In this document: piece after piece, positions 1 to 27,206 of the stretch
Layout of the letters: every line of letters begins with the position of its first letter
Position numbering within the stretch: the first letter of the stretch is position 1
IMG/VR virus record: IMGVR_UViG_2563366822_000012
Coordinates: 1-27,206 of that record
DNA length: 27,206 nucleotides
Origin: a virus
Lineage: Duplodnaviria > Heunggongvirae > Uroviricota > Caudoviricetes
Direction: 5' to 3' (one strand)
Made by a program: the position numbers and the translations under genes
The notes under the pieces: model-generated
Seen by the model: only the letters and a program-made list of their open reading frames with translations
Told to the model about the DNA's origin: nothing
Databases searched by the model: none

Positions 1-933
1 ATGGACAACGACAAAATTGATCAACACAGCGACGAAATTGAAGTTGAGAGCGAAGAAAAAGAGCGCGGCAAAAAAATAGAAATAGATGAAGACCGACTCC
101 CCTCCCGGGCGATGGCAATTCATGAGCATATCCGCCAGGATGGTGAAAAAGAGCTGGAACGCGACGCAATGGCGCTACTGTGGTCAGCCATTGCGGCGGG
201 TCTGTCGATGGGCGCTTCGCTACTGGCAAAAGGGATATTTCATGTCGAACTGGAAGGAGTGCCAGGCAGCTTCTTACTGGAGAATCTCGGTTATACCTTT
301 GGTTTTATTATCGTCATTATGGCCCGCCAGCAATTATTTACCGAAAACACCGTGACTGCGGTACTACCCGTCATGCAAAAACCGACAATGAGCAACGTCG
401 GCTTACTTATGCGATTATGGGGCGTCGTGCTGCTGGGTAATATTCTCGGGACAGGTATTGCTGCATGGGCATTTGAATATATGCCTATCTTCAATGAAGA
501 AACTCGCGATGCATTTGTCAAAATCGGCATGGATGTGATGAAGAACACCCCCAGCGAGATGTTTGCCAACGCGATCATTTCCGGCTGGCTGATCGCCACT
601 ATGGTTTGGATGTTTCCTGCAGCGGGTGCGGCAAAGATTGTGGTGATTATTTTGATGACCTGGCTTATTGCACTGGGTGACACCACCCACATCGTTGTCG
701 GTTCTGTTGAAATCCTCTATCTGGTGTTTAACGGCACGCTGCACTGGAGCGATTTCATCTGGCCCTTCGCACTACCTACTTTAGCGGGGAACATCTGCGG
801 CGGCACCTTTATCTTCGCGTTAATGAGTCATGCACAGATTCGTAACGACATGAGCAACAAGCGTAAAGCAGAAGCACGCCAAAAAGCAGAACGTGCGGAA
901 AACATTAAGAAAAATGATAAAAACCCAGCATAA
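1..933 (+). CDS. yfdC: YfdC-like inner membrane protein (formate/nitrite transporter family); host chromosomal gene flanking the prophage
   Basis: ATG at position 1, 310-aa ORF with several long hydrophobic segments; recognised from memory as E. coli YfdC, which sits beside argW. Not verified by alignment. Confidence 0.85.
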   Translation: MDNDKIDQHSDEIEVESEEKERGKKIEIDEDRLPSRAMAIHEHIRQDGEKELERDAMALLWSAIAAGLSMGASLLAKGIFHVELEGVPGSFLLENLGYTFGFIIVIMARQQLFTENTVTAVLPVMQKPTMSNVGLLMRLWGVVLLGNILGTGIAAWAFEYMPIFNEETRDAFVKIGMDVMKNTPSEMFANAIISGWLIATMVWMFPAAGAAKIVVIILMTWLIALGDTTHIVVGSVEILYLVFNGTLHWSDFIWPFALPTLAGNICGGTFIFALMSHAQIRNDMSNKRKAEARQKAERAENIKKNDKNPA

Positions 934-1008
934 ATGGCGAGGGTTTAAGCAATCGAGCGGCAGCGTACTTACCCCGCAGTCCATTAGCGGGTATACTCAT
1001 GCCGCATT

Positions 1009-1083
1009 GTCCTCTTAGTTAAATGGATATAACGAGCCCCTCCTAAGGGCTAATTGCAGGTTCGATTCCTGCAGGGGACACCA
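1009..1083 (+). tRNA. argW: tRNA-Arg (anticodon CCU); phage attachment target
   Basis: 75-nt sequence GTCCTCTTAGTTAAATGGATATAACGAGCCCCTCCTAAGGGCTAATTGCAGGTTCGATTCCTGCAGGGGACACCA: acceptor stem, D-arm, anticodon loop CT-CCT-AA, T-arm GGTTCGATTCC and 3' CCA are all visible; matches my memory of E. coli argW. Confidence 0.9.
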
Positions 1084-1244
1084 TTTATCAGTTCGCTCCC
1101 ATTCGTACCAGTCCGCAAAATCCCCTGAATATCAAGCCTTCCGTAGATTCACAGTTCGTCATGGTTCGCGTCAGATCGTTGACAGCCGCACTCCATGACG
1201 GGTAAAAAGTGGATAAAATAATTTTACCCACCGGATTTTTACCC

Positions 1245-2402
1245 ATGCTCACCGTTAAGCAGATTGAAGCAGCAAAGCCGAAAGAAAAACCATACCGCCT
1301 TCTCGATGGTAATGGCCTGTACCTTTATGTCCCTGTGTCAGGGAAAAAGGTATGGCAGCTTCGCTACAAGATTGACGGTAAGGAGAAAATCCTGACCGTC
1401 GGAAAATATCCGCTAATGACTTTGCAGGAGGCAAGAGATAAAGCATGGACCGCGAGGAAAGACATCTCGGTTGGCATCGATCCGGTAAAAGCGAAAAAGG
1501 CTTCGTCTAACAACAATTCCTTTAGTGCGATTTACAAGGAATGGTACGAGCACAAGAAGCAAGTCTGGTCAGTAGGCTATGCAACTGAACTTTCAAAAAT
1601 GTTTGATGACGACATTTTACCTATCATCGGCGGCCTTGAAATTCAGGATATTGAGCCGATGCAACTGCTGGAAGTAATCCGCAGATTTGAAGATCGCGGT
1701 GCAATGGAGCGAGCAAATAAAGCCCGCAGAAGATGCGGCGAGGTTTTCCGTTACGCTATTGTCACTGGTAGGGCTAAATATAATCCGGCACCTGACCTTG
1801 CTGACGCCATGAAGGGATACCGTAAGAAGAACTTCCCGTTCCTTCCTGCAGACCAGATCCCGGAATTCAACAAAGCACTGGCAACATTTTCAGGAAGTAT
1901 CGTATCGCTCATTGCCACCAAAGTTTTACGCTACACAGCCCTAAGAACGAAAGAGCTTCGTTCCATGCAATGGAAGAACGTCGATTTTGAAAACAGGATT
2001 ATCACTATCGACGCCAGTGTGATGAAGGGACGCAAGATTCATGTTGTCCCGATGTCGGACCAGGTGGTTGAACTTCTCACTACGCTAAGCTCCATCACCA
2101 AACCAGTATCAGAGTTTGTTTTTGCCGGGCGCAACGATAAGAAGAAGCCAATCTGCGAGAACGCGGTATTGCTTGTGATCAAACAAATCGGCTATGAGGG
2201 TCTGGAAAGCGGTCACGGATTCAGGCATGAATTCAGCACGATTATGAACGAGAACGAATGGCCTGCTGATGCTATTGAAGTGCAACTGGCACATGCCAAC
2301 GGCGGATCTGTGCGCGGGATTTACAACCATGCTCAGTATCTCGATAAGCGCAGAGAAATGATGCAATGGTGGGCGGATTGGATCGATGAAAAGGTGGTGT
2401 GA
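1245..2402 (+). CDS. intS: Phage integrase, tyrosine recombinase (P4-type), 385 aa
   Basis: Directly downstream of the tRNA. The ORF track begins at a GTG (1209), but ATG 1245 (MLTVKQIEAAKPKEKPYRLLDGNGLYLYV...) gives the canonical P4-type integrase N-terminus. The C-terminal part contains the expected catalytic-type residues (…HGFRHEF…, …RGIYNHAQYL…). Resembles CPS-53 IntS from memory. Confidence 0.9.
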   Translation: MLTVKQIEAAKPKEKPYRLLDGNGLYLYVPVSGKKVWQLRYKIDGKEKILTVGKYPLMTLQEARDKAWTARKDISVGIDPVKAKKASSNNNSFSAIYKEWYEHKKQVWSVGYATELSKMFDDDILPIIGGLEIQDIEPMQLLEVIRRFEDRGAMERANKARRRCGEVFRYAIVTGRAKYNPAPDLADAMKGYRKKNFPFLPADQIPEFNKALATFSGSIVSLIATKVLRYTALRTKELRSMQWKNVDFENRIITIDASVMKGRKIHVVPMSDQVVELLTTLSSITKPVSEFVFAGRNDKKKPICENAVLLVIKQIGYEGLESGHGFRHEFSTIMNENEWPADAIEVQLAHANGGSVRGIYNHAQYLDKRREMMQWWADWIDEKVV

Positions 2403-2595
2403 TCCACCTATATCGCCGTACAATTATCCAACTCACATAATATGGCGAGAGTAAAGCCTTTAGGTTGGTTGTTTTTTTGGGTTTATTCATATAATATTCT
2501 ATATGTACGACAATTAAATTTATCTAATATTTAATTGCAATTTAAAAAATAACAAACTCACATTATACACTATAAAACAACATAAGGATTATGAC

Positions 2596-3183
2596 ATGTT
2601 GGTAGATAAGATATTGCACAAAACTGGATTATTTGACTTTCTGGACAAAATTTTAATAACCCGTCCTTTCGCTATTGTATCCAATAACTGCTGGGGCTAT
2701 AGACTATATAAAAATATAGGGCTTGAATATAATACTCCCTTTATCGGCCTGTACATCACAGCATCTGATTTTGTTGAAATGTGTATTAATTTGGAGCATT
2801 TTTTATCAAGAGACATTGTTGAAAGCGATTTCATTAATACAGAGCATAATTTCCCCGTTGCATTTGTGGATGGAGTAAAAATATACTTTATGCATTATAA
2901 CTCAAGGGCAGAAGCCATGGATAAATGGAATAGAAGAATAAAAAGACTTCAATCTTTTATATCATCACATGGCCTTGATAGAGTTGTTTTTAAAATGTGT
3001 GATAGAGATGGAAGTTACATGGATGTAATGAAATTTAATGAGTTAAAAATAAAAAGAACGATATCTTTCACCTCGAAAGAAAACAAAGGACTCGTTGAGA
3101 GCAATGGTAATATTTACCCGGGAGATGTATTGTTCAACTTCAGACACAGATATTATCTCAAGTATATCAAAACATTTAGATAA
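2596..3183 (+). CDS. Hypothetical cytoplasmic protein, 195 aa; low-GC cargo gene; possible DUF1919-like polysaccharide-modification protein (tentative)
   Basis: ATG 2596 preceded by AAGGA about 9 nt upstream. Visibly AT-rich compared with neighbours, with an AT-rich upstream region 2460-2590. N-terminal motif FAIVSNNCWGYRLY resembles what I recall as the DUF1919 signature. No transmembrane segments. Confidence 0.7.
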   Translation: MLVDKILHKTGLFDFLDKILITRPFAIVSNNCWGYRLYKNIGLEYNTPFIGLYITASDFVEMCINLEHFLSRDIVESDFINTEHNFPVAFVDGVKIYFMHYNSRAEAMDKWNRRIKRLQSFISSHGLDRVVFKMCDRDGSYMDVMKFNELKIKRTISFTSKENKGLVESNGNIYPGDVLFNFRHRYYLKYIKTFR

Positions 3184-3584
3184 CCACTCGACAAGAATAT
3201 CTAAAGGAAATTATCAGTAGTATTAAAGATTTAGTGTCATTCAGGTAAAAGACTTAAAAAAGAATGACACTTGTCTCAATCCTTTAGTTTCGATAAAGCA
3301 ATCTGGTCCAACCTAACTCTCACGAGTAAAGATAGTATCTCGACACTATCGAGTCAGGTGTCTGGAAATTCAGAAAGATGACCAAAGCAAAATATGCCTT
3401 CCAGAATGTGAAGGCAGTCTATTGAAGCTACTTACTGATGAATATGCAAGAAAGATAGCCAATGGCACTTCAAAGCTGAAATTTAACATTGTCGTAATTA
3501 GTCATTTACTTTGAAGAATGACTGAATAATGTGATGAATCTGCAGAATTTTTAACGTGGCATAACATTCTGAATGCCTTCGATA

Positions 3585-3752
3585 TCAACTGGCTGCCACC
3601 TCCGGTGGAGGCGTAAATTCGCCGTTACTGTATGTATAGCCCTGCTGAATGTCAGCGGGGCATTCAACCCAGATTAACGAGGGATGAAATCTATCGGTCG
3701 GGTCAATATCAGTTAATTCCATTACCACATTGTTTTCAATTCGTGCCCACAT
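3585..3752 (-). CDS. Short ORF (55 aa) immediately downstream of the tail fibre gene; possible truncated tail-fibre assembly or accessory protein remnant
   Basis: ATG at 3752-3750 (MWARIENNVVMELTDIDPTDRFHPSLIWVECPADIQQGYTYSNGEFTPPPEVAAS), stop at 3587-3585. Below the ORF-track size cutoff. Call is positional only; related argW prophages carry a tfa pseudogene here. Confidence 0.3.
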   Translation of the reverse strand: MWARIENNVVMELTDIDPTDRFHPSLIWVECPADIQQGYTYSNGEFTPPPEVAAS

Positions 3753-3759
3753 AATTACC

Positions 3760-4683
3760 TCACCAATAAATAATCACAATCCCACTATATCCAGCACCGG
3801 TAACTCCGCCTGCCTTTTCCGTCGCTAACCCTGCACCACCGCCACCAGGGCCTTTTGCGCCTTTGGCAACATTCTCCGCTGAGCCTAAAACCTGTCCATT
3901 CCCGCCAGGACCGCCGCCACTACCTCCGACAGCCGAATTACCCCTTGATATCATTGATGCACCGGGAGAGCCAGGACCAAGAGACGTATTTATCTGTCCC
4001 CCAATACCTTCTCCCCCCGCTCCTCCGGATATCTGCCCGCCGCCATCCCCACCTGTTGCCGAGAGATATGTGCCAAAACTACTGGTTCCTCCCTGACGTC
4101 CGTTACTGGCTGACGTATTTTGACCTGTTCCGCCAGAGCCGACAGTGATTGTGACGGTGCTGATACCAGTTAAGTCAATAACGGATTCACTTACTCCGCC
4201 ACCGCCACCACCACCGCCGCCGGCAGGGTTCGTTGTGTTTATTGCGGGATAACCGCCAGACCCGCCACCGCCGATAACCTTCACCCTGACGCGTCGGCCC
4301 TTTTTCACTATATCGGGGACATTCCATGTGCTGACGCCAGCTTTATCAAATACAACACAATTCTGAGCGCCGAATGTCGATTCTCCCAAACCAAGGTTTT
4401 CGAGAGCTGTTTTCACCGTGCCATCCGATTTGATATCGCTAAATGGATTTTTGCGGCTTAACAGCAGAGCACGAAGCGCGGTAAGCAGCTGGTCGTGCCG
4501 CTCCTTCTCCAGGCTGGCACCGGATGCCTCCACCACGCTGCAAAGCTCCTCCTGCAACATGTCAAAGTAGTCATCATCCAGATCGGTGGCAGGCGTGCCA
4601 GTCTGGGGGTTACCACGGGTAAAACCGTTCTTACCCGCGCCGAACTTATCCTTCTGCGCGGTTTTCGTGTCTATACGATGCAT
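3760..4683 (-). CDS. Tail fibre protein with conserved N-terminal fibre domain and glycine-rich low-complexity C-terminal region, 307 aa
   Basis: N-terminus [10 protein letters not shown]...[26 protein letters not shown] resembles the conserved N-domain of enterobacterial side tail fibres. The C-terminal two-thirds is poly-Gly/Ser rich (GGGGGGGGG runs). Last gene of the tail operon. Confidence 0.8.
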
Positions 4684-4686
4684 GGA

Positions 4687-5271
4687 TTACTCCGGATATT
4701 TAAAAATTACGTAGGTATGCGACGGGCAGAGTTTGTTAAGCACACACTCGACAACGGTGTCGCCCCAGATACGCAGTGCGGAATCACAGGGATCGCCACA
4801 TGTCATCCAGGTGGTGTTGGTGGTGGTTGGCATGTTGACCTGCCAGTAATACCGCCATTCCGGCGCATTCACCGCGTCAGTACAGGCCGATGAGCAGGTG
4901 AACGTGCTTTTGTCGTATCGCGTGATGGTGGCATCTGGTCTGCCCAGGGCAGCAAGCTGTGCAAGATAAAAATCCTCGTTGATGCCGCCCGCCAGGTTAA
5001 CCTTCGCATCCAGCCGTTGCTGACGCTGGCGAAGGGTCTGCGTTCCCGCCGGAATACATTCATCCGGCAGACCGCACAGACGCTCCCAGCGGTTTATCAG
5101 TTCAGTGGTGGTGCGCGGATCCAGCTCCCGCATCAGGGCATCCGCACGCTGATGAACGCGGGTTAATGACGGTGCCGCACCGGCAATCGCCGGATCGCTG
5201 ACTGACCACGCCGGACCGGGCGGCAACAGTGCCGACAACAGACGGATATAATCATCGTTTGTCACGTCCAT
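4687..5271 (-). CDS. Tail/baseplate protein, Mu gp48-like (YmfQ/DUF2313-like)
   Basis: 194-aa ORF tightly coupled between the baseplate J-like gene and the tail fibre gene; family assignment from memory. Confidence 0.75.
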
Positions 5272-6320
5272 GAAATCGTCCCCAGAACCGCCAGCTCATT
5301 TTTTGCAATGGAGATATTGTCCGCCGGTGCAAGCAACTGATGGCTGTATTCCCCGTTCGCACCGGAAATCGCCTCACTGATACGCGACACCTTCAGTTCT
5401 CCCTGCGGATAACCATCACGCAGCAGGAACGAACGCAACTCGGCGGTGATGGCAGCCCGTATTTCCGGTGTGTCCGGCGTCACGCGGATATGAAAATCCA
5501 CTTTATGCGCCACCGGCCTGAATACATACAAATCAGAGCCTGCCACCGGGGCCAGTGGCTCAATGTGTTGTCTTGCCGCCGTTTCCGTTGATTCTTCCGG
5601 AATGGGATTAATCAGGTCACTGCTGGCAATCATCACACCGACAGTTCCCGTTCCCATCCAGTGACGGTATGTCCATGCGCGGGTAATGCCGGGCACTTCT
5701 TTAGCCCAGACGACATAGTCCCCGTCAGCCCCGCCCTGAGGCGTCCAGTAATACCGCTCAATGACGCGGGCGCGCCACGTTTCCAGCTCTTCAGTATCAA
5801 ATCCGCCTGTAAGGGTGTCAGCCACACCGGAAGACGGCAGACCATTCACCGGCGTGACCAGGATTAATGCCGTACCGTCGTCAGCGTTACCGACCGCACC
5901 TGCACTTGAGCAGGCGATCGGCACGCGCAGGACACCACCGGAGCTGGTTGCATCGTCAGTTGTCGTGTACTGCACCAGGTCATCGCGCTGAATAACACTC
6001 CCGGCGGTCACCTTCAGGCCATCGCTGACACCTTCCCAGCGCATATACCCGCTGGCAGCCGTGGCCCCCTTGCGCGGACACCGTTTCATCGCAGCATGTC
6101 GCGCCAGCCAGGACTCATCGCACAGGTCAGGCAGCATGTTCATTGCCAGATAATCGATGTAACCGTAAACCGTATGCAGCGCCGCCGCATACACCTTTGC
6201 CCGCACGTCTTCATCCATGCGCCGGAGCGTGTCGCTGACGTCCAGCCTGGCGAATAAATCGTTACGGAGCATACTGATATTTTCTGCCAGCGTCGGGCGC
6301 TGAAATTCACTGTCCGCCAT
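5262..6320 (-). CDS. Baseplate J-like protein (Mu gp47-like)
   Basis: 352-aa ORF in the conserved Mu-type baseplate order; overlaps neighbours by a few nt (translational coupling). Confidence 0.85.
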
Positions 6321-6735
6321 GCGTTATCGCACTCCACAGATCATCAAAAGAAATCATTACCGGTCCGTCACGACGCCAGAGAGTGATACTGTTACCCAGT
6401 TCATTAATCCCGGTGCGGCGGATATCCAGATCAATACGGGACACCACGCCATCATCAATCATCCATTGCAGGCATTCGCGGATATACCCCCTTACCGTCT
6501 GCACCAGCTGATTGGTCAGTTTGCTGCGCTGAAGCAGCCACAGTCGGGAGCCGTAACGGTCATTCTGTACCGCAGGCCAGGTATCCCCCCACCATCCCAT
6601 CGGGACGTCGGCGTTGTCATCAGGCTCCGCCCGCCGCCAGGTAAACAGGGAAATCACCACGGCGCGGGTCAGCGGATCCAGCGGTGCGCTGGCGCAGGTG
6701 CGTTTACCGTTCACCGTCAGCCACAGTTCCATCAT
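6307..6735 (-). CDS. Phage GP46-family baseplate protein (Mu gp46-like)
   Basis: 142-aa ORF between the spike gene and baseplate J; size and position as in Mu-like tails. Confidence 0.8.
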   Translation of the reverse strand: MMELWLTVNGKRTCASAPLDPLTRAVVISLFTWRRAEPDDNADVPMGWWGDTWPAVQNDRYGSRLWLLQRSKLTNQLVQTVRGYIRECLQWMIDDGVVSRIDLDIRRTGINELGNSITLWRRDGPVMISFDDLWSAITHGGQ

Positions 6736-7280
6736 GCCTCCATCGCTTTATCCGGTTTGTCGGTGTTACTGCCCTGACCGTTCTCTCTGTGACGATGCCC
6801 GTTATAGGCAAGCCGCATCGCTGACATGGTGGTGCCGCCGGAGTCGCACAGGTCTTTCACCTGTCCTGTCACTTCCAGGTCCATTTCAAAACGTGCTTTA
6901 GGTGAATTGCGAAACGTGATCGTTTTACCTGCACCGTCCACCACGATCCCCTCCCGGGTCAGCGTCACGGACTGCCCCTGATCGTCATAGACAGCCACCT
7001 CACCCGTCTGCAGCCCTTTCAGGCGGTAGCGCCGGTCCGACACCGTAACAACCACCGCATGAGAACGGTCGCCATCCGGAAACAACACCACCGCTTCCGC
7101 ACCGCTGTTTGCCCTTGCGGTAAAACCGTAGGGTTCAAGATGTTCAACCCCGGCTTTGGGTTCACCGGCAATCAGGGACACATCCACGGTCTGACATTTC
7201 GTGGCGGCACTGATGCTTTTCACCACGGCCCGCCCAATCAGGCCGAGGAGTTGTCGCTGCATGGCTTCAATCGTCCTCAT
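6732..7280 (-). CDS. Baseplate assembly protein V / central spike (Mu gp45-like)
   Basis: 182-aa ORF; middle region (…VSDRRYRLKGLQTGEVAVYDDQGQSVTLTREGIVVDG…) looks like an OB-fold spike; position after the hub gene. Confidence 0.8.
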   Translation of the reverse strand: MRTIEAMQRQLLGLIGRAVVKSISAATKCQTVDVSLIAGEPKAGVEHLEPYGFTARANSGAEAVVLFPDGDRSHAVVVTVSDRRYRLKGLQTGEVAVYDDQGQSVTLTREGIVVDGAGKTITFRNSPKARFEMDLEVTGQVKDLCDSGGTTMSAMRLAYNGHRHRENGQGSNTDKPDKAMEA

Positions 7281-8359
7281 CAGAACGGGTCCTCCTGTAC
7301 TCTGGCTTTTTTCTTTTTCCGCACGCCGGGGGCTTCGGGTTCAGGCAGATAAGCATCAGGTGGGCCGACACGGATTTCCGTCAGGGTGCCGTTCTGGTCC
7401 TGGGTAAACGTGACTTCCGAGACAAGCAGTTCGGTATTGTCGAAACCACAGACCGGATCGAAGACAATCACCCGCTGGTTGGGCTGCCACAGCGTACCGT
7501 TACCCTGTCGCCAGCCCTGCACCACATAGGTGGTTTCATCCGTCCGCGCCGCCCGTTGTCGGGCTTCAAAGTCAGCACGCGCAATACAGCCTGCCCCCGT
7601 GGCCTGCCCTGTCTGCCTGATATACATCGGACGGTAACGGGCAATAAATGCGTCCTCTGTGCGGGCCCGCAGCGCGGTGGTGGTGGCCTCACCGAAATCA
7701 TCGTCGTTTCCGGCACGCTGCCCCGCCACCTGGTAAACAGAAAACCGCTCCCGGATACTCTTCTCCGTATCGCAGGAAAGGATGTTTTCCCCGAGTACCA
7801 GCGCAGTATGTGCCCGCGTTGAGCCAATACCGCCAATCACCAGCCTGCCGTGCGGGTCGTCGTAAGCCAGTGCCTGCTGCTGACCGAGTATTTTGTTGAT
7901 TACCTCAATCACCGTTTCACCGTGATCAGGCTGAACATCAGGAATAACACCCGACGGCGCACCGCTGTTCACCACCTCAATGCCGAAAGGCGCAGCAAGC
8001 GCCTGCGCAATCTGCACCAGCGAGCGTCCGTTAAACTGTGTCGGTTCGGCTGCACAGTCAATCAGGTCAGCCGTCAGACTGCGTCCGGCAATACCGGTGC
8101 TGACCGAACGGGCATCGTAACGAACGGGAGTCGCCTCCACCCAGCCGGTGATCACCAGCTCATCACCAATCAGCACTTCCACTTTTGAACCGTTTTTAAT
8201 GCGCGGCTGAAGCGTGGTGATACCCTCATCTCCCGGCCACTGGCGGGTGATCTCCACACTGAAATCCCGCGCCAGTCGTTCAACACCGGCACCGATGCGC
8301 ACCGATGTCCAGCCATTCCACTCCCGGCCATTTACCCGTAGCGTGACGTTATCGTTCAT
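7280..8359 (-). CDS. Baseplate hub / tail protein (Mu gpP/gp44-like, phage late control D family)
   Basis: 359-aa ORF following the DNA-circulation gene, in the order expected for Mu-like tails; overlaps both neighbours by 1-4 nt. Confidence 0.8.
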   Translation of the reverse strand: MNDNVTLRVNGREWNGWTSVRIGAGVERLARDFSVEITRQWPGDEGITTLQPRIKNGSKVEVLIGDELVITGWVEATPVRYDARSVSTGIAGRSLTADLIDCAAEPTQFNGRSLVQIAQALAAPFGIEVVNSGAPSGVIPDVQPDHGETVIEVINKILGQQQALAYDDPHGRLVIGGIGSTRAHTALVLGENILSCDTEKSIRERFSVYQVAGQRAGNDDDFGEATTTALRARTEDAFIARYRPMYIRQTGQATGAGCIARADFEARQRAARTDETTYVVQGWRQGNGTLWQPNQRVIVFDPVCGFDNTELLVSEVTFTQDQNGTLTEIRVGPPDAYLPEPEAPGVRKKKKARVQEDPF

Positions 8360-9684
8360 TGCACTGGCACCTTCAGAGGGATCACCGGCACAAAGCCGGG
8401 ATGCGTAATGGCATTACGCCGGATAATGTCCGCGTCACGCGCCGCGTTATCAAACCAGGTCGCCGCCAGCACCAGCGCGGGTAAAACCTCATCCGGCGTG
8501 CGCTGAATGATCCGTGCAGACTGTTCAAGGCGCGTGTTGATATCCGCATTCAGATCTGCTTTCACCCGGCGCAGCGCCAGAAACAGCGCATCACTGGTTG
8601 TACGGGACAACTCCTTATCAATTGCCGTATTCAGTGTGTCGCGAATGTCAGTCAGTTCTTCCCACGTCGGCAGGTCAACTGTGTTTTTCACCGCCGGTGC
8701 ATTGTTCAGTGCCGGATGCGTGACGGAAGGCCAGCAAGTGCTCTGCGCAGGTGTTGTTGCCTGCCCCACTGCGGAATTCTGCATCACCGCGGAAGTTGTT
8801 GGCGCAGGCAATCGGGTGACGGCATACGCCGCTTCGCTGATTGCGGTCGTACGAAGGGTGCTGGCAACCACGTTACGCTGCTGCGTCGCCGTGGCGGTGG
8901 TTTTACTGTCCGTTTTCCAGACGCCGCGCGGTTGCAGATCGCTGCCGAGGCTGACACCGGAAAGCGTTTTGATCATGGTGACCAGGTCGCTGGCGTTACC
9001 ATAAAGGCGTTTCCCGGTACGCCACATTTTCTGCACCTGCTCAACGAAATTTTTGCCTGACGATGGCGGCGGCAGAAGTACCGAGATATCCCCCTGCAAC
9101 AGCCTGGCGGCATCCGATACGGCAGAATCCACCACTTTCATCGCATCAGAAACATACCCCAGCATTATGCTGGCATTACCGATAACGTCGTTCTGCACGA
9201 AATCCGCCACACCATCGATACTGAAACCGCTGAAGCTGTCACTGATGCAGTCATCCAGTGCAGAACAGGATGACATCAGCGTCTGCGCCGTCGCCGCACC
9301 TGATGTGGGGTAAGAGAGTTCTCCTGCTTCGACAAACTTCAGGTCAAAGCGGACAATACGCCCTTCACTTTTCGATGTGCTGACCCGAACTTCCCCGTCA
9401 ACACAGACTTTCAGCTCACCATATGTCGGGTGGACAAGCGTGCCGGGACCGGGTTTATTCAGCGCTTCAATCAGGCGATCGCGCTGGTCAAAGCAGTCAT
9501 CTCCCACCACATAAGCTGTGATGGACGGGCGGAAAGTGACTTTTCCCAGATCTTCGGTATAGGGCTTGTCGCGGTTCGGGTATTCATGTGTTTCCACACG
9601 GCGACCGGTTCCCGCACTTTCTTCTTCAACCTTAAACGGTACGCCGCGAAATGACGCATCCTGAAGCCTGTCTTTCCACGTCAT
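8356..9684 (-). CDS. DNA circularisation protein N-domain family tail protein (Mu gpN/gp43-like)
   Basis: 442-aa ORF; ATG 9684 with GGAG about 10 nt upstream; N-terminus MTWKDRLQDASFRGVPFKVEEES...HEYPNRD is typical of this family. Confidence 0.85.
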   Translation of the reverse strand: MTWKDRLQDASFRGVPFKVEEESAGTGRRVETHEYPNRDKPYTEDLGKVTFRPSITAYVVGDDCFDQRDRLIEALNKPGPGTLVHPTYGELKVCVDGEVRVSTSKSEGRIVRFDLKFVEAGELSYPTSGAATAQTLMSSCSALDDCISDSFSGFSIDGVADFVQNDVIGNASIMLGYVSDAMKVVDSAVSDAARLLQGDISVLLPPPSSGKNFVEQVQKMWRTGKRLYGNASDLVTMIKTLSGVSLGSDLQPRGVWKTDSKTTATATQQRNVVASTLRTTAISEAAYAVTRLPAPTTSAVMQNSAVGQATTPAQSTCWPSVTHPALNNAPAVKNTVDLPTWEELTDIRDTLNTAIDKELSRTTSDALFLALRRVKADLNADINTRLEQSARIIQRTPDEVLPALVLAATWFDNAARDADIIRRNAITHPGFVPVIPLKVPVQ

Positions 9685-9774
9685 ATAAACTCCGGATACA
9701 AAAAACCCGCCAAATCTGCTTTGTCAGTTATTTACATCGCAGAAGATGTGGCGGGAACCTAATATTTTTAATTA

Positions 9775-10269
9775 CTATCTGAGTTGAACATCAATGGAAT
9801 AAATATCACCACTCTTTATAAATTTAGAATCTGTCCTTTCATCAAAAGATTCAAATGACTGTACCTTTAAAAACTTTTTCATTTTATTTTCAAAAATACT
9901 TTCATTAACACCAGTTAAATACTTGAACGCTCTACCAGCAAGGACCTCATTACTTAAATCCATTGTGTTTTTATTGTCTTTGCAAAACCAAACAATAACC
10001 TTTTGTGGGCATGATGGATTATAAACAGATATATAAAACTGCGGCTCATATTTTTCATCAGCGTCATCACTAAGCATTTCTTCAGAAGATAATTCTCTTC
10101 TGAATTCATATTGCCGCTTAGTTATTCCTTCATCCTTTATTATCTCTTGCTTAACTGGTGCAATACCTATAGAAGAGATTAATTCTGACTCATTAAAGCT
10201 GAACTTACACTCCTCCGCGGCCAAGTTAAAAGATAAAAGTGCAGATATAAAAAAAACAAAGATACGCAT
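9775..10269 (-). CDS. Hypothetical secreted protein, about 164 aa, with N-terminal signal peptide; low-GC moron inside the tail operon
   Basis: ORF track gives 9775..10287; the internal ATG at 10269 has a GAAGGGA Shine-Dalgarno and yields MRIFVFFISALLSFNLAAEE…, a classic Sec signal peptide. Strongly AT-rich versus flanking tail genes; about 90-100 bp intergenic spacers on both sides, unlike the tightly packed neighbours. Confidence 0.7.
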   Translation of the reverse strand: MRIFVFFISALLSFNLAAEECKFSFNESELISSIGIAPVKQEIIKDEGITKRQYEFRRELSSEEMLSDDADEKYEPQFYISVYNPSCPQKVIVWFCKDNKNTMDLSNEVLAGRAFKYLTGVNESIFENKMKKFLKVQSFESFDERTDSKFIKSGDIYSIDVQLR

Positions 10270-10368
10270 AATCATCCCTTCAATCATTTGTAAGGAATGA
10301 TTATATTAACTACTTAAAGCTGAAAACCCAAATTATGCCAGACAAAAACACATTAATCATTTTGTACA

Positions 10369-12201
10369 CTACCTGAACCGCGTATAGCCAACATCATGGC
10401 TGACATCAAAACCGCTGGATCGCGTTTCCATAACCCGCATACCCGGAGGCGAATTCACAAAAGATACCTTGATCTCACCATCAACTTTTGGCACAGAAGC
10501 TTTGTTAATCATGAAGGGATTCGAGCCTGTGGCATCGGAGGCGTTGTTTGCCTGAGCCGGATCCACTACCGGATAAGGAGTGTATCCCCGTGGCGGTATT
10601 CCCGTCCCATAAGCATCATAAGCACCCGCGCCCCACTGCGCCGAGTTAATGGCATCGACCGTGTCACCGGAACTGTCGGTAAACCATTCAATAATCGGCT
10701 TCAGCTTGTCCCACATATCCTGAAACCACTTAACAACCGGTCCCCAGTTATTGATCACCATCCCCAGCGGCGACCAGGCAAAAACCTTCTTCAGAAGTTC
10801 CCAGCCTGCCTCAAAATAAGGACCAATAGTTTCCCAGAGCTTCTTGAAATAAGGTCCGACAACATCCCAGTTAGTGATAATTAATCCCGCAGCCAGAGCA
10901 ATCGCCGTCGCAATCATGCCAATCGGCGTCATCGACATGATCCTGCTGACAATACTGATGGCACCGCCCACGCCCATCAATCCCAGTTTCAGAATCGCAA
11001 GACCGGCAGCAAGCCCGACGACGCCGCGAATAACCCGGGGATTTTCATCCGCAAACTTCGTGAATTTCTCCCCCAACTCCCCCAGCCACTGCGTGATGTT
11101 CTTAGCGTCACCAGAAAATGCGCCGCCAATAGCCGCAAGGCCGTTAGTTGCGGTCCCCGTCATTGCCTCCCACAGGTTGGACAGCGTACCAAGCTGGGCC
11201 TGAACACGTTTATTCAGGCTGGCCTGTTTATTCATCTTCTGCTGGATCTGATCGTAGCCATCCTTTCCTTTATCGATCAGCGCATTGACCACCTGAAGGG
11301 TTTCGGCATCATCACCAAATATTGCCTTAAGTACACCGGTTCGCTTAACGTCGGTCAGTTTTCGCAGCTTTGCCAGTTGCCTGAACATGTTATCAAGACC
11401 GCCAAAACTCCCTTTGCCATCAGTAAAATCGAGCTGTACCCCGAGTTTCTGGCGGGCCATGATTTTATTGACGTCCCTGATTTTCTTAACGCTTAATCCG
11501 GACTGGATAACTTTTCGCAGGGCATTACCTGCCGACTCCCCGTTCATCCCCATTTGATCCATCATGACACTGATGGGGGCAAGACTCTGTGCAGCCTGAA
11601 GACCGTCCTTGTTCACCATCTTCAGAACAGAGCTGGTTTTAGTGAAGAATGACAACATGTTGGTGTCGTCAACGCCCAGATAAAACGCCTTCTGAATTGT
11701 GTCGAACAGCCCCATCATGTCTTCTGAGGCCGTTCCGGTAGCATCCTGCATCTTTGCAGCAAACTCAGCAGCCGCTTCCGGTGTTTTTTTCAGTTGTACC
11801 GCAAGATAAGCTGTCGCTTTACCCACACCACCAAGAATGTTTTCTGCCGGGATCCCCTGACGCACCAGCATCTGCATCATGTTCTGGAAATCAGCCGTTG
11901 TACCGGGTAGCTGGTTACCCAGGCCAATAGCCAGTTTATTGATGTCCTGAAAGCTCTTTCCAACCTCGCCGTTCGCATCCATCATGGCGACTTTCAGCCC
12001 GGTGGCGGCGTTTTCCTGATCGGCATAAGATTTCAGGGAAAGCGTCAGACCCGCTGCCAGTCCGCCACCAAGCGCCAGCCCACCCTGTGACGCTTCTTCC
12101 GCCTGGCGTTTAAATCCCCGGATTTTCTTTTGCATTTTCGACAGCGCGGGAGAAAGCCTGTCGACACCGGTGATCAACGCCTTAAGCTCAAATTCAGCCA
12201 T
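10369..12201 (-). CDS. Tail tape measure protein
   Basis: 610-aa ORF directly downstream of the frameshifted chaperone pair; Ala/Gly-rich with hydrophobic stretches typical of tape measure proteins; ATG at 12201. Confidence 0.9.
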   Translation of the reverse strand: MAEFELKALITGVDRLSPALSKMQKKIRGFKRQAEEASQGGLALGGGLAAGLTLSLKSYADQENAATGLKVAMMDANGEVGKSFQDINKLAIGLGNQLPGTTADFQNMMQMLVRQGIPAENILGGVGKATAYLAVQLKKTPEAAAEFAAKMQDATGTASEDMMGLFDTIQKAFYLGVDDTNMLSFFTKTSSVLKMVNKDGLQAAQSLAPISVMMDQMGMNGESAGNALRKVIQSGLSVKKIRDVNKIMARQKLGVQLDFTDGKGSFGGLDNMFRQLAKLRKLTDVKRTGVLKAIFGDDAETLQVVNALIDKGKDGYDQIQQKMNKQASLNKRVQAQLGTLSNLWEAMTGTATNGLAAIGGAFSGDAKNITQWLGELGEKFTKFADENPRVIRGVVGLAAGLAILKLGLMGVGGAISIVSRIMSMTPIGMIATAIALAAGLIITNWDVVGPYFKKLWETIGPYFEAGWELLKKVFAWSPLGMVINNWGPVVKWFQDMWDKLKPIIEWFTDSSGDTVDAINSAQWGAGAYDAYGTGIPPRGYTPYPVVDPAQANNASDATGSNPFMINKASVPKVDGEIKVSFVNSPPGMRVMETRSSGFDVSHDVGYTRFR

Positions 12202-12612
12202 GTGTGCGTTTCTCCTGCTCTATCCTGTTTGCCTGACTGACCAGTAAGGGAATTTCACTGATCGGCATATTCAGCAATTCGAAAGGATTAATGCGCCAGT
12301 AACTGGCGCAGTCAAAGAAGCGATCAGTGAGGTATTCAGCCGTCAGGCCTGGAGGAAAAAACCAGCCACAAGCCACGCCGCTGCATTCAGGTCTGCCGGA
12401 GACATCTGGTCGACAGAGCTTTGCGGCACTTTCGCCAGCCGCACAATGTATTTCGATACCACATGCGCCAGAAGTCTGACGGACTCATCCTGATTCATCT
12501 GGTAGGGATACCCCAGCTCGCGGACATCTTTCCCGGTGGGCTCATCAAACTCCAGTACGGAGAGTGTCTCGCCATGAGCGGTAATCGGTTTCTTTAACTC
12601 AAGCTCTTTCAT
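12194..12612 (-). CDS. Tail assembly chaperone, predicted -1 programmed frameshift fusion product (G-T-like)
   Basis: The 0-frame reads …GCT GGT TTT TTC CTC CAG GCC TGA; the overlapping -1 frame reads …TGG TTT TTT CCT CCA GGC CTG ACG… and continues to the stop at 12196-12194, ending 8 nt inside the tape measure start. Confidence 0.65.
12343..12612 (-). CDS. Tail assembly chaperone (G-like, Mu gp41-like), 0-frame product
   Basis: 89-aa ORF between the tube and tape measure genes; ATG 12612 overlaps the tube stop (TAATG). Confidence 0.8.
   Translation of the reverse strand: MKELELKKPITAHGETLSVLEFDEPTGKDVRELGYPYQMNQDESVRLLAHVVSKYIVRLAKVPQSSVDQMSPADLNAAAWLVAGFFLQA
12354..12360 (-). other. Slippery heptanucleotide T_TTT_TTC for -1 ribosomal frameshifting in the tail chaperone gene
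   Basis: Minus-strand TTTTTTC (plus-strand GAAAAAA at 12354-12360) fits the X_XXY_YYZ pattern and lies exactly where the two overlapping chaperone frames diverge. Confidence 0.6.
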
Positions 12613-12968
12613 TACTGGTAATCCCCTTCTTCACCGTGGAACTCAAGATCAACCGTCCCTTCTTCGGCATTATGGTTTGCTTCGCCGTGCAGCCAGGCAG
12701 ACGACAGTACATAGACCTGACCGTTCGCCAGCTCGGCTGTGATGGTCATCTCATCAGACGAGGTGATTTTGCTCACCGGAAAATTCTTCGGCACCTTGAA
12801 GGTCCCTTTGACATAAGGCGCACGGTGAGTTTCCTTGCGGTCCACTGAACCGTCCAGGCCGATGATGTCATCATTGACCGTCCTGTTCATGGGCACCTCA
12901 ATGCCGCCGGTCAGCGATAGCTGCTGACCGTCAATTTTGAAATAACAGGTTCCCCCGATACGGGCCAT
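12612..12968 (-). CDS. Tail tube protein (Mu gpM-like)
   Basis: 118-aa ORF immediately after the sheath gene (stop/start overlap TAATG); size and position typical of contractile-tail tube proteins. Confidence 0.8.
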   Translation of the reverse strand: MARIGGTCYFKIDGQQLSLTGGIEVPMNRTVNDDIIGLDGSVDRKETHRAPYVKGTFKVPKNFPVSKITSSDEMTITAELANGQVYVLSSAWLHGEANHNAEEGTVDLEFHGEEGDYQ

Positions 12969-14464
12969 TATGCAGACTCCTCTGAATACTGAAGACGGAA
13001 CTGGTTAACCACGGCAAAGACACGCAACTGGTTAACATAGTCAGGCGGGAACAGCGTGTTCAGGCGGTTCGGATCGCTGGCATCACGCTCCACAACCAGG
13101 TACTGCTTAAACAGTTCGTAGTTTTCCACGATCCCCGCACGCTCAAGCTGACGGTAGGTTGCCAGCAGTTCCCCTTTGATCACCGCCGGGGTGACAATCG
13201 CCTGACCGGGACCAAAGCGGGTACCGTCACTGGCAAGCTTGTGACGCCCGTACTTACTGGTAATGACGGATTTCAGTTTGCGCAGTACATACGCGCTGGT
13301 ATGCAGCGTCTCACTGTCGAGGTAGCTGTTATCCGCAACCCCGTAAGCGTTTTTCCTGTACGTGGTGACATCACGCTGAATGCGCAGCACCCCGCTTTCG
13401 ACATACGCCGTTGCCACGCCATGAGACAGCAGGGTCTGTTGTTCGGTCATCGTGAACCGTTTCCCCTTCGGCGCAGGCAGCATACCCACCAGCTCACCGG
13501 TCTGCGTGGGACGTGCCGGATCGTTGCGAATAAACACCGCTGCGCGGGCGGTACGGCTTGCCGCCAGCTCGTCGGCAGGCGTCTGGGTCTCTTTTTCGTA
13601 CCCCGCCAGGGTAATGTGCTGCTGGTTAAACTGGTCACCTGCGGTCACCAGTTCTGACAGCGTGCCGATCTTTGCCGTATACACATGACCATACAGCTGA
13701 CGCGCATAGCTCCAGCGACCGCTGGTATCGTTCATCTCGGTCACCAGCGTGTTAACGGAGGCCGTGTCGTTGAACGGCAGACCGATATAATCAAACGGCT
13801 CATCCGCCATTGCAGCCACCGCGCCGGTGAGAACAGGAGCCCCCGTTCCGGCGGTCCCCGCCGCCACGGCAATCTGTACGCCCGCAGGCAGCACTTCGCC
13901 CCCACCGAAGCCGTAGTAATTGAGGCTGACAGGAATTTCATTCCCGCAAAGCCCCTTATGACGCGCGGTCAGTGTGACCACGCCAGCCGAAGATGAGGCC
14001 GTAAACGGCAGGGCCGGAACGGCATTGATGGCATCCTGGATACTGCCGGCAATCGTCGCGACGTTATCGCCATTGGTCACCGGTGCCTGCACGCGGGTAC
14101 GTCCCACATAAACATTCACCGTGCCGGTTTCGGTTGCCGCCCCGGTCACCGTCAGCGTAACCGTTGCCGCCGCGCCTGTGGCTTCCGGAACGGCAATCAC
14201 ATACAGCTCGCCAAACGGGTCAGTCTGGCGATAAGCCTCGACCATACGCGCCAGCTGACTTCCCGCACCACAAATCTGGCGTGCATAGTCTGCCGACGGC
14301 ATCAGTACCAGACTGTTGGCAACAATCTCTGCACCGTTATTGGCATGACCAATCAGCAGCGATGCTCCGCTGTCCTGTGCAGTATTCGCCGCCTGGTTAT
14401 CCATTTCCGCATAAAACAACGGAACCAGCGTATTCGACGGAATGGTGTTAAAGCTTGTCGTCAT
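12968..14464 (-). CDS. Tail sheath protein (Mu gpL-like)
   Basis: 498-aa ORF, first large gene of the tail module, followed by tube, chaperone and tape measure genes. Confidence 0.88.
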   Translation of the reverse strand: MTTSFNTIPSNTLVPLFYAEMDNQAANTAQDSGASLLIGHANNGAEIVANSLVLMPSADYARQICGAGSQLARMVEAYRQTDPFGELYVIAVPEATGAAATVTLTVTGAATETGTVNVYVGRTRVQAPVTNGDNVATIAGSIQDAINAVPALPFTASSSAGVVTLTARHKGLCGNEIPVSLNYYGFGGGEVLPAGVQIAVAAGTAGTGAPVLTGAVAAMADEPFDYIGLPFNDTASVNTLVTEMNDTSGRWSYARQLYGHVYTAKIGTLSELVTAGDQFNQQHITLAGYEKETQTPADELAASRTARAAVFIRNDPARPTQTGELVGMLPAPKGKRFTMTEQQTLLSHGVATAYVESGVLRIQRDVTTYRKNAYGVADNSYLDSETLHTSAYVLRKLKSVITSKYGRHKLASDGTRFGPGQAIVTPAVIKGELLATYRQLERAGIVENYELFKQYLVVERDASDPNRLNTLFPPDYVNQLRVFAVVNQFRLQYSEESA

Positions 14465-14618
14465 CGGTATTCACCTTTTTATTCACGCGCCGGATATCAC
14501 CCGCTGCTTCACGGCGCAGCCAGTAGTTGTTCTCGTCAACATTTCGCCCTTCGGCGGGCAAAAGGTCGCCGCGGGCAGGGTCAGGAACTGACCGCCCTTT
14601 AACAGGTTTGACAAACAT
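14448..14618 (-). CDS. Small conserved phage protein (56 aa), possibly DUF2635-like, upstream of the sheath gene
   Basis: Not in the ORF track (below size cutoff). ATG 14618-14616 with GAGGA 5-9 nt upstream; translation MFVKPVKGRSVPDPARGDLLPAEGRNVDENNYWLRREAAGDIRRVNKKVNTDDDKL; 3' end overlaps the sheath start. Confidence 0.5.
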   Translation of the reverse strand: MFVKPVKGRSVPDPARGDLLPAEGRNVDENNYWLRREAAGDIRRVNKKVNTDDDKL

Positions 14619-14626
14619 GAGGATCC

Positions 14627-15187
14627 TCAGGAAGGAAGGGTTATTTCGGTGTGATGTTCGATATCGCCGTCAGGCCCGTTACCGGGCTCGAGATAATCAA
14701 CATCAATCGCCAGCGTTTGCAGTTCATCCAGACTGTTCAGATCATCCTGCTGGCGGGTATCGTCTTCAGTCAGCTCGCTGATGACCGAAAAATCGAACTG
14801 ATAAATCAGCTCATGACGATTCAGATCCAGCAGCGTGCCGCCGTCATAGGTAATCGGGTTACCGCACGCCTCCGGGTTCCAGCCCAGCAGAGCCTTAAAG
14901 AGCATCTGCCGGACATCGTCCACCACATCATACGAGGCAAACTGACCGCGCTCATCACGCCCGTTACTCAGTATGACAACCACGGAGAAACCCTCTTTCA
15001 GCTCCTGCCAGTAGTCGGTCTGGCTTTTGTTTTCTCCCGGAGAATCATCACCCGGTACAACATATGCCGCCGGGAGTTTCAGCTTTCCGACCTCCGGCAG
15101 ATTTTTGAACTGGGCCGCGCCTGCAACCCGGTTTTCAAAATACGGACAGCGGGCACGCAGTGCAGCAATAACAGGCGTCAGTTTCAT
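14627..15187 (-). CDS. Tail-associated protein (possibly Gp37/Gp68-family); tail completion or neck protein
   Basis: 186-aa ORF with acidic C-terminal region, between head-completion genes and the sheath; family call from memory, function by position. Confidence 0.55.
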   Translation of the reverse strand: MKLTPVIAALRARCPYFENRVAGAAQFKNLPEVGKLKLPAAYVVPGDDSPGENKSQTDYWQELKEGFSVVVILSNGRDERGQFASYDVVDDVRQMLFKALLGWNPEACGNPITYDGGTLLDLNRHELIYQFDFSVISELTEDDTRQQDDLNSLDELQTLAIDVDYLEPGNGPDGDIEHHTEITLPS

Positions 15188-15690
15188 CTGTATCGTCGCT
15201 CCGGCTTCAGTGATTTACGCAATTCCCGCGCCAGAAAATAGCGTGTCCAGCTGCGGTTCTTTTCAAGCGTTTCCACCATAAAGTTATTACGTGGAGCCAG
15301 TCGCCAGCCGCTGCCACCGGATGCACCACGATGATGGCTGCGACGACGCTTTGCTCCTCCCCGGACACCAAAAAACAGAAACGCCGGATAGAAGTCACCA
15401 GAGATCATCCGGTTCCCCTTCCCGTTGCGCTGGTTAGGGGCAATGCGTGTCATAAAACCGGCTCGCTTTTTACTGGCTCTCGGCACCATGTAACCAATCG
15501 AACGAGCCAGGCGTCCGGTCTGATAACCGGGGTTTTCACCCGGTGCCGACCGCGCACGGCGCATCACCAGCCGACGGGCATCACGCATATGACGCTGACC
15601 AATCGTGACAAACGCCCGCCGGACACGGGCACGGTTAAAGCGCATCTCCGCGGGCTGCTGAACATCAACGTGAAAAAAGGGAGTCGCCAT
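15184..15690 (-). CDS. HK97 gp10-like virion morphogenesis / tail-component protein
   Basis: 168-aa very basic ORF; ATG 15690 with strong GGAGG about 10 nt upstream; overlaps the upstream gene by 26 nt; position in the head-tail joining block. Confidence 0.6.
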   Translation of the reverse strand: MATPFFHVDVQQPAEMRFNRARVRRAFVTIGQRHMRDARRLVMRRARSAPGENPGYQTGRLARSIGYMVPRASKKRAGFMTRIAPNQRNGKGNRMISGDFYPAFLFFGVRGGAKRRRSHHRGASGGSGWRLAPRNNFMVETLEKNRSWTRYFLARELRKSLKPERRYR

Positions 15691-16075
15691 TGCTGCCTCC
15701 GTGACTCTGCCTACATTCGCCCAGTTCCGTACACTCCAGCAGCAGAAAGCGCCGCGCCCCGTTCAGATCGCGCTGACGTTTCACCCGGTACACACTGTCA
15801 CCGCAGACCACCTCATAATCAGCGGTGATCCCCCGGCGGTAGCGAATGGTGATGTAATGGGTGATGGCGTCCCCGGTCTGCGCGGTTTCCTGCCAGGTGG
15901 TGGCACTGGTCTGGATAACCTTCGCCCATGTCCGGAACGTAACCGGGTATTGAGACTCCACGCCAAAGTTATCCGCGGGCATATCCACCCGCTGGCGGAT
16001 CAGGACGCGTTTATTCAGTTCACCGGGGTCCGGCAGAATGTAGGTTGCGCTGGTCTGCGCCTGACGAATTTTCAT
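15665..16075 (-). CDS. Head-tail adaptor / head closure protein (Phage_H_T_join-like)
   Basis: 136-aa ORF with …FRTWAKV……ITIRYRRGIT…YRVKRQRDLNGARRFLLLEC… resembling head-closure proteins; ATGA overlap with the connector gene. Confidence 0.7.
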   Translation of the reverse strand: MKIRQAQTSATYILPDPGELNKRVLIRQRVDMPADNFGVESQYPVTFRTWAKVIQTSATTWQETAQTGDAITHYITIRYRRGITADYEVVCGDSVYRVKRQRDLNGARRFLLLECTELGECRQSHGGSNGDSLFSR

Positions 16076-16395
16076 TGCGGAAAGTACCTGTACGGGCCGA
16101 CAAGCCAGCCAAAACTCTGCGGCATGTCGAGTTTCTCCACTTCCGTAACCGACGAGCGGTTTTCGTAAAAATGGCTGATAAGCATCAGCATCCCCAGACG
16201 AATATCATCCGACAGGTGCAGCCCGTCCGGATCGCTGTCCGGAATGGTTTCATCCGGTGCATAGAGCTTCCGGTTCAGATACGTTTCCGTCCGCTTTTGC
16301 GCCGCACAGGCCAGCAGTTGCAGATGGCGGTCATCAGCATCGAAATCCTCATCCAGCCGGAGTTGGGCTTTAATCTCTTCCATTGTCAGAAGCAT
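16072..16395 (-). CDS. Head-tail connector protein (gp6-like)
   Basis: 107-aa ORF, N-terminus M..EEIKAQLRLDEDFDADD… resembles the gp6-like connector family; immediately downstream of the capsid-proximal small ORF. Confidence 0.72.
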   Translation of the reverse strand: MLLTMEEIKAQLRLDEDFDADDRHLQLLACAAQKRTETYLNRKLYAPDETIPDSDPDGLHLSDDIRLGMLMLISHFYENRSSVTEVEKLDMPQSFGWLVGPYRYFPQ

Positions 16396-16397
16396 AC

Positions 16398-16598
16398 TCA
16401 GCCCTCTTTACTGGTCGTGGCTTTTTTCTCTTTTGCTGCTTTACTGCTTTTTGTACTGGTTCCGCGCTCTGCTAACCCGGCCTGAAGTGCAATCTCCTGC
16501 ACCCGGGCAGGAAGCGTCCCGTCGTCATACTCACCGGCCCGAATGACCTCAACACGCATACCGTCCGGTGACCATTTCAGATCTTGTTTCAGGATCAT
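16398..16598 (-). CDS. Hypothetical small protein (66 aa) between major capsid and connector genes
   Basis: Tightly placed ORF (stop 2 nt before the connector ATG) with Lys/Ser-rich C-terminus; function unknown. Confidence 0.5.
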   Translation of the reverse strand: MILKQDLKWSPDGMRVEVIRAGEYDDGTLPARVQEIALQAGLAERGTSTKSSKAAKEKKATTSKEG

Positions 16599-16620
16599 GA
16601 TTCTTCACCCGTCAGAACAG

Positions 16621-16640
16621 GGGGCGCGGTTCCGCGCCCC
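16621..16640 (-). promoter_or_regulatory. Perfect GC-rich stem-loop (GGGGCGCGG-TT-CCGCGCCCC) immediately 3' of the major capsid gene
   Basis: Perfect palindrome 7 nt after the capsid stop codon, with no following U-tract; more likely an mRNA stabilising or processing hairpin than an intrinsic terminator. Confidence 0.45.
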
Positions 16641-16647
16641 TGAATGA

Positions 16648-17853
16648 TTACGCCGCTGCAATCTTCAGCAGTTTGATGGCCTGCGAATCGACCAGCATCC
16701 CGCCGGTGCGCTTGGTGGTATAAAAACCGACAAACGGTTTATTGGTGTACGGGTCACGCAGAATGCGGGTGCCGATACGGTCAACGATGGTGTAACCCCG
16801 TTTGAAGTTACCAAATGCAATGGCTTTCGCATCAGCGGCGATATCCGGCATCTGTTCGTTTTCAGCGATACCGTAACCCGCCAGAGAGGACGGCTGCCCC
16901 AGTTCCAGCCCAGGACGCCACAGATAGTTACCCTCGGTGTCTTTCAGCAGACGGATGGCAAACAGGCTGTTGTTGTTCATCATGAACTTCGCGCCAGTGC
17001 GGTGTGCCTTTCGCAGCGTGTAAATCAGTTTGATAATGGCGTCTGCGGTCACCGCAGTCGCGTCGCCGGATACAATATGCTGAAGTTTGCCGAACGCCCG
17101 GACCTTGTCGGTTTCATCGGTGGATTCATACGCCAGGAACCCTTTCGGCTTCTTGGTGCCATCGCCGGAGGTAAAGGCAATTTCTTCCTGTTCGGTAAAT
17201 TCGGTTGCCAGCTCGCTGTTGATCCAGGCCTCCACGTTGAAGAAGGCATCGTCCAGCATTTTCTGGGTAGCCTGCGGGTTGCCGTAGATTTCCCCCATGA
17301 GAGGTTCAATCAGCTCCAGTCTGGAGGTGGCAGTCTGGGATCGCGTATCCGTTTCCCCCACCCATCCGGAAGCCGTACCGCCCAGATTCACCAGTTTTTT
17401 GTAGTCGGAACCGCCAACGGTGATCACCGTGGCTTCCTGACGCATCACCACTTCATCTTTCAGCAGGGTGAGAATGTTGCGATCCAGTTCTTCCGGCACG
17501 GCGTAGCCACCGTCTTCATCGGTACCCACCTGCAATGCCTTACGCTCCAGATCGCGCAGACCGTCTTCACGGCCTTTACGCAGGAAGCCCACAAACGCCT
17601 CTTTATGCTCGGTGGCCAGTTTATTTTGCGCTCCACCAGCCGGACGTTTCAGCTCAAGCAGCTCTTTTTCAAGGTCGCTTTTGAGATTTTCCAGCTCGCT
17701 GAGTTTCCCGTTCAGAGTTTCCACCTGCCCGGCAAGTTTGCCTTTTTCCTGCTCAATCGCATCCACGCGCTTGTCGTTCTTTGCTTTGAAGTCGTCAAAC
17801 TTCTGCTGCAGCTCCTGCGCGACCTGTTCGACATCTTTAATATCAACCGCCAT
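16648..17853 (-). CDS. Major capsid protein, HK97 family
   Basis: 401-aa ORF; ATG 17853 preceded by AGGAG; N-terminal coiled-coil-like delta region (…LNGKLSELENLKSDLEKELLELK…) followed by the capsid body, as in HK97-type capsid proteins; follows the prohead protease. Confidence 0.92.
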   Translation of the reverse strand: MAVDIKDVEQVAQELQQKFDDFKAKNDKRVDAIEQEKGKLAGQVETLNGKLSELENLKSDLEKELLELKRPAGGAQNKLATEHKEAFVGFLRKGREDGLRDLERKALQVGTDEDGGYAVPEELDRNILTLLKDEVVMRQEATVITVGGSDYKKLVNLGGTASGWVGETDTRSQTATSRLELIEPLMGEIYGNPQATQKMLDDAFFNVEAWINSELATEFTEQEEIAFTSGDGTKKPKGFLAYESTDETDKVRAFGKLQHIVSGDATAVTADAIIKLIYTLRKAHRTGAKFMMNNNSLFAIRLLKDTEGNYLWRPGLELGQPSSLAGYGIAENEQMPDIAADAKAIAFGNFKRGYTIVDRIGTRILRDPYTNKPFVGFYTTKRTGGMLVDSQAIKLLKIAAA

Positions 17854-17966
17854 CGTATTTCTCCTGATTAGAAGTTCAGATTTTTCAGTGCATTCAGTGC
17901 AGAGCCCACATCCTCAGCGTCGCGCAGGGACAGTGCGCCATAGCCCCCGGCCATGAATGCTTTGGC

Positions 17967-18518
17967 CTAGGTACGGGAGAGTCCGACATCACGCAGGACT
18001 CTTTCGATTTTTTTCTGTTCGGGGATTTCCCCGCGGGCCAGTGCGTTCTTGACGTCGCTGATCCGCGCCTCGTCGTTAGACGGGAACGTCACCAGGCTGA
18101 CTTCCCAGAGGTCGATTTCTTTCAGCAGAAAGGCTTCTTTGCTCCGGTCGTATTCCCAGTCTTTCAGGACGTACCCAATAGAAAGGCCGGTTAACGAACC
18201 GGCCTTCATGTGTGCATGTGCGCGTTTTGCGAGGGGATCATCATCAATAAGCAACCGTCCCCTGACGTAAAGCCCGACATCGTCTTCCTTCATTTCGGTG
18301 TAAACACCGATGGGTTCATCCATGCGGTGCTGCCAGAGCAGCGCAGGTAACGCTTTTCTGTCACTCCACGCCCGCAGGGAAGCAGCAAATGCCCCGGACA
18401 TCACCACATCATCGTGGCTGTCCTTTACACCAAAGACGGAGCCATACCCTTCAAACTCACCGGAGTCACTGACAGATTTCAGACTCAGCGGTACATCAAG
18501 ACGTTGTTTCGTCTGCAT
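17967..18518 (-). CDS. Prohead protease, HK97 family; apparently C-terminally truncated by an in-frame TAG
   Basis: ORF track gives 17967..18554; ATG 18518 has an AAGGA Shine-Dalgarno and is the more plausible start. The frame ends at TAG (17969-17967) but continues open for 28 more codons (AKAFMAGGYGALSLRDAEDVGSALNALKNLNF) to a TAA at 17870-17868, just before the capsid RBS. Confidence 0.85.
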   Translation of the reverse strand: MQTKQRLDVPLSLKSVSDSGEFEGYGSVFGVKDSHDDVVMSGAFAASLRAWSDRKALPALLWQHRMDEPIGVYTEMKEDDVGLYVRGRLLIDDDPLAKRAHAHMKAGSLTGLSIGYVLKDWEYDRSKEAFLLKEIDLWEVSLVTFPSNDEARISDVKNALARGEIPEQKKIERVLRDVGLSRT

Positions 18519-19737
18519 TGGCGTTATCCTTCTGCTTACCGGCCTTACTGCCATCGGAGGGTTTCGTGGTCATGTTCATCGGTGTGAGATAGACATCACC
18601 ACCGGGTCGTGGATTCATATCTTCCAGGTCGCGGCAGTCATTGGGAGAGTAAATTCCCCAGTTGATCCCGGTGGCGTAGGCTTCAAAACGGGACTTCATA
18701 TCCCCGCGCAGTAACGCCCCGGCGTTAAATTTGGCGTAATAAACGCCCTGCTTACTTTTTCGTACCAGTCCGGTGTTGATCCGCTGTTCGATGCGGGTCA
18801 GATACGGCACCAGTGAATAGTTGATAAATCCCAGCCCCAGCTCTTCGATATTGTTGAAGGTGGCGCGATCGGTGTTCTGCACCATGTGCAACGGCACCCG
18901 GAACAGACGACAGATTTCTTCAAGCTGAAACTTGCGGGTTTCCAGGAACTGACTGTCCTCGGCGTTCAGCGCCATCGACTTCCAGTCCAGCCCCATCTCA
19001 AGGATCATCGGGCGGTGAGCATTGCCAAGCCCGGTGTGACGCTCCTCAAAATCTTTCTTCAGGCGCTCATAAGCCTGATCTGACAGCGTCTGCTCTGTAC
19101 GCAACACACCGGACGTCACCGCACCATTGCTGAACAGTCTGGCCCCGTGCTCTTCGGTCGCTGCCGCCAGCGATATTGCCTCGCGGGCATAGGCGATGGG
19201 ATTCAGCCCCACCAGTCCGTCCAGCGTCAGCGTGCGCACATGCCAGATATCCTCCTGGCTCAGTACATCCGTGGAGCCGTCCGGGAATGTGACCTGATAG
19301 ACCGGCTCCCAGCTACTGTTAAGCTTCGGTACCACACAGCCGGGATCGACGGGCAGCAGTTCAGCCACTTCGCCAAATGCTTTCACTTTGTAGGCGTAAA
19401 AGTTTCCCCGCAGGCACAGACAGGTGACCACCAGCTCCCAGAACTCCTGCGGCGTCATATAGCCATTGGGATGCGTGGAGATCAGCTTATGCAGACGCTC
19501 GCCGGTTGCTCTCTGTTTCAGGCTGCCGTTCAGGTGATACAGATTGCAGGGCAACATCCCGACCGACTCTGCCAGCACCCTGACGCAGGAAAAAACCGCC
19601 GTCAGTCGCATGGCCCGCTGGCTGCTGATCTGCTTTCCGGTATAGGTGTCGTAGGACAACCCGATAGCATCCGCCAGCTCTGCTGGCGTGGTCACCGGTG
19701 CGTCACTTTTTCGTTGAAATAATCCCGAAAAGAACAC
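18496..19737 (-). CDS. Portal protein, HK97 family
   Basis: 413-aa ORF between terminase and protease; GTG start overlapping the stop of the upstream small ORF (TAGTG). Confidence 0.9.
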   Translation of the reverse strand: MFFSGLFQRKSDAPVTTPAELADAIGLSYDTYTGKQISSQRAMRLTAVFSCVRVLAESVGMLPCNLYHLNGSLKQRATGERLHKLISTHPNGYMTPQEFWELVVTCLCLRGNFYAYKVKAFGEVAELLPVDPGCVVPKLNSSWEPVYQVTFPDGSTDVLSQEDIWHVRTLTLDGLVGLNPIAYAREAISLAAATEEHGARLFSNGAVTSGVLRTEQTLSDQAYERLKKDFEERHTGLGNAHRPMILEMGLDWKSMALNAEDSQFLETRKFQLEEICRLFRVPLHMVQNTDRATFNNIEELGLGFINYSLVPYLTRIEQRINTGLVRKSKQGVYYAKFNAGALLRGDMKSRFEAYATGINWGIYSPNDCRDLEDMNPRPGGDVYLTPMNMTTKPSDGSKAGKQKDNANADETTS

Positions 19738-19919
19738 TATTTACCTCCGCCGACAGACGACTGTGTACGGTCGAGATATCGCGCCACCAGCCACGACCAG
19801 AGCAGGCACAACGCCCCGGCAACAACAAACCCCGCCGGGGGATAAATCAGCCAGGCACCATACGCCAGCAAAAGCGCCCCCAGCACGCCCACCAGAGGCG
19901 CGAGAATCAGCATGATCAT
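19737..19919 (-). CDS. Small hydrophobic (predicted two-helix membrane) protein, 60 aa, between large terminase and portal
   Basis: ATG 19919 with GAGG about 9 nt upstream, 11 nt after the terminase stop; [49 protein letters not shown]… is almost entirely hydrophobic with a basic C-terminal tail. Confidence 0.55.
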
Positions 19920-19930
19920 AATTACCTCAG

Positions 19931-21664
19931 TTAAAGCGAGCGGATCCCATAGGACTCAATGTGGTCGGACAGCGTGTCTTCTTTCTCATACAGCATGGCT
20001 CTGCCAACCGCCATAATCAGCGCAACTGCACCATCGATTTTGTTTTCCGCCTGCTCTTTGACGGGCTTCACCACATCATCGTTACCCGGAATGGTTTTGC
20101 CGACCACGTTGCCGATACACCAGGTCATGATGGGATTGCCATCATGATGAAAGCGCCCCGATTCAATTGCCGCTTCCAGCTCTTTCATCGGGTCGGACAT
20201 GTTGGTGTAGTTCTGAATGATAGTGATGGGGTTCAGGTCTTCATCAGCAAGGTCATGTGACAACCCGGTCGCCCCGAAGGGGTCGATGGGTGACTCACTG
20301 ACCGGGCTGATTTTGTTCGCCGCTTTGGCCTCCTCGAGGATGTAGCGATAATCCACCTCCGCACCATCGGTAACGGTCAAGACGCCCATTTCCACCCATT
20401 TCTGAAAGCGTTCGGCTGTCCGTCGATCTTCATTTTTCTCGACGCTGTACACCGTGTCATACGGTACCCAGAAACGCGGGGCCACACTGTAGTAATGCGT
20501 TTTACCGTCAATCTCGCGGGTATAAAGTCGCGCCATGCTGTTCATATCCAGCTTACGCGCCAGGTCAAAGGCCAGAATGCACGGCTGCCCCTCGAACTGC
20601 TCAAGGGTCAGTGATTTCTCCTCGCAGCTCTGCCAGCTCACCAGGTTGAAATACGCCGAACGCGCCGACACCCAGATATTGAGGTGTTTTGTTTTAAAGA
20701 CGTTTGCCAGACGGGCGTTATTTTTCGCACGCTGCTGCTGACTTAACAAAAATTCGCGATAAACCGACACGCCAATATTTGGATTGGCTTTTTCCAGCAC
20801 CTGCGGGTCGGTCCAGTCGTCACCTTCATCAACGGTATAGATGATCCCGAACAGTTCATCGTTGGGTACCGAACCGTTGAGCATCTCGATAACTTCCCGC
20901 CGCTTGTCGTAGCACGGCCCCTCAATGTTGTACCCGGCGGTGGTGATGGCCCACATCAGTGGCTGACGTCGCGCCCCCATCCCGGTAAGCATCGTGGTAT
21001 AAAGCGCATCGGTGGCGTGCTCGTGATATTCATCCACCACCGCACAGTGGGGTGATGAACCATCACCAGGGTTACCGATCAGCGGTTCAAACCGCGCGCC
21101 ATCCTCCGGACGGTTCATGTTTGAGGCGTTAACCTCAATCCCGAACGCTTCCGTCAGCATGGGTGTGCGTTTACACATCAGTCGCGCCGGGCGAAAGACT
21201 TCCCATGCCTGTTTCTCCGTCGTGGCACCGGAATACACTTCCGCGCCGAACTCGTTATCACAGGCAAAACAATACAGGGCAACACCGGCAGAGATTGCCG
21301 ATTTGCCGTTCTTACGGGGAATTTCGGTATACACCTCACGGAAGCGGCGCAGCCGGGAGCCTTTATTGACCCAGCCAAACGCGCAGCAGATCACAAAGAG
21401 CTGCCACGGCTCCAGCGTGATGGGCATCCGTTTAAATGCCCACTCACCCTTGGTGTGCGGCAACAGCTGAATAAATTTGGCGGCCCGTTCAGCCAGCTCC
21501 TTGTCGAAGCGGTAACGAAACGACTTACTTTTTTCCGCCATCAGGTCATCAAGATGGCGCTGGCAGGCCTGAATCACAAACTGGCAGGCCACAATCTTTC
21601 CGCGCACGACATCCCGGGCATACTGATTGGCAGCATTTACGTTGGGGTAAGATTTCCGGCTCAT
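19931..21664 (-). CDS. Terminase large subunit
   Basis: 577-aa ORF in canonical position after the small terminase and before the portal; ATG 21664. Confidence 0.92.
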
Positions 21665-21677
21665 GATTCGATGATTT

Positions 21678-22163
21678 TCAGATTGTCAGAAACGGGTTAG
21701 TGGCTTTCTTCTTCCCCGCCAGGCCAATCAGACGCTGGCGGCTGCTGGGGTCGAGTCCGAGCATTGCCCCCGTGCTGCTCATCTCGGACTCCTGTTCTTT
21801 TTTGGCGGTCAGCTCCGGATTTTTGACCATGCCACCCATTGCACCGGTGATGGTGTTACCCTGTCTGGCAATATTTTTCACGGCACGTCGCCAGAACTCA
21901 TAGGCCACACACCACCGCTCAAGTACCGCCAGGTCAGTCACGCACAGCAGGCCCTGACCGCAGAGTTCTTTGGTTGTCAGTTGCCACATGATCGTGGCGA
22001 GAGGGAGATCTTCTTCAGCGAACCACTCCGGTGGCTCAACACCTTTGATGGGCGTAAAAACAGGTTCATCTTTATTCAGGGCTCGCTTGCCGGGGTTTCC
22101 GGCCAGCGCCTTGCGCGCCGTTGGCTTGGGGCGACGCCCGGAACGCCCCGCCGTTCCAGCCAT
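21678..22163 (-). CDS. Terminase small subunit (P27 family)
   Basis: ORF track starts at GTG 22172; ATG 22163 has a GGAG Shine-Dalgarno and gives [34 protein letters not shown]…, the typical basic N-terminus of P27-family small terminases. Confidence 0.8.
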
Positions 22164-22203
22164 ATGCGGCACTCCTGGTTAAATTTCATTTTTCGCGGGT
22201 ATA

Positions 22204-22252
22204 AAAAAACGATGGGGCGGGCAGTCCGGAAGACGTCAGGCTGCAGGGATTT
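22204..22252. other. GC-rich inverted repeat (GGGGCGGGC … GCCCGCCCC) between the HNH and small terminase genes; candidate cos / packaging-site element
   Basis: 8-9 bp GC stems flanking a ~32-nt spacer that itself contains GACGTC and CTGCAG palindromes. In HK97-like phages cos lies between the HNH gene and the small terminase gene. Functional assignment is inference. Confidence 0.3.
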
Positions 22253-22288
22253 GACCCGCCCCTCCCCTCATGCAGTTGAGAATTATTA

Positions 22289-22639
22289 TCACTTTAGCCG
22301 TTCACGGGCCGTCTTCGCCTTATGGCACGGCCAGCACAGGCTCTGCAGATTACTGTCTGCATCGGTGCCGCCATGCGCTTTAGGGATGATGTGGTCAACG
22401 GTTTTAGCTTCACGCACCACACCGGCACGCAGACATAACTGACACAGGCCGTTGTCACGTTTCAGCACACGCGCACGGATAACGTCCCACTTCGAACCGT
22501 AGCCGCGCTGATGACGGGATTGTCCTGGCTTGTATTGCTTCCAGCCTTCGCTTTTGTGGCTTTCGCAGTAGCCTGACGGGTCTGTCGTGGTATTACGGCA
22601 ACCTCGAGCACGGCAGGCTTTTGGGATTCGTGGCGGCAT
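22289..22639 (-). CDS. HNH endonuclease (terminase-associated, HK97 gp74-like)
   Basis: 116-aa ORF with Cys-x2-Cys pairs and …DHIIPKAHGGTDADSNLQSLCWPCH…; located immediately upstream of the small terminase gene. Confidence 0.85.
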   Translation of the reverse strand: MPPRIPKACRARGCRNTTTDPSGYCESHKSEGWKQYKPGQSRHQRGYGSKWDVIRARVLKRDNGLCQLCLRAGVVREAKTVDHIIPKAHGGTDADSNLQSLCWPCHKAKTARERLK

Positions 22640-23051
22640 ATGTACTAATCTCCGATTTATCCAAATTTCACTGCCATAATGCCGACATTCTCTGCCATTG
22701 TTGGCTCCGTTTATCCGTTAAAAGGGATATCAGTTAAGTTATCCCGTGCAGGGTATAAGCCATTGTCGAGACCACTCATTGAATGGTCTCTGCAATAACC
22801 GATGTCTTTCCATCAGTCCGCCCCACAAAGAATCTTTTTTGCCATAAGGCAGGAGGTTCATCTTTCAGTGGCTGCCAGTGTTATTTCCCCACTTACTGGC
22901 TTGGGTTGTTTCGTGGTACTGCCGTTAACTGGTGGCGCACAGATTTAGTTAAATCCGTTCTCGCATGATCCAGCTTTTACATACCTGGATTGTGAGGGAT
23001 GTAAATCACGGTTTCATTATCAAGCCCACCAGTAGATGGGCTTTGGAATGG

Positions 23052-23570
23052 TCACTTTGGCAGTCCGGGGATCGATATTTGCGCCTGCTGCTCAAGCCTT
23101 TCGATTCTTGCTATGAGTTGCGGTTTTTTGATCCTGCCCCAGCGGTTCAGCAAGCGTCCTGACATACTGGCAACATCCTTTTCCTTCATGAACTCCAGCA
23201 TTAACTCGTTGTGCTCTCTTTGGTATGAGTGAGCCAACTCCATCAGCCTGTCACGCATCCAATTAAATGCTTTGATAAACGCCTCTTTGATGGCGGCAGC
23301 TTTTTTGCCGGTAAACGACATGATGATGTACATCGCGCCGTCTTTGGAAATTTCATATTCAACATACTGATTACCCTTGTGTTCATAGGTAACCCGCGAA
23401 AAGTTGCTGGTTAGAAATTCATCCGAACAGTCTAGCTTTTCGATTTTCTGAATGATGTGGTGATGCTGCTTGTCGAAGTAAGCTGCTACCTTGCGGGAGG
23501 TTGTGATCACGCGATCACCAGAAACAACCACCATGTCCCGGAAATCGAGATTAGCCAATTGATGATTCAT
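23052..23570 (-). CDS. Rha-family phage regulatory protein
   Basis: ORF track gives 23052..23783; the internal ATG at 23570 (MNHQLANLDFRDMVVVSGDRVITTSRKVAAYFDKQHHHIIQKIEKL…) matches the usual Rha N-terminus. The upstream 71 codons overlap a structured intergenic region and are probably not translated. Confidence 0.75.
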   Translation of the reverse strand: MNHQLANLDFRDMVVVSGDRVITTSRKVAAYFDKQHHHIIQKIEKLDCSDEFLTSNFSRVTYEHKGNQYVEYEISKDGAMYIIMSFTGKKAAAIKEAFIKAFNWMRDRLMELAHSYQREHNELMLEFMKEKDVASMSGRLLNRWGRIKKPQLIARIERLEQQAQISIPGLPK

Positions 23571-23710
23571 AGCGTCTTTACCTTTTAGAAAGTGAGCCTG
23601 TCTCACAGAAAAGCCGCCCGAGAGAGGTCGCCACCTATAACGGCTTTTCTCAGGCTCGCTTACTGAAAGGCTCTCGTTAATATGCGCGTGAGATGCGCTG
23701 TGAAATTCAG

Positions 23711-23737
23711 ATATAAAAAAGCCCCGCACCGCGAGGC
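23711..23737 (-). terminator. Putative intrinsic terminator downstream of the lysis cassette
   Basis: Minus-strand GCCTCGCGGTGCGGGGC (imperfect hairpin) followed by TTTTTTAT, about 35 nt after the Rz stop. Confidence 0.4.
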
Positions 23738-23770
23738 TCATTAAATTGACTTTGTGATTTGCAAAAAAAT

Positions 23771-24232
23771 TTATTTCAGGCATTGCGTCCTGATGTATTC
23801 CTGCAGGTAGTTAACCTGCGCGGTTATCCTGTCGATTCCGCTTCGTAGACGGTAATAATTGAGTTCAGCATCTGCTGTAAGTCTTGGGCTTTCTCCATCG
23901 CCCATGCTGCTGGCTCCGGTCGTTGACTTTGCACAGGTGGCGGCGACTTGCAGGCGCTTACGCCCAGCAGAAACATCAGCACGGAGACTTTCGATAGTCG
24001 CGTTAGCATCAGCAAGCTCCTTTGTATATCTGGCATCGAGTTCTGCTACGTCACGTTGACGCTTCTGCATATCAGAGATCGTCGCCATAGCCGAATCTAA
24101 TGCCATAGCGTTTTCGTCGCGCTGTTTTTTGTATTCAATGGCTTTATTGTGGTAATGATTAGCTGACCAGACGAGAGAACCGAATAAAGTCAGGAGAAAA
24201 GCAGAAATAACCAGCTTATAGCGAAGTTTCAT
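23771..24232 (-). CDS. Rz: Rz i-spanin (inner-membrane spanin subunit)
   Basis: ORF track starts at TTG 24265; ATG 24232 gives [27 protein letters not shown]…, an N-terminal membrane anchor followed by a coiled-coil region, laid out like lambda Rz; follows R. Confidence 0.85.
   Translation of the reverse strand: MKLRYKLVISAFLLTLFGSLVWSANHYHNKAIEYKKQRDENAMALDSAMATISDMQKRQRDVAELDARYTKELADANATIESLRADVSAGRKRLQVAATCAKSTTGASSMGDGESPRLTADAELNYYRLRSGIDRITAQVNYLQEYIRTQCLK
23824..24009 (-). CDS. Rz1: Rz1 o-spanin lipoprotein, embedded in the +1 frame of Rz
   Basis: ATG 24009 gives MLTRLSKVSVLMFLLGVSAC-KSPPPVQSQRPEPAAW…: signal peptide with lipobox-like LGVSAC, then a proline-rich mature region. Entirely nested within Rz, as in lambda. 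Confidence 0.65.
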   Translation of the reverse strand: MLTRLSKVSVLMFLLGVSACKSPPPVQSQRPEPAAWAMEKAQDLQQMLNSIITVYEAESTG

Positions 24233-24692
24233 TAACCACCCCGCCAGCTTCTTTGAATTTGGCAATCAGACTATCGATCTTGTGTTCATACTGACCGTAG
24301 CCAGCACCGGGCAATGAAGCCCAAATATTGCTGCAACGATCAATAGCCTGACGAATATCACCGCGATCAATCATCGGCAAAGCGCCACGTTCCTTAATCT
24401 GCTGCAGCGCAACAGCGTCCTGGCTTTTGGGAGAGAAGTCTTTCAGGCCAAGCTGCTTACGATAGGCATCCCACCAACGGGAAAGAAGCTGATAGCGACC
24501 GGCTGCTGTTGATTTGAGTTTGGGGTTTAGCGTGACAAGTTTGCGAGGGTGATCGGAGTAATCAGTGAATAGTTCTCCTCCTACAATGACGTCATAACCA
24601 TGATTTCTGGTTTTCTGCCGTCCGTTATCAGTTCCCTCTGACCATGCCAGCATATCGAGGAACGCCTTACGTTGATTATTGATTTCCACCAT
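24216..24692 (-). CDS. R: Endolysin, lambda R-type lytic transglycosylase
   Basis: 158-aa ORF; [39 protein letters not shown]… is near-identical to my memory of lambda R over most of its length. Confidence 0.93.
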
Positions 24693-24999
24693 CTTCTACT
24701 CCGGCTTTTTTAGCAGCGAAGCGTTTGATAAGCGAACCAATCGAGTCAGTACCGATGTAGCCGATGAACACGCTCGTTATATAAGCGAGATTGCTACTTA
24801 GTCCGGCGAGGTCGAGAAGATCACGAATGAACCAGGCGATAATGGCGCACATCGTTGCGTCGATTACTGTTTTTGTAAACGCACCGCCATTATATCTGCC
24901 GCGAAGGTACGCCATTGCAAACGCAAGGATTGCCCCGATGCCTTGTTCCTTTGCCGCGAGAATGGCGGCTAACAGGTCATTTTTTTCTGGCATCTTCAT
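24676..24999 (-). CDS. S: Holin/antiholin, lambda S-type class I holin with dual start motif
   Basis: 107-aa ORF beginning MKMPEK… (Met1 and Met3 give the S107/S105 pair as in lambda); near-identical to lambda S from memory; ATGA overlap with R. Confidence 0.93.
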
Positions 25000-25395
25000 G
25001 TCTTACCCCCAATAAGGGGATTTGCTCTATTTAATTAGGAATAAGGTCGATTACTGATAGAACAAATCCAGGCTACTGTGTTTAGTAATCAGATTTGTTC
25101 GTGACCGATATGCACGGGCAAAACGGCAGGAGGTTGTTAGCGCGACCTCCTGCCACCCGCTTTCACGAAGGTCATGTGTAGAAGGCCGCAGCATAACTAT
25201 CACTGATGAATTCAGGATAGCCAGTGGCTACGGCTCAGTTTGGGTTGTGCTGTTGCTGGGCGGCGATGACGCCTGTACGCATTTGGTGATCCGGTTCTGC
25301 TTCCGGCATTCGCTTAATTCAGCACAACGGAAAGAGCACTCGGTGCATTTAAGACAAGCTCCATAAGGGAGAATGCTCTTACCTGTTACACAGAT

Positions 25396-25453
25396 ATAAA
25401 AAATCCCGAAACCGTTATGCAGGCTCTAACTATTACCTGCGAACTGTTTCGGG
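25396..25453 (-). terminator. tR'-like intrinsic terminator ending the short PR' transcript (6S RNA-like)
   Basis: Minus-strand CCCGAAAC…(GCAGG…CCTGC)…GTTTCGGG extended hairpin followed by ATTTTTTAT; matches the lambda tR' region from memory. Confidence 0.6.
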
Positions 25454-25559
25454 ATTGCATTTTACAGACCTCTCAGCCTGCGATGGTTGGAGTTCCAGAC
25501 GATACGTCGAAGTGACCAACTAGGCGGAATCGGTAGTAAGCGCCGCCTCTTTTCATCTC

Positions 25560-25625
25560 ACTACCACAACGAGCGAATTAACCCATCGTTGGGTCAAATT
25601 TACCCAACTTTATTCAAAAAGTCAA
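25560..25625 (-). promoter_or_regulatory. Late promoter PR' (-35 TTGACT, -10 TAAATT, 17-bp spacer) with adjacent qut site for Q loading
   Basis: Minus-strand TTGACT (plus 25620-25625) and TAAATT (plus 25597-25602); the downstream segment TTGACCCAACGATGGGTTAATTCGCTCGTTGTGGTAG matches lambda PR'/qut from memory with one mismatch. Confidence 0.6.
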
Positions 25626-25667
25626 TATCATGCCGTTAATATGTTGCCATCCGTGGCAATCATGCTG

Positions 25668-26291
25668 CTAACGTGTGACCGCATTCAAAATGTTGTCTGC
25701 GATTGACTCTTCTTTGTGGCATTGCACCACCAGAGCGTCATACAGCGGCTTAACAGTGCGTGACCAGGTGGGTTGAGTAAGGTTTGGGATTAGCATCGTT
25801 ACAGCGCGATATGCGGCGCTTGCTGGCATTCTTGAATAGCCGACACCTTTGCATCTTCCGCATTCTTTCTCAACAACTCTCCCCCACTGCTCTGTTTTGG
25901 CAATATCAACCGCCCGACCTGTACCGTGGCAATCTCTGCATCTTGCGCCCGGAGTCGCGGCACTACGGCAATAATCAGCATAAGCGAATGTTGCGAGCAC
26001 TTGCAGTACCTTTGCCTTAGTATTTCCTTCGAGCTTTGCCACACCACGGTATTTCCCCGATACCTTGTGTGCAAATTGCATCAGATAGTTGATAGCCTTT
26101 TGTTTGTCGTTCTGGCTGAGTTCGTGCTTACCACAGAATGCAGCCATTCCGAATCCGGCTTGTGATTGCGCCATCCCCATAGCAGCCATCACATCAGTAC
26201 CGGAAAGAGAGTCAGAAGCCGTAGCCCGTGGTGAGTCGCTCATCATCGGGCTTTTTGGCGAATGAAATTTAGCTACGTTTTCGAGTCTCAT
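25668..26291 (-). CDS. Q: Late-gene antiterminator Q (lambda-type)
   Basis: 207-aa [34 protein letters not shown]… with the zinc-binding CRDCHGTGR…CGRCKG motif; near-identical to lambda Q from memory. Confidence 0.93.
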
Positions 26292-26953
26292 GCGCCTTCT
26301 CCCTGTACCTGAATCAATGTGAGATTTCCGCAGAACACTGCGCCGGTATCGATATACATCTGGTTGGCAAACTTGAGTGGTTTCACTGCTGGCGTATGAC
26401 CAAAGATGAACGCGTCCGCGCCTTTAATTTCTTTCACGATCCCGTCTTGTGAGTTGCTGATTCGTTCGCGGTTCCAGATTACCTGCTGATGATCAACTGG
26501 CTTTCCAAACTCGTATTCGTCACAAGGATAATCGGCGTGGCAGATGACATATTTTTTATCTTTGCTCACCAGTTCGATGATTAACGGAAGTTCATCTGCT
26601 TTATGGGAAAGAGCTTTAGCCAGAATTTCTTTGTCGTAATCGAGATTAAAGAACCAGCCACCGCCATTAAGTAGCCAGTGATTGACGTTTCCACGCTCTG
26701 ATAAGCCATCAATCATCATTTGCTCATGGTTTCCACGTACAGCTCTGAACCAGGGGAATGTGATTAATTCCAGGCATTCGACGTTCTCTGCACCGCGATC
26801 GACCAAATCGCCAACCGAGATAAGCAGGTCTTTTTGGGTGTCGAATCCAATCGTATCCAGTTTGTTCATCAGGTTCGTGTAACATCCGTGCAGGTCGCCA
26901 ACTACCCAAATATTTCGGTATTTGCTGCCATCAATTCTTTCGTAATAGCGCAT
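26288..26953 (-). CDS. Serine/threonine protein phosphatase (lambda-PPase / NinI-type metallophosphatase), 221 aa
   Basis: ORF track starts at GTG 27025; ATG 26953 has a GGAG Shine-Dalgarno and gives [25 protein letters not shown]…, with metallophosphatase motifs GDLHG, GDLVDRG, GNHE; ATGA overlap with Q. Confidence 0.9.
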
Positions 26954-26999
26954 CTCTTTCACTCCATCCGCGATGAACCATGAGAACGTCGTTGACGAT

Positions 27000-27206
27000 T
27001 GAAGTGGCACACTGAATTTGGCCACCTGAACAGAGGTGATATGCTCACCTCAGAACAACACAGGTGCTCCAATGAAAAAAAGAAATTTCAGCGCAGAGTT
27101 TAAACGCGAATCCGCTCAACTGGTTGTTGACCAGAACTACACGGTGGCAGATGCCGCCAAAGCTATGGATGTTGGCCTTTCCACAATGACAAGATGGGTC
27201 AAACAA
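27000..27206 (+). mobile_element. Left end of an IS3-family insertion sequence (IS911-like), truncated by the window edge
   Basis: Begins TGAAGTGGCACACTGAATTTGGCCACC (IS3-family ends are TG…CA); 72 nt inside, an ORF starts whose translation matches IS911 OrfA from memory. Confidence 0.65.
27072..27206 (+). CDS. IS3-family transposase OrfA (helix-turn-helix N-terminal part), partial at window end
   Basis: ATG 27072; [45 protein letters not shown]… runs off the window. Confidence 0.65.

What the first reader, a model, noticed from the sequence alone, without database searches (positions are those of the whole stretch)
2403..3584. Low-GC cargo gene beside the integrase, in the slot where argW prophages carry gtr genes
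Between the integrase and the distal end of the tail operon lies a ~1.2 kb AT-rich segment with one 195-aa gene (good RBS, curved AT-rich upstream region typical of silenced horizontally acquired genes). In related argW/thrW prophages of E. coli, Shigella and Salmonella this position holds the gtrABC O-antigen glucosylation cassette. The protein is soluble, and its N-terminal motif IVSNNCWGYRLY resembles what I remember as the DUF1919 signature, a family found in polysaccharide biosynthesis loci. Hypothesis: a single-gene surface-polysaccharide modification module; an alternative is an abortive-infection or defence gene, since this junction is also a defence hot spot.
Basis: partly seen in the sequence, partly recalled or inferred. 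Interest (0 to 1): 0.62.

Follow-up and report, generated by a model that had tools for sequence, protein, structure and literature searches.

The report
Prophage gene for probable cell-surface sugar modification
A rare E. coli prophage carries, where related prophages keep their O-antigen-changing genes, one small soluble enzyme of an uncharacterised family (DUF1919) that most likely alters the host's surface sugars, which would make E. coli a simple system for finding out what this family does.

Summary
Window 2403-3584 is a 32% GC island in a 52% GC window. It holds one real gene, 2596-3183 (+), 195 aa, preceded by an AAGGA ribosome-binding site, between an IntS-type integrase at argW and the end of a tail-fibre operon.

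No member of the family has been characterised, but context points to surface glycans:
- Distant homologues are fused to GT2 glycosyltransferases or a Wzx flippase.
- Others lie in O-antigen, exopolysaccharide and LPS-core loci.
- The closest relatives (40-53% identity, five enterobacterial genera) are nearly all low-GC genes convergent with phage tail-fibre genes. Some sit beside LPS glycosyltransferases or an Oac-like O-antigen acetylase.

Best reading: a lysogenic-conversion gene whose cytoplasmic enzyme, probably with a Cys32/His100 centre, modifies LPS core or the O-unit and changes the phage receptor. The chemistry is unknown and no defence-system match was found.

RefSeq already annotates the gene as a DUF1919 protein. 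Its role as a phage conversion enzyme appears undescribed. Only 8 of 5426 complete E. coli genomes carry it.

The parts
1009..1083 (+). tRNA-Arg(CCU), argW: the prophage integration site
   Evidence: ARAGORN. Same order as yfdC-argW-intS in K-12 and ECC-1470.
1209..2402 (+). IntS-type tyrosine integrase
   Evidence: Pfam Phage_integrase 1.6e-39, Phage_int_M and Arm-DNA-bind_3. Homology with intS of other E. coli ends at about window 2409.
2403..2595 (+). AT-rich (27% GC) upstream region of the cargo gene, with RBS AAGGA at 2584-2588 and a TATAAT at 2490-2495
   Evidence: Sequence read directly. GC. No consensus promoter at the scan's threshold.
2596..3183 (+). Cargo gene: 195-aa soluble DUF1919 protein. 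Candidate catalytic residues are C32 and H100, with a basic cluster K110/R113/R114/R117/K133.
3233..3271 (+). Perfect 10-bp inverted repeat (19-nt loop), 50 nt after the stop codon. Possible 3' stem-loop of the cargo transcript; no T-run follows.
   Evidence: the repeat finder I15. RNA fold of 3184-3300 gives -22.3 kcal/mol, z -2.3.
3395..3416 (-). Terminator-like hairpin followed by TATTTTGCTT on the - strand. Likely end of the tail operon transcript, so 3417-3584 would be its 3' UTR.
   Evidence: scan_promoters_terminators; this is a consensus match only.
3585..3752 (-). 55-aa ORF just downstream of the tail-fibre gene. Probable small tail-fibre accessory or assembly protein.
   Evidence: ORF list. 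Weak PHROG tail hit, E 0.0098. The frame stays open in a variant with 17 nt / 9 aa differences.
3760..4683 (-). 307-aa tail fibre: conserved N-terminal part plus a glycine-rich C-terminal tip that belongs to the same variable block as the cargo
   Evidence: Pfam Gly_rich_2 5.9e-11. PHROG tail fibre families. Homology with common E. coli prophages resumes only at about window 4381.

Best explanation
The segment is a prophage 'moron': an independently acquired, low-GC, convergently oriented gene at the integrase/tail-fibre junction of an argW-integrated myovirus-type prophage. It most likely serves lysogenic conversion of the cell surface.

Its product is a soluble, cytoplasmic DUF1919 enzyme. 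I infer that it acts at the inner face of the membrane on a glycan intermediate. The most likely targets are the LPS core being built on lipid A, or the undecaprenyl-linked O-unit; other surface polysaccharides are less likely. It would add or change a substituent, so that the finished LPS no longer matches what this phage, or related phages with similar tail-fibre tips, recognise.

The catalytic centre is probably the invariant Cys32 (at the N-terminus of the helix after strand 1) together with His100. The conserved K110/R113/R114/R117/K133 cluster would bind a phosphorylated or anionic donor or acceptor.

Shown: family membership, fold, genomic position, and recurrent association with tail fibres and glycan genes. 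Inferred: the substrate, the chemistry, expression in the lysogen, and the effect on phage adsorption.

For: 2. Same slot as gtrA/B/S in K-12 CPS-53. Integrase homology ends at about 2409 and tail homology resumes at about 4381, so the cargo travels with the tail-fibre tip.

3. Family-level link to glycan assembly.
- GT2-DUF1919 fusions in 7 of 15 long homologues scanned. There are also two Glyco_tranf_2_5-DUF1919 fusions, one Wzx-DUF1919 fusion and one FrhB/4Fe-4S-DUF1919 fusion.
- A 42%-identical homologue heads a Wzx/EpsG/GT cluster.
- A Sphaerotilus homologue abuts the GT2 gene that precedes it, inside a Wzx/Wzy cluster.
- Among 127 immediate neighbours at 67 loci: GT2 16, Kdo/WaaP-type LPS kinase 11, GT4 5.

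4. The Enterobacterales clade closest to the query.
- Prophage, convergent with tail-fibre genes: Xenorhabdus (with GT8 and GT4), Providencia, a metagenomic contig at 50% identity (tail fibre assembly protein plus tail fibre), Arsenophonus (DXD glycosyltransferase + DUF1919 facing Caudo_TAP and tail fibres), an unnamed Enterobacteriaceae genome and viral contigs (Mu Gp48, Gp10_C).
- One of these viral contigs has an Oac-like O-antigen acetylase on the other side (PHROG 3333, E 1.3e-68).
- In the IMG/VR viral contigs the gene is 3-20 GC points below its locus.
- Chromosomal members lie by waaA, a DXD glycosyltransferase and DegT (Pectobacterium), by a Kdo-hydroxylase fragment and GT25, or in a Proteus Wzx/LicD/CDP-ribitol cluster.

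5. Precedent. NeuO, a single soluble enzyme on the argW prophage CUS-3, acetylates the K1 capsule and protects against K1 phages (PMC9659370).

6. Weak hint on chemistry. In L. johnsonii FI9785 the only non-glycosyltransferase accessory gene of the eps cluster is DUF1919, and its EPS carry O-acetyl and phosphoglycerol groups (PMC3609815, PMC3814790).
Against: - No DUF1919 protein has a demonstrated activity.
- Some family members are orphans with no glycan context: Marinobacter, a Cryomorphaceae genome, Edwardsiella, and the Flavobacteriaceae RuvX-DUF1919-Def synteny.
- No consensus promoter was found for the gene, so expression in the lysogen is unproven.
- Known phage O-antigen modifiers (Gtr, Oac) are membrane proteins acting after export. 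A soluble enzyme would have to act earlier, which is plausible but unshown.
- The apparent association of carriers with one rare O-antigen cluster is confounded by clonality.
Confidence: 0.55

Rival explanations
1. A defence or abortive-infection gene that does not act through surface glycans, for example a toxin or effector triggered by superinfecting phage. It would sit in the integrase-proximal defence hot spot.
For: The position next to the integrase and the low GC are typical of defence cargo. The Providencia homologue lies in an island with McrBC, BrxR/WYL and a Piwi-like gene.
Against: There is no PADLOC hit. It is a single small gene with no partner. The wider family is embedded in or fused to glycan-assembly enzymes. 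Phage-borne relatives are paired with LPS glycosyltransferases or Oac rather than defence genes.
Confidence: 0.07
2. An enzyme that serves the phage's own lytic cycle rather than the lysogen. Examples would be a Cys-His hydrolase (esterase or amidase) that trims a substituent from nascent glycan or from a virion component, or one that modifies the tail fibre.
For: The gene always lies next to the tail-fibre genes. The invariant Cys/His pair would suit a hydrolase. There are weak Foldseek matches to giant-virus proteins labelled papain-like cysteine peptidase (E 4.3e-4, TM 0.41-0.45).
Against: The gene is convergent to the tail operon, not part of it, and has foreign GC. Chromosomal relatives sit in biosynthetic LPS and EPS loci with no phage present. 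No Pfam-level link to a peptidase family was found.
Confidence: 0.12
3. A silent or decaying passenger with no present function in E. coli, carried along by recombination at the tail-fibre end.
For: It is rare (8 of 5426 complete genomes, essentially one lineage). No consensus promoter was found. One carrier has an IS1 inserted in the segment.
Against: The reading frame is intact with all invariant residues. The exact protein occurs on 472 contigs. The gene differs by one synonymous base from the copy in the IMG/VR prophage contig L098, while the adjacent tail-fibre gene has diverged by 11%. The same arrangement recurs in five genera.
Confidence: 0.1

Closest known systems
Pfam DUF1919 (PF08942) / CAC2185-like, represented by PDB 2G6T from Clostridium acetobutylicum
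   Different: The window protein is the bare ~195-aa catalytic domain. It lacks the ~90-residue C2185-like N-terminal domain of 2G6T. It belongs to a phage-borne enterobacterial clade rather than a chromosomal EPS locus. The family has no assigned activity.
gtrABC (gtrA/gtrB/gtrS) O-antigen glucosylation cassettes of CPS-53, P22 and Shigella Sf phages
   Same: Same genomic slot directly after the argW integrase. Same presumed biological role of receptor and serotype conversion by a temperate phage.
   Different: gtr is three genes encoding membrane proteins that act via Und-P-glucose in the periplasm. Here there is one soluble protein with no GT2, GtrA or transmembrane features. If it is a converter, the mechanism is different.
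NeuO of prophage CUS-3 (argW), the K1 capsule O-acetyltransferase
   Same: A single soluble enzyme on an argW-integrated prophage that decorates a surface polysaccharide and affects phage sensitivity (PMC9659370).
   Different: NeuO is a hexapeptide-repeat acetyltransferase with known chemistry and phase variation. The window protein has no hexapeptide repeats and an unrelated fold.
Oac-type phage O-antigen acetylases (Acyl_transf_3; Sf6 Oac and relatives)
   Same: Single-gene phage conversion modules at the integrase/tail junction. One DUF1919 phage contig carries such a gene right beside DUF1919.
   Different: Oac is a polytopic membrane protein. DUF1919 is soluble and unrelated in sequence. 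Their co-occurrence argues that they are not simple functional substitutes.

Membership tests
Pfam DUF1919 (PF08942) | Score above the curated gathering threshold of the family HMM | tested here: met
   115.2 bits against a cut-off of 25, E 3.5e-33, residues 18-164.
Pfam DUF1919 (PF08942) | Conserved core residues of the family | tested here: met
   C32, W33, Y38, P48, F98, H100, W111, R114 and R117 are invariant in 79 homologues and all present in the query.
Pfam DUF1919 (PF08942) | CAC2185-like fold of the only solved member (2G6T) | tested here: met
Pfam DUF1919 (PF08942) | A defined biochemical activity | not testable with these tools
   None is known. Only three papers mention the family, all as annotation.
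gtrABC glucosylation cassette | GtrA-type small membrane flippase, GT2 bactoprenol glucosyltransferase and a polytopic serotype-specific transferase | tested here: not met
   One ORF only, with no GT2 or GtrA hit and no transmembrane segment.
Acyl_transf_3 O-antigen acetylases (Oac/OafA) | Polytopic membrane AT3 domain (PF01757) | tested here: not met
   No Pfam hit at E<=1 other than DUF1919. Maximum 19-residue hydropathy is 1.15.
Hexapeptide-repeat acetyltransferases (NeuO, WcaB/F type) | Left-handed beta-helix hexapeptide repeats (PF00132) | tested here: not met
   No Hexapep hit. The model is an alpha/beta sandwich.
SGNH/GDSL esterase-acyltransferases | SGNH fold with Ser-His(-Asp) blocks I-V | tested here: not met
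Known anti-phage defence systems (PADLOC-DB 2.0) | Match to any defence-system protein model | tested here: not met
   0 families at E<=1.
Prophage lysogenic-conversion moron (functional class) | Foreign composition, own orientation, and location at the prophage end next to integrase and tail fibre | tested here: met
   GC 0.32 against 0.52. Convergent with the tail operon. Lies between int and the tail fibre. The pattern recurs in relatives.
Prophage lysogenic-conversion moron (functional class) | Expression in the lysogen and a change of host surface or phage sensitivity | not testable with these tools
   Needs RNA or protein detection, LPS chemistry and adsorption assays.

The most novel reading that the evidence does not exclude
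DUF1919 is a previously unrecognised class of soluble, cytoplasmic glycan-decorating enzyme with a Cys-His centre on a fold of its own. Temperate phages of Enterobacterales have recruited it as a one-gene serotype or receptor-conversion module that acts on LPS core or the O-unit before export. That route differs mechanistically from the membrane-bound Gtr and Oac systems. The E. coli prophage gene would then be the tractable entry point for deorphanising a family of more than 2,000 sequence clusters found in LPS, O-antigen, capsule and EPS loci from Firmicutes to Bacteroidota.
Probability: 0.4. Interest if true: 0.65.

Novelty: new variant of a known kind. Interest (0 to 1): 0.5.

Why it matters
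Phage-encoded surface conversion shapes serotype, phage host range and vaccine or phage-therapy escape. The known modules are Gtr cassettes, membrane acetylases and a few soluble acetyltransferases.

A DUF1919 converter would add a new enzyme type to that list. It would also give the first functional handle on a widespread family. That family has 2,145 representative clusters at E<=1e-3 and sits unexplained in many LPS, capsule and EPS loci, including those of Actinobacillus pleuropneumoniae, lactobacilli and Pectobacterium.

The E. coli gene is small, soluble and in a genetically easy host, so the hypothesis can be tested directly. If it has no effect on the surface, the finding reduces to an ordinary annotated DUF gene in a rare prophage.

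Tried and rejected
- NCBIfam and PADLOC gave no hit. PHROGs gave only a chance-level hit at E 0.12.
- The AFDB50 fold library was unavailable.
- BFVD gave weak matches to giant-virus 'papain-like cysteine peptidase' proteins (TM 0.41-0.45). I looked for a sequence-level link by scanning all 79 aligned homologues against Pfam at E<=10. The 25 most-matched families listed (of 39 in all) showed no peptidase or DUF1796 family. This stays a lead.
- Rfam found nothing in 2300-3800.
- The promoter scan found no + strand site.
- Literature searches for DUF1919, COG3955, 2G6T, CAC2185, HI1244, IPR015037, the RefSeq accession, DUF1796 and the serovar 17 capsule structure gave no functional data.
- I tested whether carriers share an O-antigen. 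Six of 8 carry a gene cluster present in only 12 of 5426 genomes (Fisher p 7e-16). However, a random 12-kb core region showed that 7 of the 8 carriers are each other's closest relatives. The association is therefore clonal and says nothing about the substrate.
- I considered a low-molecular-weight phosphatase-like C-X5-R loop and rejected it. The +6 position is an invariant Tyr, and no such fold match appeared.

Full report
**What is there**

The window begins with yfdC (1-933), tRNA-Arg(CCU) argW (1009-1083) and an IntS-type tyrosine integrase (1209-2402). Between the integrase stop and the distal end of a minus-strand tail operon lies 2403-3584.

The segment's GC is 0.32, against 0.52 for the window, 0.47 for the integrase and 0.55 for the tail-fibre gene. 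It holds one substantial ORF, 2596-3183 (+), 195 aa. An AAGGA lies 7 nt before the ATG.

The rest is non-coding as far as I can tell:
- No Rfam match.
- A perfect 10-bp stem at 3233-3271, 50 nt after the stop codon.
- A terminator-like hairpin on the minus strand at 3416-3395, which probably ends the tail operon.

Downstream on the minus strand are a 55-aa ORF (3585-3752) and a 307-aa tail fibre with a glycine-rich tip (3760-4683). YmfQ and baseplate J genes follow.

**What the protein is**

The protein matches Pfam DUF1919 at E 3.5e-33, 115 bits against a cut-off of 25. NCBIfam, PADLOC and PHROGs add nothing.

The protein has no transmembrane segment. In the 79-sequence alignment C32, W33, Y38, P48, F98, H100, W111, R114 and R117 are invariant, and the E. 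coli protein keeps all of them. Ser29 is Ser, Thr or Ala across the family. Cys32 sits at the start of the helix after strand 1, so it is the better nucleophile candidate, with His100 as partner. K110, R113, R114, R117 and K133 form a conserved basic set. This reading of the active site is inference, because I could not inspect coordinates.

**Distribution in E. coli**

The 1.2-kb segment occurs in 8 of 5426 complete genomes. It is always in this slot and is annotated 'DUF1919 domain-containing protein'. The exact protein is on 472 contigs, all E. coli.

K-12 has yfdG/yfdH/yfdI (gtrA/B/S) at the same place. Homology with common intS genes stops at about 2409. Homology with common prophage tails resumes only at about 4381, inside the tail-fibre gene. 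The variable block is therefore the cargo, the small ORF and the tail-fibre tip together.

Prophages with the same backbone at other sites end instead in a Pin-type invertase with alternative tail fibres.

**Evidence on function from relatives**

No paper assigns an activity to DUF1919. Context is informative, though.

Fusions among the 15 long homologues scanned:
- seven are GT2-DUF1919;
- two are Glyco_tranf_2_5-DUF1919;
- one is Wzx flippase-DUF1919;
- one is FrhB/4Fe-4S-DUF1919;
- one is DUF1919-methyltransferase.

Chromosomal contexts:
- A 42%-identical homologue heads a Wzx/pyruvyltransferase/EpsG/glycosyltransferase cluster.
- A Sphaerotilus homologue abuts the GT2 gene that precedes it, within a Wzx/Wzy cluster.
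- In a census of 127 immediate neighbours at 67 loci from species-representative genomes, the leading families were GT2 (16), RuvX (16), peptide deformylase (14), Sua5 (12), Kdo/WaaP-type LPS kinase (11) and GT4 (5).

About half of the loci therefore have a glycan or LPS gene next door. The rest fall mostly into two conserved Flavobacteriaceae syntenies, and true orphans exist.

**The closest clade is phage-borne**

The relatives at 39-53% identity are all from Enterobacterales, and most are low-GC genes convergent with phage tail-fibre genes:
- Xenorhabdus poinarii: between P2-type tail fibres, a GT8 LPS glycosyltransferase and a GT4.
- Providencia: next to a Gp53-like tail-fibre fragment and integrase remnants.
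- A metagenomic contig at 50% identity: facing a tail-fibre assembly protein and a tail fibre.
- Arsenophonus nasoniae: a DXD glycosyltransferase plus DUF1919 facing Caudo_TAP and two tail fibres.
- An unnamed Enterobacteriaceae genome and four IMG/VR contigs: facing tail-fibre genes, three of them in Mu-type (Gp48 / Gp10_C) tail modules.
- In one of those contigs, the gene on the other side is an Oac-like O-antigen acetylase (PHROG 3333, E 1.3e-68).

Chromosomal members of the clade lie in these contexts:
- by waaA, a DXD glycosyltransferase and DegT in Pectobacterium;
- by a Kdo-hydroxylase fragment and GT25 in an uncultured Enterobacteriaceae genome;
- in a Proteus Wzx/LicD/CDP-ribitol cluster;
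- as an orphan in Edwardsiella.

**Interpretation**

The recurrent position at the tail-fibre end, the foreign composition, the company of LPS-modifying genes and the family-wide ties to glycan assembly make a lysogenic-conversion role the best explanation.

The enzyme is soluble. Relatives also sit beside cytoplasmic LPS-core enzymes (WaaA, a KdoO fragment, Kdo/WaaP kinases, GT8, GT25). It therefore most likely acts at the cytoplasmic face, on the core or on the lipid-linked O-unit. Gtr and Oac, by contrast, act after export.

Myoviruses with Mu- or P2-type tail fibres commonly use LPS core as receptor (my own knowledge), which fits. NeuO on the argW prophage CUS-3 is a precedent for a one-gene soluble converter that protects against phage (PMC9659370).

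The chemistry is open. The L. johnsonii eps cluster has DUF1919 as its only accessory gene, and its polymers carry O-acetyl and phosphoglycerol groups (PMC3609815, PMC3814790). That hints at transfer of a non-sugar substituent, but it is only a hint.

**Rivals**

- A non-glycan defence gene is unsupported: no PADLOC hit, although the Providencia copy lies in a defence island.
- A lytic-cycle hydrolase is possible, given the Cys/His pair and weak BFVD matches to 'papain-like cysteine peptidase' proteins. The gene's separate orientation and the biosynthetic contexts of chromosomal relatives argue against it, and no peptidase family appeared among the families listed in a relaxed Pfam scan.
- A silent passenger is unlikely. 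The gene differs by one synonymous base from the copy in the IMG/VR prophage contig L098, while the adjacent tail-fibre gene differs by 11%.

**A test that failed to inform**

Six of the 8 carriers share an O-antigen cluster found in only 12 of 5426 genomes (Fisher p 7e-16). However, a random core region shows that 7 of the 8 carriers are each other's nearest relatives. The association is clonal and cannot identify the substrate.

**Verdict**

The gene is already annotated as a DUF1919 protein. What appears new is the recognition of a phage-borne DUF1919 clade occupying the conversion slot. I rate it a new variant of a known kind of system, of moderate interest, and directly testable in E. coli.

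Noticed in passing
window 2403-4683, compared with L098 (an IMG/VR copy of the same E. coli prophage): Mosaic boundary near 3600. The cargo segment differs at 2 of 1182 bases (99.8% identical). The adjacent 55-aa ORF differs at 17 of 168 bases, and the tail-fibre gene is only 88.6% identical. The cargo is thus far more conserved than its tail-fibre neighbour, or has spread recently across tail-fibre variants.
   Followed up: partly
window 3585-3752 (-): A 55-aa ORF just after the tail-fibre gene is not annotated in the RefSeq record of ECC-1470. It stays open in a variant with 17 nt / 9 aa changes. Probably a small tail-fibre accessory protein; the only hit is a weak PHROG match (E 0.0098).
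   Followed up: partly
L096 (NZ_CM192846.1) and L097 (NZ_CP147084.1): Prophages with about 90% of the same structural backbone, integrated elsewhere, end in a Pin/Gin-type recombinase with opposed tail-fibre and assembly genes (an invertible host-range switch). The window has a fixed tip plus DUF1919 plus integrase instead.
   Followed up: partly
NZ_CP062871.1 (hit H7): One of the eight carriers has an IS1B element inserted within the 1.2-kb cargo segment. I did not determine whether it disrupts the gene.
   Followed up: no
L111:25312-31495 (ECC-1470 O-antigen cluster): A rare six-gene O-antigen cluster (GT25, GT2, another glycosyltransferase and three hypothetical proteins) occurs in 12 of 5426 genomes, 6 of them DUF1919 carriers. 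Carriers proved to be one lineage, so this is clonal co-inheritance. Two carriers have switched O-antigen cluster but kept the prophage.
   Followed up: yes
L037, L043, L053, L067 and others; L040, L047, L050, L058 and others: Two conserved Flavobacteriaceae syntenies emerged. One is RuvX-DUF1919-peptide deformylase. The other is Sua5(-)-DUF1919-Kdo/WaaP-type LPS kinase. DUF1919 there looks like a core-genome gene, in the second case next to an LPS inner-core enzyme.
   Followed up: partly
P0168, P0195, P0146: Unusual fusions: 4Fe-4S + FrhB/FdhB-like domain fused to DUF1919, Wzx flippase fused to DUF1919, and DUF1919 fused to a SAM methyltransferase. FrhB-like proteins usually accompany polysaccharide pyruvyltransferases (my own knowledge), which might bear on the chemistry.
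   Followed up: no
BFVD hits L7Y610 and others; L109 (GVMAG viral contig): The model weakly resembles giant-virus proteins labelled 'papain-like cysteine peptidase' and part of a Pyramimonas orientalis virus 'glycosyltransferase'. A giant-virus metagenome contig encodes a 31%-identical DUF1919 relative. This is a possible superfamily link with eukaryotic-virus glycan machinery.
   Followed up: partly
L106:902-2053 (-): An Oac-like O-antigen acetylase (PHROG 3333, E 1.3e-68) sits immediately beside DUF1919 in one Mu-like phage contig, forming a two-gene conversion module.
   Followed up: partly
L004 (Providencia sp. PROV152): The DUF1919 copy lies in a degraded island that also holds McrBC, BrxR/WYL regulators, a PAAR protein and a Piwi-like gene next to a SMEK-domain protein. 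This is a dense defence island that might repay separate study.
   Followed up: no

Follow-up and report, generated by a model that had tools for sequence, protein, structure and literature searches.

A probable exported accessory gene in a variable slot of the Mu-type tail operon of lambdoid prophages

Gene X and its surroundings in the prophage

The window analysed here, a stretch of 27,206 nt taken from IMG/VR virus record IMGVR_UViG_2563366822_000012, represents one end of a lambdoid E. coli prophage. A host gene of the formate/nitrite-transporter family (1-933) is followed by tRNA-Arg(CCT) (1009-1083), beside which the prophage is integrated, and by an integrase gene immediately downstream of the tRNA (1209-2402). 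The phage genes then lie on the minus strand in the order tail fibre, Mu-type baseplate and contractile tail, HK97-type head, terminase, lysis cassette and Q antiterminator (25668..26291, minus strand; PF03589, E = 1.3e-57). The endolysin gene of the lysis cassette (24216-24692, minus strand) matched phrog_90 (E = 3e-63) and no Pfam family at E <= 0.001.

Within the tail operon, a single gene that we call X (9775..10269, minus strand) lies in a slot bordered upstream by the tail tape measure gene (10369..12201, minus strand; PF10145, E = 1.3e-26) and downstream by the gene for a gpN-like DNA circularisation or baseplate hub protein (DNA_circ_N; 8356..9684, minus strand; PF07157, E = 3.8e-34). 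Delimited as an open reading frame and by its PHROG match, X encodes a 164-aa precursor (RefSeq WP_001219112.1) of family phrog_8976. A ribosome-binding site, AGGGA, can be read from the sequence at 10275..10279 on the minus strand, 5 nt ahead of the ATG at 10269, while a second in-frame ATG upstream, at 10287, has no such site and would yield 170 aa. We favour the 164-aa start because of the AGGGA site, the 164-position phrog_8976 model, the 164-aa homologues and the start chosen in RefSeq.

The initial annotation had described a 164-aa reading frame between the tape measure and gpN genes, with sharply lower GC and flanking spacers of about 90-100 bp, and all of this was borne out by measurement. 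GC is 0.32 in the X reading frame versus 0.52 in the tape measure gene and 0.56 in the gpN gene (0.52-0.59 across the flanks overall), GC3 is 0.27 versus 0.57-0.60 in the flanking genes, and the spacers measure 99 nt on the upstream side and 90 nt on the downstream side. The same annotation called the operon otherwise tightly packed, with overlaps of 1-4 nt; neighbouring tail genes do overlap or nearly abut, but the overlaps run from 1 to 14 nt, one pair is separated by a 3-nt gap, and a spacer of 141 nt precedes the tape measure gene. The traits given for morons in PMC3594210 (citing Juhala et al. 2000) include extra DNA, deviant composition, a promoter and terminator of their own and expression from the repressed prophage, and in base composition, by GC and GC3 alike, X departs from its neighbours as a moron does.

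The window contains just two AT-rich islands, and X forms one of them. The other (2401-3600, GC 0.31-0.36) lies between the integrase and tail fibre genes and holds a DUF1919 gene on the plus strand (2596-3183), which Pfam matched at E = 3.5e-33 and PHROGs did not match; the next 570 nt or so contain no long open reading frame. This att-proximal DUF1919 gene could be a second cargo gene or a conversion gene.

The tape measure/gpN junction and its resident terminator

We compared a 1,884-nt query spanning the slot with 5,426 complete E. coli genomes and recovered the junction in 1,097 of them, about a fifth. The junction is empty and contiguous, with a 60-nt spacer, in 542 genomes, and X is present in 84. 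Most of the remaining genomes carry a gene for one of four other products: a protein of 176 aa with a membrane segment at its N-terminus (174 genomes), an OB-fold protein (PF12869), likewise with an N-terminal membrane segment, that is encoded on the opposite strand and truncated in E. coli 042 (70 genomes), a 225-aa lipoprotein with an LLGGC lipobox (54 genomes) and a bPH_1 protein that also occurs in Edwardsiella phage EPP-1 (24 genomes); these cargo tallies are gene counts, and for each type of cargo the slot position was verified in one genome or two. The slot therefore receives at least four kinds of occupant unrelated to X and, with X, at least five cargos. The alternative cargo is AT-rich throughout (GC 0.34-0.42), and three of the four other cargos are, like X, targeted to the envelope. 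The OB-fold cargo matched phrog_8545, 'superinfection exclusion Sie-like' (E = 1.5e-49), a label that is a database annotation. We also considered X as a diverged allele of another occupant and rejected this, since hhalign against three cargos returned probabilities of <=1.3% and BLASTP against all of them found nothing, the bPH_1 protein having been compared with X by BLASTP alone, which showed no similarity.

The same contrast between empty and occupied junctions is seen among phages. SfV, SfI, SfII, SfIV and YeP1 have no gene at the junction, and the flanking DNA of these X-less phages is about 95% identical; phage SKA5 carries X at 99% identity. X is thus extra DNA between genes that are adjacent in related phages, a further moron trait, and it is not found in all functional tails of the type, as a Mu-type tail protein would be. 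Because these five phages do without the gene and 542 junctions are empty, X is not needed for building the Mu-type tail. The initial annotation had proposed that X is extra and non-structural, a claim that would fall if related prophages universally carried a conserved structural gene at this place. We looked for such a gene and found relatives to be either empty or differently filled, the junction being uninterrupted in SfV, SfI, SfII, SfIV and YeP1 and in roughly half of the E. coli junctions.

Two further observations touch on the wider distribution and plasticity of this tail module. The junction in its empty state is present on NZ_CP142787.1, a 55.6-kb plasmid record of E. coli SX12 that might represent a phage-plasmid equipped with this tail module, and plasmid-borne matches to the junction number 13 places in all. 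An Atlantibacter prophage (L028, 5980-7778) carries two extra genes, of 506 aa and 93 aa, between its DNA_circ_N and gpP genes; neither has a Pfam match, and this gap is another variable point in the module.

Downstream of X, an intrinsic-terminator-like hairpin with a T-run (9700..9755, minus strand; CCCGCCA...TGGCGGG) stands directly ahead of the gpN ribosome-binding site, with a predicted folding energy of -22.3 kcal/mol (z = -2.6); the tetraloop seen elsewhere gives way here to a loop of 36 nt that includes a sub-stem. We surveyed the 75 nt ahead of the gpN start in 18 junctions and found a GC hairpin with a T-run directly before the gpN ribosome-binding site in 16, most commonly as ACCCGC-TTCG-GCGGGT followed by T7. 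It is found in empty junctions (E. coli BHD6, SfII, YeP1), behind every same-strand cargo and at X homologues of other genera, and its stem changes in paired fashion (CCCGC/GCGGG, CCCAC/GTGGG, GCCACC/GGTGGC). Two junctions depart from this pattern, that of SfIV and that holding the opposite-strand OB-fold gene, in the latter of which a hairpin follows the tape measure gene instead. In the SfII record the hairpin is annotated as a putative rho-independent terminator. Beside the window, we noted it at L008 (~919-941) and, just upstream of DNA_circ_N, at L019, L022, L021, L002, L004, L015, L016, L024, L028 and L030, a range that takes in phages of Escherichia, Shigella, Yersinia and Edwardsiella as well as Kosakonia and metagenomes, with or without cargo.

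Since the same element occurs in empty junctions and behind other cargo, the terminator belongs to the phage backbone and not to X. The hairpin reported in the initial annotation is real, but its attribution to X as a terminator of its own does not stand, and this one of the moron traits is missing from X. It also follows that cargo is bounded by the tape measure stop codon on one side and by a resident terminator on the other.

X is moron-type accessory cargo of lambdoid prophages with Mu-type (SfV-like) tails, and it is very probably a non-structural accessory gene of a cargo slot, with an exported product. Our literature searches on the slot, on WP_001219112 and on morons of SfV-like tails found no description, although one may exist elsewhere. 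The picture of a slot with at least five cargos and a conserved terminator is useful and would not surprise a phage genomicist, and the X family is already catalogued as phrog_8976.

The X protein and its descent

The X precursor begins with a predicted Sec signal peptide, MRIFVFFISALLSFNLAA (10216..10269, minus strand), with cleavage before EEC, which was the sole hydrophobic segment in a hydropathy scan. By a sequence heuristic, the N-terminus consists of MR, a 12-residue hydrophobic core and NLAA/EEC (the slash marking the cut), and the remainder of the protein has no other hydrophobic window, as expected by this heuristic of a Sec-exported soluble protein. The leader pattern of n-region, h-region and A/E-[QE]-C is kept in 15 of the 16 family members in which the N-terminus is present. 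The signal peptide proposed in the initial annotation is thus a conserved property of the family, but the cut has to be moved by one residue, as conservation of the motif A/E-[EQ]-C in the family alignment makes cleavage after A18 likely. The X product therefore looks exported, going by its predicted Sec-type leader, and the predicted mature protein is acidic, with 146 aa and a pI of 4.9.

Three cysteines are present in X, as had been counted initially, but conservation is limited to C21 and C87, and the third is peculiar to this allele. C87 is invariant in 17 of 17 aligned sequences and C21 is absent only from a single non-phage copy (P0026, described below); mature X is probably held by one C21-C87 disulfide. 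We ruled out X as a lipoprotein, as it has no lipobox of the form [LVI][ASTVI][GAS]C and, in NLAAEEC, the cysteine falls at +3 of the predicted mature protein.

Over its full length X belongs to phrog_8976 (E = 2.8e-106; residues 7-170 of the 170-aa reading frame on positions 1-164 of 164), a family that has no functional annotation. Scans of X against Pfam, NCBIfam and PADLOC gave zero matches, and PHROGs returned this unannotated family alone, in agreement with the initial annotation, which had recognised no family. An exhaustive phmmer search of 1.84 billion representative proteins gave 12 matches, all of Enterobacterales type, and a 5.8-billion collection gave 25 clusters, many of them fragments, even by profile; no remoter relatives were gained by the profile search. 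Named members come from Escherichia, Salmonella, Kosakonia, Atlantibacter and Yersinia ruckeri.

This small family is under purifying selection (pN/pS about 0.06-0.16), and 39 columns are invariant among its 13 closer members. An AlphaFold2 model of X, built from a 17-sequence alignment, predicts an alpha+beta fold with seven strands and two long helices (pLDDT 89, pTM 0.80), and this confident fold together with purifying selection indicates a functional gene. Foldseek of the model against the PDB found no match at E <= 0.001, a search of BFVD returned a single uncharacterised gut-phage protein (TM about 0.6), and a sequence profile search of the PDB gave noise only. We found no homology in sequence or fold to gp15/YebO, Sp, Imm, Cor, SieA or the PADLOC models.

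We then considered how long X has occupied its slot. Other Enterobacterales have homologues of 27-66% identity in this slot, and all eleven prophage loci recovered keep the order tape measure, X, DNA_circ_N. Where X is 59-62% identical to the window copy, the tail proteins of the same loci are 70-90% identical; where X is at 36%, the tail proteins are at 47-79%; and where X has fallen to 27%, the tail proteins are at 43-63%, so that X diverges at about twice the rate of the tail proteins. Judged from these comparisons, X co-diverges with the tail module across genera and is old in the slot. The description of X as 'inserted' is accordingly wrong in the sense of a recent event, given homologues that hold the same slot across genera and diverge alongside the tail genes. 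GC3 of X is 0.27-0.42 versus 0.47-0.64 in the flanks at L002, L015, L016 and L024 and in the window, at synonymous sites that are saturated. Because low GC3 persists despite this saturation, the AT-richness of X appears to be maintained and is not the fading trace of a recent transfer.

One further relative lies outside any prophage. P0026, a 34%-identical homologue at L026 (4001-4471) and also at L027, is encoded just past the terminator of a gene for a 1,079-aa pertactin-type autotransporter, at a GC of 0.38 versus 0.55-0.6 in its neighbours, and it retains neither the signal peptide nor the first conserved cysteine.

Transcription and possible function of X

The initial annotation had also pointed to a promoter-like motif upstream of X as fitting independent expression. 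The extended -10-like motif TGgCATAAT is indeed present at 10332..10340 on the minus strand, a candidate element read from the sequence; the best -35 candidate, ATGATT at 10355-10360, matches at 3 of 6 positions, and a consensus promoter scanner found nothing upstream of X here or at L002, L004 and L015. TGgCATAAT is unchanged in an allele that is 5% divergent in the X coding sequence, which over so short a stretch is not significant. Ahead of the 176-aa cargo the scanner did report an extended -10 promoter, a type of match that is not above chance in AT-rich DNA, and promoter scans in such DNA are uninformative, with counts at or below shuffle expectation. In three distant lineages (L015, L016 and L024 of Yersinia ruckeri) the spacer from the tape measure stop to the X start is 12-17 nt, with a good ribosome-binding site, while the closer relatives have spacers of 72-134 nt. 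A spacer of 12-17 nt leaves no room for a promoter, and in these three lineages X is most simply co-transcribed with the late tail genes.

Lambdoid late transcription is Q-antiterminated and expected to pass through intrinsic terminators. As the prophage encodes a Q antiterminator, late read-through of X and of the terminator behind it is to be expected, and Q-antiterminated late transcripts would cross both. Expression of X in the lysogen would require a weak promoter in the 99-nt spacer. Such expression and a role in conversion or exclusion are plausible.

Our best overall explanation, which we hold tentatively, is that X is moron-type slot cargo whose exported product acts at the cell envelope, probably in phage exclusion; taken by itself, exclusion as the activity of X is a possibility that we advance with reserve. 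X would be exported through its Sec-type leader and cleaved to a 146-aa acidic soluble periplasmic protein, which would act at the envelope, outside the virion, and shield the lysogen or infected cell from other phages. It may do so by blocking a periplasmic step of adsorption or DNA entry, that is, by superinfection exclusion as known for HK97 gp15, T4 Spackle and Cor, through an unrelated protein. We propose exclusion because most slot occupants are envelope proteins and one is Sie-like, because HK97 gp15 sets a precedent, and because X evolves fast; a divergence of about twice that of the tail proteins is as expected of an outward-facing protein. Against this stand the missing homology to known exclusion proteins, the poor promoter candidates and the start of the gene 12-17 nt past the tape measure stop in three distant lineages. 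We considered exclusion of phages of its own tail type and disfavour it. A second tape measure/gpN junction is present on 16 of 60 X-bearing chromosomes versus at most 121 of 1,045 others (Fisher p = 0.002, clonality uncorrected), and this excess makes exclusion of the own tail type unlikely.

The closest known systems resemble X in arrangement and not in sequence. HK97 gene 15, the first named moron, adjoins the tape measure gene, and its product excludes phages at DNA entry (PMC3594210). Like X, it is a single extra gene of deviant composition that adjoins the tape measure gene of a lambdoid tail operon and encodes an envelope product, in the case of X a predicted one (PMC3594210). However, gp15 is a small YebO-like inner-membrane protein encoded upstream of the tape measure gene, with prophage expression and exclusion demonstrated, whereas X is soluble and predicted to be exported, is encoded downstream of the tape measure gene and has no sequence relation to gp15. 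A second parallel is offered by P2 and P4 phages and satellites, in which antiviral cargo is concentrated at hot spots (Rousset et al. 2022, cited in PMC11364771). These share with the slot a fixed intergenic site flanked by conserved genes and alternative, unrelated AT-rich cargo in near-identical elements; the slot differs in its site between the tape measure and gpN genes and in its single small genes for mostly envelope proteins.

X and T4 Spackle are alike in being small periplasmic proteins exported by Sec, X by prediction. Spackle (Sp) inhibits the tail lysozyme gp5, blocks incoming phage and is made early in infection by a lytic phage. Neither Spackle nor any other exclusion protein was among the PDB fold matches listed for X, and X has no Pfam family. 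The phage-encoded lipoproteins Cor, Llp and Ltp, which block receptors or DNA entry, are cargo near tail genes. One alternative occupant of the slot is, like them, a lipoprotein; X itself has no lipobox and no match to such families. PADLOC models matched none of the slot cargos.

Among the alternatives, X could be a periplasmic host-fitness factor unrelated to phages, either an orphan immunity protein or inhibitor directed against peptidoglycan-targeting toxins (T6SS effectors, colicins, lysozymes) or a prophage-expressed colonisation or virulence factor. All eleven prophage loci have X in the tail slot, however, and the sole exception, P0026, is without the leader and the first cysteine. The sources of X carriers (chicken, human, mouse, cattle and water) show no host pattern, and the structural matches of X are at noise level. 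On this evidence we consider a host-fitness role unlikely.

X might otherwise act late in the phage cycle, transcribed together with the tail genes and exported in lytic growth, where it would keep superinfecting phages out of the cell already infected or change the envelope before lysis; it would then not be a conversion gene expressed by the prophage. The 12-17 nt spacers with good ribosome-binding sites in three distant lineages speak for this, as do the strand shared with the tail genes, a divergence that follows the tail module, the scanner's failure to find a consensus promoter here and at three homologous loci, and the late read-through expected with a Q antiterminator. It nonetheless seems to us quite improbable: X is dispensable in SfV, SfI, SfII, SfIV and YeP1, the spacers of closer relatives are 72-134 nt, at least one other cargo has a scanner-detected extended -10 promoter in the equivalent spacer (a match of the chance-level kind noted above), and the timing of the tail operon is late for useful exclusion.

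That X no longer has a function and is a remnant, decaying or selfish, could be argued from its lack of a known family and its mere 12 matches among 1.84 billion representative proteins. Its full length is retained at 27-66% identity, however, pN lies far below pS, the 13 closer members share 39 invariant columns, the predicted fold is confident, and no frameshift or premature stop was seen in X alleles at the loci examined; we regard a remnant as very improbable. Least credible of all is a structural or assembly protein of this Mu-type tail variant, as X does keep a fixed tape measure/gpN position in every X-bearing prophage and diverges with the tail proteins, but carries a signal peptide incompatible with cytoplasmic tail assembly, is absent from phages with ~95% identical flanks and from 542 E. 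coli genomes, and elsewhere gives way to unrelated genes, one of which runs on the opposite strand.

To return to X as exported, envelope-acting slot cargo, a bolder extension, which we consider doubtful, is that the tape measure/gpN junction of Mu-type tails is an Enterobacterales dock, delimited by the conserved terminator, for small envelope-acting anti-phage genes, that X founds a new-fold family of periplasmic DNA-entry exclusion proteins, and that AT-richness is selected, for example through H-NS silencing or regulation.

As it stands, X is a well-documented case of a kind that is common, the uncharacterised accessory gene carried within a prophage tail operon. Two side results can be tested in their own right, namely a conserved intrinsic terminator midway through a tail operon subject to Q antitermination and an accessory gene that has stayed AT-rich through long co-divergence. 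If the slot occupants prove to be envelope-level exclusion factors, the junction would be a simple marker for mining single-gene defences, and X would add to these a periplasmic mechanism with an uncharacterised fold.

Follow-up and report, generated by a model that had tools for sequence, protein, structure and literature searches.

The prohead protease of phage HK97, gp4, is a member of the Pfam family PF04586 (MEROPS S78). The gene is located between the portal gene and that of a major capsid protein made with an N-terminal scaffold extension, and the catalytic residues of the enzyme, which we take to be H65 and S114, are a histidine and a serine. [quoted passage not shown] Fusion to a segment of gp4 was used to encapsidate GFP in HK97 particles (PMC11626933). 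What happens when the C-terminal part of a prohead protease is removed by an amber codon was described for the Salmonella phage SPN3US. Mutant 245(am66) lacks the C-terminal propeptide of this enzyme and keeps its catalytic residues; the truncated protease was active in vitro, it was absent from the proheads, and the phage was not viable without suppression (PMC7411985). Amber hotspots in another gene, lacI, were mapped in a collection of laboratory mutants to the second cytosine of CCAGG, where a C to T change converts a glutamine codon, CAG, into an amber codon (Coulondre, Miller, Farabaugh and Gilbert 1978; reviewed in PMC12606429). The T:G mismatch in CTWGG/CCWGG is the substrate for Vsr in very-short-patch repair, and repair driven by Vsr is reported to stimulate changes from CTAGG to CCAGG (PMC2715241).

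The gene considered here is a prohead protease gene of the HK97 type, interrupted by an amber codon near its 3′-end. It is found on the minus strand of a stretch of 27,206 nucleotides, hereafter the window, and all coordinates given below refer to it. We compare the gene with the systems described above and consider the nature and origin of the stop codon, its distribution among related prophages, and its consequences.

The prophage remnant at argW

The window holds a remnant of a myovirus prophage similar to SfI, SfII, SfIV and ST64B, for which argW of E. coli served as the insertion site. A yfdC-like transporter gene (1-933) lies at one end of the window. It is followed by the host tRNA-Arg(CCT) gene argW (1009-1083, plus strand, detected with ARAGORN), where the prophage is attached at one of its ends, and by an integrase gene (1209-2402) with Pfam integrase domains. 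The late operon has at its far end the Q antiterminator gene (25668-26291), after which comes a NinI-like phosphatase gene (26288-26953). The latter adjoins an IS transposase fragment (27072-27206, minus strand) with a 45-aa HTH_Tnp_1 product. On the source scaffold, the host csc sucrose genes and dsdA are located within ~2 kb past the IS fragment, and partial repeats of the argW 3′-end were found 1.36 and 1.67 kb past the window end. Complete relatives carry at the position of the IS fragment the repressor gene cI, cro, cII, a DnaB-type helicase gene for replication, and nin genes. An IS-associated deletion has removed all of this region, with its early, immunity, and replication genes, and the transposase fragment now stands in its place. 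Since the whole early region is lost, the prophage cannot be induced on its own, and the amber codon in the protease gene is a second lesion, not the source of the defectiveness. The original prediction that the truncation could make the prophage defective was therefore not sustained.

The arrangement at this end of the prophage is also found in CPS-53/KpLE1, located at argW of E. coli K-12. On the K-12 map, CPS-53/KpLE1 has the same yfdC-like gene, argW, and integrase gene, and then tail-fibre genes. CPS-53/KpLE1 and the prophage in the window are both decayed remnants of one prophage type, and yfd and ymf names appear in relatives. Unlike CPS-53/KpLE1, the remnant in the window has retained the head, tail, and lysis modules in complete form. 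A DUF1919 gene (2596-3183, plus strand) adjoins the integrase gene. This gene may be cargo or have a role in lysogenic conversion, because the same slot holds O-antigen modification genes in the Shigella Sf phages and in CPS-53.

The interrupted protease gene

The ORF list and the Pfam matches showed that the head genes are arranged on the minus strand in the order terminase large subunit (19931-21664), a ymfR-like ORF of 60 codons, portal protein (18496-19737), protease (17868-18518), and major capsid protein (16648-17853). The portal gene is intact (Pfam Phage_portal, 361.7 bits), and its 3′-end overlaps the start of the protease gene, an ATG at 18518-18516 (MQTKQRL...), by 23 nt. The major capsid gene is also intact. 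Its Pfam Phage_capsid match (265 bits) spans residues 115-398 of 401 and leaves a 114-residue N-terminal extension, a delta-like scaffold region with a weak coiled-coil match. Beyond the genes of this series, an HNH endonuclease gene (22289-22639, minus strand) is located immediately upstream of a P27-family small terminase gene, and such an HNH-terminase pairing is typical of HK97-like cos packaging modules.

The protease frame is interrupted by a TAG codon (17967-17969) at codon 184 of the 216 found in relatives. The product has 183 aa, and 33 residues, from Gln184 to Phe216, are missing. It had been proposed that the frame stops at this TAG and stays open for a further 28 codons until a downstream TAA. 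The stop and the open continuation were confirmed, and the length was not: the frame remains open for 32 codons, AKAFMAGGYGALSLRDAEDVGSALNALKNLNF, and ends at a TAA at 17870-17868, while the number 28 corresponds to a sub-ORF that starts at an ATG within the same stretch (17954-17868). The orphaned coding sequence, that is, the last 32 residues of the tail and the natural TAA, occupies 17868-17966. This TAA sits 14 nt ahead of the capsid ATG, which is located at 17853 and is preceded by a Shine-Dalgarno sequence, AGGAG, at 17865-17861. The gap of ~110 nt that had been noticed between the protease and capsid genes is real, and the exact distance from the TAG to the capsid ATG is 113 nt of untranslated sequence. 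The polar effect of the amber codon on the capsid gene should be small, because a strong ribosome-binding site of its own precedes this gene, and only 113 nt before its ATG are left untranslated.

A run of 32 open codons is expected by chance with a probability of ~0.2, i.e., (61/64)^32, and the case for an amber mutation consequently rests on homology. A search for homologues across 5.8 billion proteins identified proteins with 76-90% identity in Yersinia, Xenorhabdus, Photorhabdus, Serratia, Morganella, Providencia, Pectobacterium, Kosakonia, and other genera, nearly all of them 215-218 aa long and with full coverage of the query. In an alignment of 30 homologues with identities of 77-90%, Q184 was invariant, as were A185, M189, G192, Y193, L211, and K212 in the tail, and a further seven tail residues, K186, A187, F188, A190, S197, R199, and F216, were conserved in at least 90% of the sequences. 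In another comparison between genera, all 13 of these tail residues were invariant. The similarity to HK97 gp4 (37% identity, E = 2e-27, residues 20-190) also crosses the mutated codon (...ERVLRD-VGLSRSQAKAFMA vs ...ENWLRDSVGLTKSQAVGLIA), and Gln is present in gp4 at this point. Homology runs past the TAG, then, in the 30 homologues as well as in HK97 gp4. The homologues are of about 216 aa instead of ending at the TAG, and their tail is conserved across genera. These results bear out the view that the continuation is genuine protein sequence.

Comparison with the closest relatives in E. coli showed the nature of the change. The best match, FDAARGOS_144, differs from the window by 1 nucleotide in 761, at position 17969, which is T in the window and C in FDAARGOS_144, where codon 184 is CAG (Gln). 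In the annotation of this genome, an 'HK97 family phage prohead protease' of 216 aa (WP_001193631.1) has its end 14 nt ahead of the capsid ATG, and relatives annotate a single CDS of 651 nt and 216 aa over exactly 18518-17868. A second pair of sequences gave the same result over a longer distance: the TAG-bearing E. coli SCU-123 (CGTACCTAGGCCA) and the CAG-bearing ATCC 11775 (CGTACCCAGGCCA) have 1 difference in 8,697 nt, and it is the base in codon 184. A single nonsense substitution, for instance CAG to TAG, had been put forward as the simplest explanation, and both comparisons agree with it. The nonsense mutation of the protease gene, from CAG (Gln184) to TAG, is genuine.

The product otherwise has the properties of the S78 family. 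The Pfam PF04586 match has a score of 110.7 bits (cutoff, 21) and extends over residues 14-159, covering positions 6-158 of the 165 in the profile. The residues matching H65 and S114 of gp4 are H64 and S113, both invariant in the 30 homologues. With HK97, the locus shares this catalytic histidine and serine pair, the portal-protease-capsid gene order, the N-terminal scaffold extension of the capsid protein, and the ...LRD.VGL(S/T)(R/K)SQA... motif that spans the mutated codon. It differs from gp4 in that the frame is interrupted at codon 184 and the last 33 residues are absent. Since the frame is cut at this codon, the copy in the window belongs to the S78 family as a pseudogene and not as a working gene. 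It is an ordinary nonsense pseudogene, located in a prophage that is undergoing decay, and the protease family concerned is a well-known one.

The 28-codon sub-ORF at 17954-17868 was also considered as a separately translated unit that would supply a free targeting peptide. This idea was rejected: no Shine-Dalgarno-like motif is present in the sequence upstream of its ATG, ...cctaggccaaagcattcATG, and the sub-ORF is separated from the protease frame in no allele other than the rare TAG one.

Origin and distribution of the TAG allele

The context of codon 184 in the wild type is ACC-CAG-GCC; CAG relatives have ACCCAGG, and the window and other TAG carriers have ACCTAGG. The CTAGG found at 17966-17970 (minus strand) is what deamination of a CCAGG Dcm site yields; 17969, where the mutation lies, corresponds to the inner cytosine of the site, the one methylated by Dcm. 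Although the protease gene has two CCWGG sites, a stop codon is possible only from the site at codon 184. Dcm is nearly universal in E. coli. On the strength of this sequence context, the amber codon is likely to have originated by deamination of 5-methylcytosine at a Dcm site. The 5-methylcytosine at codon 184 would have been converted to thymine by spontaneous deamination, and the change would have escaped very-short-patch repair. The resemblance to the lacI hotspots includes the CCAGG site, the position of the mutated base at the second C, the C to T change, and the conversion of a Gln CAG codon to amber. The difference is that those hotspots were found in a laboratory mutant collection, whereas the change described here is a natural prophage polymorphism at a site presumed from its sequence to be methylated. 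A crude test across the 8.7-kb head/tail region showed that 4 of 48 Dcm-target positions are polymorphic, compared to a background of 3.2%, a difference that is not significant (P = 0.07), and only two of these four are deamination-type changes.

A comparatively fast, reversible toggle was contemplated as well, in which Dcm deamination turns the protease off (CAG to TAG) and Vsr repair turns it back on (CTAGG to CCAGG). If this were true, lineages could switch the prophage they carry from making particles to making none and back again, and the presence of the same amber codon in several otherwise intact or diverged prophages would be explained. We consider such a toggle extremely improbable.

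The 761 nt around the gene were found at 97% identity or higher in ~1,060 of 5,426 complete E. coli genomes and also in the temperate phages SfI, SfII, SfIV, ST64B, phi467, and others. Most records have the protease haplotype with CAG (at least 99% identity in 733 of 1,069). The TAG allele, as identified with a 71-nt exact probe, was present in 3 of 1,050 complete-genome records: SCU-123 and SCU-108, both from rectal swabs in California, and AH21H025, from blood in Melbourne. In these three genomes, the PGAP label for the gene is 'HK97 family phage prohead protease, pseudogene, internal stop'; the TAG allele is thus already flagged as a pseudogene by the RefSeq annotation in sibling genomes. 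At the protein level, the exact 183-aa sequence was found on 206 public contigs and the exact 216-aa sequence on at least 1,000. The window does not correspond to any of the three TAG-bearing complete genomes, with which it shares 97.3% identity across the structural genes, while scaffold KB732916.1 of GCA_000351925.1 matches it at 100% identity.

A sequencing or assembly error at position 17969 was weighed as a source of the TAG in the window. The prophage background of the window is found in a single assembly, GCA_000351925.1, listed under two samples, which leaves some room for such an error. However, complete genomes from California and Melbourne, sequenced independently, have the identical substitution, which is found on the 206 contigs overall, and it is improbable that consensus errors would make exactly the TAG allele. 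For this allele in general, a sequencing error is very unlikely in view of the 206 contigs; the base in the window is itself an assembly consensus, and an error at this one position is scarcely credible.

At least three prophage backgrounds carry the TAG allele: A, the SCU-123 type; B, from GCA_900448915.1; and C, that of the window. They have 178-224 pairwise differences over 8,697 nt (2-2.6%), and their early and lysis modules are different. Two observations on the gene content of these backgrounds were made along the way. A Rha/ORF11CD3 regulatory gene, antirepressor-like (23052-23783, minus strand), lies right after the lysis cassette in the window and is absent from this place in backgrounds A and B. 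A 170-codon ORF with no Pfam match (9775-10287, minus strand) is located between the tape-measure and DNA-circularisation genes; equivalents are found in B and C (18242-18772 of sequence L006 and 18250-18744 of sequence L007, in their own numbering) and not in A, and the ORF has the look of a moron-type insertion.

A diversity trough was observed around the protease gene. Between positions 17716 and 18544 there are 0 differences over 828 nt between backgrounds, although their portal genes show a divergence of 2.1% and their capsid genes one of 3.6%; at the mean rate, the 651-nt protease gene should have ~15 differences. This trough suggests a recent spread of one protease haplotype by recombination.

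Such a spread raises the alternative that the amber codon arose once and that a protease segment of ~800 nt carrying it was moved between related prophages. The three TAG backgrounds are indeed identical over at least 807 nt around the stop codon, compared to differences of 2-3.6% in the flanks, and up to five copies of this prophage type exist per E. coli genome, so donor and recipient can share a cell. Nonetheless, the CAG version of the same haplotype is the majority form, both among the records and in the number of contigs with the 216-aa protein, and for this reason the shared flanks carry no information on the origin of the stop codon. Furthermore, background A has many CAG siblings, including the type strain ATCC 11775, NU14, and MS7163, with zero other differences in 8.7 kb (the one-base-only difference over 8,697 nt was checked for ATCC 11775), and the change is the exact signature of 5-methylcytosine deamination. 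The pattern of the TAG allele fits recurrent mutation at the hotspot, and a single origin followed by recombination, with which the shared tract of ~800 nt would also agree, is less likely.

Effect of the truncation and decay of the prophage

The catalytic domain, with its His64/Ser113 pair, is retained entirely in the 183-aa product. In the AlphaFold model of the protease (mean pLDDT, 72.7), a beta-rich core extends to about residue 143 and is followed by helices at 146-161, 168-177, 182-195, and 204-212. These four helices are of low confidence, with pLDDT values of 50-65, and the last two are those removed by the stop codon. A search of the PDB sequences with the full-length protease produced no match at E ≤ 0.01. 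The C-terminal tail would dock the enzyme inside the assembling prohead, and a protease without this tail would stay outside, leaving the scaffold domain of the capsid protein uncleaved and the capsid without maturation. As docking of the protease would depend on the tail, the truncated enzyme is likely to be catalytically competent and not encapsidated, with the scaffold domain remaining uncleaved. The model for this reading is SPN3US 245(am66), in which an amber codon also cuts the C-terminal part of the prohead protease and spares the catalytic residues; the outcome found there, activity in vitro, exclusion from proheads, and loss of viability without suppression (PMC7411985), would apply to the protease in the window by analogy only. 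The SPN3US enzyme is a T4-type protease of a giant phage, its C-terminal part is a cleaved propeptide, and 245(am66) is an engineered or selected conditional-lethal mutant, while the allele in the window is natural.

An intact catalytic domain could also mean that the stop codon is tolerated or bypassed, i.e., that the truncated protease works, or that read-through or suppression suffices, and that the allele circulates in functional phages. The presence of the allele in three backgrounds, one of which, the SCU-123 type, looks otherwise complete, would agree with this possibility. The comparisons with homologues do not, since they show conservation of the tail between genera and no exception to Q184: codon 184 specifies Gln in all 30 homologues and in HK97 gp4, and the stop codon is not conserved. 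Neither does the rarity of TAG (3 of 1,050 complete-genome records), nor the fact that 0 of 17 related phage records (at least 95% identity) had the 100% identity expected of a TAG carrier, the best having 99.7%. The analogous truncation in SPN3US is lethal without suppression (PMC7411985), and a source of suppression was looked for in the prophages and in the hosts. ARAGORN identified no tRNA genes in the window other than the host argW, and there were none in the prophages of backgrounds A, B, and C, hence no suppressor tRNA. Of 5,424 complete E. coli records, 155 have the exact supE allele (glnV with a CUA anticodon), and the 40 that were listed are all laboratory K-12 lines; C600, DH5alpha, and DH1, used as controls, matched exactly, and the genome of the window itself is outside the scanned set. 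The original prediction had left room for a phage that depends on an amber-suppressor host or on read-through. With TAG in so few records, no tRNA gene in the prophages, and supE confined, among the listed records, to laboratory K-12 lines, this dependence finds no support, and a tolerated or bypassed stop codon is improbable. A truncated enzyme that is left out of the prohead remains our preferred reading.

The inactivation could have been selected, because a loss of head maturation might benefit the host, as in domestication, either by preventing productive lysis or by keeping only the tail and lysis functions. The window has intact tail, lysis, and Q genes, and several independent inactivating alleles of the protease exist, two facts that would be compatible with selection. 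Yet the allele is rare, the element in the window is without the early region that is needed to switch on the late genes, and the occurrence of multiple types of lesions is what neutral decay predicts. We regard selected inactivation as very improbable.

The other inactivating alleles found in the same gene are diverse. The A7 homopolymer of the protease gene (18008-18014, minus strand) is intact in the window and is a frameshift site in other genomes: two frameshift alleles at this run, P0006 and P0126, which diverge right after ...PEQK, were found in other E. coli genomes. The run thus offers a second way in which the gene is inactivated repeatedly. The Shigella boydii allele P0003 ends after residue 163, and allele P0031 has an internal duplication. 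Such varied lesions of the protease across lineages are the picture expected of neutral prophage decay. On the whole, the amber codon is probably one more lesion of neutral decay, and neither a regulatory nor a recoding device.

As regards annotation, the 183-aa 'protease' and the following 28-codon ORF ought to be combined into a single entry marked as a pseudogene, which is what PGAP does in RefSeq. The protease amber opens no new question on phage assembly or recoding. It is probably a clear case, in nature, of the textbook Dcm amber hotspot at work in a gene of a prophage and, together with the frameshifts at the A7 run of the same gene elsewhere, it shows that prophages decay via recurrent, predictable lesions.

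Follow-up and report, generated by a model that had tools for sequence, protein, structure and literature searches.

A conserved hairpin-bearing noncoding linker between the lysis and packaging genes of a lambdoid prophage late operon

The 412-bp gap between the rha and HNH genes of this prophage (22640-23051 of a 27,206-nucleotide stretch of viral DNA, here called the window) consists mostly of a noncoding segment that is shared, almost unchanged, with other lambdoid phages. With somewhat better than even confidence, we interpret the gap as an untranslated intercistronic stretch of the late mRNA, with hairpins that act in processing or stability and with a role as a linker at which gene cassettes cross over. 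The first-pass annotation had proposed a noncoding gap with AT-rich stretches and an isolated inverted repeat, possibly holding the promoter and operator of the packaging/head operon or a small regulatory RNA. The gap itself is real, bounded on the minus strand by the stop codon of rha (TGA, 23054-23052) and the start codon of HNH (ATG, 22639-22637), and it contains no minus-strand open reading frame (ORF) of 60 amino acids (aa) or more, the longest ones touching it being 40, 29, 23, and 22 aa. It is only mildly AT-rich, with a GC content of 0.449 versus 0.521 for the window.

Pfam searches of the flanking genes identified Phage_pRha, HNH, Terminase_4, and TerL. The late genes are found on one strand in the order holin, lysozyme, Rz, rha, gap, HNH, and terminase genes, with a Q antiterminator gene upstream of the gap (25668-26291). 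Directly after the Q gene, and 2.6 kb upstream of the gap, there is a promoter-like site (TTGACT, 17 nt, TAAATT; 25625-25597), the hexamers of which we take to be those of lambda pR'. A promoter and terminator scan of both strands of 22200-23500 found no sigma-70-like site, and the whole region is co-oriented with the pR'-like site and Q upstream, so that a promoter for the packaging/head operon within the gap is not sustained. The same scan found no minus-strand terminator in that interval; its terminator-like matches, a weak one on the plus strand within the gap (22835-22856) and another in the HNH gene (22515-22527), were as numerous as expected from shuffled sequences. In the model that we favor, a single late transcript would start at pR' by the Q gene, and Q would make it terminator resistant.

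Alignment with related prophages identified 22689-23051 as a conserved linker, 95 to 99% identical to unannotated DNA of HK620, HK97, HK106, Sf6 and, in part, P22. Matches were found in 2,542 of 5,426 complete Escherichia coli genomes and in 194 phage records; all copies are at least ca. 85% identical and are confined to Escherichia, Shigella, Salmonella, and Shimwellia. The linker is always located in a Q-dependent late operon, between the lysis/accessory genes and the packaging genes, with variable genes on both sides (the annotated contexts examined were HK620, HK97, HK106, Sf6, P22, phage L, Louie, APC_JM3.2, and 2851), and across 140 related loci its modules are combined in many ways. In the favored model, the gap is one copy of a mosaic linker common to lambdoid phages with quite different head and packaging modules. 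Homology to other phages stops at 22689, after ATGGCAGAGA, and only 22640-22688 is type specific, the other 363 bp being the widely shared module. The last part before HNH is a leader on the minus strand (22640-22656), read directly from the sequence, with GGAG at 22653-22650, 10 nt before the ATG at 22639; elsewhere it is present only in prophages, E. coli CP53 among them, that share this HNH/P27-type terminase arrangement.

The inverted repeat noticed previously (GAGACCA, 9 nt, TGGTCTC) is located exactly at 22768-22790, occurs once in the window, and extends to arms of 17 nt (22762-22796). At least one perfect 7-bp repeat with a 3-to-15-nt loop is found in 24% of dinucleotide shuffles of the gap, and the window contains 51 of them (ca. 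0.77 per 412 bp); a repeat of this kind could therefore occur by chance, and it is the conservation and covariation of this one that make it significant. Neither is it isolated, as a second perfect 7-bp repeat (AAGCCCA, 8 nt, TGGGCTT; 23022-23043) is its paralogue. As minus-strand RNA, the two correspond to hairpin A (23016-23049), which starts 2 nt past the rha stop codon and reads AUUCCA-AAGCCCAUC-UACU-GGUGGGCUU-GAUAAU, and to hairpin D (22762-22796), which is the repeat first noticed and reads AUUGCA-GAGACCA-loop-UGGUCUC-GACAAU, with a lower stem that can be extended by the flanking bases (22757-22800). Predicted folding energies were -17.7 kcal/mol for A (z = -4.5) and -24.2 kcal/mol for D (z = -6.5). 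The whole minus-strand RNA of the gap folds with z = -5.0, compared to -3.1 for the plus strand, and consensus folding gave -47.9 versus -36.1 kcal/mol.

Both hairpins are members of a single family, framed as AUUACA-stem-loop-stem-GAUAAU and built in two tiers, in which a lower stem (AUUR/YAAU) and a 2x2 internal loop (CA/GA) carry an upper stem of 7 to 10 bp, although the search patterns fixed the hairpin frames and their conservation is partly by construction. A covariance model, R1, matched A (23049-23016, E = 2.7e-10) and D (22796-22762, E = 3.9e-10), both on the minus strand, and nothing else in the 27-kb window (next best E = 3.7). The complete genomes of HK620 and HK97 gave two matches apiece, every one of them oriented with the late genes, and 914 kb of related loci gave 167. 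Among 39 distinct copies, 95.8% of the cells were paired, and both sides changed in 6 of 11 pairs. An independent pattern scan added ca. 45 further distinct stems; in 81 of 92 cases the stem is located 1 to 6 nt past a stop codon, which mostly belongs to a major tail protein gene. The six pairs left unconstrained in this set were paired in 93.1% of cases, compared to 69.6% in shuffles, and all six changed on both sides; G·U pairs were frequent only in the sense orientation. An RNA hairpin on the transcribed (minus) strand is supported both by the covariation and by these G·U pairs, and this is how the inverted repeat would act. A literature search on the hairpin motif itself found no relevant paper.

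Other family members follow the stop codons of accessory genes and, in unrelated prophages, those of major tail genes, where they occupy fixed, nonmosaic positions. Homologues of hairpin A are located 2 to 10 nt past the stops of rha, hkbL, gp73, anti-CRISPR, GIY-YIG, and Sf6 gp65 genes, and most have a C(UACG)G tetraloop. The spacing of 1 to 10 nt past a stop codon holds for hairpin A (2 nt), whereas hairpin D follows a noncoding core instead; in cargo-bearing phages, the related hairpin E is the one that sits after a stop codon. Hairpin D stem variants (GAGACC/GGUCUC, GAGGCC/GGUCUC, GAGGCC/GGCCUC in P22, and GGGGCU/GGUCUC in phage L) are all paired as sense RNA. The sequences downstream of hairpins A and D, GAUAAUGAAA and GACAAUGGCU, contain no U-tract, unlike those of rho-independent terminators.

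Between the two hairpins, segment B (22926-23015, minus strand) is a variable spacer with local hairpins, defined by alignment (folding z = -2.3). The window has the long form, common to HK620, HK106, and Sf6; HK97 and phage L have a short form of ca. 30 nt, and P22 has no segment B. The 140 loci include 44 with hairpin A and the long form, 49 with hairpin A and the short form, and 40 without hairpin A. Past hairpin D, inspection of the minus strand revealed a weak terminator-like hairpin at 22720-22745 (GGGAUA, a 10-nt loop, and UAUCCC, then UUUU; -8.3 kcal/mol, z = -2.8), conserved in HK620, HK97, and the Stx-type phage 2851. It is the sole hairpin in the gap with a U-tract, and the terminator scan missed it because its loop exceeds 8 nt. 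The linker ends in a shared translation start region (22657-22710, minus strand) with the ribosome site ACGGAG at 22710-22705 and an ATG at 22698-22696. The same ribosome site followed by ATGGCA opens a DUF2560 gene in 92 of the 140 loci, an orf118-type gene in 7, a small terminase gene in 4, and a stub like that of the window in 9. In the window it opens only a 13-codon stub, MAENVGIMAVKFG, with its stop at 22659-22657, and this conserved start would now translate that stub just before HNH.

The remaining segment, core C (22801-22925, minus strand; ACGGCAG...GGAAAGACAUC), is 125 nt of noncoding, ultraconserved sequence that is joined to different DNA on both sides in different phages. Its 104 distinct copies have only a handful of polymorphic sites, and the window copy lacks one T, at ca. 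22822-22823, that is present in all other copies aligned. Diversity was 0.024 (ca. 0.029 excluding the 21 bases fixed by the search pattern), compared to 0.107 at the third codon positions of the neighboring DUF2560 gene; the noncoding segments are about as invariant as the first and second codon positions of that gene and 3 to 4 times less diverse than its third positions. No copies below ca. 85% identity were found in phage records, and among species-representative genomes the core was detected only in E. coli, Shimwellia, and mis-binned contigs, together with two chance matches in Bacteroidales genes. The core is not unusually structured (folding z = +0.13), and no covariation was found in its consensus alignment. 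A candidate pseudoknot (GCCAGU/ACUGGC plus AGUGG/CCACU) folded no better than shuffles, its stem was broken by common polymorphisms with no compensation, and its 2-nt third loop was sterically implausible. Rfam 15 at a permissive threshold gave nothing in the gap (its sole match, to a microRNA family, was outside the gap and chance level, with E = 0.044 and far below the gathering score), and no tRNA-like element was found there.

Core C and the 5' arm of hairpin D (22783-22934, minus strand) are nevertheless homologous to a reported RNA. Positions 22934-22783 match nt 50 to 204 of P22G at 92.9% identity over 155 columns. P22G is a 204-nt RNA (P22 nt 21,873 to 22,076) listed in Table 2 of a small-RNA sequencing study of P22-infected Salmonella published in 2026 by Naaz et al. 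in Noncoding RNA (PMC13397905); that account, in the parts available to us, assigns P22G no regulatory role or target and describes an RT-PCR check of two of six new RNAs. As in the window, the P22G locus is on the late-gene strand, after a rha-type gene and before the packaging genes. The 3' end of P22G falls within the same hairpin, and the two differ in that its first 49 nt come from P22 rha and are not shared by the window, and in that the window copy has a 1-nt deletion. Processing of the late mRNA into a stable product, or its decay, may have given rise to P22G. The earlier proposal of a small regulatory RNA is supported in part, by this homology to an RNA detected in P22-infected cells. 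No RNA at this locus is named in the portions of the BTP1 transcriptome paper available to us.

The joints between modules fall at defined places, which match the hairpin positions. Hairpin D marks a cargo slot, which is empty in the window. In 45 of the 140 loci, cargo genes are inserted exactly past GACATC, and they are bounded by GACATC and by hairpin E, which is related to D and follows the inserted gene in Sf6 and others. Other recombinants are phage 2851, in which hairpin A is joined directly to the sequence downstream of hairpin D and segments B, C, and D are absent; locus L123, which has a chimeric hairpin with the left arm of one type and the right arm of another; and Shimwellia, with an insertion within the loop of hairpin A. 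The product of Sf6 gene 66, a cargo gene described as "Gp49 family," had no similarity to HK97 gp49, the weak model match there being due to chance. A literature search for hkbM returned unrelated papers only.

We infer a stabilizing or processing role for the hairpins and a recombination role for the linker. As barriers to 3' exonucleases and as processing signals, the hairpins could set the survival of the upstream message segments and, with the intervening core, leave a stable RNA of ca. 150 to 200 nt, the counterpart of P22G. The conserved hairpin frames next to variable neighbors suggest that they may also be crossover points for swapping accessory-gene cassettes and whole packaging modules. 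Some observations fit this model less well. It does not account for the conservation of core C, the most conserved part of the linker. All copies of the linker are at least ca. 85% identical, and much of their conservation could be explained by recent recombinational spread. The 3' end of P22G is at the top of the 5' arm of hairpin D, and a simple 3'-barrier model predicts it after the complete hairpin. In addition, hairpin D is not preceded by the stop codon of a real gene, and P22G rests on one small-RNA sequencing study.

An alternative that we consider unlikely is a trans-acting small RNA, in which the core and hairpin D would be an E. coli prophage P22G, either processed from the late transcript or transcribed from a promoter of its own; its core, unstructured but conserved in sequence, would pair with mRNAs of the host or of the phage. 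P22G was seen in infected cells (PMC13397905), and the copy in the window is 92.9% identical to it; conservation of the core in sequence and not in structure is expected of a pairing region; and the downstream hairpin with its U-run (22745-22720) could provide a typical small-RNA 3' end. Lambda reportedly encodes Hfq-dependent small RNAs, some of them in the late operon (bioRxiv 10.1101/2024.10.31.621285). However, no promoter was found, the complementarity of the core to other transcripts of the window is at chance level (10 to 12 nt), and the window shares nothing of the 5' part of P22G, which falls within P22 rha. The 1-nt deletion in the window copy also speaks against it, as do other seemingly viable copies in which the core has indels or is interrupted by an insertion sequence.

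It is also rather improbable, in our view, that the segment is a pure recombination linker devoid of RNA function and conserved only through frequent homologous exchange at the lysis/packaging border. The same DNA joins P22-like, HK97-like, P27-type-terminase, and Stx-type modules at defined points, its copies share at least ca. 85% identity within only Escherichia, Shigella, Salmonella, and Shimwellia, and phage 2851 is entirely without segments B, C, and D, all of which speaks for such a linker. Yet the stem changes are compensatory and strand specific, unlike those of neutral linker DNA, diversity is 3 to 4 times below that of neighboring synonymous sites, and the same hairpin frame recurs past the major tail genes of unrelated prophages, at positions devoid of any linker.

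Still less probable is a transcriptional insulator. In the lysogen, the hairpins, the weak terminator-like hairpin, and ca. 350 nt of untranslated, Rho-accessible RNA would block read-through from accessory genes expressed by the prophage into the packaging genes, and the Q-modified polymerase would ignore these stops during lytic growth. The long untranslated stretch and the hairpin followed by UUUU (22745-22720) are compatible with this role, and accessory genes at this location can be expressed alone, as is the P22/BTP1 pid gene, which is located in the equivalent region and is highly expressed (PMC8835761, PMC7067206). Against it, a U-tract is absent from both hairpin A and hairpin D, the hairpin that does have one is weak (-8.3 kcal/mol and a 10-nt loop), and the core shows no marked excess of C over G (C/G of ca. 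1.1 to 1.2), for which reason we rejected a Rho-loading site there.

Small proteins encoded in the gap are very unlikely to explain it. The candidates were a 28-aa ORF, MNLLPYGKKDSLWWRTDGKTSVIAETIQ, a 35-aa ORF beginning MAKKILCGGG, and the 40-aa fusion of both in the window. The 21-codon start of the 28-aa ORF is intact in most copies, and 22 of 24 full-length copies retain the 35-aa ORF, which the phage Louie record annotates. However, frameshifts or stops occur in ca. 10 of 131 copies, including that of the window, and nearly all substitutions alter the amino acid. Premature stops truncate the 35-aa ORF in some copies (2 of the 24 full-length ones), and in the alignment TGG is replaced by a stop codon in HK106 (TAG) and HK97 (TGA). 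C termini differ with every cargo variant, there is no good ribosome site (CCUCC precedes the ATG of the 35-aa ORF), and no Pfam or PHROG family matched. Two plus-strand ORFs of 61 and 65 aa were discarded, as their frames are broken in homologues by an indel and by module changes. No conserved small protein gene that would account for the gap was found.

That the packaging/head operon has its promoter and operator in the gap, as the first-pass annotation suggested, with the inverted repeat as an operator bound by a protein, is highly improbable. In favor of this view, the HNH and terminase genes do lie downstream of the gap, the repeat is a palindrome, and the neighboring rha encodes a putative regulator. 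Nonetheless, no sigma-70-like site was found, pR' and Q are upstream with the whole region on one strand, the authors of the HK620 annotation marked many promoters, operators, and terminators but none here, and the same hairpins occur in phages without rha. Common polymorphisms of the repeat spoil its symmetry as DNA and retain pairing through G·U on the transcribed strand, which argues against an operator.

The linker can be compared with several known systems. The genome papers of HK620 and Sf6 reportedly describe modular evolution with "boundary sequences" at the mosaic joints of lambdoid phages. Like these, the linker is conserved noncoding DNA between interchangeable modules, with homology breaking at its edges, but it is much longer (ca. 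360 bp), internally structured, and shows RNA-type covariation; the Sf6 record annotates one boundary sequence, bsq7, and the linker segment is unannotated in both records. A second parallel is provided by stem-loops that follow highly expressed late genes, such as the CUUCGG hairpins of T4 and the RNase III sites of T7. Putative terminators are annotated past the major head and tail genes in the HK97 record (AF069529). As in these phages, the hairpins of the window family are stable, lie a few bases past a stop codon within a long polycistronic message, in many cases have UNCG-type tetraloops, and in part follow major tail genes; they differ by the two-tier frame AUUACA...GAUAAU without a U-tract and, here, by their location after an accessory gene (rha) and a noncoding core instead of a major structural gene. 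The third is the pid locus of P22 (Cenens et al., 2013, PMC3573128; Wolput et al., 2022, PMC8835761), which is found in the corresponding part of the late operon, flanked in P22 by hairpin D and by the DUF2560 gene orf80. It is a protein-coding insert in the opposite direction, with its own promoter and terminator, and is absent from the window, where hairpin D is followed by the shared start region and HNH.

Integron attC sites resemble the linker in that a gene is followed by an imperfect palindrome, here with conserved ends and a variable, covarying middle, and that cassettes are gained or lost between sites. Site-specific exchange at the DNA level, folded from single-stranded DNA as in attC, is the least probable of the explanations considered: the ends ATTRCA/GAYAAT differ from the attC core sites (RYYYAAC and GTTRRRY), the bases pair in the manner of RNA and not of folded DNA, no integron integrase was found (among the ORFs annotated in the window, the only integrase gene is that of the prophage at 1209-2402, ca. 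20 kb away), tail-gene copies of the hairpin are in fixed, nonmosaic positions, and there is no fixed crossover point, since its position varies (the loop, the 3' frame, or the upstream GACATC), which fits homologous or microhomology recombination instead.

The linker is among the most widely shared noncoding phage DNA in E. coli, and it is located where accessory genes (anti-CRISPR, rha, kilA, nuclease genes, and pid) and whole packaging modules are swapped. It accounts for the recurrent "empty" gap of 350 to 800 bp in HK97, HK620, P22, and thousands of prophages, and core C, with a reported RNA product, is a concrete target for phage small-RNA experiments. The core is carried by prophages in nearly half of the complete E. 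coli genomes; that it is the working part of a widespread small RNA, excised from the late transcript and reprogramming host or phage expression in lytic growth, with the hairpins as a dedicated, protein-recognized signal for processing and cassette docking in late operons of enterobacterial phages generally, is a speculative and improbable extension. If true, accessory genes would be plugged into the late operon by a modular system that leaves it undisturbed. If the hairpins set message stability or guide cargo insertion, this would help to explain how accessory genes are added with no disturbance of the tightly regulated late operon and why mosaic joints recur at the same places.

The 412-bp noncoding gap at 22640-23051 lies within the late genes of the prophage, which are on the minus strand throughout, in the order Q, holin, lysozyme, Rz, rha, gap, HNH, small and large terminase, portal, protease, capsid, and contractile tail. 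The rha stop codon is found at 23054-23052 and HNH starts at 22639. The minus-strand ORFs that touch the gap are at most 40 aa long, in agreement with the first-pass annotation. Directly downstream of the Q antiterminator gene (25668-26291, Pfam Antiterm), we found a promoter-like site on the minus strand (25597-25625), whose hexamers (TTGACT-17-TAAATT, 25625-25597) are those of the lambda late promoter pR', and which is likely the late promoter of the operon containing the gap. This site overlaps an inverted repeat (25588-25608) that was flagged in a scan as a plus-strand terminator-like site. At the end of the prophage opposite to Q, a tRNA-Arg gene (anticodon CCU, 1009-1083) adjoins a tyrosine integrase gene (1209-2402), and the pair probably marks the prophage attachment site and with it one of the two prophage ends. 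Two other noncoding stretches were seen in the operon. One is a 116-bp gap between the HNH and small terminase genes (22173-22288), the position in which HK97-like phages carry their cohesive-end (cos) site. The other is the Rz-rha spacer of about 200 nt (23571-23783), which is probably untranslated, since annotated rha homologues have 172 aa and a start near 23570, versus 243 aa for the mechanical ORF. An Rfam match to mir-627 in this spacer, at chance level (E = 0.044), suggests a hairpin there, and no homology was found between the spacer and P22F, a small RNA of the equivalent P22 spacer.

The segment from 22689 to 23051 matched 194 phage records (90 to 99% identity) and 2,542 of 5,426 complete Escherichia coli genomes, 265 of which had at least 80% of the gap covered. 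In the annotated records inspected (HK620, HK97, HK106, Sf6, P22, phage L, Louie, APC_JM3.2, and the Stx-type phage 2851), the matching DNA was mostly unannotated, and in all nine it was located in the late operon, with lysis or accessory genes on one side and packaging genes on the other. The neighbors themselves vary, both upstream (rha, kilA-N plus hkbL, gp73, an anti-CRISPR gene, a GIY-YIG nuclease gene, or Sf6 gp65) and downstream (a DUF2560, HNH, orf118-type, or small terminase gene). Within the gap, just the stretch 22640-22688 is restricted to prophages that share the HNH/P27-type terminase arrangement of the window. Several module-bearing genome contigs (L135 to L137, L140, L141, and L143) are typical of enterobacterial phages, yet they are assigned to metagenome-assembled genomes labeled Cellvibrionaceae, Nanosynbacter, Bacillota, and Collinsella, probably through binning errors.

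Module boundaries were drawn from an alignment of ten annotated loci and 120 further viral-contig loci. Along the minus strand, hairpin A (23049-23016) begins 2 nt past the rha stop and is followed by segment B (23015-22926), which is long, short, or absent depending on the phage, core C (22925-22801), nearly invariant among 104 distinct copies, hairpin D (22796-22762), and a weak terminator-like hairpin with UUUU (22745-22720). Next comes a shared ribosome site with ATGGCA (22710-22693), which in other phages opens the DUF2560, orf118-type, or small terminase gene. In the window, homology to other phages ends after ATGGCAGAGA, at 22689, so that the shared start opens only a 13-codon stub (22698-22657), followed by the HNH leader (22656-22640, with GGAG at 22653-22650). 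The core C of the window lacks one T (GTGG-GGCGG) compared to all other copies in the annotated-loci alignment. Of 140 loci, 45 had a cargo gene inserted exactly past the final base of C, with at least four unrelated kinds represented, and a related hairpin, E, then follows. This slot was empty in 92 of the 140, the window included, with D directly after C. In P22 the pid gene lies directly past hairpin D. In record AB426868 (P22, L009) pid is unannotated (ca. 712-1290), runs opposite to the late genes, and has a clear terminator at its end; the annotated ORF25 of the same record begins within the hairpin D loop and is not conserved among other phages. In one prophage (L022, ca. 10340-10420), the A-run of core C is interrupted by an apparent IS3-family insertion sequence, the first ORF of which begins MTKNTRFSPEVRQRAV, an IS629/IS1203-like start.

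The inverted repeat GAGACCA-(9 nt)-TGGTCTC was confirmed at exactly 22768-22790. As a bare 7-bp repeat it is unremarkable (24% of shuffled gaps have one, and the window holds about 0.77 perfect repeats of this kind per 412 bp), and it extends into imperfect 17-nt arms (22762-22796), forming hairpin D. Nor is it isolated, as had been claimed, because a covariance model finds a second family member, hairpin A, in the gap. The AT-richness of the gap is only mild (GC of 0.449 versus 0.521 for the window). The earlier observation is real, if incompletely described. A common frame (ATTRCA, 7-bp stem, loop, complementary stem, GAYAAT) unites hairpins A, D, and E, whose stems differ in sequence. Among 39 distinct copies, 95.8% of cells were paired, and 6 of 11 pairs changed on both sides, lower stem included (A-U to G-C). 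The covariance model built from these copies detected only two sites in the window (E = 3e-10 and 4e-10; next, 3.7), two each in the complete HK620 and HK97 genomes, and 167 across 914 kb of related loci, almost all of them at the gap-equivalent locus and in the late-operon orientation in every locus checked.

A separate pattern scan, in which the frame alone was fixed and the inner stem left free, retrieved about 45 additional distinct hairpins of 34 nt, with inner stems of many kinds and with tetraloops of the UNCG type, located 1 to 6 nt past a stop codon in 81 of 92 cases. The preceding gene was mostly that of a major tail protein with an Ig-like end (phrog_853), and the next gene begins 14 to 21 nt after these tail-gene hairpins. 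A large set came from viral contigs (L145 to L264) with the frame AUUACAAAG...CUUGAUAAU and varied stems, placed 1 to 5 nt past major tail gene stop codons, such as that at 4799-4832 of L147; for this locus, the sole one searched, the only matching phage record was a Providencia phage (77.7% identity). The six pairs left free by the pattern were paired in 93.1% of cells versus 69.6% in shuffles, and all vary on both sides, with frequent G·U pairs. Since G·U becomes an A·C mismatch on the opposite strand, the constraint is on the sense RNA and not on double-stranded DNA. The inverted repeat of the gap is an RNA hairpin, one member of a family. Two more family hairpins were seen between the Q and holin genes of another locus (L031, 5008-5041 and 5629-5662), one after an 89-aa ORF and the other after a 172-aa ORF that by eye looks like an HNH-type homing nuclease, so the family also trails accessory genes elsewhere in late operons.

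Mosaic joints coincide with these hairpins. Upstream cargo genes stop 2 to 10 nt before hairpin A, phage 2851 has hairpin A joined straight to the sequence normally past D (B, C, and D are missing), and one locus (L123) carries a chimeric hairpin with a type E left arm and a type D right arm. In Shimwellia pseudoproteus (L138), about 200 bp of unrelated DNA follows the left arm of the rha-trailing hairpin A, where its loop should be; core C of this locus also has rare substitutions (CCCCC for CCTCC and GGGCTG for GGACTG). The joints differ in exact position, a variation that fits recombination by homology or microhomology at the conserved frames and not a site-specific recombinase; attC-like sites fit poorly with it and with a constraint on RNA.

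Folding of the whole gap was stronger than in shuffles as minus-strand RNA (-116.4 kcal/mol, z = -5.0) and as plus-strand RNA (-116.0 kcal/mol, z = -3.1). Hairpins A (-17.7 kcal/mol, z = -4.5) and D (-24.2 kcal/mol, z = -6.5) stood out, with the terminator-like hairpin, the element that a transcriptional insulator might use, at -8.3 kcal/mol (z = -2.8). Core C alone folded no better than shuffles (-27.8 kcal/mol, z = +0.13) and showed no covariation. The nucleotide diversity of C, D, and the spacer was 0.02 to 0.04 (about 0.029 for C without the 21 bases fixed by the search pattern). In the adjacent DUF2560 gene, codon positions one and two have similar values (0.037 and 0.022), and third positions are 3 to 4 times more diverse (0.107). 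A micro-protein, the kind of conserved small gene that would have explained the gap, is not supported. The mini-ORFs overlapping C and D show no protein-level conservation, with frameshifts or stops in about 10 of 131 copies; nearly all their substitutions change amino acids, and their C termini differ with every cargo variant. Premature stops cut short a 35-aa ORF in 2 of 24 full-length copies, the annotated-loci alignment shows TGG-to-stop changes in HK106 and HK97, and no gap ORF matched Pfam or PHROGs. The promoter and operator proposed for this region are not supported either, as a promoter scan found no sigma-70-like promoter in the gap; an Rfam search found no family there.

A full-text search with the core C sequence matched one paper (Naaz et al., Noncoding RNA 2026, PMC13397905). 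That article describes small-RNA sequencing of P22-infected Salmonella, with ten phage loci, among them P22G (P22 21,873-22,076, 204 nt, late-gene direction, 374 to 488 reads per million), listed there as having "no known function" (PMC13397905). P22G takes in the P22 rha 3' end, core C in full, and the 5' arm of D, and its nucleotides 50 to 204 are 92.9% identical to 22934-22783 of the window. An RNA species from the shared element has therefore been detected, in P22, which agrees in part with the small regulatory RNA first suggested; it may be a regulator, as a trans-acting small RNA would be, or a stable decay product. A transcriptome paper on the P22-like prophage BTP1 named, in the parts covered, no RNA at the gap-equivalent locus.

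The gap is best read as an untranslated stretch between cistrons of the late message that depends on Q, structured in part and copied from a linker shared among phages. Judging by their place just past stop codons, their stability, their tetraloops, and the example of stem-loops that follow major structural genes, the hairpins would function in the RNA as barriers or as signals for processing, shaping the stability of the adjoining message segments and leaving a stable RNA of the P22G kind. Being conserved islands among variable genes, they would also serve as crossover points. A pure recombination linker, the rival reading in which they would have no RNA function, accommodates the mosaic joints and less readily the constraint on sense RNA. 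The hairpin model leaves the conservation of the unstructured core C unexplained. The window thus holds a further copy of an element that well-known phages already carry and that was recently detected as RNA in P22; recognition of the hairpin family and of the cargo slot adds detail rather than a new kind of system.

Follow-up and report, generated by a model that had tools for sequence, protein, structure and literature searches.

The lysis-rha spacer and its terminator

In the window (the whole stretch of 27,206 nucleotides that was analysed), the genes around the spacer form the late operon of a lambdoid phage, and all of them lie on the minus strand. Their order on this strand is the Q antiterminator gene (26291-25671), the holin and lysozyme genes, Rz with Rz1, a 200-nt spacer, rha, an HNH endonuclease gene (22289-22639) and the genes of TerS and TerL. 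The limits of the intergenic spacer (23571-23770) were found to be exact, the Rz stop codon being located at 23773-23771 and the rha start codon (ATG) at 23570-23568; in its short form, rha (23052-23570) encodes a protein of 172 amino acid residues with the Phage_pRha and ORF11CD3 domains. The HNH gene lies directly upstream of TerS and TerL, an arrangement known from HK97-type cos packaging, whereas the nearest full matches to the spacer were the P22-like phages Gally and CurroJimenez; the prophage is therefore mosaic in make-up. Some P22-like phages carry an extra ORF of about 45-50 amino acid residues between Rz and the terminator (Gally, L003 1627-1770; epsilon34 gp67, L006 977-1129), which accounts for a 142-bp insertion relative to the window in the megablast comparison with phages.

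In the original prediction, four motifs were described in the spacer (a terminator-like hairpin with a U-tract after Rz, an 8-bp inverted repeat, a GTGAG/CTCAC hairpin and a GCGC palindrome), and they were read as a transcriptional boundary with operator sites and separate regulation of rha. Motif coordinates are given for the minus strand, the coding strand here. The terminator-like hairpin was recovered as GAGCCTCGC-GGT-GCGGGGCTT at 23739-23719, 32 nt past the Rz stop codon. Its stem has nine pairs (six G-C) and a loop of 3 nt, and TTTTTT follows to 23715, so that a G+C-rich hairpin leads directly into a U run, as in Rho-independent terminators. The homologous hairpin and T run are annotated as a terminator at the same place in phi80, HK106, ES18 and epsilon34; this annotation spans the first 25 nt only and leaves the remaining 150 nt of the spacer unexplained. 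We conclude that the terminator is real. It would terminate unmodified RNA polymerase and would be read through by Q-modified polymerase, since Q lies upstream and late genes lie downstream on the same strand; HNH, TerS and TerL, being among the latter, need read-through from a Q-dependent late promoter. A second, weak terminator-like hairpin of five pairs (23776-23793, minus strand) covers the end and stop codon of Rz, and it is probably due to chance.

The terminator lies 0-20 nt 5' of the GCGC palindrome (P0, see below) in about 80 of 87 homologous contexts, and in 23 contexts only 0-6 nt separate the end of its T run from P0, too few for a promoter. When sigma-70 -35/-10 hexamers with 16-18 nt spacing were searched for on both strands of 22600-24400, no site was found, while 2.4 were expected. 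The proposed boundary therefore held for its terminator, and its operator sites and separate rha promoter found no support. With no promoter-like site and a terminator abutting P0, the leader RNA must originate from late transcripts that read through the terminator. Separate control of rha is accordingly most likely post-transcriptional, exerted through an RNA leader, and not transcriptional as had been proposed.

Rha is toxic to the phage in IHF-deficient hosts, and IHF reportedly regulates rha (PMC4936722, with reference to Henthorn and Friedman 1995). With the IHF consensus WATCAANNNNTTR and up to one mismatch, no match was found between 23372 and 24136, the spacer included; the nearest matches lie inside rha, at 23265-23277 and 23360-23372.

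Architecture and covariation of the leader element

Three of the four motifs are parts of one larger object, which consists of P0 and a 90-nt four-tier hairpin (P1-P4). The 8-bp inverted repeat (AAAAGCCG...CGGCTTTT) was found to be a perfect 10-bp repeat, AGAAAAGCCG at 23650-23641 with CGGCTTTTCT at 23616-23607, and the palindrome is present as GCGC at 23698-23695 and 23687-23684. GTGAG (23606-23602) and CTCAC (23596-23592) are also present. The repeat and the GTGAG motifs are nested in a 20-nt, 85%-complementary inverted repeat (23670-23651 with 23600-23581) that had been missed earlier, and jointly they make up one 90-nt hairpin ending in the rha Shine-Dalgarno (SD) sequence. The folding check gave -49.8 kcal/mol for the 144-nt element (z = -3.5; 1 of 200 shuffles as good), in agreement with the structured spacer that was predicted. 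The GTGAG/CTCAC hairpin was rejected as a functional unit, its conservation being limited to the window subtype: this pairing competes with a stronger conserved helix, and other subtypes have GTGCGAA...CTCAT instead.

The whole conserved leader (23569-23703, minus strand) runs from P0 through the linker, a, P1-P4, the SD and the spacer behind it to the start codon. It scored 138.3 bits (E 1.7e-33) with covariance model R1, the window sequence being among those used to build the model. On the sense strand, the order of the family is the terminator, P0 (GCGC stem with a loop of 6-7 nt), a linker of 8-13 nt, a (6 nt), P1 (13 positions), P2 (7 bp), P3 (10 bp) and a 4-nt internal loop, followed by P4 (4 bp with a GGCG loop), a', P3', a bulge of 6-7 nt, P2', P1' with AAGG (the SD), 7-10 nt and the AUG.

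In the window, P0 is GCGC-ATCTCAC-GCGC (23684-23698), and 98.7% of its cells in the alignment are paired. Its stem is almost invariant, with C-G replaced by U-A in two sequences and U.G wobbles in three, and on this pattern of changes P0 alone may be a DNA palindrome. The 5' flank a (CGAGAG, 23671-23676), which pairs with a', directly precedes the P1 5' arm (CCTTTCAGTAAGC, 23658-23670), whose CCTT pairs with the SD and in which double-sided changes were counted. The P2 5' arm (GAGCCTG, 23651-23657) covaries in distant members only (P22, HK022 and the second copy of L132). The P3 5' arm (AGAAAAGCCG, 23641-23650) is complementary at 10 of 10 positions to its 3' arm, and 9 of the 10 pairs show double-sided changes. 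The apical hairpin P4 (AGGT-GGCG-ACCT, 23625-23636) is closed by A-U in 30 sequences and by U-A in 21; the variants AGTC/GACT and GCT/AGC retain the GGCG loop, and P4 is missing from some second copies. On the 3' side, a' (CTCTCG, 23619-23624) forms one side of the internal loop between P4 and P3 and could pair with a as a pseudoknot or an alternative pairing. It is followed by the P3 3' arm (CGGCTTTTCT, 23607-23616), the conserved bulge GTGAGA between P3 and P2 (23601-23606; 6-7 nt in the family, GTGCGAA or GTGCGG in other subtypes), the P2 3' arm CAGGCTC (23594-23600), complementary to its 5' arm, and the P1 3' arm (ACTTTCTAAAAGG, 23581-23593), the last four bases of which (AAGG, 23584-23581) are the rha SD. 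P1 and P2 together comprise 20 pairs in the window, interrupted by three mismatches, while the P22 and Stx subtypes have 18-21 pairs without a break; an RNase III site would take about 20 bp of nearly continuous double-stranded RNA. A fourU-like RNA thermometer would have a weak U-rich stretch that pairs with the SD and melts near 37-42 C; in the window, CCUUU pairs with AAAGG beside a C.A mismatch, but this pairing closes a hairpin of about -40 kcal/mol.

Covariation was scored in two alignments. In A3 (plain MAFFT, 38 sequences), 16 pairs showed double-sided changes, compared with 8.4±1.6 in shuffles (0 of 500 as many), and 84% of cells were paired, compared with 36-53% when the partners were slid. 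In A5, which contains 58 distinct copies realigned by the covariance model, double-sided changes were seen in 29 of 38 pairs (9.2±1.8 in shuffles; 0 of 500) and 87.5% of cells were paired (32-48% when slid), counts that are inflated by the fit to the model structure. RNAalifold alone recovered P0, P2 and P3, with 19 pairs of which 12 were compensated, in agreement with both alignments. Compensation is seen in P3 (AGAAAAGCCG/CGGCTTTTCT vs AGGAACGCCG/CGGCGTTCCT in Klebsiella GZ7), in P4 (AGGT/ACCT, TGGT/ACCA, AGTC/GACT and GCT/AGC, with the GGCG loop kept in all) and in P1 (CCTTT.../...AAAGG vs CCTA.../...TAGG and CACATAG/CTATGTG). The structure of the leader, P0 with P1-P4, is thus well supported. 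The strand of the RNA could not be decided for the window subtype from G.U vs A.C counts or from sense and antisense fold energies: in 42 of 58 copies, the antisense fold has a slight advantage in stability (mean difference 0.3 kcal/mol), and the window itself gave z = -4.6 for the plus strand and z = -2.6 for the minus strand. The orientation rests on the genomic context, on three G.U pairs in the 18-bp P1/P2 stem of P22, which are valid on the sense strand only, and on the P22F RNA described below.

Complementarity between a, the six bases 5' of P1, and a', on the 3' side of the apical internal loop, was found in every subtype and in nine versions. These are CGAGAG/CTCTCG (window, 23676-23671 with 23624-23619), CCCGAG/CTCGGG, CCCAGAG/CTCTGGG, CCTAGAG/CTCTGGG, AGAGAG/CTCTCT, GAAAG/CTTTC (phi80 second copy), CACCGA/TCGGTG (P22, ES18), CGTCGA/TCGACG (RothD) and CAAGAG/CTCTTG (HK022), and the pairing persists in copies that lack P4. 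Since the subtypes differ in register by one base, counting in fixed columns fails, and it was replaced by duplex folding of each sequence against shuffled flanks; the mean duplex energy was -9.7 kcal/mol, compared with -5.4 for shuffled flanks (median per-type p 0.04). In the window, a abuts P1 without a linker, so the a/a' helix is incompatible with a straight, fully paired hairpin of about 30 bp. For the pairing to form, the RNA would have to bend sharply at the conserved bulge and open the outer P1, or else adopt an alternative state.

Distribution, downstream genes and P22F

The block of about 135 nt recurs in other phages and ends at the start codon in all annotated homologues. Although their flanks differ, phi80, HK106, HK620 and Gally match positions 23698-23566 with about 99% identity. 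In the alignment with phi80, HK106 and Gally, the stretch from GCGCATCTCACGCGC to ATGAA is essentially invariant and identity collapses right past the start codon; the Gally sequence also diverges upstream of the terminator. Megablast against phages placed mosaic joints at the edges of the spacer parts (23738, 23698, 23665 and 23566-23561), and the joint just past ATGAA may mark a recombination point. Conservation is unusually high in the spacer between SD and AUG (TAAAGACGCT, 23571-23580) and in the first codons (ATGAA), even among copies that precede unrelated genes.

By blastn, the block was found in 152 phage records (Escherichia, Salmonella, Klebsiella, Enterobacter, Pantoea, Hafnia and others), many at only 82-87% identity; carriers include phi80, HK106, HK620, epsilon34, Stx phages, and Klebsiella and Pantoea phages. 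Megablast detected it in 641 of 5426 complete E. coli genomes (about 12%), and a pattern scan of IMG/VR gave 115 true copies, 52 of them unique. In a scan of genome contigs with GAGCCTGAG-N38-60-CAGGCTCA, the matches listed looked like chance and came from unrelated phyla, and they have no bearing on host range. More diverged members were found in HK022 and in an Stx2a phage (61 and 55 bits). Several phages carry two copies, the second diverged and again ending at a start codon. In phi80, the first copy precedes rha, and the second (45236-45353; 70 bits) lies directly before PHI80_66; the covariance model also found second copies in loci L014, L034, L059, L104 and L132. L104, a single viral contig, has its two copies (339-464 and 13002-13136) on one strand with 12.5 kb between them, and the second precedes a gene that starts MHYPTV; the slot is therefore not confined to the part of the genome behind the lysis genes. 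In Klebsiella phage RothD (L138 657-1496), the element follows Q and two tRNA genes and precedes an HNH_3+AP2 homing-endonuclease gene upstream of the holin, from which it follows that the leader travels with inserted accessory genes, not with the lysis cassette.

Rfam 15, at the gathering threshold, contains no family that matches in the spacer, and the sole match in the window was a tRNA; at E up to 10, nothing relevant appeared, the best hits being chance matches to miRNA models (23 bits vs a cut-off of 86). The tRNA gene (RF00005, 63 bits) lies at 1009-1080 on the plus strand, near the left end of the window and on the strand opposite to the late operon. Literature searches for a named element matching the leader found nothing.

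The genes behind the leader differ: a different Rha in phi80, a GIY-YIG-like gene in HK106 and epsilon34, the KilA-N gene hkbK in HK620, and genes of hypothetical proteins elsewhere. Among 70 distinct full-length downstream proteins, 41 belong to the Rha family, 13 to KilA-N, three to T5orf172/MUG113 (GIY-YIG-like) and three to ANT; HNH_3+AP2 and an N15 gp59-like protein are among those seen once, and several proteins have no Pfam match. The ORF-track extension of Rha into the spacer, which the original prediction took to be probably spurious, is indeed so. Of 85 unique copies, 61 have an in-frame stop in the 150 nt preceding the ATG, and the Phage_pRha domain begins at residue 23 of the short Rha; hence, the 243-residue ORF from 23783 is an accident of an open frame. 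Together with the unrelated proteins behind the same block and the RNA-type covariation, this shows that the long Rha ORF is spurious and that the short form of 172 residues is real.

Partition-function folding predicted that the SD is rarely free: P(unpaired) was 0.01 in the window and 0.14 on average over 95 copies, while 20 other ORF starts of the window averaged 0.36. The main stem of the P22 subtype stops just short of the SD, which is only weakly paired there (0.26). When 8 nt of the P1 5' arm, equivalent to the nucleotides absent from the P22F 5' end, were removed from the window RNA, the SD and AUG were unpaired in the predicted fold.

P22F is an RNA of 89 nt from the plus (sense) strand, detected in infected Salmonella and validated by RT-PCR, the 3' end of which lies 6 nt before the rha AUG (Naaz et al., Noncoding RNA 2026;12:21, PMC13397905). 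Its authors found it by small-RNA sequencing (June 2026), described it as an sRNA with "no known function", proposed an analogy to IsrK, reported it as abundant in the cytosol and in vesicles (926 and 2054 in their table), and tabulated as conserved no copies other than identical ones in close P22 relatives; covariation, a pseudoknot, SD occlusion or a link to other downstream genes is not reported there (PMC13397905). The P22 locus matched the covariance model over its full length (62 bits, E 2e-15), although P22 is not in the seed alignment. It shares with the window the site between gene 15/Rz and rha, the strand, P0, P1-P4, the GGCG loop, the 6-nt 3' bulge and a/a'; its subtype has diverged in sequence and was missed by blastn with the window block. 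P22F starts 6 nt into the P1 5' arm, and its two ends are not a 2-nt-staggered RNase III pair. The spacer leader is thus best placed in a widespread, covariation-supported and uncurated RNA family, with P22F as its P22 member. The RNA evidence is that for P22F, from one small-RNA-seq study in P22, and the window copy is known as sequence.

A probable cis-acting leader and the alternatives

The spacer is best explained as a terminator plus a cis-acting leader in the Q-antiterminated late transcript, which would mask the ribosome-binding site (RBS) and be processed to a stable fragment; we give this reading a probability of about 0.6. The spacer RNA module, encoded on the strand of Rz and rha, would be part of this late transcript, and the terminator would stop polymerase that has not been modified by Q. 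The leader of about 135 nt would then form P0 and the four-tier hairpin of about 30 base pairs, the outermost pairs of which (CCUU with AAGG) would sequester the SD of the next gene, while the 6-nt stretch just 5' of the hairpin would pair with the apical internal loop as a pseudoknot or an alternative pairing. As long as the late transcript is intact, the accessory gene behind the leader (Rha here; KilA-N, GIY-YIG-like, ANT or HNH elsewhere) would be translated at a low level, and an endonucleolytic cut in the P1 5' arm would free the RBS and leave a stable hairpin RNA of about 90 nt, which in P22 would be P22F. Most likely, the leader limits and times translation of the accessory gene by RBS masking and is processed to a stable hairpin RNA, and a further role, as the joint at which gene cassettes recombine, is probable. 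Within this mechanism, repression of translation and processing are inferred from folding predictions and from the P22 small-RNA-seq study; the enzyme and the role of a/a' are proposals as well. P22F, however, has its 3' end between the SD and the AUG, so that processing could inactivate the rha message instead of activating it.

Leader hairpins that mask the translation-initiation region and are processed by RNase III occur in the lambda N leader and in T7 early mRNAs. The window leader resembles these in being a long imperfect hairpin in a polycistronic phage transcript, just 5' of a gene, with the RBS in its 3' arm, and cleavage of its stem is likewise predicted to unmask the RBS; unlike them, its family has the additional P0 hairpin and the a/a' pairing. 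In T4-like phages, free-standing homing-endonuclease genes (I-TevI, seg, mobE) lie behind RBS-sequestering hairpins that are relieved by a late promoter inside the hairpin. There too, accessory or selfish genes sit in an essential operon behind an SD-covering hairpin, and some genes downstream of the present family are GIY-YIG-like or HNH; in contrast to T4, no promoter is seen at the window leader, and one conserved family precedes unrelated genes. IsrK of the Gifsy-1 prophage (RF01394) is similarly a prophage RNA just upstream of an ORF, in an operon with an antirepressor-like protein. It differs in having a promoter of its own and in acting on a longer isoform; at E up to 10, RF01394 gave no match in sequence or structure.

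Several other readings were weighed against the cis-acting leader. A riboregulatory switch is conceivable, though we doubt it: it would alternate between the covarying a/a' helix and the outer P1 that sequesters the SD. The choice would be made by a host factor or condition, with RNase III and the IHF-dependent state, which has long been known to control the toxicity of Rha, as candidates. Translation of potentially toxic accessory genes from the late transcript would be gated in this way, with the same leader acting as the joint for cassette exchange among enterobacterial phages. That the element is an independent trans-acting sRNA gene, as proposed for P22F and its companions by analogy to IsrK, with its site before rha incidental or serving an IsrK-like activation of the downstream mRNA, appears unlikely. 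P22F does accumulate as a discrete, abundant and RT-PCR-validated species of 89 nt, but it has neither its own promoter nor a terminator at its 3' end and must therefore be a processing product of the late transcript; moreover, the SD is part of the element, which in every case stops at a start codon, and IsrK gave no match in Rfam. Trans-acting and cis-acting roles are not mutually exclusive. We consider it quite improbable that the block is a recombination linker only, a shared boundary for swapping accessory-gene cassettes whose identity reflects recent exchange and whose fold is incidental. Mosaic joints at the block edges, unrelated genes behind it and paired copies able to flank a cassette (phi80, L014, L034) would suit such a linker; neutral linker DNA, in contrast, would not keep compensated helices in copies of 60-85% identity, nor a/a' in nine versions. 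A linker role probably coexists with an RNA function.

The transcriptional boundary of the original prediction, in which the terminator ends the late/lysis transcript and a palindrome-binding protein controls an rha promoter, has become still less probable. The terminator is real and conserved, and P0 (TGCGC-N6-7-GCGCA in many copies) is a near-invariant palindrome whose few changes are symmetric (e.g., GCGT...ACGC), as would suit a dimeric DNA-binding protein. Against this stand the empty -35/-10 search, the T run that leaves no promoter room before P0, the read-through needed by HNH, TerS and TerL, the compensatory changes and G.U pairs of P1-P4, which are properties of RNA, and the sense-strand P22F RNA that starts inside the hairpin. 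Translation of the 243-residue ORF as an N-terminal extension of Rha can be given hardly any weight: the frame is open in the window, and the P22 and phi80 records annotate starts inside the element, but most copies carry in-frame stops, the same block precedes KilA-N, GIY-YIG-like, ANT and HNH genes, in the short form the Pfam Rha domain runs from residue 23, and conservation is pairwise, not codon-wise. Equally remote is a hairpin acting in DNA, for example as a cruciform or as a signal in single-stranded DNA for replication or packaging. Both strands of the inverted repeats can fold, and in most copies the antisense one does so with a marginally lower energy; however, the three G.U pairs of the P22 stem would be G.T mismatches in one DNA strand and C.A in the other, the orientation relative to the operon and start codon is fixed, and an RNA of the sense strand has been detected.

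An RNA with covariation support and the capacity for a pseudoknot thus lies in well-studied phages (P22, phi80, HK022, HK620, ES18, Stx phages), yet has no Rfam entry. P22F gains a family and a positional context, and a testable cis function is suggested for it. The leader further offers a handle on the old question of how expression of rha, phage-toxic in IHF-deficient hosts, is restrained, and it marks a common slot for Rha, KilA-N, ANT and nuclease gene cassettes in late operons.

Annotation routinely overwrites the leader, with Rha ORFs extended into the RNA and spurious opposite-strand ORFs placed on top of it. Annotated GTG starts lie inside the element in P22 (ORF201, L136 926) and phi80 (rha, L001 1793), and the conserved ATG behind the element is the likelier rha start than those deposited. 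Features annotated by PGAP as "Rha family transcriptional regulator" also lie under the block in E. coli RefSeq matches. On the opposite strand, hypothetical CDSs cover the element in three records, namely PHI80_65 (L134 330-629; 45229-45528 of the phi80 record, minus strand), JEP4_59 (L010 1145-1312) and QDH45224 of SE16 (L011 1154-1279), and these are probably spurious gene calls caused by the RNA element.

Follow-up and report, generated by a model that had tools for sequence, protein, structure and literature searches.

The 27,206-nt stretch of viral DNA that we analysed (the window) contains four lysis genes in the order found in phage lambda, S-R-Rz with Rz1 embedded in Rz, all of them full length and read from right to left on the minus strand. 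The first-pass annotation had described a lambda-style cassette with a nested spanin pair and a dual-start holin, and every sequence feature that it named is present: the genes are intact, their reading frames are open, and the expected motifs and homologies are in place (Table 1). The interval that it flagged, 23771..24265 on the minus strand, is the maximal open reading frame (ORF) of the third gene, Rz, counted from a TTG codon; the biological start of Rz, however, lies 33 nt downstream from this TTG, and S lies outside the interval.

Table 1. Features of the lysis cassette and of its late-expression signals, in window coordinates.
Feature	Position	Strand	Remarks
Intrinsic terminator hairpin	23719..23739	-	just 3' of Rz; 9-bp stem, 6 G-C pairs, then T run
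Rz i-spanin, 153 aa	23771..24232	-	N-terminal transmembrane anchor, periplasmic domain, Cys100 and Cys151
Rz1 o-spanin, 61-aa prolipoprotein (+ stop)	23824..24009	-	embedded in the +1 frame of Rz
Rz1 ribosome-binding site, AAGGAG, 7-nt spacer, ATG	24007..24022	-	motif and spacing as in lambda Rz1
R endolysin, lambda-type lytic transglycosylase (GH104), 158 aa	24216..24692	-	homology
S holin/antiholin, 107 aa, dual start Met1-Lys2-Met3	24676..24999	-	second start 24993
sdi stem-loop, AUCCCC-UUAUU-GGGGGU	25005..25021	-	just 5' of both S starts
tR' terminator, end of the 6S leader transcript	25398..25456	-	alignment to lambda: stem and T run identical
pR' late promoter, TTGACT-17 nt-TAAATT	25597..25625	-	consensus scan
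Q late-gene antiterminator, 207 aa	25668..26291	-	Pfam PF03589 (Antiterm), E = 1.3e-57

Genes and late-expression signals of the cassette

The S protein begins with MKMPEK, encoded from ATG AAG ATG at 24999..24991, which bears out the dual start ascribed to it. It matches the TIGR01594 holin_lambda equivalog (124.1 bits against a cutoff of 55.05) and PF05106 (E = 7e-30; 103.7 bits against a cutoff of 23.8). Hydropathy above 1.2 in 17-residue windows forms strong clusters at window starts 9-13 and 39-53 and weak ones at 64 and 71; a third transmembrane segment is suggested by the identity of 104 of the 107 residues to lambda S. The approximately 190 nt 5' of S are likewise identical to lambda, the sdi stem included. 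This stem is part of the MFE and centroid folds alike, and the fold of the 81-nt sdi region is no better than that of shuffled sequence (z = 0.16), so that the significance of sdi derives from its identity to lambda rather than from its fold energy.

One substitution in S, F64L, was found in none of the 36 lambda-type S genes in related viral contigs and is present in the prophage of E. coli PC6 (NZ_CP080253; discussed below). The timing of lambda S is sensitive to single missense changes; with F64L in place, normal timing of S therefore cannot be asserted.

The R protein is identical to lambda R at 150 of 158 residues. In a PDB sequence search, its residues 1-156 matched the solved lambda lysozyme (PDB 1am7, E = 8.8e-102), and the catalytic Glu19 is kept within the motif LAWSEGT. 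Neither Pfam nor NCBIfam assigned R to a family. Rz matches PF03245 (Phage_lysis; E = 4.3e-40, 137.3 bits against a cutoff of 25.4) and PHROG 13 (E = 2e-69); NCBIfam contained no model matching either Rz or Rz1. The anchor of Rz consists of MKLRYK followed by the transmembrane segment LVISAFLLTLFGSLVWS, whose hydropathy over 17 residues peaks at 2.05 (residue 7), and the periplasmic part would, by homology, form two coiled-coil helices joined by a linker. Its two cysteines, Cys100 and Cys151, align with C99 and C152 of lambda Rz.

The late-expression signals are present as well. The Q protein is identical to that of Escherichia phage HK106 (NC_019768) at 206 of 207 residues. Both hexamers of pR' are identical to those of lambda, and the spacer between them has the same two differences from lambda as that of HK106; the 6S region and the late signals as a whole are near-identical to lambda. 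At the place in HK106 that is homologous to our hairpin after Rz, a rho-independent terminator is annotated. The tRNA was the sole hit of an Rfam search over the whole window, in which neither 6S nor sdi matched a family. Downstream of Rz, the window carries a Rha-family gene.

The frame embedded in Rz

Rz1 lies wholly within the +1 frame of Rz, as the first-pass annotation had stated, starting 223 nt after the Rz ATG and ending 53 nt before the Rz stop. Expressed as fractions of the length of Rz, the start falls at 223/462 = 0.48 and the end at 409/462 = 0.89; for embedded o-spanins, a start at approximately 0.4-0.5 and an end at approximately 0.9-1.0 of the i-spanin gene length have been given as the criterion (PMC6139136). 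Residues 1-19 constitute the signal peptide, which leads into the lipobox VLMFLLGVSA-C20 and leaves a mature chain of 42 aa. The lipobox cysteine, the absence of which had been named as the observation that would overturn the reading, is present: the precursor passes a PROSITE-style lipoprotein rule, with two K/R among its first seven residues. The residue at position +2 is Lys, not Asp, which implies sorting to the outer membrane. Profile searches matched Rz1 to Pfam PF06085 (Rz1; E = 7.9e-19, 67.6 bits against a cutoff of 27.9) and to PHROG 3198 (Rz-like spanin; E = 5.6e-28). The description of the mature domain as Pro-rich is only partly apt. The chain begins CKSPPPVQSQRPEP and contains five prolines, all of them in its first 14 residues, with no pentaproline (P5) run, whereas the mature chain of lambda Rz1 (41 residues) has ten.

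Because a frame of this kind can open by chance, we considered whether the embedded ORF might encode nothing, in which case the phage would have an i-spanin alone. Of the codon shuffles of Rz, 12.6% produced an ORF of 60 aa or more in an alternative frame, Rz1 is left unannotated by PGAP/RefSeq in PC6, HK106 and HK97, and NCBIfam, as noted, offers no model for it. When the lipoprotein rule is applied in addition to the length, however, only 20 of 20,000 shuffles (0.1%) yield such an ORF. The profile matches to two collections, together with a Shine-Dalgarno sequence conserved at the spacing seen in lambda, likewise speak for a gene, and each of the 83 sequences compared (80 IMG/VR viral contigs retrieved with Rz, plus HK106, lambda and the window) retains the embedded ORF with its lipobox cysteine.

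Among 41 distinct Rz sequences, diversity at third codon positions of Rz is 0.26 before the overlap, a value inflated by mosaic N-terminal alleles of Rz, 0.033 inside it, and 0.20 after it, where the rise follows the Rz1 stop within the same sequence block. The fall is thus six- to eightfold and coincides exactly with the overlap, in which the third positions of Rz are the second positions of Rz1; it is the signature of purifying selection on both frames. A chance origin of the frame is already refuted at the level of sequence, and we assign it virtually no probability. Within Rz1, the window carries Tyr55 and Ala57, compared to Ser and Val in most relatives.

The single cysteine of the mature chain leaves Rz1 without an equivalent of Cys29, the second cysteine of its lambda counterpart. 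In lambda, one of the disulfides formed through Rz C152 or Rz1 C29 suffices for spanin function (PMC5295617). Since either linkage is sufficient there and Cys151 is present in Rz, the absence of the Cys29 linkage should be no defect.

The boundaries of both spanin genes could be drawn further upstream, as TTG 24265 and ATG 24036 open the maximal ORFs, giving an Rz of 164 aa and an Rz1 of 70 aa, and even at 70 aa the Rz1 precursor satisfies the lipobox rule, its cysteine then falling at position 29. Neither codon, however, is preceded by a Shine-Dalgarno sequence. TTG 24265 lies inside R, and the annotated Rz of HK106, like the PGAP annotation in E. coli PC6, has the ATG start corresponding to 24232 and a length of 153 aa. 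The codon at 24036 is not conserved, being Thr in many relatives among the 83 sequences, while the Met at 24009 is invariant. We therefore rejected both upstream starts, and consider the longer boundaries very unlikely; the mature Rz1 would be identical with either start, 24036 or 24009. For annotation, this means that the prophage has a complete lysis cassette, to which Rz1 should be added at 24009..23824, with the Rz start set to 24232.

Mosaic relationships and the predicted course of lysis

HK106, a plaque-forming phage, carries a cassette with 97.5% DNA identity to that of the window over 1.39 kb, comprising the same four genes in the same order and the same N-terminal allele of Rz. Its cassette proteins are 98-99% identical to ours (S at 105 of 107 residues, R at 156 of 158, Rz at 151 of 153). 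The two differ in that HK106 has a GIY-YIG nuclease gene after Rz, where the window has the Rha-family gene, and a shorter leader from pR' to S. The prophage of E. coli PC6 is closer still over this region, with one nucleotide difference in the 1,948 from S through the Rha gene, and its S, R, Rz, Rz1 and downstream Rha proteins are 100% identical to those of the window. It is otherwise differently built, with another Q, tRNA genes upstream of S, and other terminase and head genes. The lysis genes and the Rha gene together are thus a mosaic module in circulation. The 1.4-kb cassette is also 95-96% identical to those of HK633, HK022, HK75 and the mEp phages, and parts of the query were matched in 3,966 of 5,426 complete E. 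coli genomes.

Lambda itself (NC_001416, 45186-46427) has the same gene order, a dual-start S, an S leader with sdi, and pR'/6S/tR'. Its Rz1 is likewise in the +1 frame of Rz, at an offset of 220 nt, with the same Shine-Dalgarno spacing and a Cys20 lipobox; the mature chain has two cysteines, compared to one in the window. R and Rz overlap by 4 nt in lambda and by 17 nt in the window, and the gene downstream of the cassette is bor in lambda and the Rha-family gene in the window. In amino acid identity to lambda, S (97%) and R (95%) stand apart from Rz (47%) and Rz1 (35%). An alignment of the spanins to the lambda pair, which had been proposed as a check, agrees in frame, Shine-Dalgarno spacing and Cys20, but at these identities the pair is the HK97-family allele and not that of lambda.

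The Rz protein of HK97 differs from that of the window by one residue from residue ~54 on (the C-terminal ~100 aa), and the embedded ORF of HK97 is identical to our Rz1 at 56 of 61 residues (five differ). HK97 Rz has a lambda-like N-terminus and a length of 145 aa, whereas the anchor and first ~50 residues in the window are another allele. A survey of spanins places HK106, HK97, HK022, P22 and Sf6 in the 'HK97' embedded o-spanin family and reports that the o-spanin of HK97 is predicted to be highly helical (Kongari et al. 2018, PMC6139136). The Rz1 of the window accordingly falls outside the lambda o-spanin family and in the HK97 embedded family, yet is expected to work like lambda Rz1. Taken by their alleles, S and R are those of lambda, the C-terminal two thirds of Rz together with Rz1 those of the HK97 family, and the membrane anchor of Rz a third allele common to HK106.

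The structural genes of the window point to a different set of relatives. They are of the SfIV/SfII/SfI type, with 99.5-99.7% identity around the protease, and the Shigella phages SfIV, SfII and SfV have head and tail genes in common with the window as well as a lysis module in the same genome position, upstream of HNH and terminase genes. The lysis modules of SfIV, SfII and SfV all include a holin, a lysin, Rz and Rz1, and a dual-start holin is reported to be absent from SfI, SfII, SfIV and SfV (PMC3851460). A related prophage in E. coli SCU-123 has a different holin and an Rz of 145 aa. The prophage of the window sits at the argW tRNA gene, and its structural module resembles that of the SfIV/SfII-like myoviruses.

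With structural genes of the SfIV type and a lysis module of the lambda/HK106 type, the window holds a recombinant of the sort that is usual for lambdoid phages, and the cassette is, in all likelihood, the late-operon lysis module of a mosaic lambdoid prophage. The flagged stretch belongs to an ordinary, intact lambda-type lysis cassette in an E. coli prophage, of a kind already described and essentially the same as those of phages HK106, HK97 and lambda. Its interest is that of one more case of lambdoid mosaicism: S and R of the lambda type, the Rz anchor of HK106, and the C-terminus of Rz and Rz1 of the HK97 type are combined with head and tail genes of the SfIV type. The cassette makes no open question testable.

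For a cassette of this type, the order of lysis events can be predicted from the paradigm established for lambda. Q would let RNA polymerase from pR' read past tR' into S-R-Rz/Rz1. Translation of the S mRNA from Met1 would give the S107 antiholin, with the extra charge of Lys2, and translation from Met3 the S105 holin, in a ratio presumably set by the sdi stem-loop. S105 would build up in the inner membrane and then suddenly form holes, through which R, a soluble lytic transglycosylase, would exit and cut the peptidoglycan. Rz, held by its inner-membrane anchor, and Rz1, a lipoprotein of the outer membrane, would assemble into a periplasm-bridging complex, which would then disrupt the outer membrane, probably by membrane fusion. 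We infer by this analogy that the cassette could be expressed, that Rz1 would be lipidated, and that the genes would serve in the timing and execution of lysis. The first-pass annotation had taken holin/antiholin timing and spanin function to be intact, and the sequence supports that reading, which extends to timing with the reservation that F64L imposes.

The head protease and the state of the prophage

The intact cassette had been set against a nonsense codon in the head protease, and this codon is present as described: a TAG at 17969..17967 on the minus strand, in place of the CAG found in SfIV and vB_EcoM-606R7. It cuts off the last 33 codons of a frame that is open up to the capsid gene, and the S78 protease domain itself is complete. 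The change is from CCAGG to CTAGG at 17971..17966, a Dcm methylation site; Dcm sites are classic hotspots for deamination of 5-methylcytosine, yielding amber codons. In HK97, the C-terminus of the protease reportedly targets the enzyme into the prohead (Duda, Oh and Hendrix 2013), so head maturation is probably impaired.

Of the complete E. coli genomes, 1,043 contain the 61-mer, only 3 of them in the TAG version, and the lysis cassettes of these three genomes are different from that of the window. In SCU-123, the protease allele is designated 'internal stop' (pseudogene) by PGAP; this prophage has a structural module 97.2% identical to that of the window, with a different lysis cassette and a different Q. 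The common amber could reflect either common descent or recurrence; the protease gene is nearly invariant across all relatives.

By the evidence of the amber codon, decay of the prophage has begun, and the cassette could then be a silent relic of a dead prophage, comparable to the lysis genes that cryptic prophages retain, intact in appearance and no longer expressed or lysing. The nonsense codon, in an allele that is called a pseudogene elsewhere, is consistent with this, as is the uncommon F64L substitution in S, and further defects may lie beyond the window, for instance in the regions for immunity or replication. Yet no break is seen in any of the four ORFs, in Q, pR', tR' or sdi, or in the Shine-Dalgarno sequences, and the identical set of proteins in the differently built PC6 prophage speaks for a working module that was exchanged recently. 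Moreover, only one base has changed in the protease, which makes any decay very recent. We therefore regard a silent relic as unlikely, and favor a cassette that is intact and probably lysis-competent within a prophage that has only begun to decay.

The same amber is found in prophages whose structural modules are ~3% apart and whose lysis cassettes differ, so that the truncation might be recurrent or tolerated and not a one-off lesion. On this basis, the prophage might persist as an element that is competent for lysis and defective in its capsid. Its tail, Q and lysis genes, being intact, could then benefit the host, for instance by the release of tailocin-like particles or of cell contents. 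We consider such maintenance highly improbable, and simple recent decay far more likely.

Lysis gene variants and the gene downstream of Rz

The embedded Rz1 gene is left out of the RefSeq/PGAP annotations of HK106, a phage with a closely similar lysis cassette, of phage HK97, and of the Escherichia coli strains PC6 and SCU-123, both of which carry prophages. Despite the missing annotation, an Rz1 ORF with a lipobox is found in the sequences of HK106, HK97 and PC6; the annotated Rz of SCU-123 is 145 aa long. The S gene of the window encodes F64L, a substitution that not one of the 36 lambda-type S genes from related viral contigs has, and Rz1 has Tyr55 and Ala57, where most relatives have Ser and Val, both changes being silent in Rz. 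The PC6 prophage, with its near-identical lysis module, shares the S and the Rz1 variants.

Immediately 3' of the Rz terminator is a gene for a Rha-family regulator, a position occupied by bor in lambda and by a GIY-YIG nuclease gene in HK106. PC6 encodes a Rha-family protein identical to that of the window, indicating that this gene moves together with the lysis genes. The longer ORF listed for it (243 aa, from 23783), which extends across both the Rz stop codon and the terminator, probably overstates the length of the gene.

Features of the lysis region, head protease, tail module and prophage end (window positions)
Feature	Position	Strand	Details
Host gene	1..933		formate/nitrite-transporter family; within prophage end 1..2402
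tRNA-Arg(CCT)	1009..1083		within prophage end 1..2402
Tyrosine integrase	1209..2402		within prophage end 1..2402
Low-GC island	2401..3600		31-35% GC
DUF1919 protein	2596..3183	plus	195 aa; in low-GC island
Insertion	9709..10375		~620 nt; 35% GC
Insertion ORF	9775..10287	minus	170 aa; signal-peptide-like N-terminus; PHROG 8976 (function unknown)
Head-protease amber	TAG 17969..17967; site 17966..17971	minus	CCAGG to CTAGG at Dcm methylation site
Rha-family regulator	23052..23570	minus	172 aa; Pfam Phage_pRha and ORF11CD3; TIGR02681
Rz1 codons 55-57	23839..23847		Tyr55/Ala57
S codon 64	24808..24810		F64L

The head-protease amber

Dcm sites are classic hotspots for the deamination of 5-methylcytosine. 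Of the 1,043 complete E. coli genomes in which this segment occurs, only 3 have the amber (SCU-123, SCU-108 and AH21H025). The amber-bearing prophage of SCU-123 has a different lysis cassette, and its structural module is only 97.2% identical to the window; the amber common to the two may reflect either recurrence or shared descent.

Integration site and accessory genes

The window begins with a host gene, a tRNA-Arg(CCT) gene and the integrase gene, which places the prophage at an argW-type site; its relatives among the Shigella phages, SfI, SfII, SfIV and SfV, integrate at thrW instead (PMC3851460). Adjoining the integrase is a low-GC island encoding a DUF1919 protein, in the same position as the O-antigen modification genes of Shigella serotype-converting phages (PMC3851460).

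A second low-GC segment, identified by comparison with the SCU-123 prophage, is inserted between the tape-measure and DNA-circularization genes. Its 170-aa product has no Pfam match, and the insertion looks like a moron inside the tail module.

Follow-up and report, generated by a model that had tools for sequence, protein, structure and literature searches.

An IS911 end within ninH of a mosaic argW prophage, probably marking a deletion of the phage early region

The evidence makes it very probable that the last 207 nt of the window (the whole stretch of 27,206 nt that was analysed) are the left end of an IS911 copy lying in the ninH gene of a mosaic argW-integrated prophage, that a single IS911 forms a deletion junction there, and that the prophage, about 28 kb long, is defective. 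From the window it had been suggested that part of the replication or immunity region might be missing. This was supported by a draft scaffold, in which the torI/attR end of the prophage follows straight on from the IS. Most likely the whole early region, replication and immunity genes included, has been lost, as read from that one draft scaffold, in which the interior of the IS is given as N.

IS911, first isolated from Shigella dysenteriae, is a 1.25-kb element of the IS3 family (IS3 group) that moves by copy-out/paste-in transposition. The copy annotated as 'insertion sequence:IS911' in Shigella phage Sf6 (AF547987) was used as the reference, and membership was judged by nucleotide identity of at least 95% to this reference and by imperfect terminal inverted repeats of about 36 bp running from 5'-TG to CA-3'. 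On direct reading of 25800-27206, the tail of the window from position 27000 begins TGAAGTGGCACACTG / TGAAGTGGCACACTGAATTTGGCCACC. The stretch 27000-27206 (+ strand), which starts where phage homology stops at 26999 and whose remainder lies past the contig end, was identical to the Sf6 element at 205 of 207 positions; identity to a copy of ISEc52 was only 92%. Both this left end and the right end described below exceeded the identity threshold. The left inverted repeat (IRL), TGAAGTGGCACACTGAATTTGGCCACCTGAACAGAG, occupies 27000-27035 (+ strand) and opens TGAAGTGGCAC at 27000, with the 5'-TG of IS911 terminal inverted repeats. It shares the blocks TGAAGTGG, TGGCCACC and AGAG with the right inverted repeat (IRR) found in the scaffold, so that the imperfect pair of about 36 bp, 5'-TG to CA-3', was present. 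When the 207 nt were compared by megablast with complete E. coli genomes, IS copies were returned at E = 2e-103, with matches in 4203 of the 5426 genomes, and many of these genomes carried 100% identical copies in unrelated chromosomal and plasmid contexts. One such identical copy is itself split by IS30.

Past the IRL and the promoter/leader region, the transposase gene orfA begins at 27072 and its first 45 codons, the helix-turn-helix DNA-binding part, are visible (27072-27206, + strand) before the contig end cuts it. Its ATG (27072-27074) is preceded by an AGGTG Shine-Dalgarno sequence at 27062-27066 and by an upstream in-frame stop at 27027-27029. The N-terminal helix-turn-helix characteristic of IS911 OrfA was recovered as Pfam HTH_Tnp_1 (PF01527; E = 6e-8, 33.2 bits against a cut-off of 24.1), and 44 of the 45 residues were identical to those of Sf6 IS911 OrfA, the sole substitution being N22 for K22. 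The start at 27072 that had been proposed for OrfA was thus borne out by reading, by domain search and by alignment. In IS911 a programmed -1 frameshift at an A6G motif yields OrfAB, which carries the DDE (rve) catalytic domain. The frameshift site and the DDE domain of the present copy fall in a run of N beyond the end of the contig.

An exact look-up of the NinI protein led to a 4.67-Mb scaffold, KB732916.1, of the draft assembly GCA_000351925.1 (locus L003), and the last 10.9 kb of the window were identical to the reverse complement of this scaffold. Window base 27206 is followed directly by 680 N (L003 9068-9747). The window is a contig broken inside a repeated IS; it stops within IS911 because the draft assembly broke in the repeat. 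Rightward extension, which had been named as a check, did reveal the other IS end past the 680 N: 173 nt, of which 171 were identical to the right end of Sf6 IS911, finishing ...GGCCAGTTTTTGTTGACCACTTCA, with the IRR running inward from L003 8894. The complement of this terminus agreed at 36 of 36 positions with the published IS911 IRR oligonucleotide TGAAGTGGTCAACAAAAACTGGCCACCGAGTTAGAG (PMC2909936). The visible IS ends total 380 nt and are about 99% identical to Sf6 IS911. In the scaffold the distance from IRL to IRR is 1,061 bp, including the estimated gap, and the Sf6 copy spans 1,249 bp. A single IS911 would need about 870 nt of missing sequence, so that the run of 680 N is 190 nt short and of the same order.

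The copy resembles the IS911 reference in its terminal sequence, its IRL/IRR pair, the N-terminus of OrfA and the distance from IRL to the orfA ATG. It differs from the Sf6 copy in the N22 residue, in 2 + 2 nucleotides at the two ends and in having no 3-bp target duplication in the scaffold. At about 99% identity, the stretch 27000-27206 is by its sequence IS911 itself, and the original prediction of an IS3-family, IS911-like element can be made that much more specific on the strength of the Sf6 match and of the complete agreement with the IRR oligonucleotide.

The left breakpoint was located by megablast of 26288-27206 against 50,697 phage records. Homology to lambda, HK544, HK446, Sf101, mEp234 and others (97-98%, query 1-712) ended exactly at 26999, and the annotated features under these matches were Q, ninI and NinH. 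The same limit, 26999, was obtained for the phage part with the 5,426 complete E. coli genomes (query 1-400 of 26600-27206). On the minus strand, 26931-26999 holds the last 22 codons and stop of ninH, overlapping the start of ninI by 23 nt, and when translated it gives exactly residues 47-68 of NinH from E. coli EN-1077, where the protein is intact at 68 aa. Intact ninH reads ...GTTGACGAT followed by GGCGTGCAT, with GACGAT before the breakpoint; the window reads ...GTTGACGAT followed by TGAAGTGG. As judged from these alignments, IS911 interrupts ninH after codon 46 of 68. The IS had been placed immediately upstream of ninI. Adjacency held, with 46 bases (26954-26999) between the IS tip and the ATG, and the site can be given more exactly: those 46 bases are no intergenic spacer, because NinH is annotated under the phage matches there, and the IS sits inside ninH.

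The ninI gene itself (Ser/Thr phosphatase, 221 aa, Pfam Metallophos; 26288-26953, minus strand) is intact, with its true start at ATG 26953 and about 97% nucleotide identity to lambda nin221. The open reading frame list gives a longer form, 26288-27025, of 245 aa with a GTG start, which extends 26 nt into the IS. The exact 221-aa product was found on other contigs, downstream of an intact ninH, and the ATG-26953 form is annotated in all of the matched phages. The extension from GTG 27025 is therefore an artefact, as had been supposed from the window. Q (25668-26291, minus strand; 207 aa; Pfam Antiterm, E = 1e-57; lambda Q under the match) is intact as well and appears to be severed from its normal upstream early-operon (nin-region) DNA. 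The IS911 is transcribed opposite to the phage nin-Q operon. A promoter scan of 24900-27206 gave no sigma-70-like site between the IS tip and Q; the sole promoter-like site in that interval lies at 25625-25597 (minus strand), downstream of Q, where pR' is expected. A terminator-like hairpin was predicted at 25588-25608 (+ strand), overlapping this site, at the place where pR'/tR' would be expected. The interval between Q and S (25000-25667) is without tRNA genes; Sf6, EN-1077 and the E. coli AB66 prophage have tRNA-Asn and tRNA-Thr there.

On the other side of the IS the scaffold reads CCACTTCA followed directly by GTAACCAATATTCGAATTGAAG, so that the flank begins GTAACC. The triplets bordering the element are GAT on the left and GTA on the right (scaffold); the target-site duplication that was to be looked for around the IS is absent. 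In the Sf6 copy, used as a control, GTT was found on both sides. Because no target duplication is present, the site is read as a junction left by deletion or recombination, not as a simple insertion; the missing duplication reflects the history of this copy (deletion or recombination) and says nothing about the family to which it belongs. The right flank comprises the last 48 nt of a gene of 55 aa, then a gene of 114 aa, then torI (excisionase). In prophages integrated at argW, the DNA that it matched, at 97-98.5%, forms the far end of the early-left operon. From the 3' end of the small early-left gene at the junction, the torI start codon is reached 542 bp downstream. The torI gene (66 aa, L003 8150-8350) corresponds to the annotated torI under the matches in complete genomes, and chromosomal cscB, cscK, cscA, cscR, dsdX' and dsdA follow the right end of the prophage in the scaffold.

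An outward hybrid promoter, composed of the -35 element TTGACC in the IRR, a 17-nt spacer and TCGAAT, was considered for the 114-aa gene and torI and was rejected for its poor -10 element (4 of 6 positions, no A at position 2).

The extent of the probable loss was gauged from intact argW prophages. In that of PM4-5, ninH lies at 6299-6487 and the homologue of the right flank starts at 20001. The roughly 13.5 kb between them carry rusA, ninF/X/E/B, a DnaB-type helicase, a replication protein, cII, cro, a LexA-family repressor, RecT and ea genes. In the EN-1077 prophage, whose ninI-ninH segment is 99.8% identical to window 26600-26999 (the 400 bp before the breakpoint), the homologue of the breakpoint lies at 20400 and torI at 32709; the corresponding span is about 11.8 kb and holds ninG/F/E, a Dam methylase, ninB, P, O, cII, cro, cI, N, recombination genes and ea genes. 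In the preferred reading, a copy of IS911 lies within the dispensable gene ninH of the mosaic argW prophage. As the scaffold is joined, a single IS911 would now bridge ninH' to the 3' end of the small early-left gene with no target duplication, and some 12-14 kb would have been lost, comprising nin, replication (O/P-type), immunity (cI/cro/cII/N) and recombination genes. The deletion could have arisen if two IS911 copies in direct orientation, the first in ninH and the second in the 55-aa gene, underwent homologous recombination. It could equally be an IS-adjacent deletion for which the transposase, through the tandem-dimer pathway, or an excision enhancer of the IEE type was responsible; both can produce such deletions with IS3-family elements. 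The two routes are equally expected from the flanks, which do not discriminate between them.

The alternative that survives best, though it is unlikely, is a simple insertion of IS911 in ninH with the early region still to its right, the scaffold join being wrong or the gap hiding about 14 kb and a second IS911. Such an arrangement is accommodated by a scaffold in which the IS interior is N only and by the routine breaking of contigs at IS copies, and the functional phage Sf6 tolerates IS911 in the neighbouring ninG (PMC5630979). It is countered by the gap, a specific estimate of 680 N that is near the 870 nt needed for one IS, and by the scaffold itself, in which the unique early-region contigs should sit between the IS ends and none were placed there. 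A simple insertion in ninH with a 3-bp duplication predicts GATGGCGTGCAT after the IRR, where GTAACC... is present instead. It is very improbable that IS911 copies recombined to give an inversion or another rearrangement by which the early region was moved elsewhere in the chromosome. The missing target duplication also fits inter-IS recombination in general, but the right flank is native in order and orientation relative to the late region and to csc-dsdA, and its order is collinear with the torI-attR-csc end in the intact prophages of PM4-5 and EN-1077. Inversion was rejected since both flanks hold their native orientation and are collinear with intact prophages, a signature of deletion between direct repeats. 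The notion that no IS is present at all, the OrfA-like frame belonging to some longer gene of phage or host and the TGAAGTGG terminus being a chance resemblance, has a negligible probability and found no support in 27000-27206, given the 99% identity to annotated IS911 across all 207 nt, the ubiquitous E. coli copies (100% identical in unrelated chromosome and plasmid contexts), the in-frame stop upstream of OrfA, and the matching IRR in the scaffold with its published counterpart.

At the left end of the window, a yfdC-like formate/nitrite-transporter gene (1-933) occupies the chromosome/prophage boundary region. It is followed by argW, tRNA-Arg(CCT), the integration site (1009-1083, + strand; ARAGORN; Rfam tRNA, 63 bits), which was the only match in an Rfam scan of the whole window. 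The 16-nt attL core CTGCAGGGGACACCAT (1069-1084, + strand) is identical to the core of KplE1 (PMC2951348), and 15 of the 16 nt are found again beyond torI, at L003 8076-8062 (attR). A tyrosine integrase in the IntS position beside argW (1209-2402, + strand; Pfam Arm-DNA-bind_3, Phage_int_M and Phage_integrase) completes a KplE1-type module, with argW, a duplicated core, int by attL and torI by attR all in place. Two pieces of the 3' part of argW that are contiguous in the tRNA gene, TTGCAGGTTCGATTCC (1054-1069) and CTGCAGGGGACACCA (1069-1083), lie about 300 bp apart, on either side of the torI coding sequence, at the right end of the prophage (L003 8385-8370 and 8076-8062). The T-arm match of 16 nt, close before torI, may be what is left of an old att site or may belong to attP.

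Between the integrase and the tail-fibre genes lies an ORF of 195 aa with a DUF1919 domain (2596-3183, + strand), a position that in the Shigella Sf phages presumably holds serotype-conversion or moron genes. The virion module (3282-23572) is about 97% identical to those of SfII, SfI, SfIV, SfV and vB_EcoM-689R6, and contains small and large terminase, portal, S78 protease, HK97-type capsid, sheath, tube, tape measure and Mu-type baseplate genes, with an HNH endonuclease at 22289-22639. A Rha/ORF11CD3-domain gene (243 aa, 23052-23783, minus strand) lies between Rz and the HNH/terminase genes, and an Rz1-like lipoprotein ORF (23824-24036, minus strand) is embedded in Rz (23771-24265). The order in the scaffold is attL, int, DUF1919, tail and head module, HNH and terminase, Rha-like, Rz, R, S, Q, ninI, ninH', IS911, 114-aa gene, torI, attR, and the scaffolded prophage totals about 28 kb. 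By gene content it is a clear mosaic in which a virion of the SfII/SfV myovirus type, a lambda-type Q/S/R/Rz set and a KplE1-type intS/torI module can be recognized.

The prophage should be non-inducible and defective because, on the scaffold, it would be without a repressor, replication genes and early promoters. Q and ninI would remain as an orphan pair with no recognizable promoter, beside a complete-looking virion and lysis module. Since int, torI and both att cores are kept, the prophage may still excise, by analogy with KplE1.

A further proposal, which must be considered very improbable, is that the IS911-bounded loss of early genes was more than decay and gave rise to a domesticated, stable module that keeps int, xis, a complete myovirus virion, lysis genes, Q and pR' with no repressor or replication genes, and that IS911 may prefer this site and orientation in the nin region. 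Among argW-integrating phages IS911 is placed in ninG in Sf6 and in ninH here, with the IRL towards Q in both. Were the proposal true, a superinfecting lambdoid phage or a prophage with compatible Q or early transcription could activate the module in trans, and the module would be a producer of helper-dependent particles or tailocins.

A close known parallel is Sf6, in which IS911 disrupts ninG (gene 54) of the nin region and is lost by 1.2-4.0-kb deletions under selection; that insertion has been called unique (PMC5630979). The two loci share the same IS, a position in the nin region just before ninI-Q and one gene apart, the IRL facing Q and the transposase running opposite to the operon, and both belong to an argW-integrating phage family with a torI-type xis (PMC5630979). 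They differ in that the Sf6 insertion is clean, with a GTT duplication, in a viable phage, whereas here ninH is hit, no duplication is seen and the far end of the early-left operon lies beyond the IS. The defective E. coli K-12 prophage KplE1 (CPS-53), which has the 16-nt argW core CTGCAGGGGACACCAT and still excises as a 10.2-kb remnant (PMC2951348), is similar in its argW site and core, in an integrase by argW with torI at the opposite end, and in being a remnant without the repressor region; unlike KplE1 at 10.2 kb, the present prophage of about 28 kb has kept a full-looking SfII-type virion module, lysis genes and Q.

A comparable arrangement was found in a prophage of E. coli AB66 (NZ_OZ547461), where an IS3-family element related to IS911 adjoins a truncated nin gene and the replication and immunity genes are gone. 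There (L002 4236-7852) ISEc52 adjoins truncated ninG on one side, and on the other the element leads straight into an early-left gene, xis and int. AB66 differs from the present case in its element (ISEc52, 92% over 207 nt), in being another prophage at a site next to ybhC, and in its breakpoint in ninG. The ninI homologue of this lambdoid prophage is frameshifted.

For annotation, the phosphatase start should be moved from GTG 27025 to ATG 26953, the 46 bases upstream should be labelled as a ninH remnant, and the prophage should be called defective, with the early region absent as per the scaffold. After Sf6, the locus gives a second naturally occurring case of IS911 within the nin region of a lambdoid phage that integrates at argW. 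Both the element and the kind of consequence are known, current understanding is unchallenged, and the value of the finding is mainly annotational.

The IS911 junction event is strain- or lineage-specific: neither the left nor the right junction was found by exact-match scans of GTDB species representatives and metagenome contigs, and megablast of either junction against the 5426 complete E. coli genomes returned no genome with the same junction. One E. coli match with 99% coverage (NZ_OW968277) was rejected, as it consists of two pieces over 910 bp and represents ISEc52 at a different nearby site. In that genome (837309-838218) ISEc52 lies in an ea/DUF551 region, close to a homologue of the 55-aa gene of the right junction, a hint that IS3-family elements land recurrently at this end of the early-left operon too.
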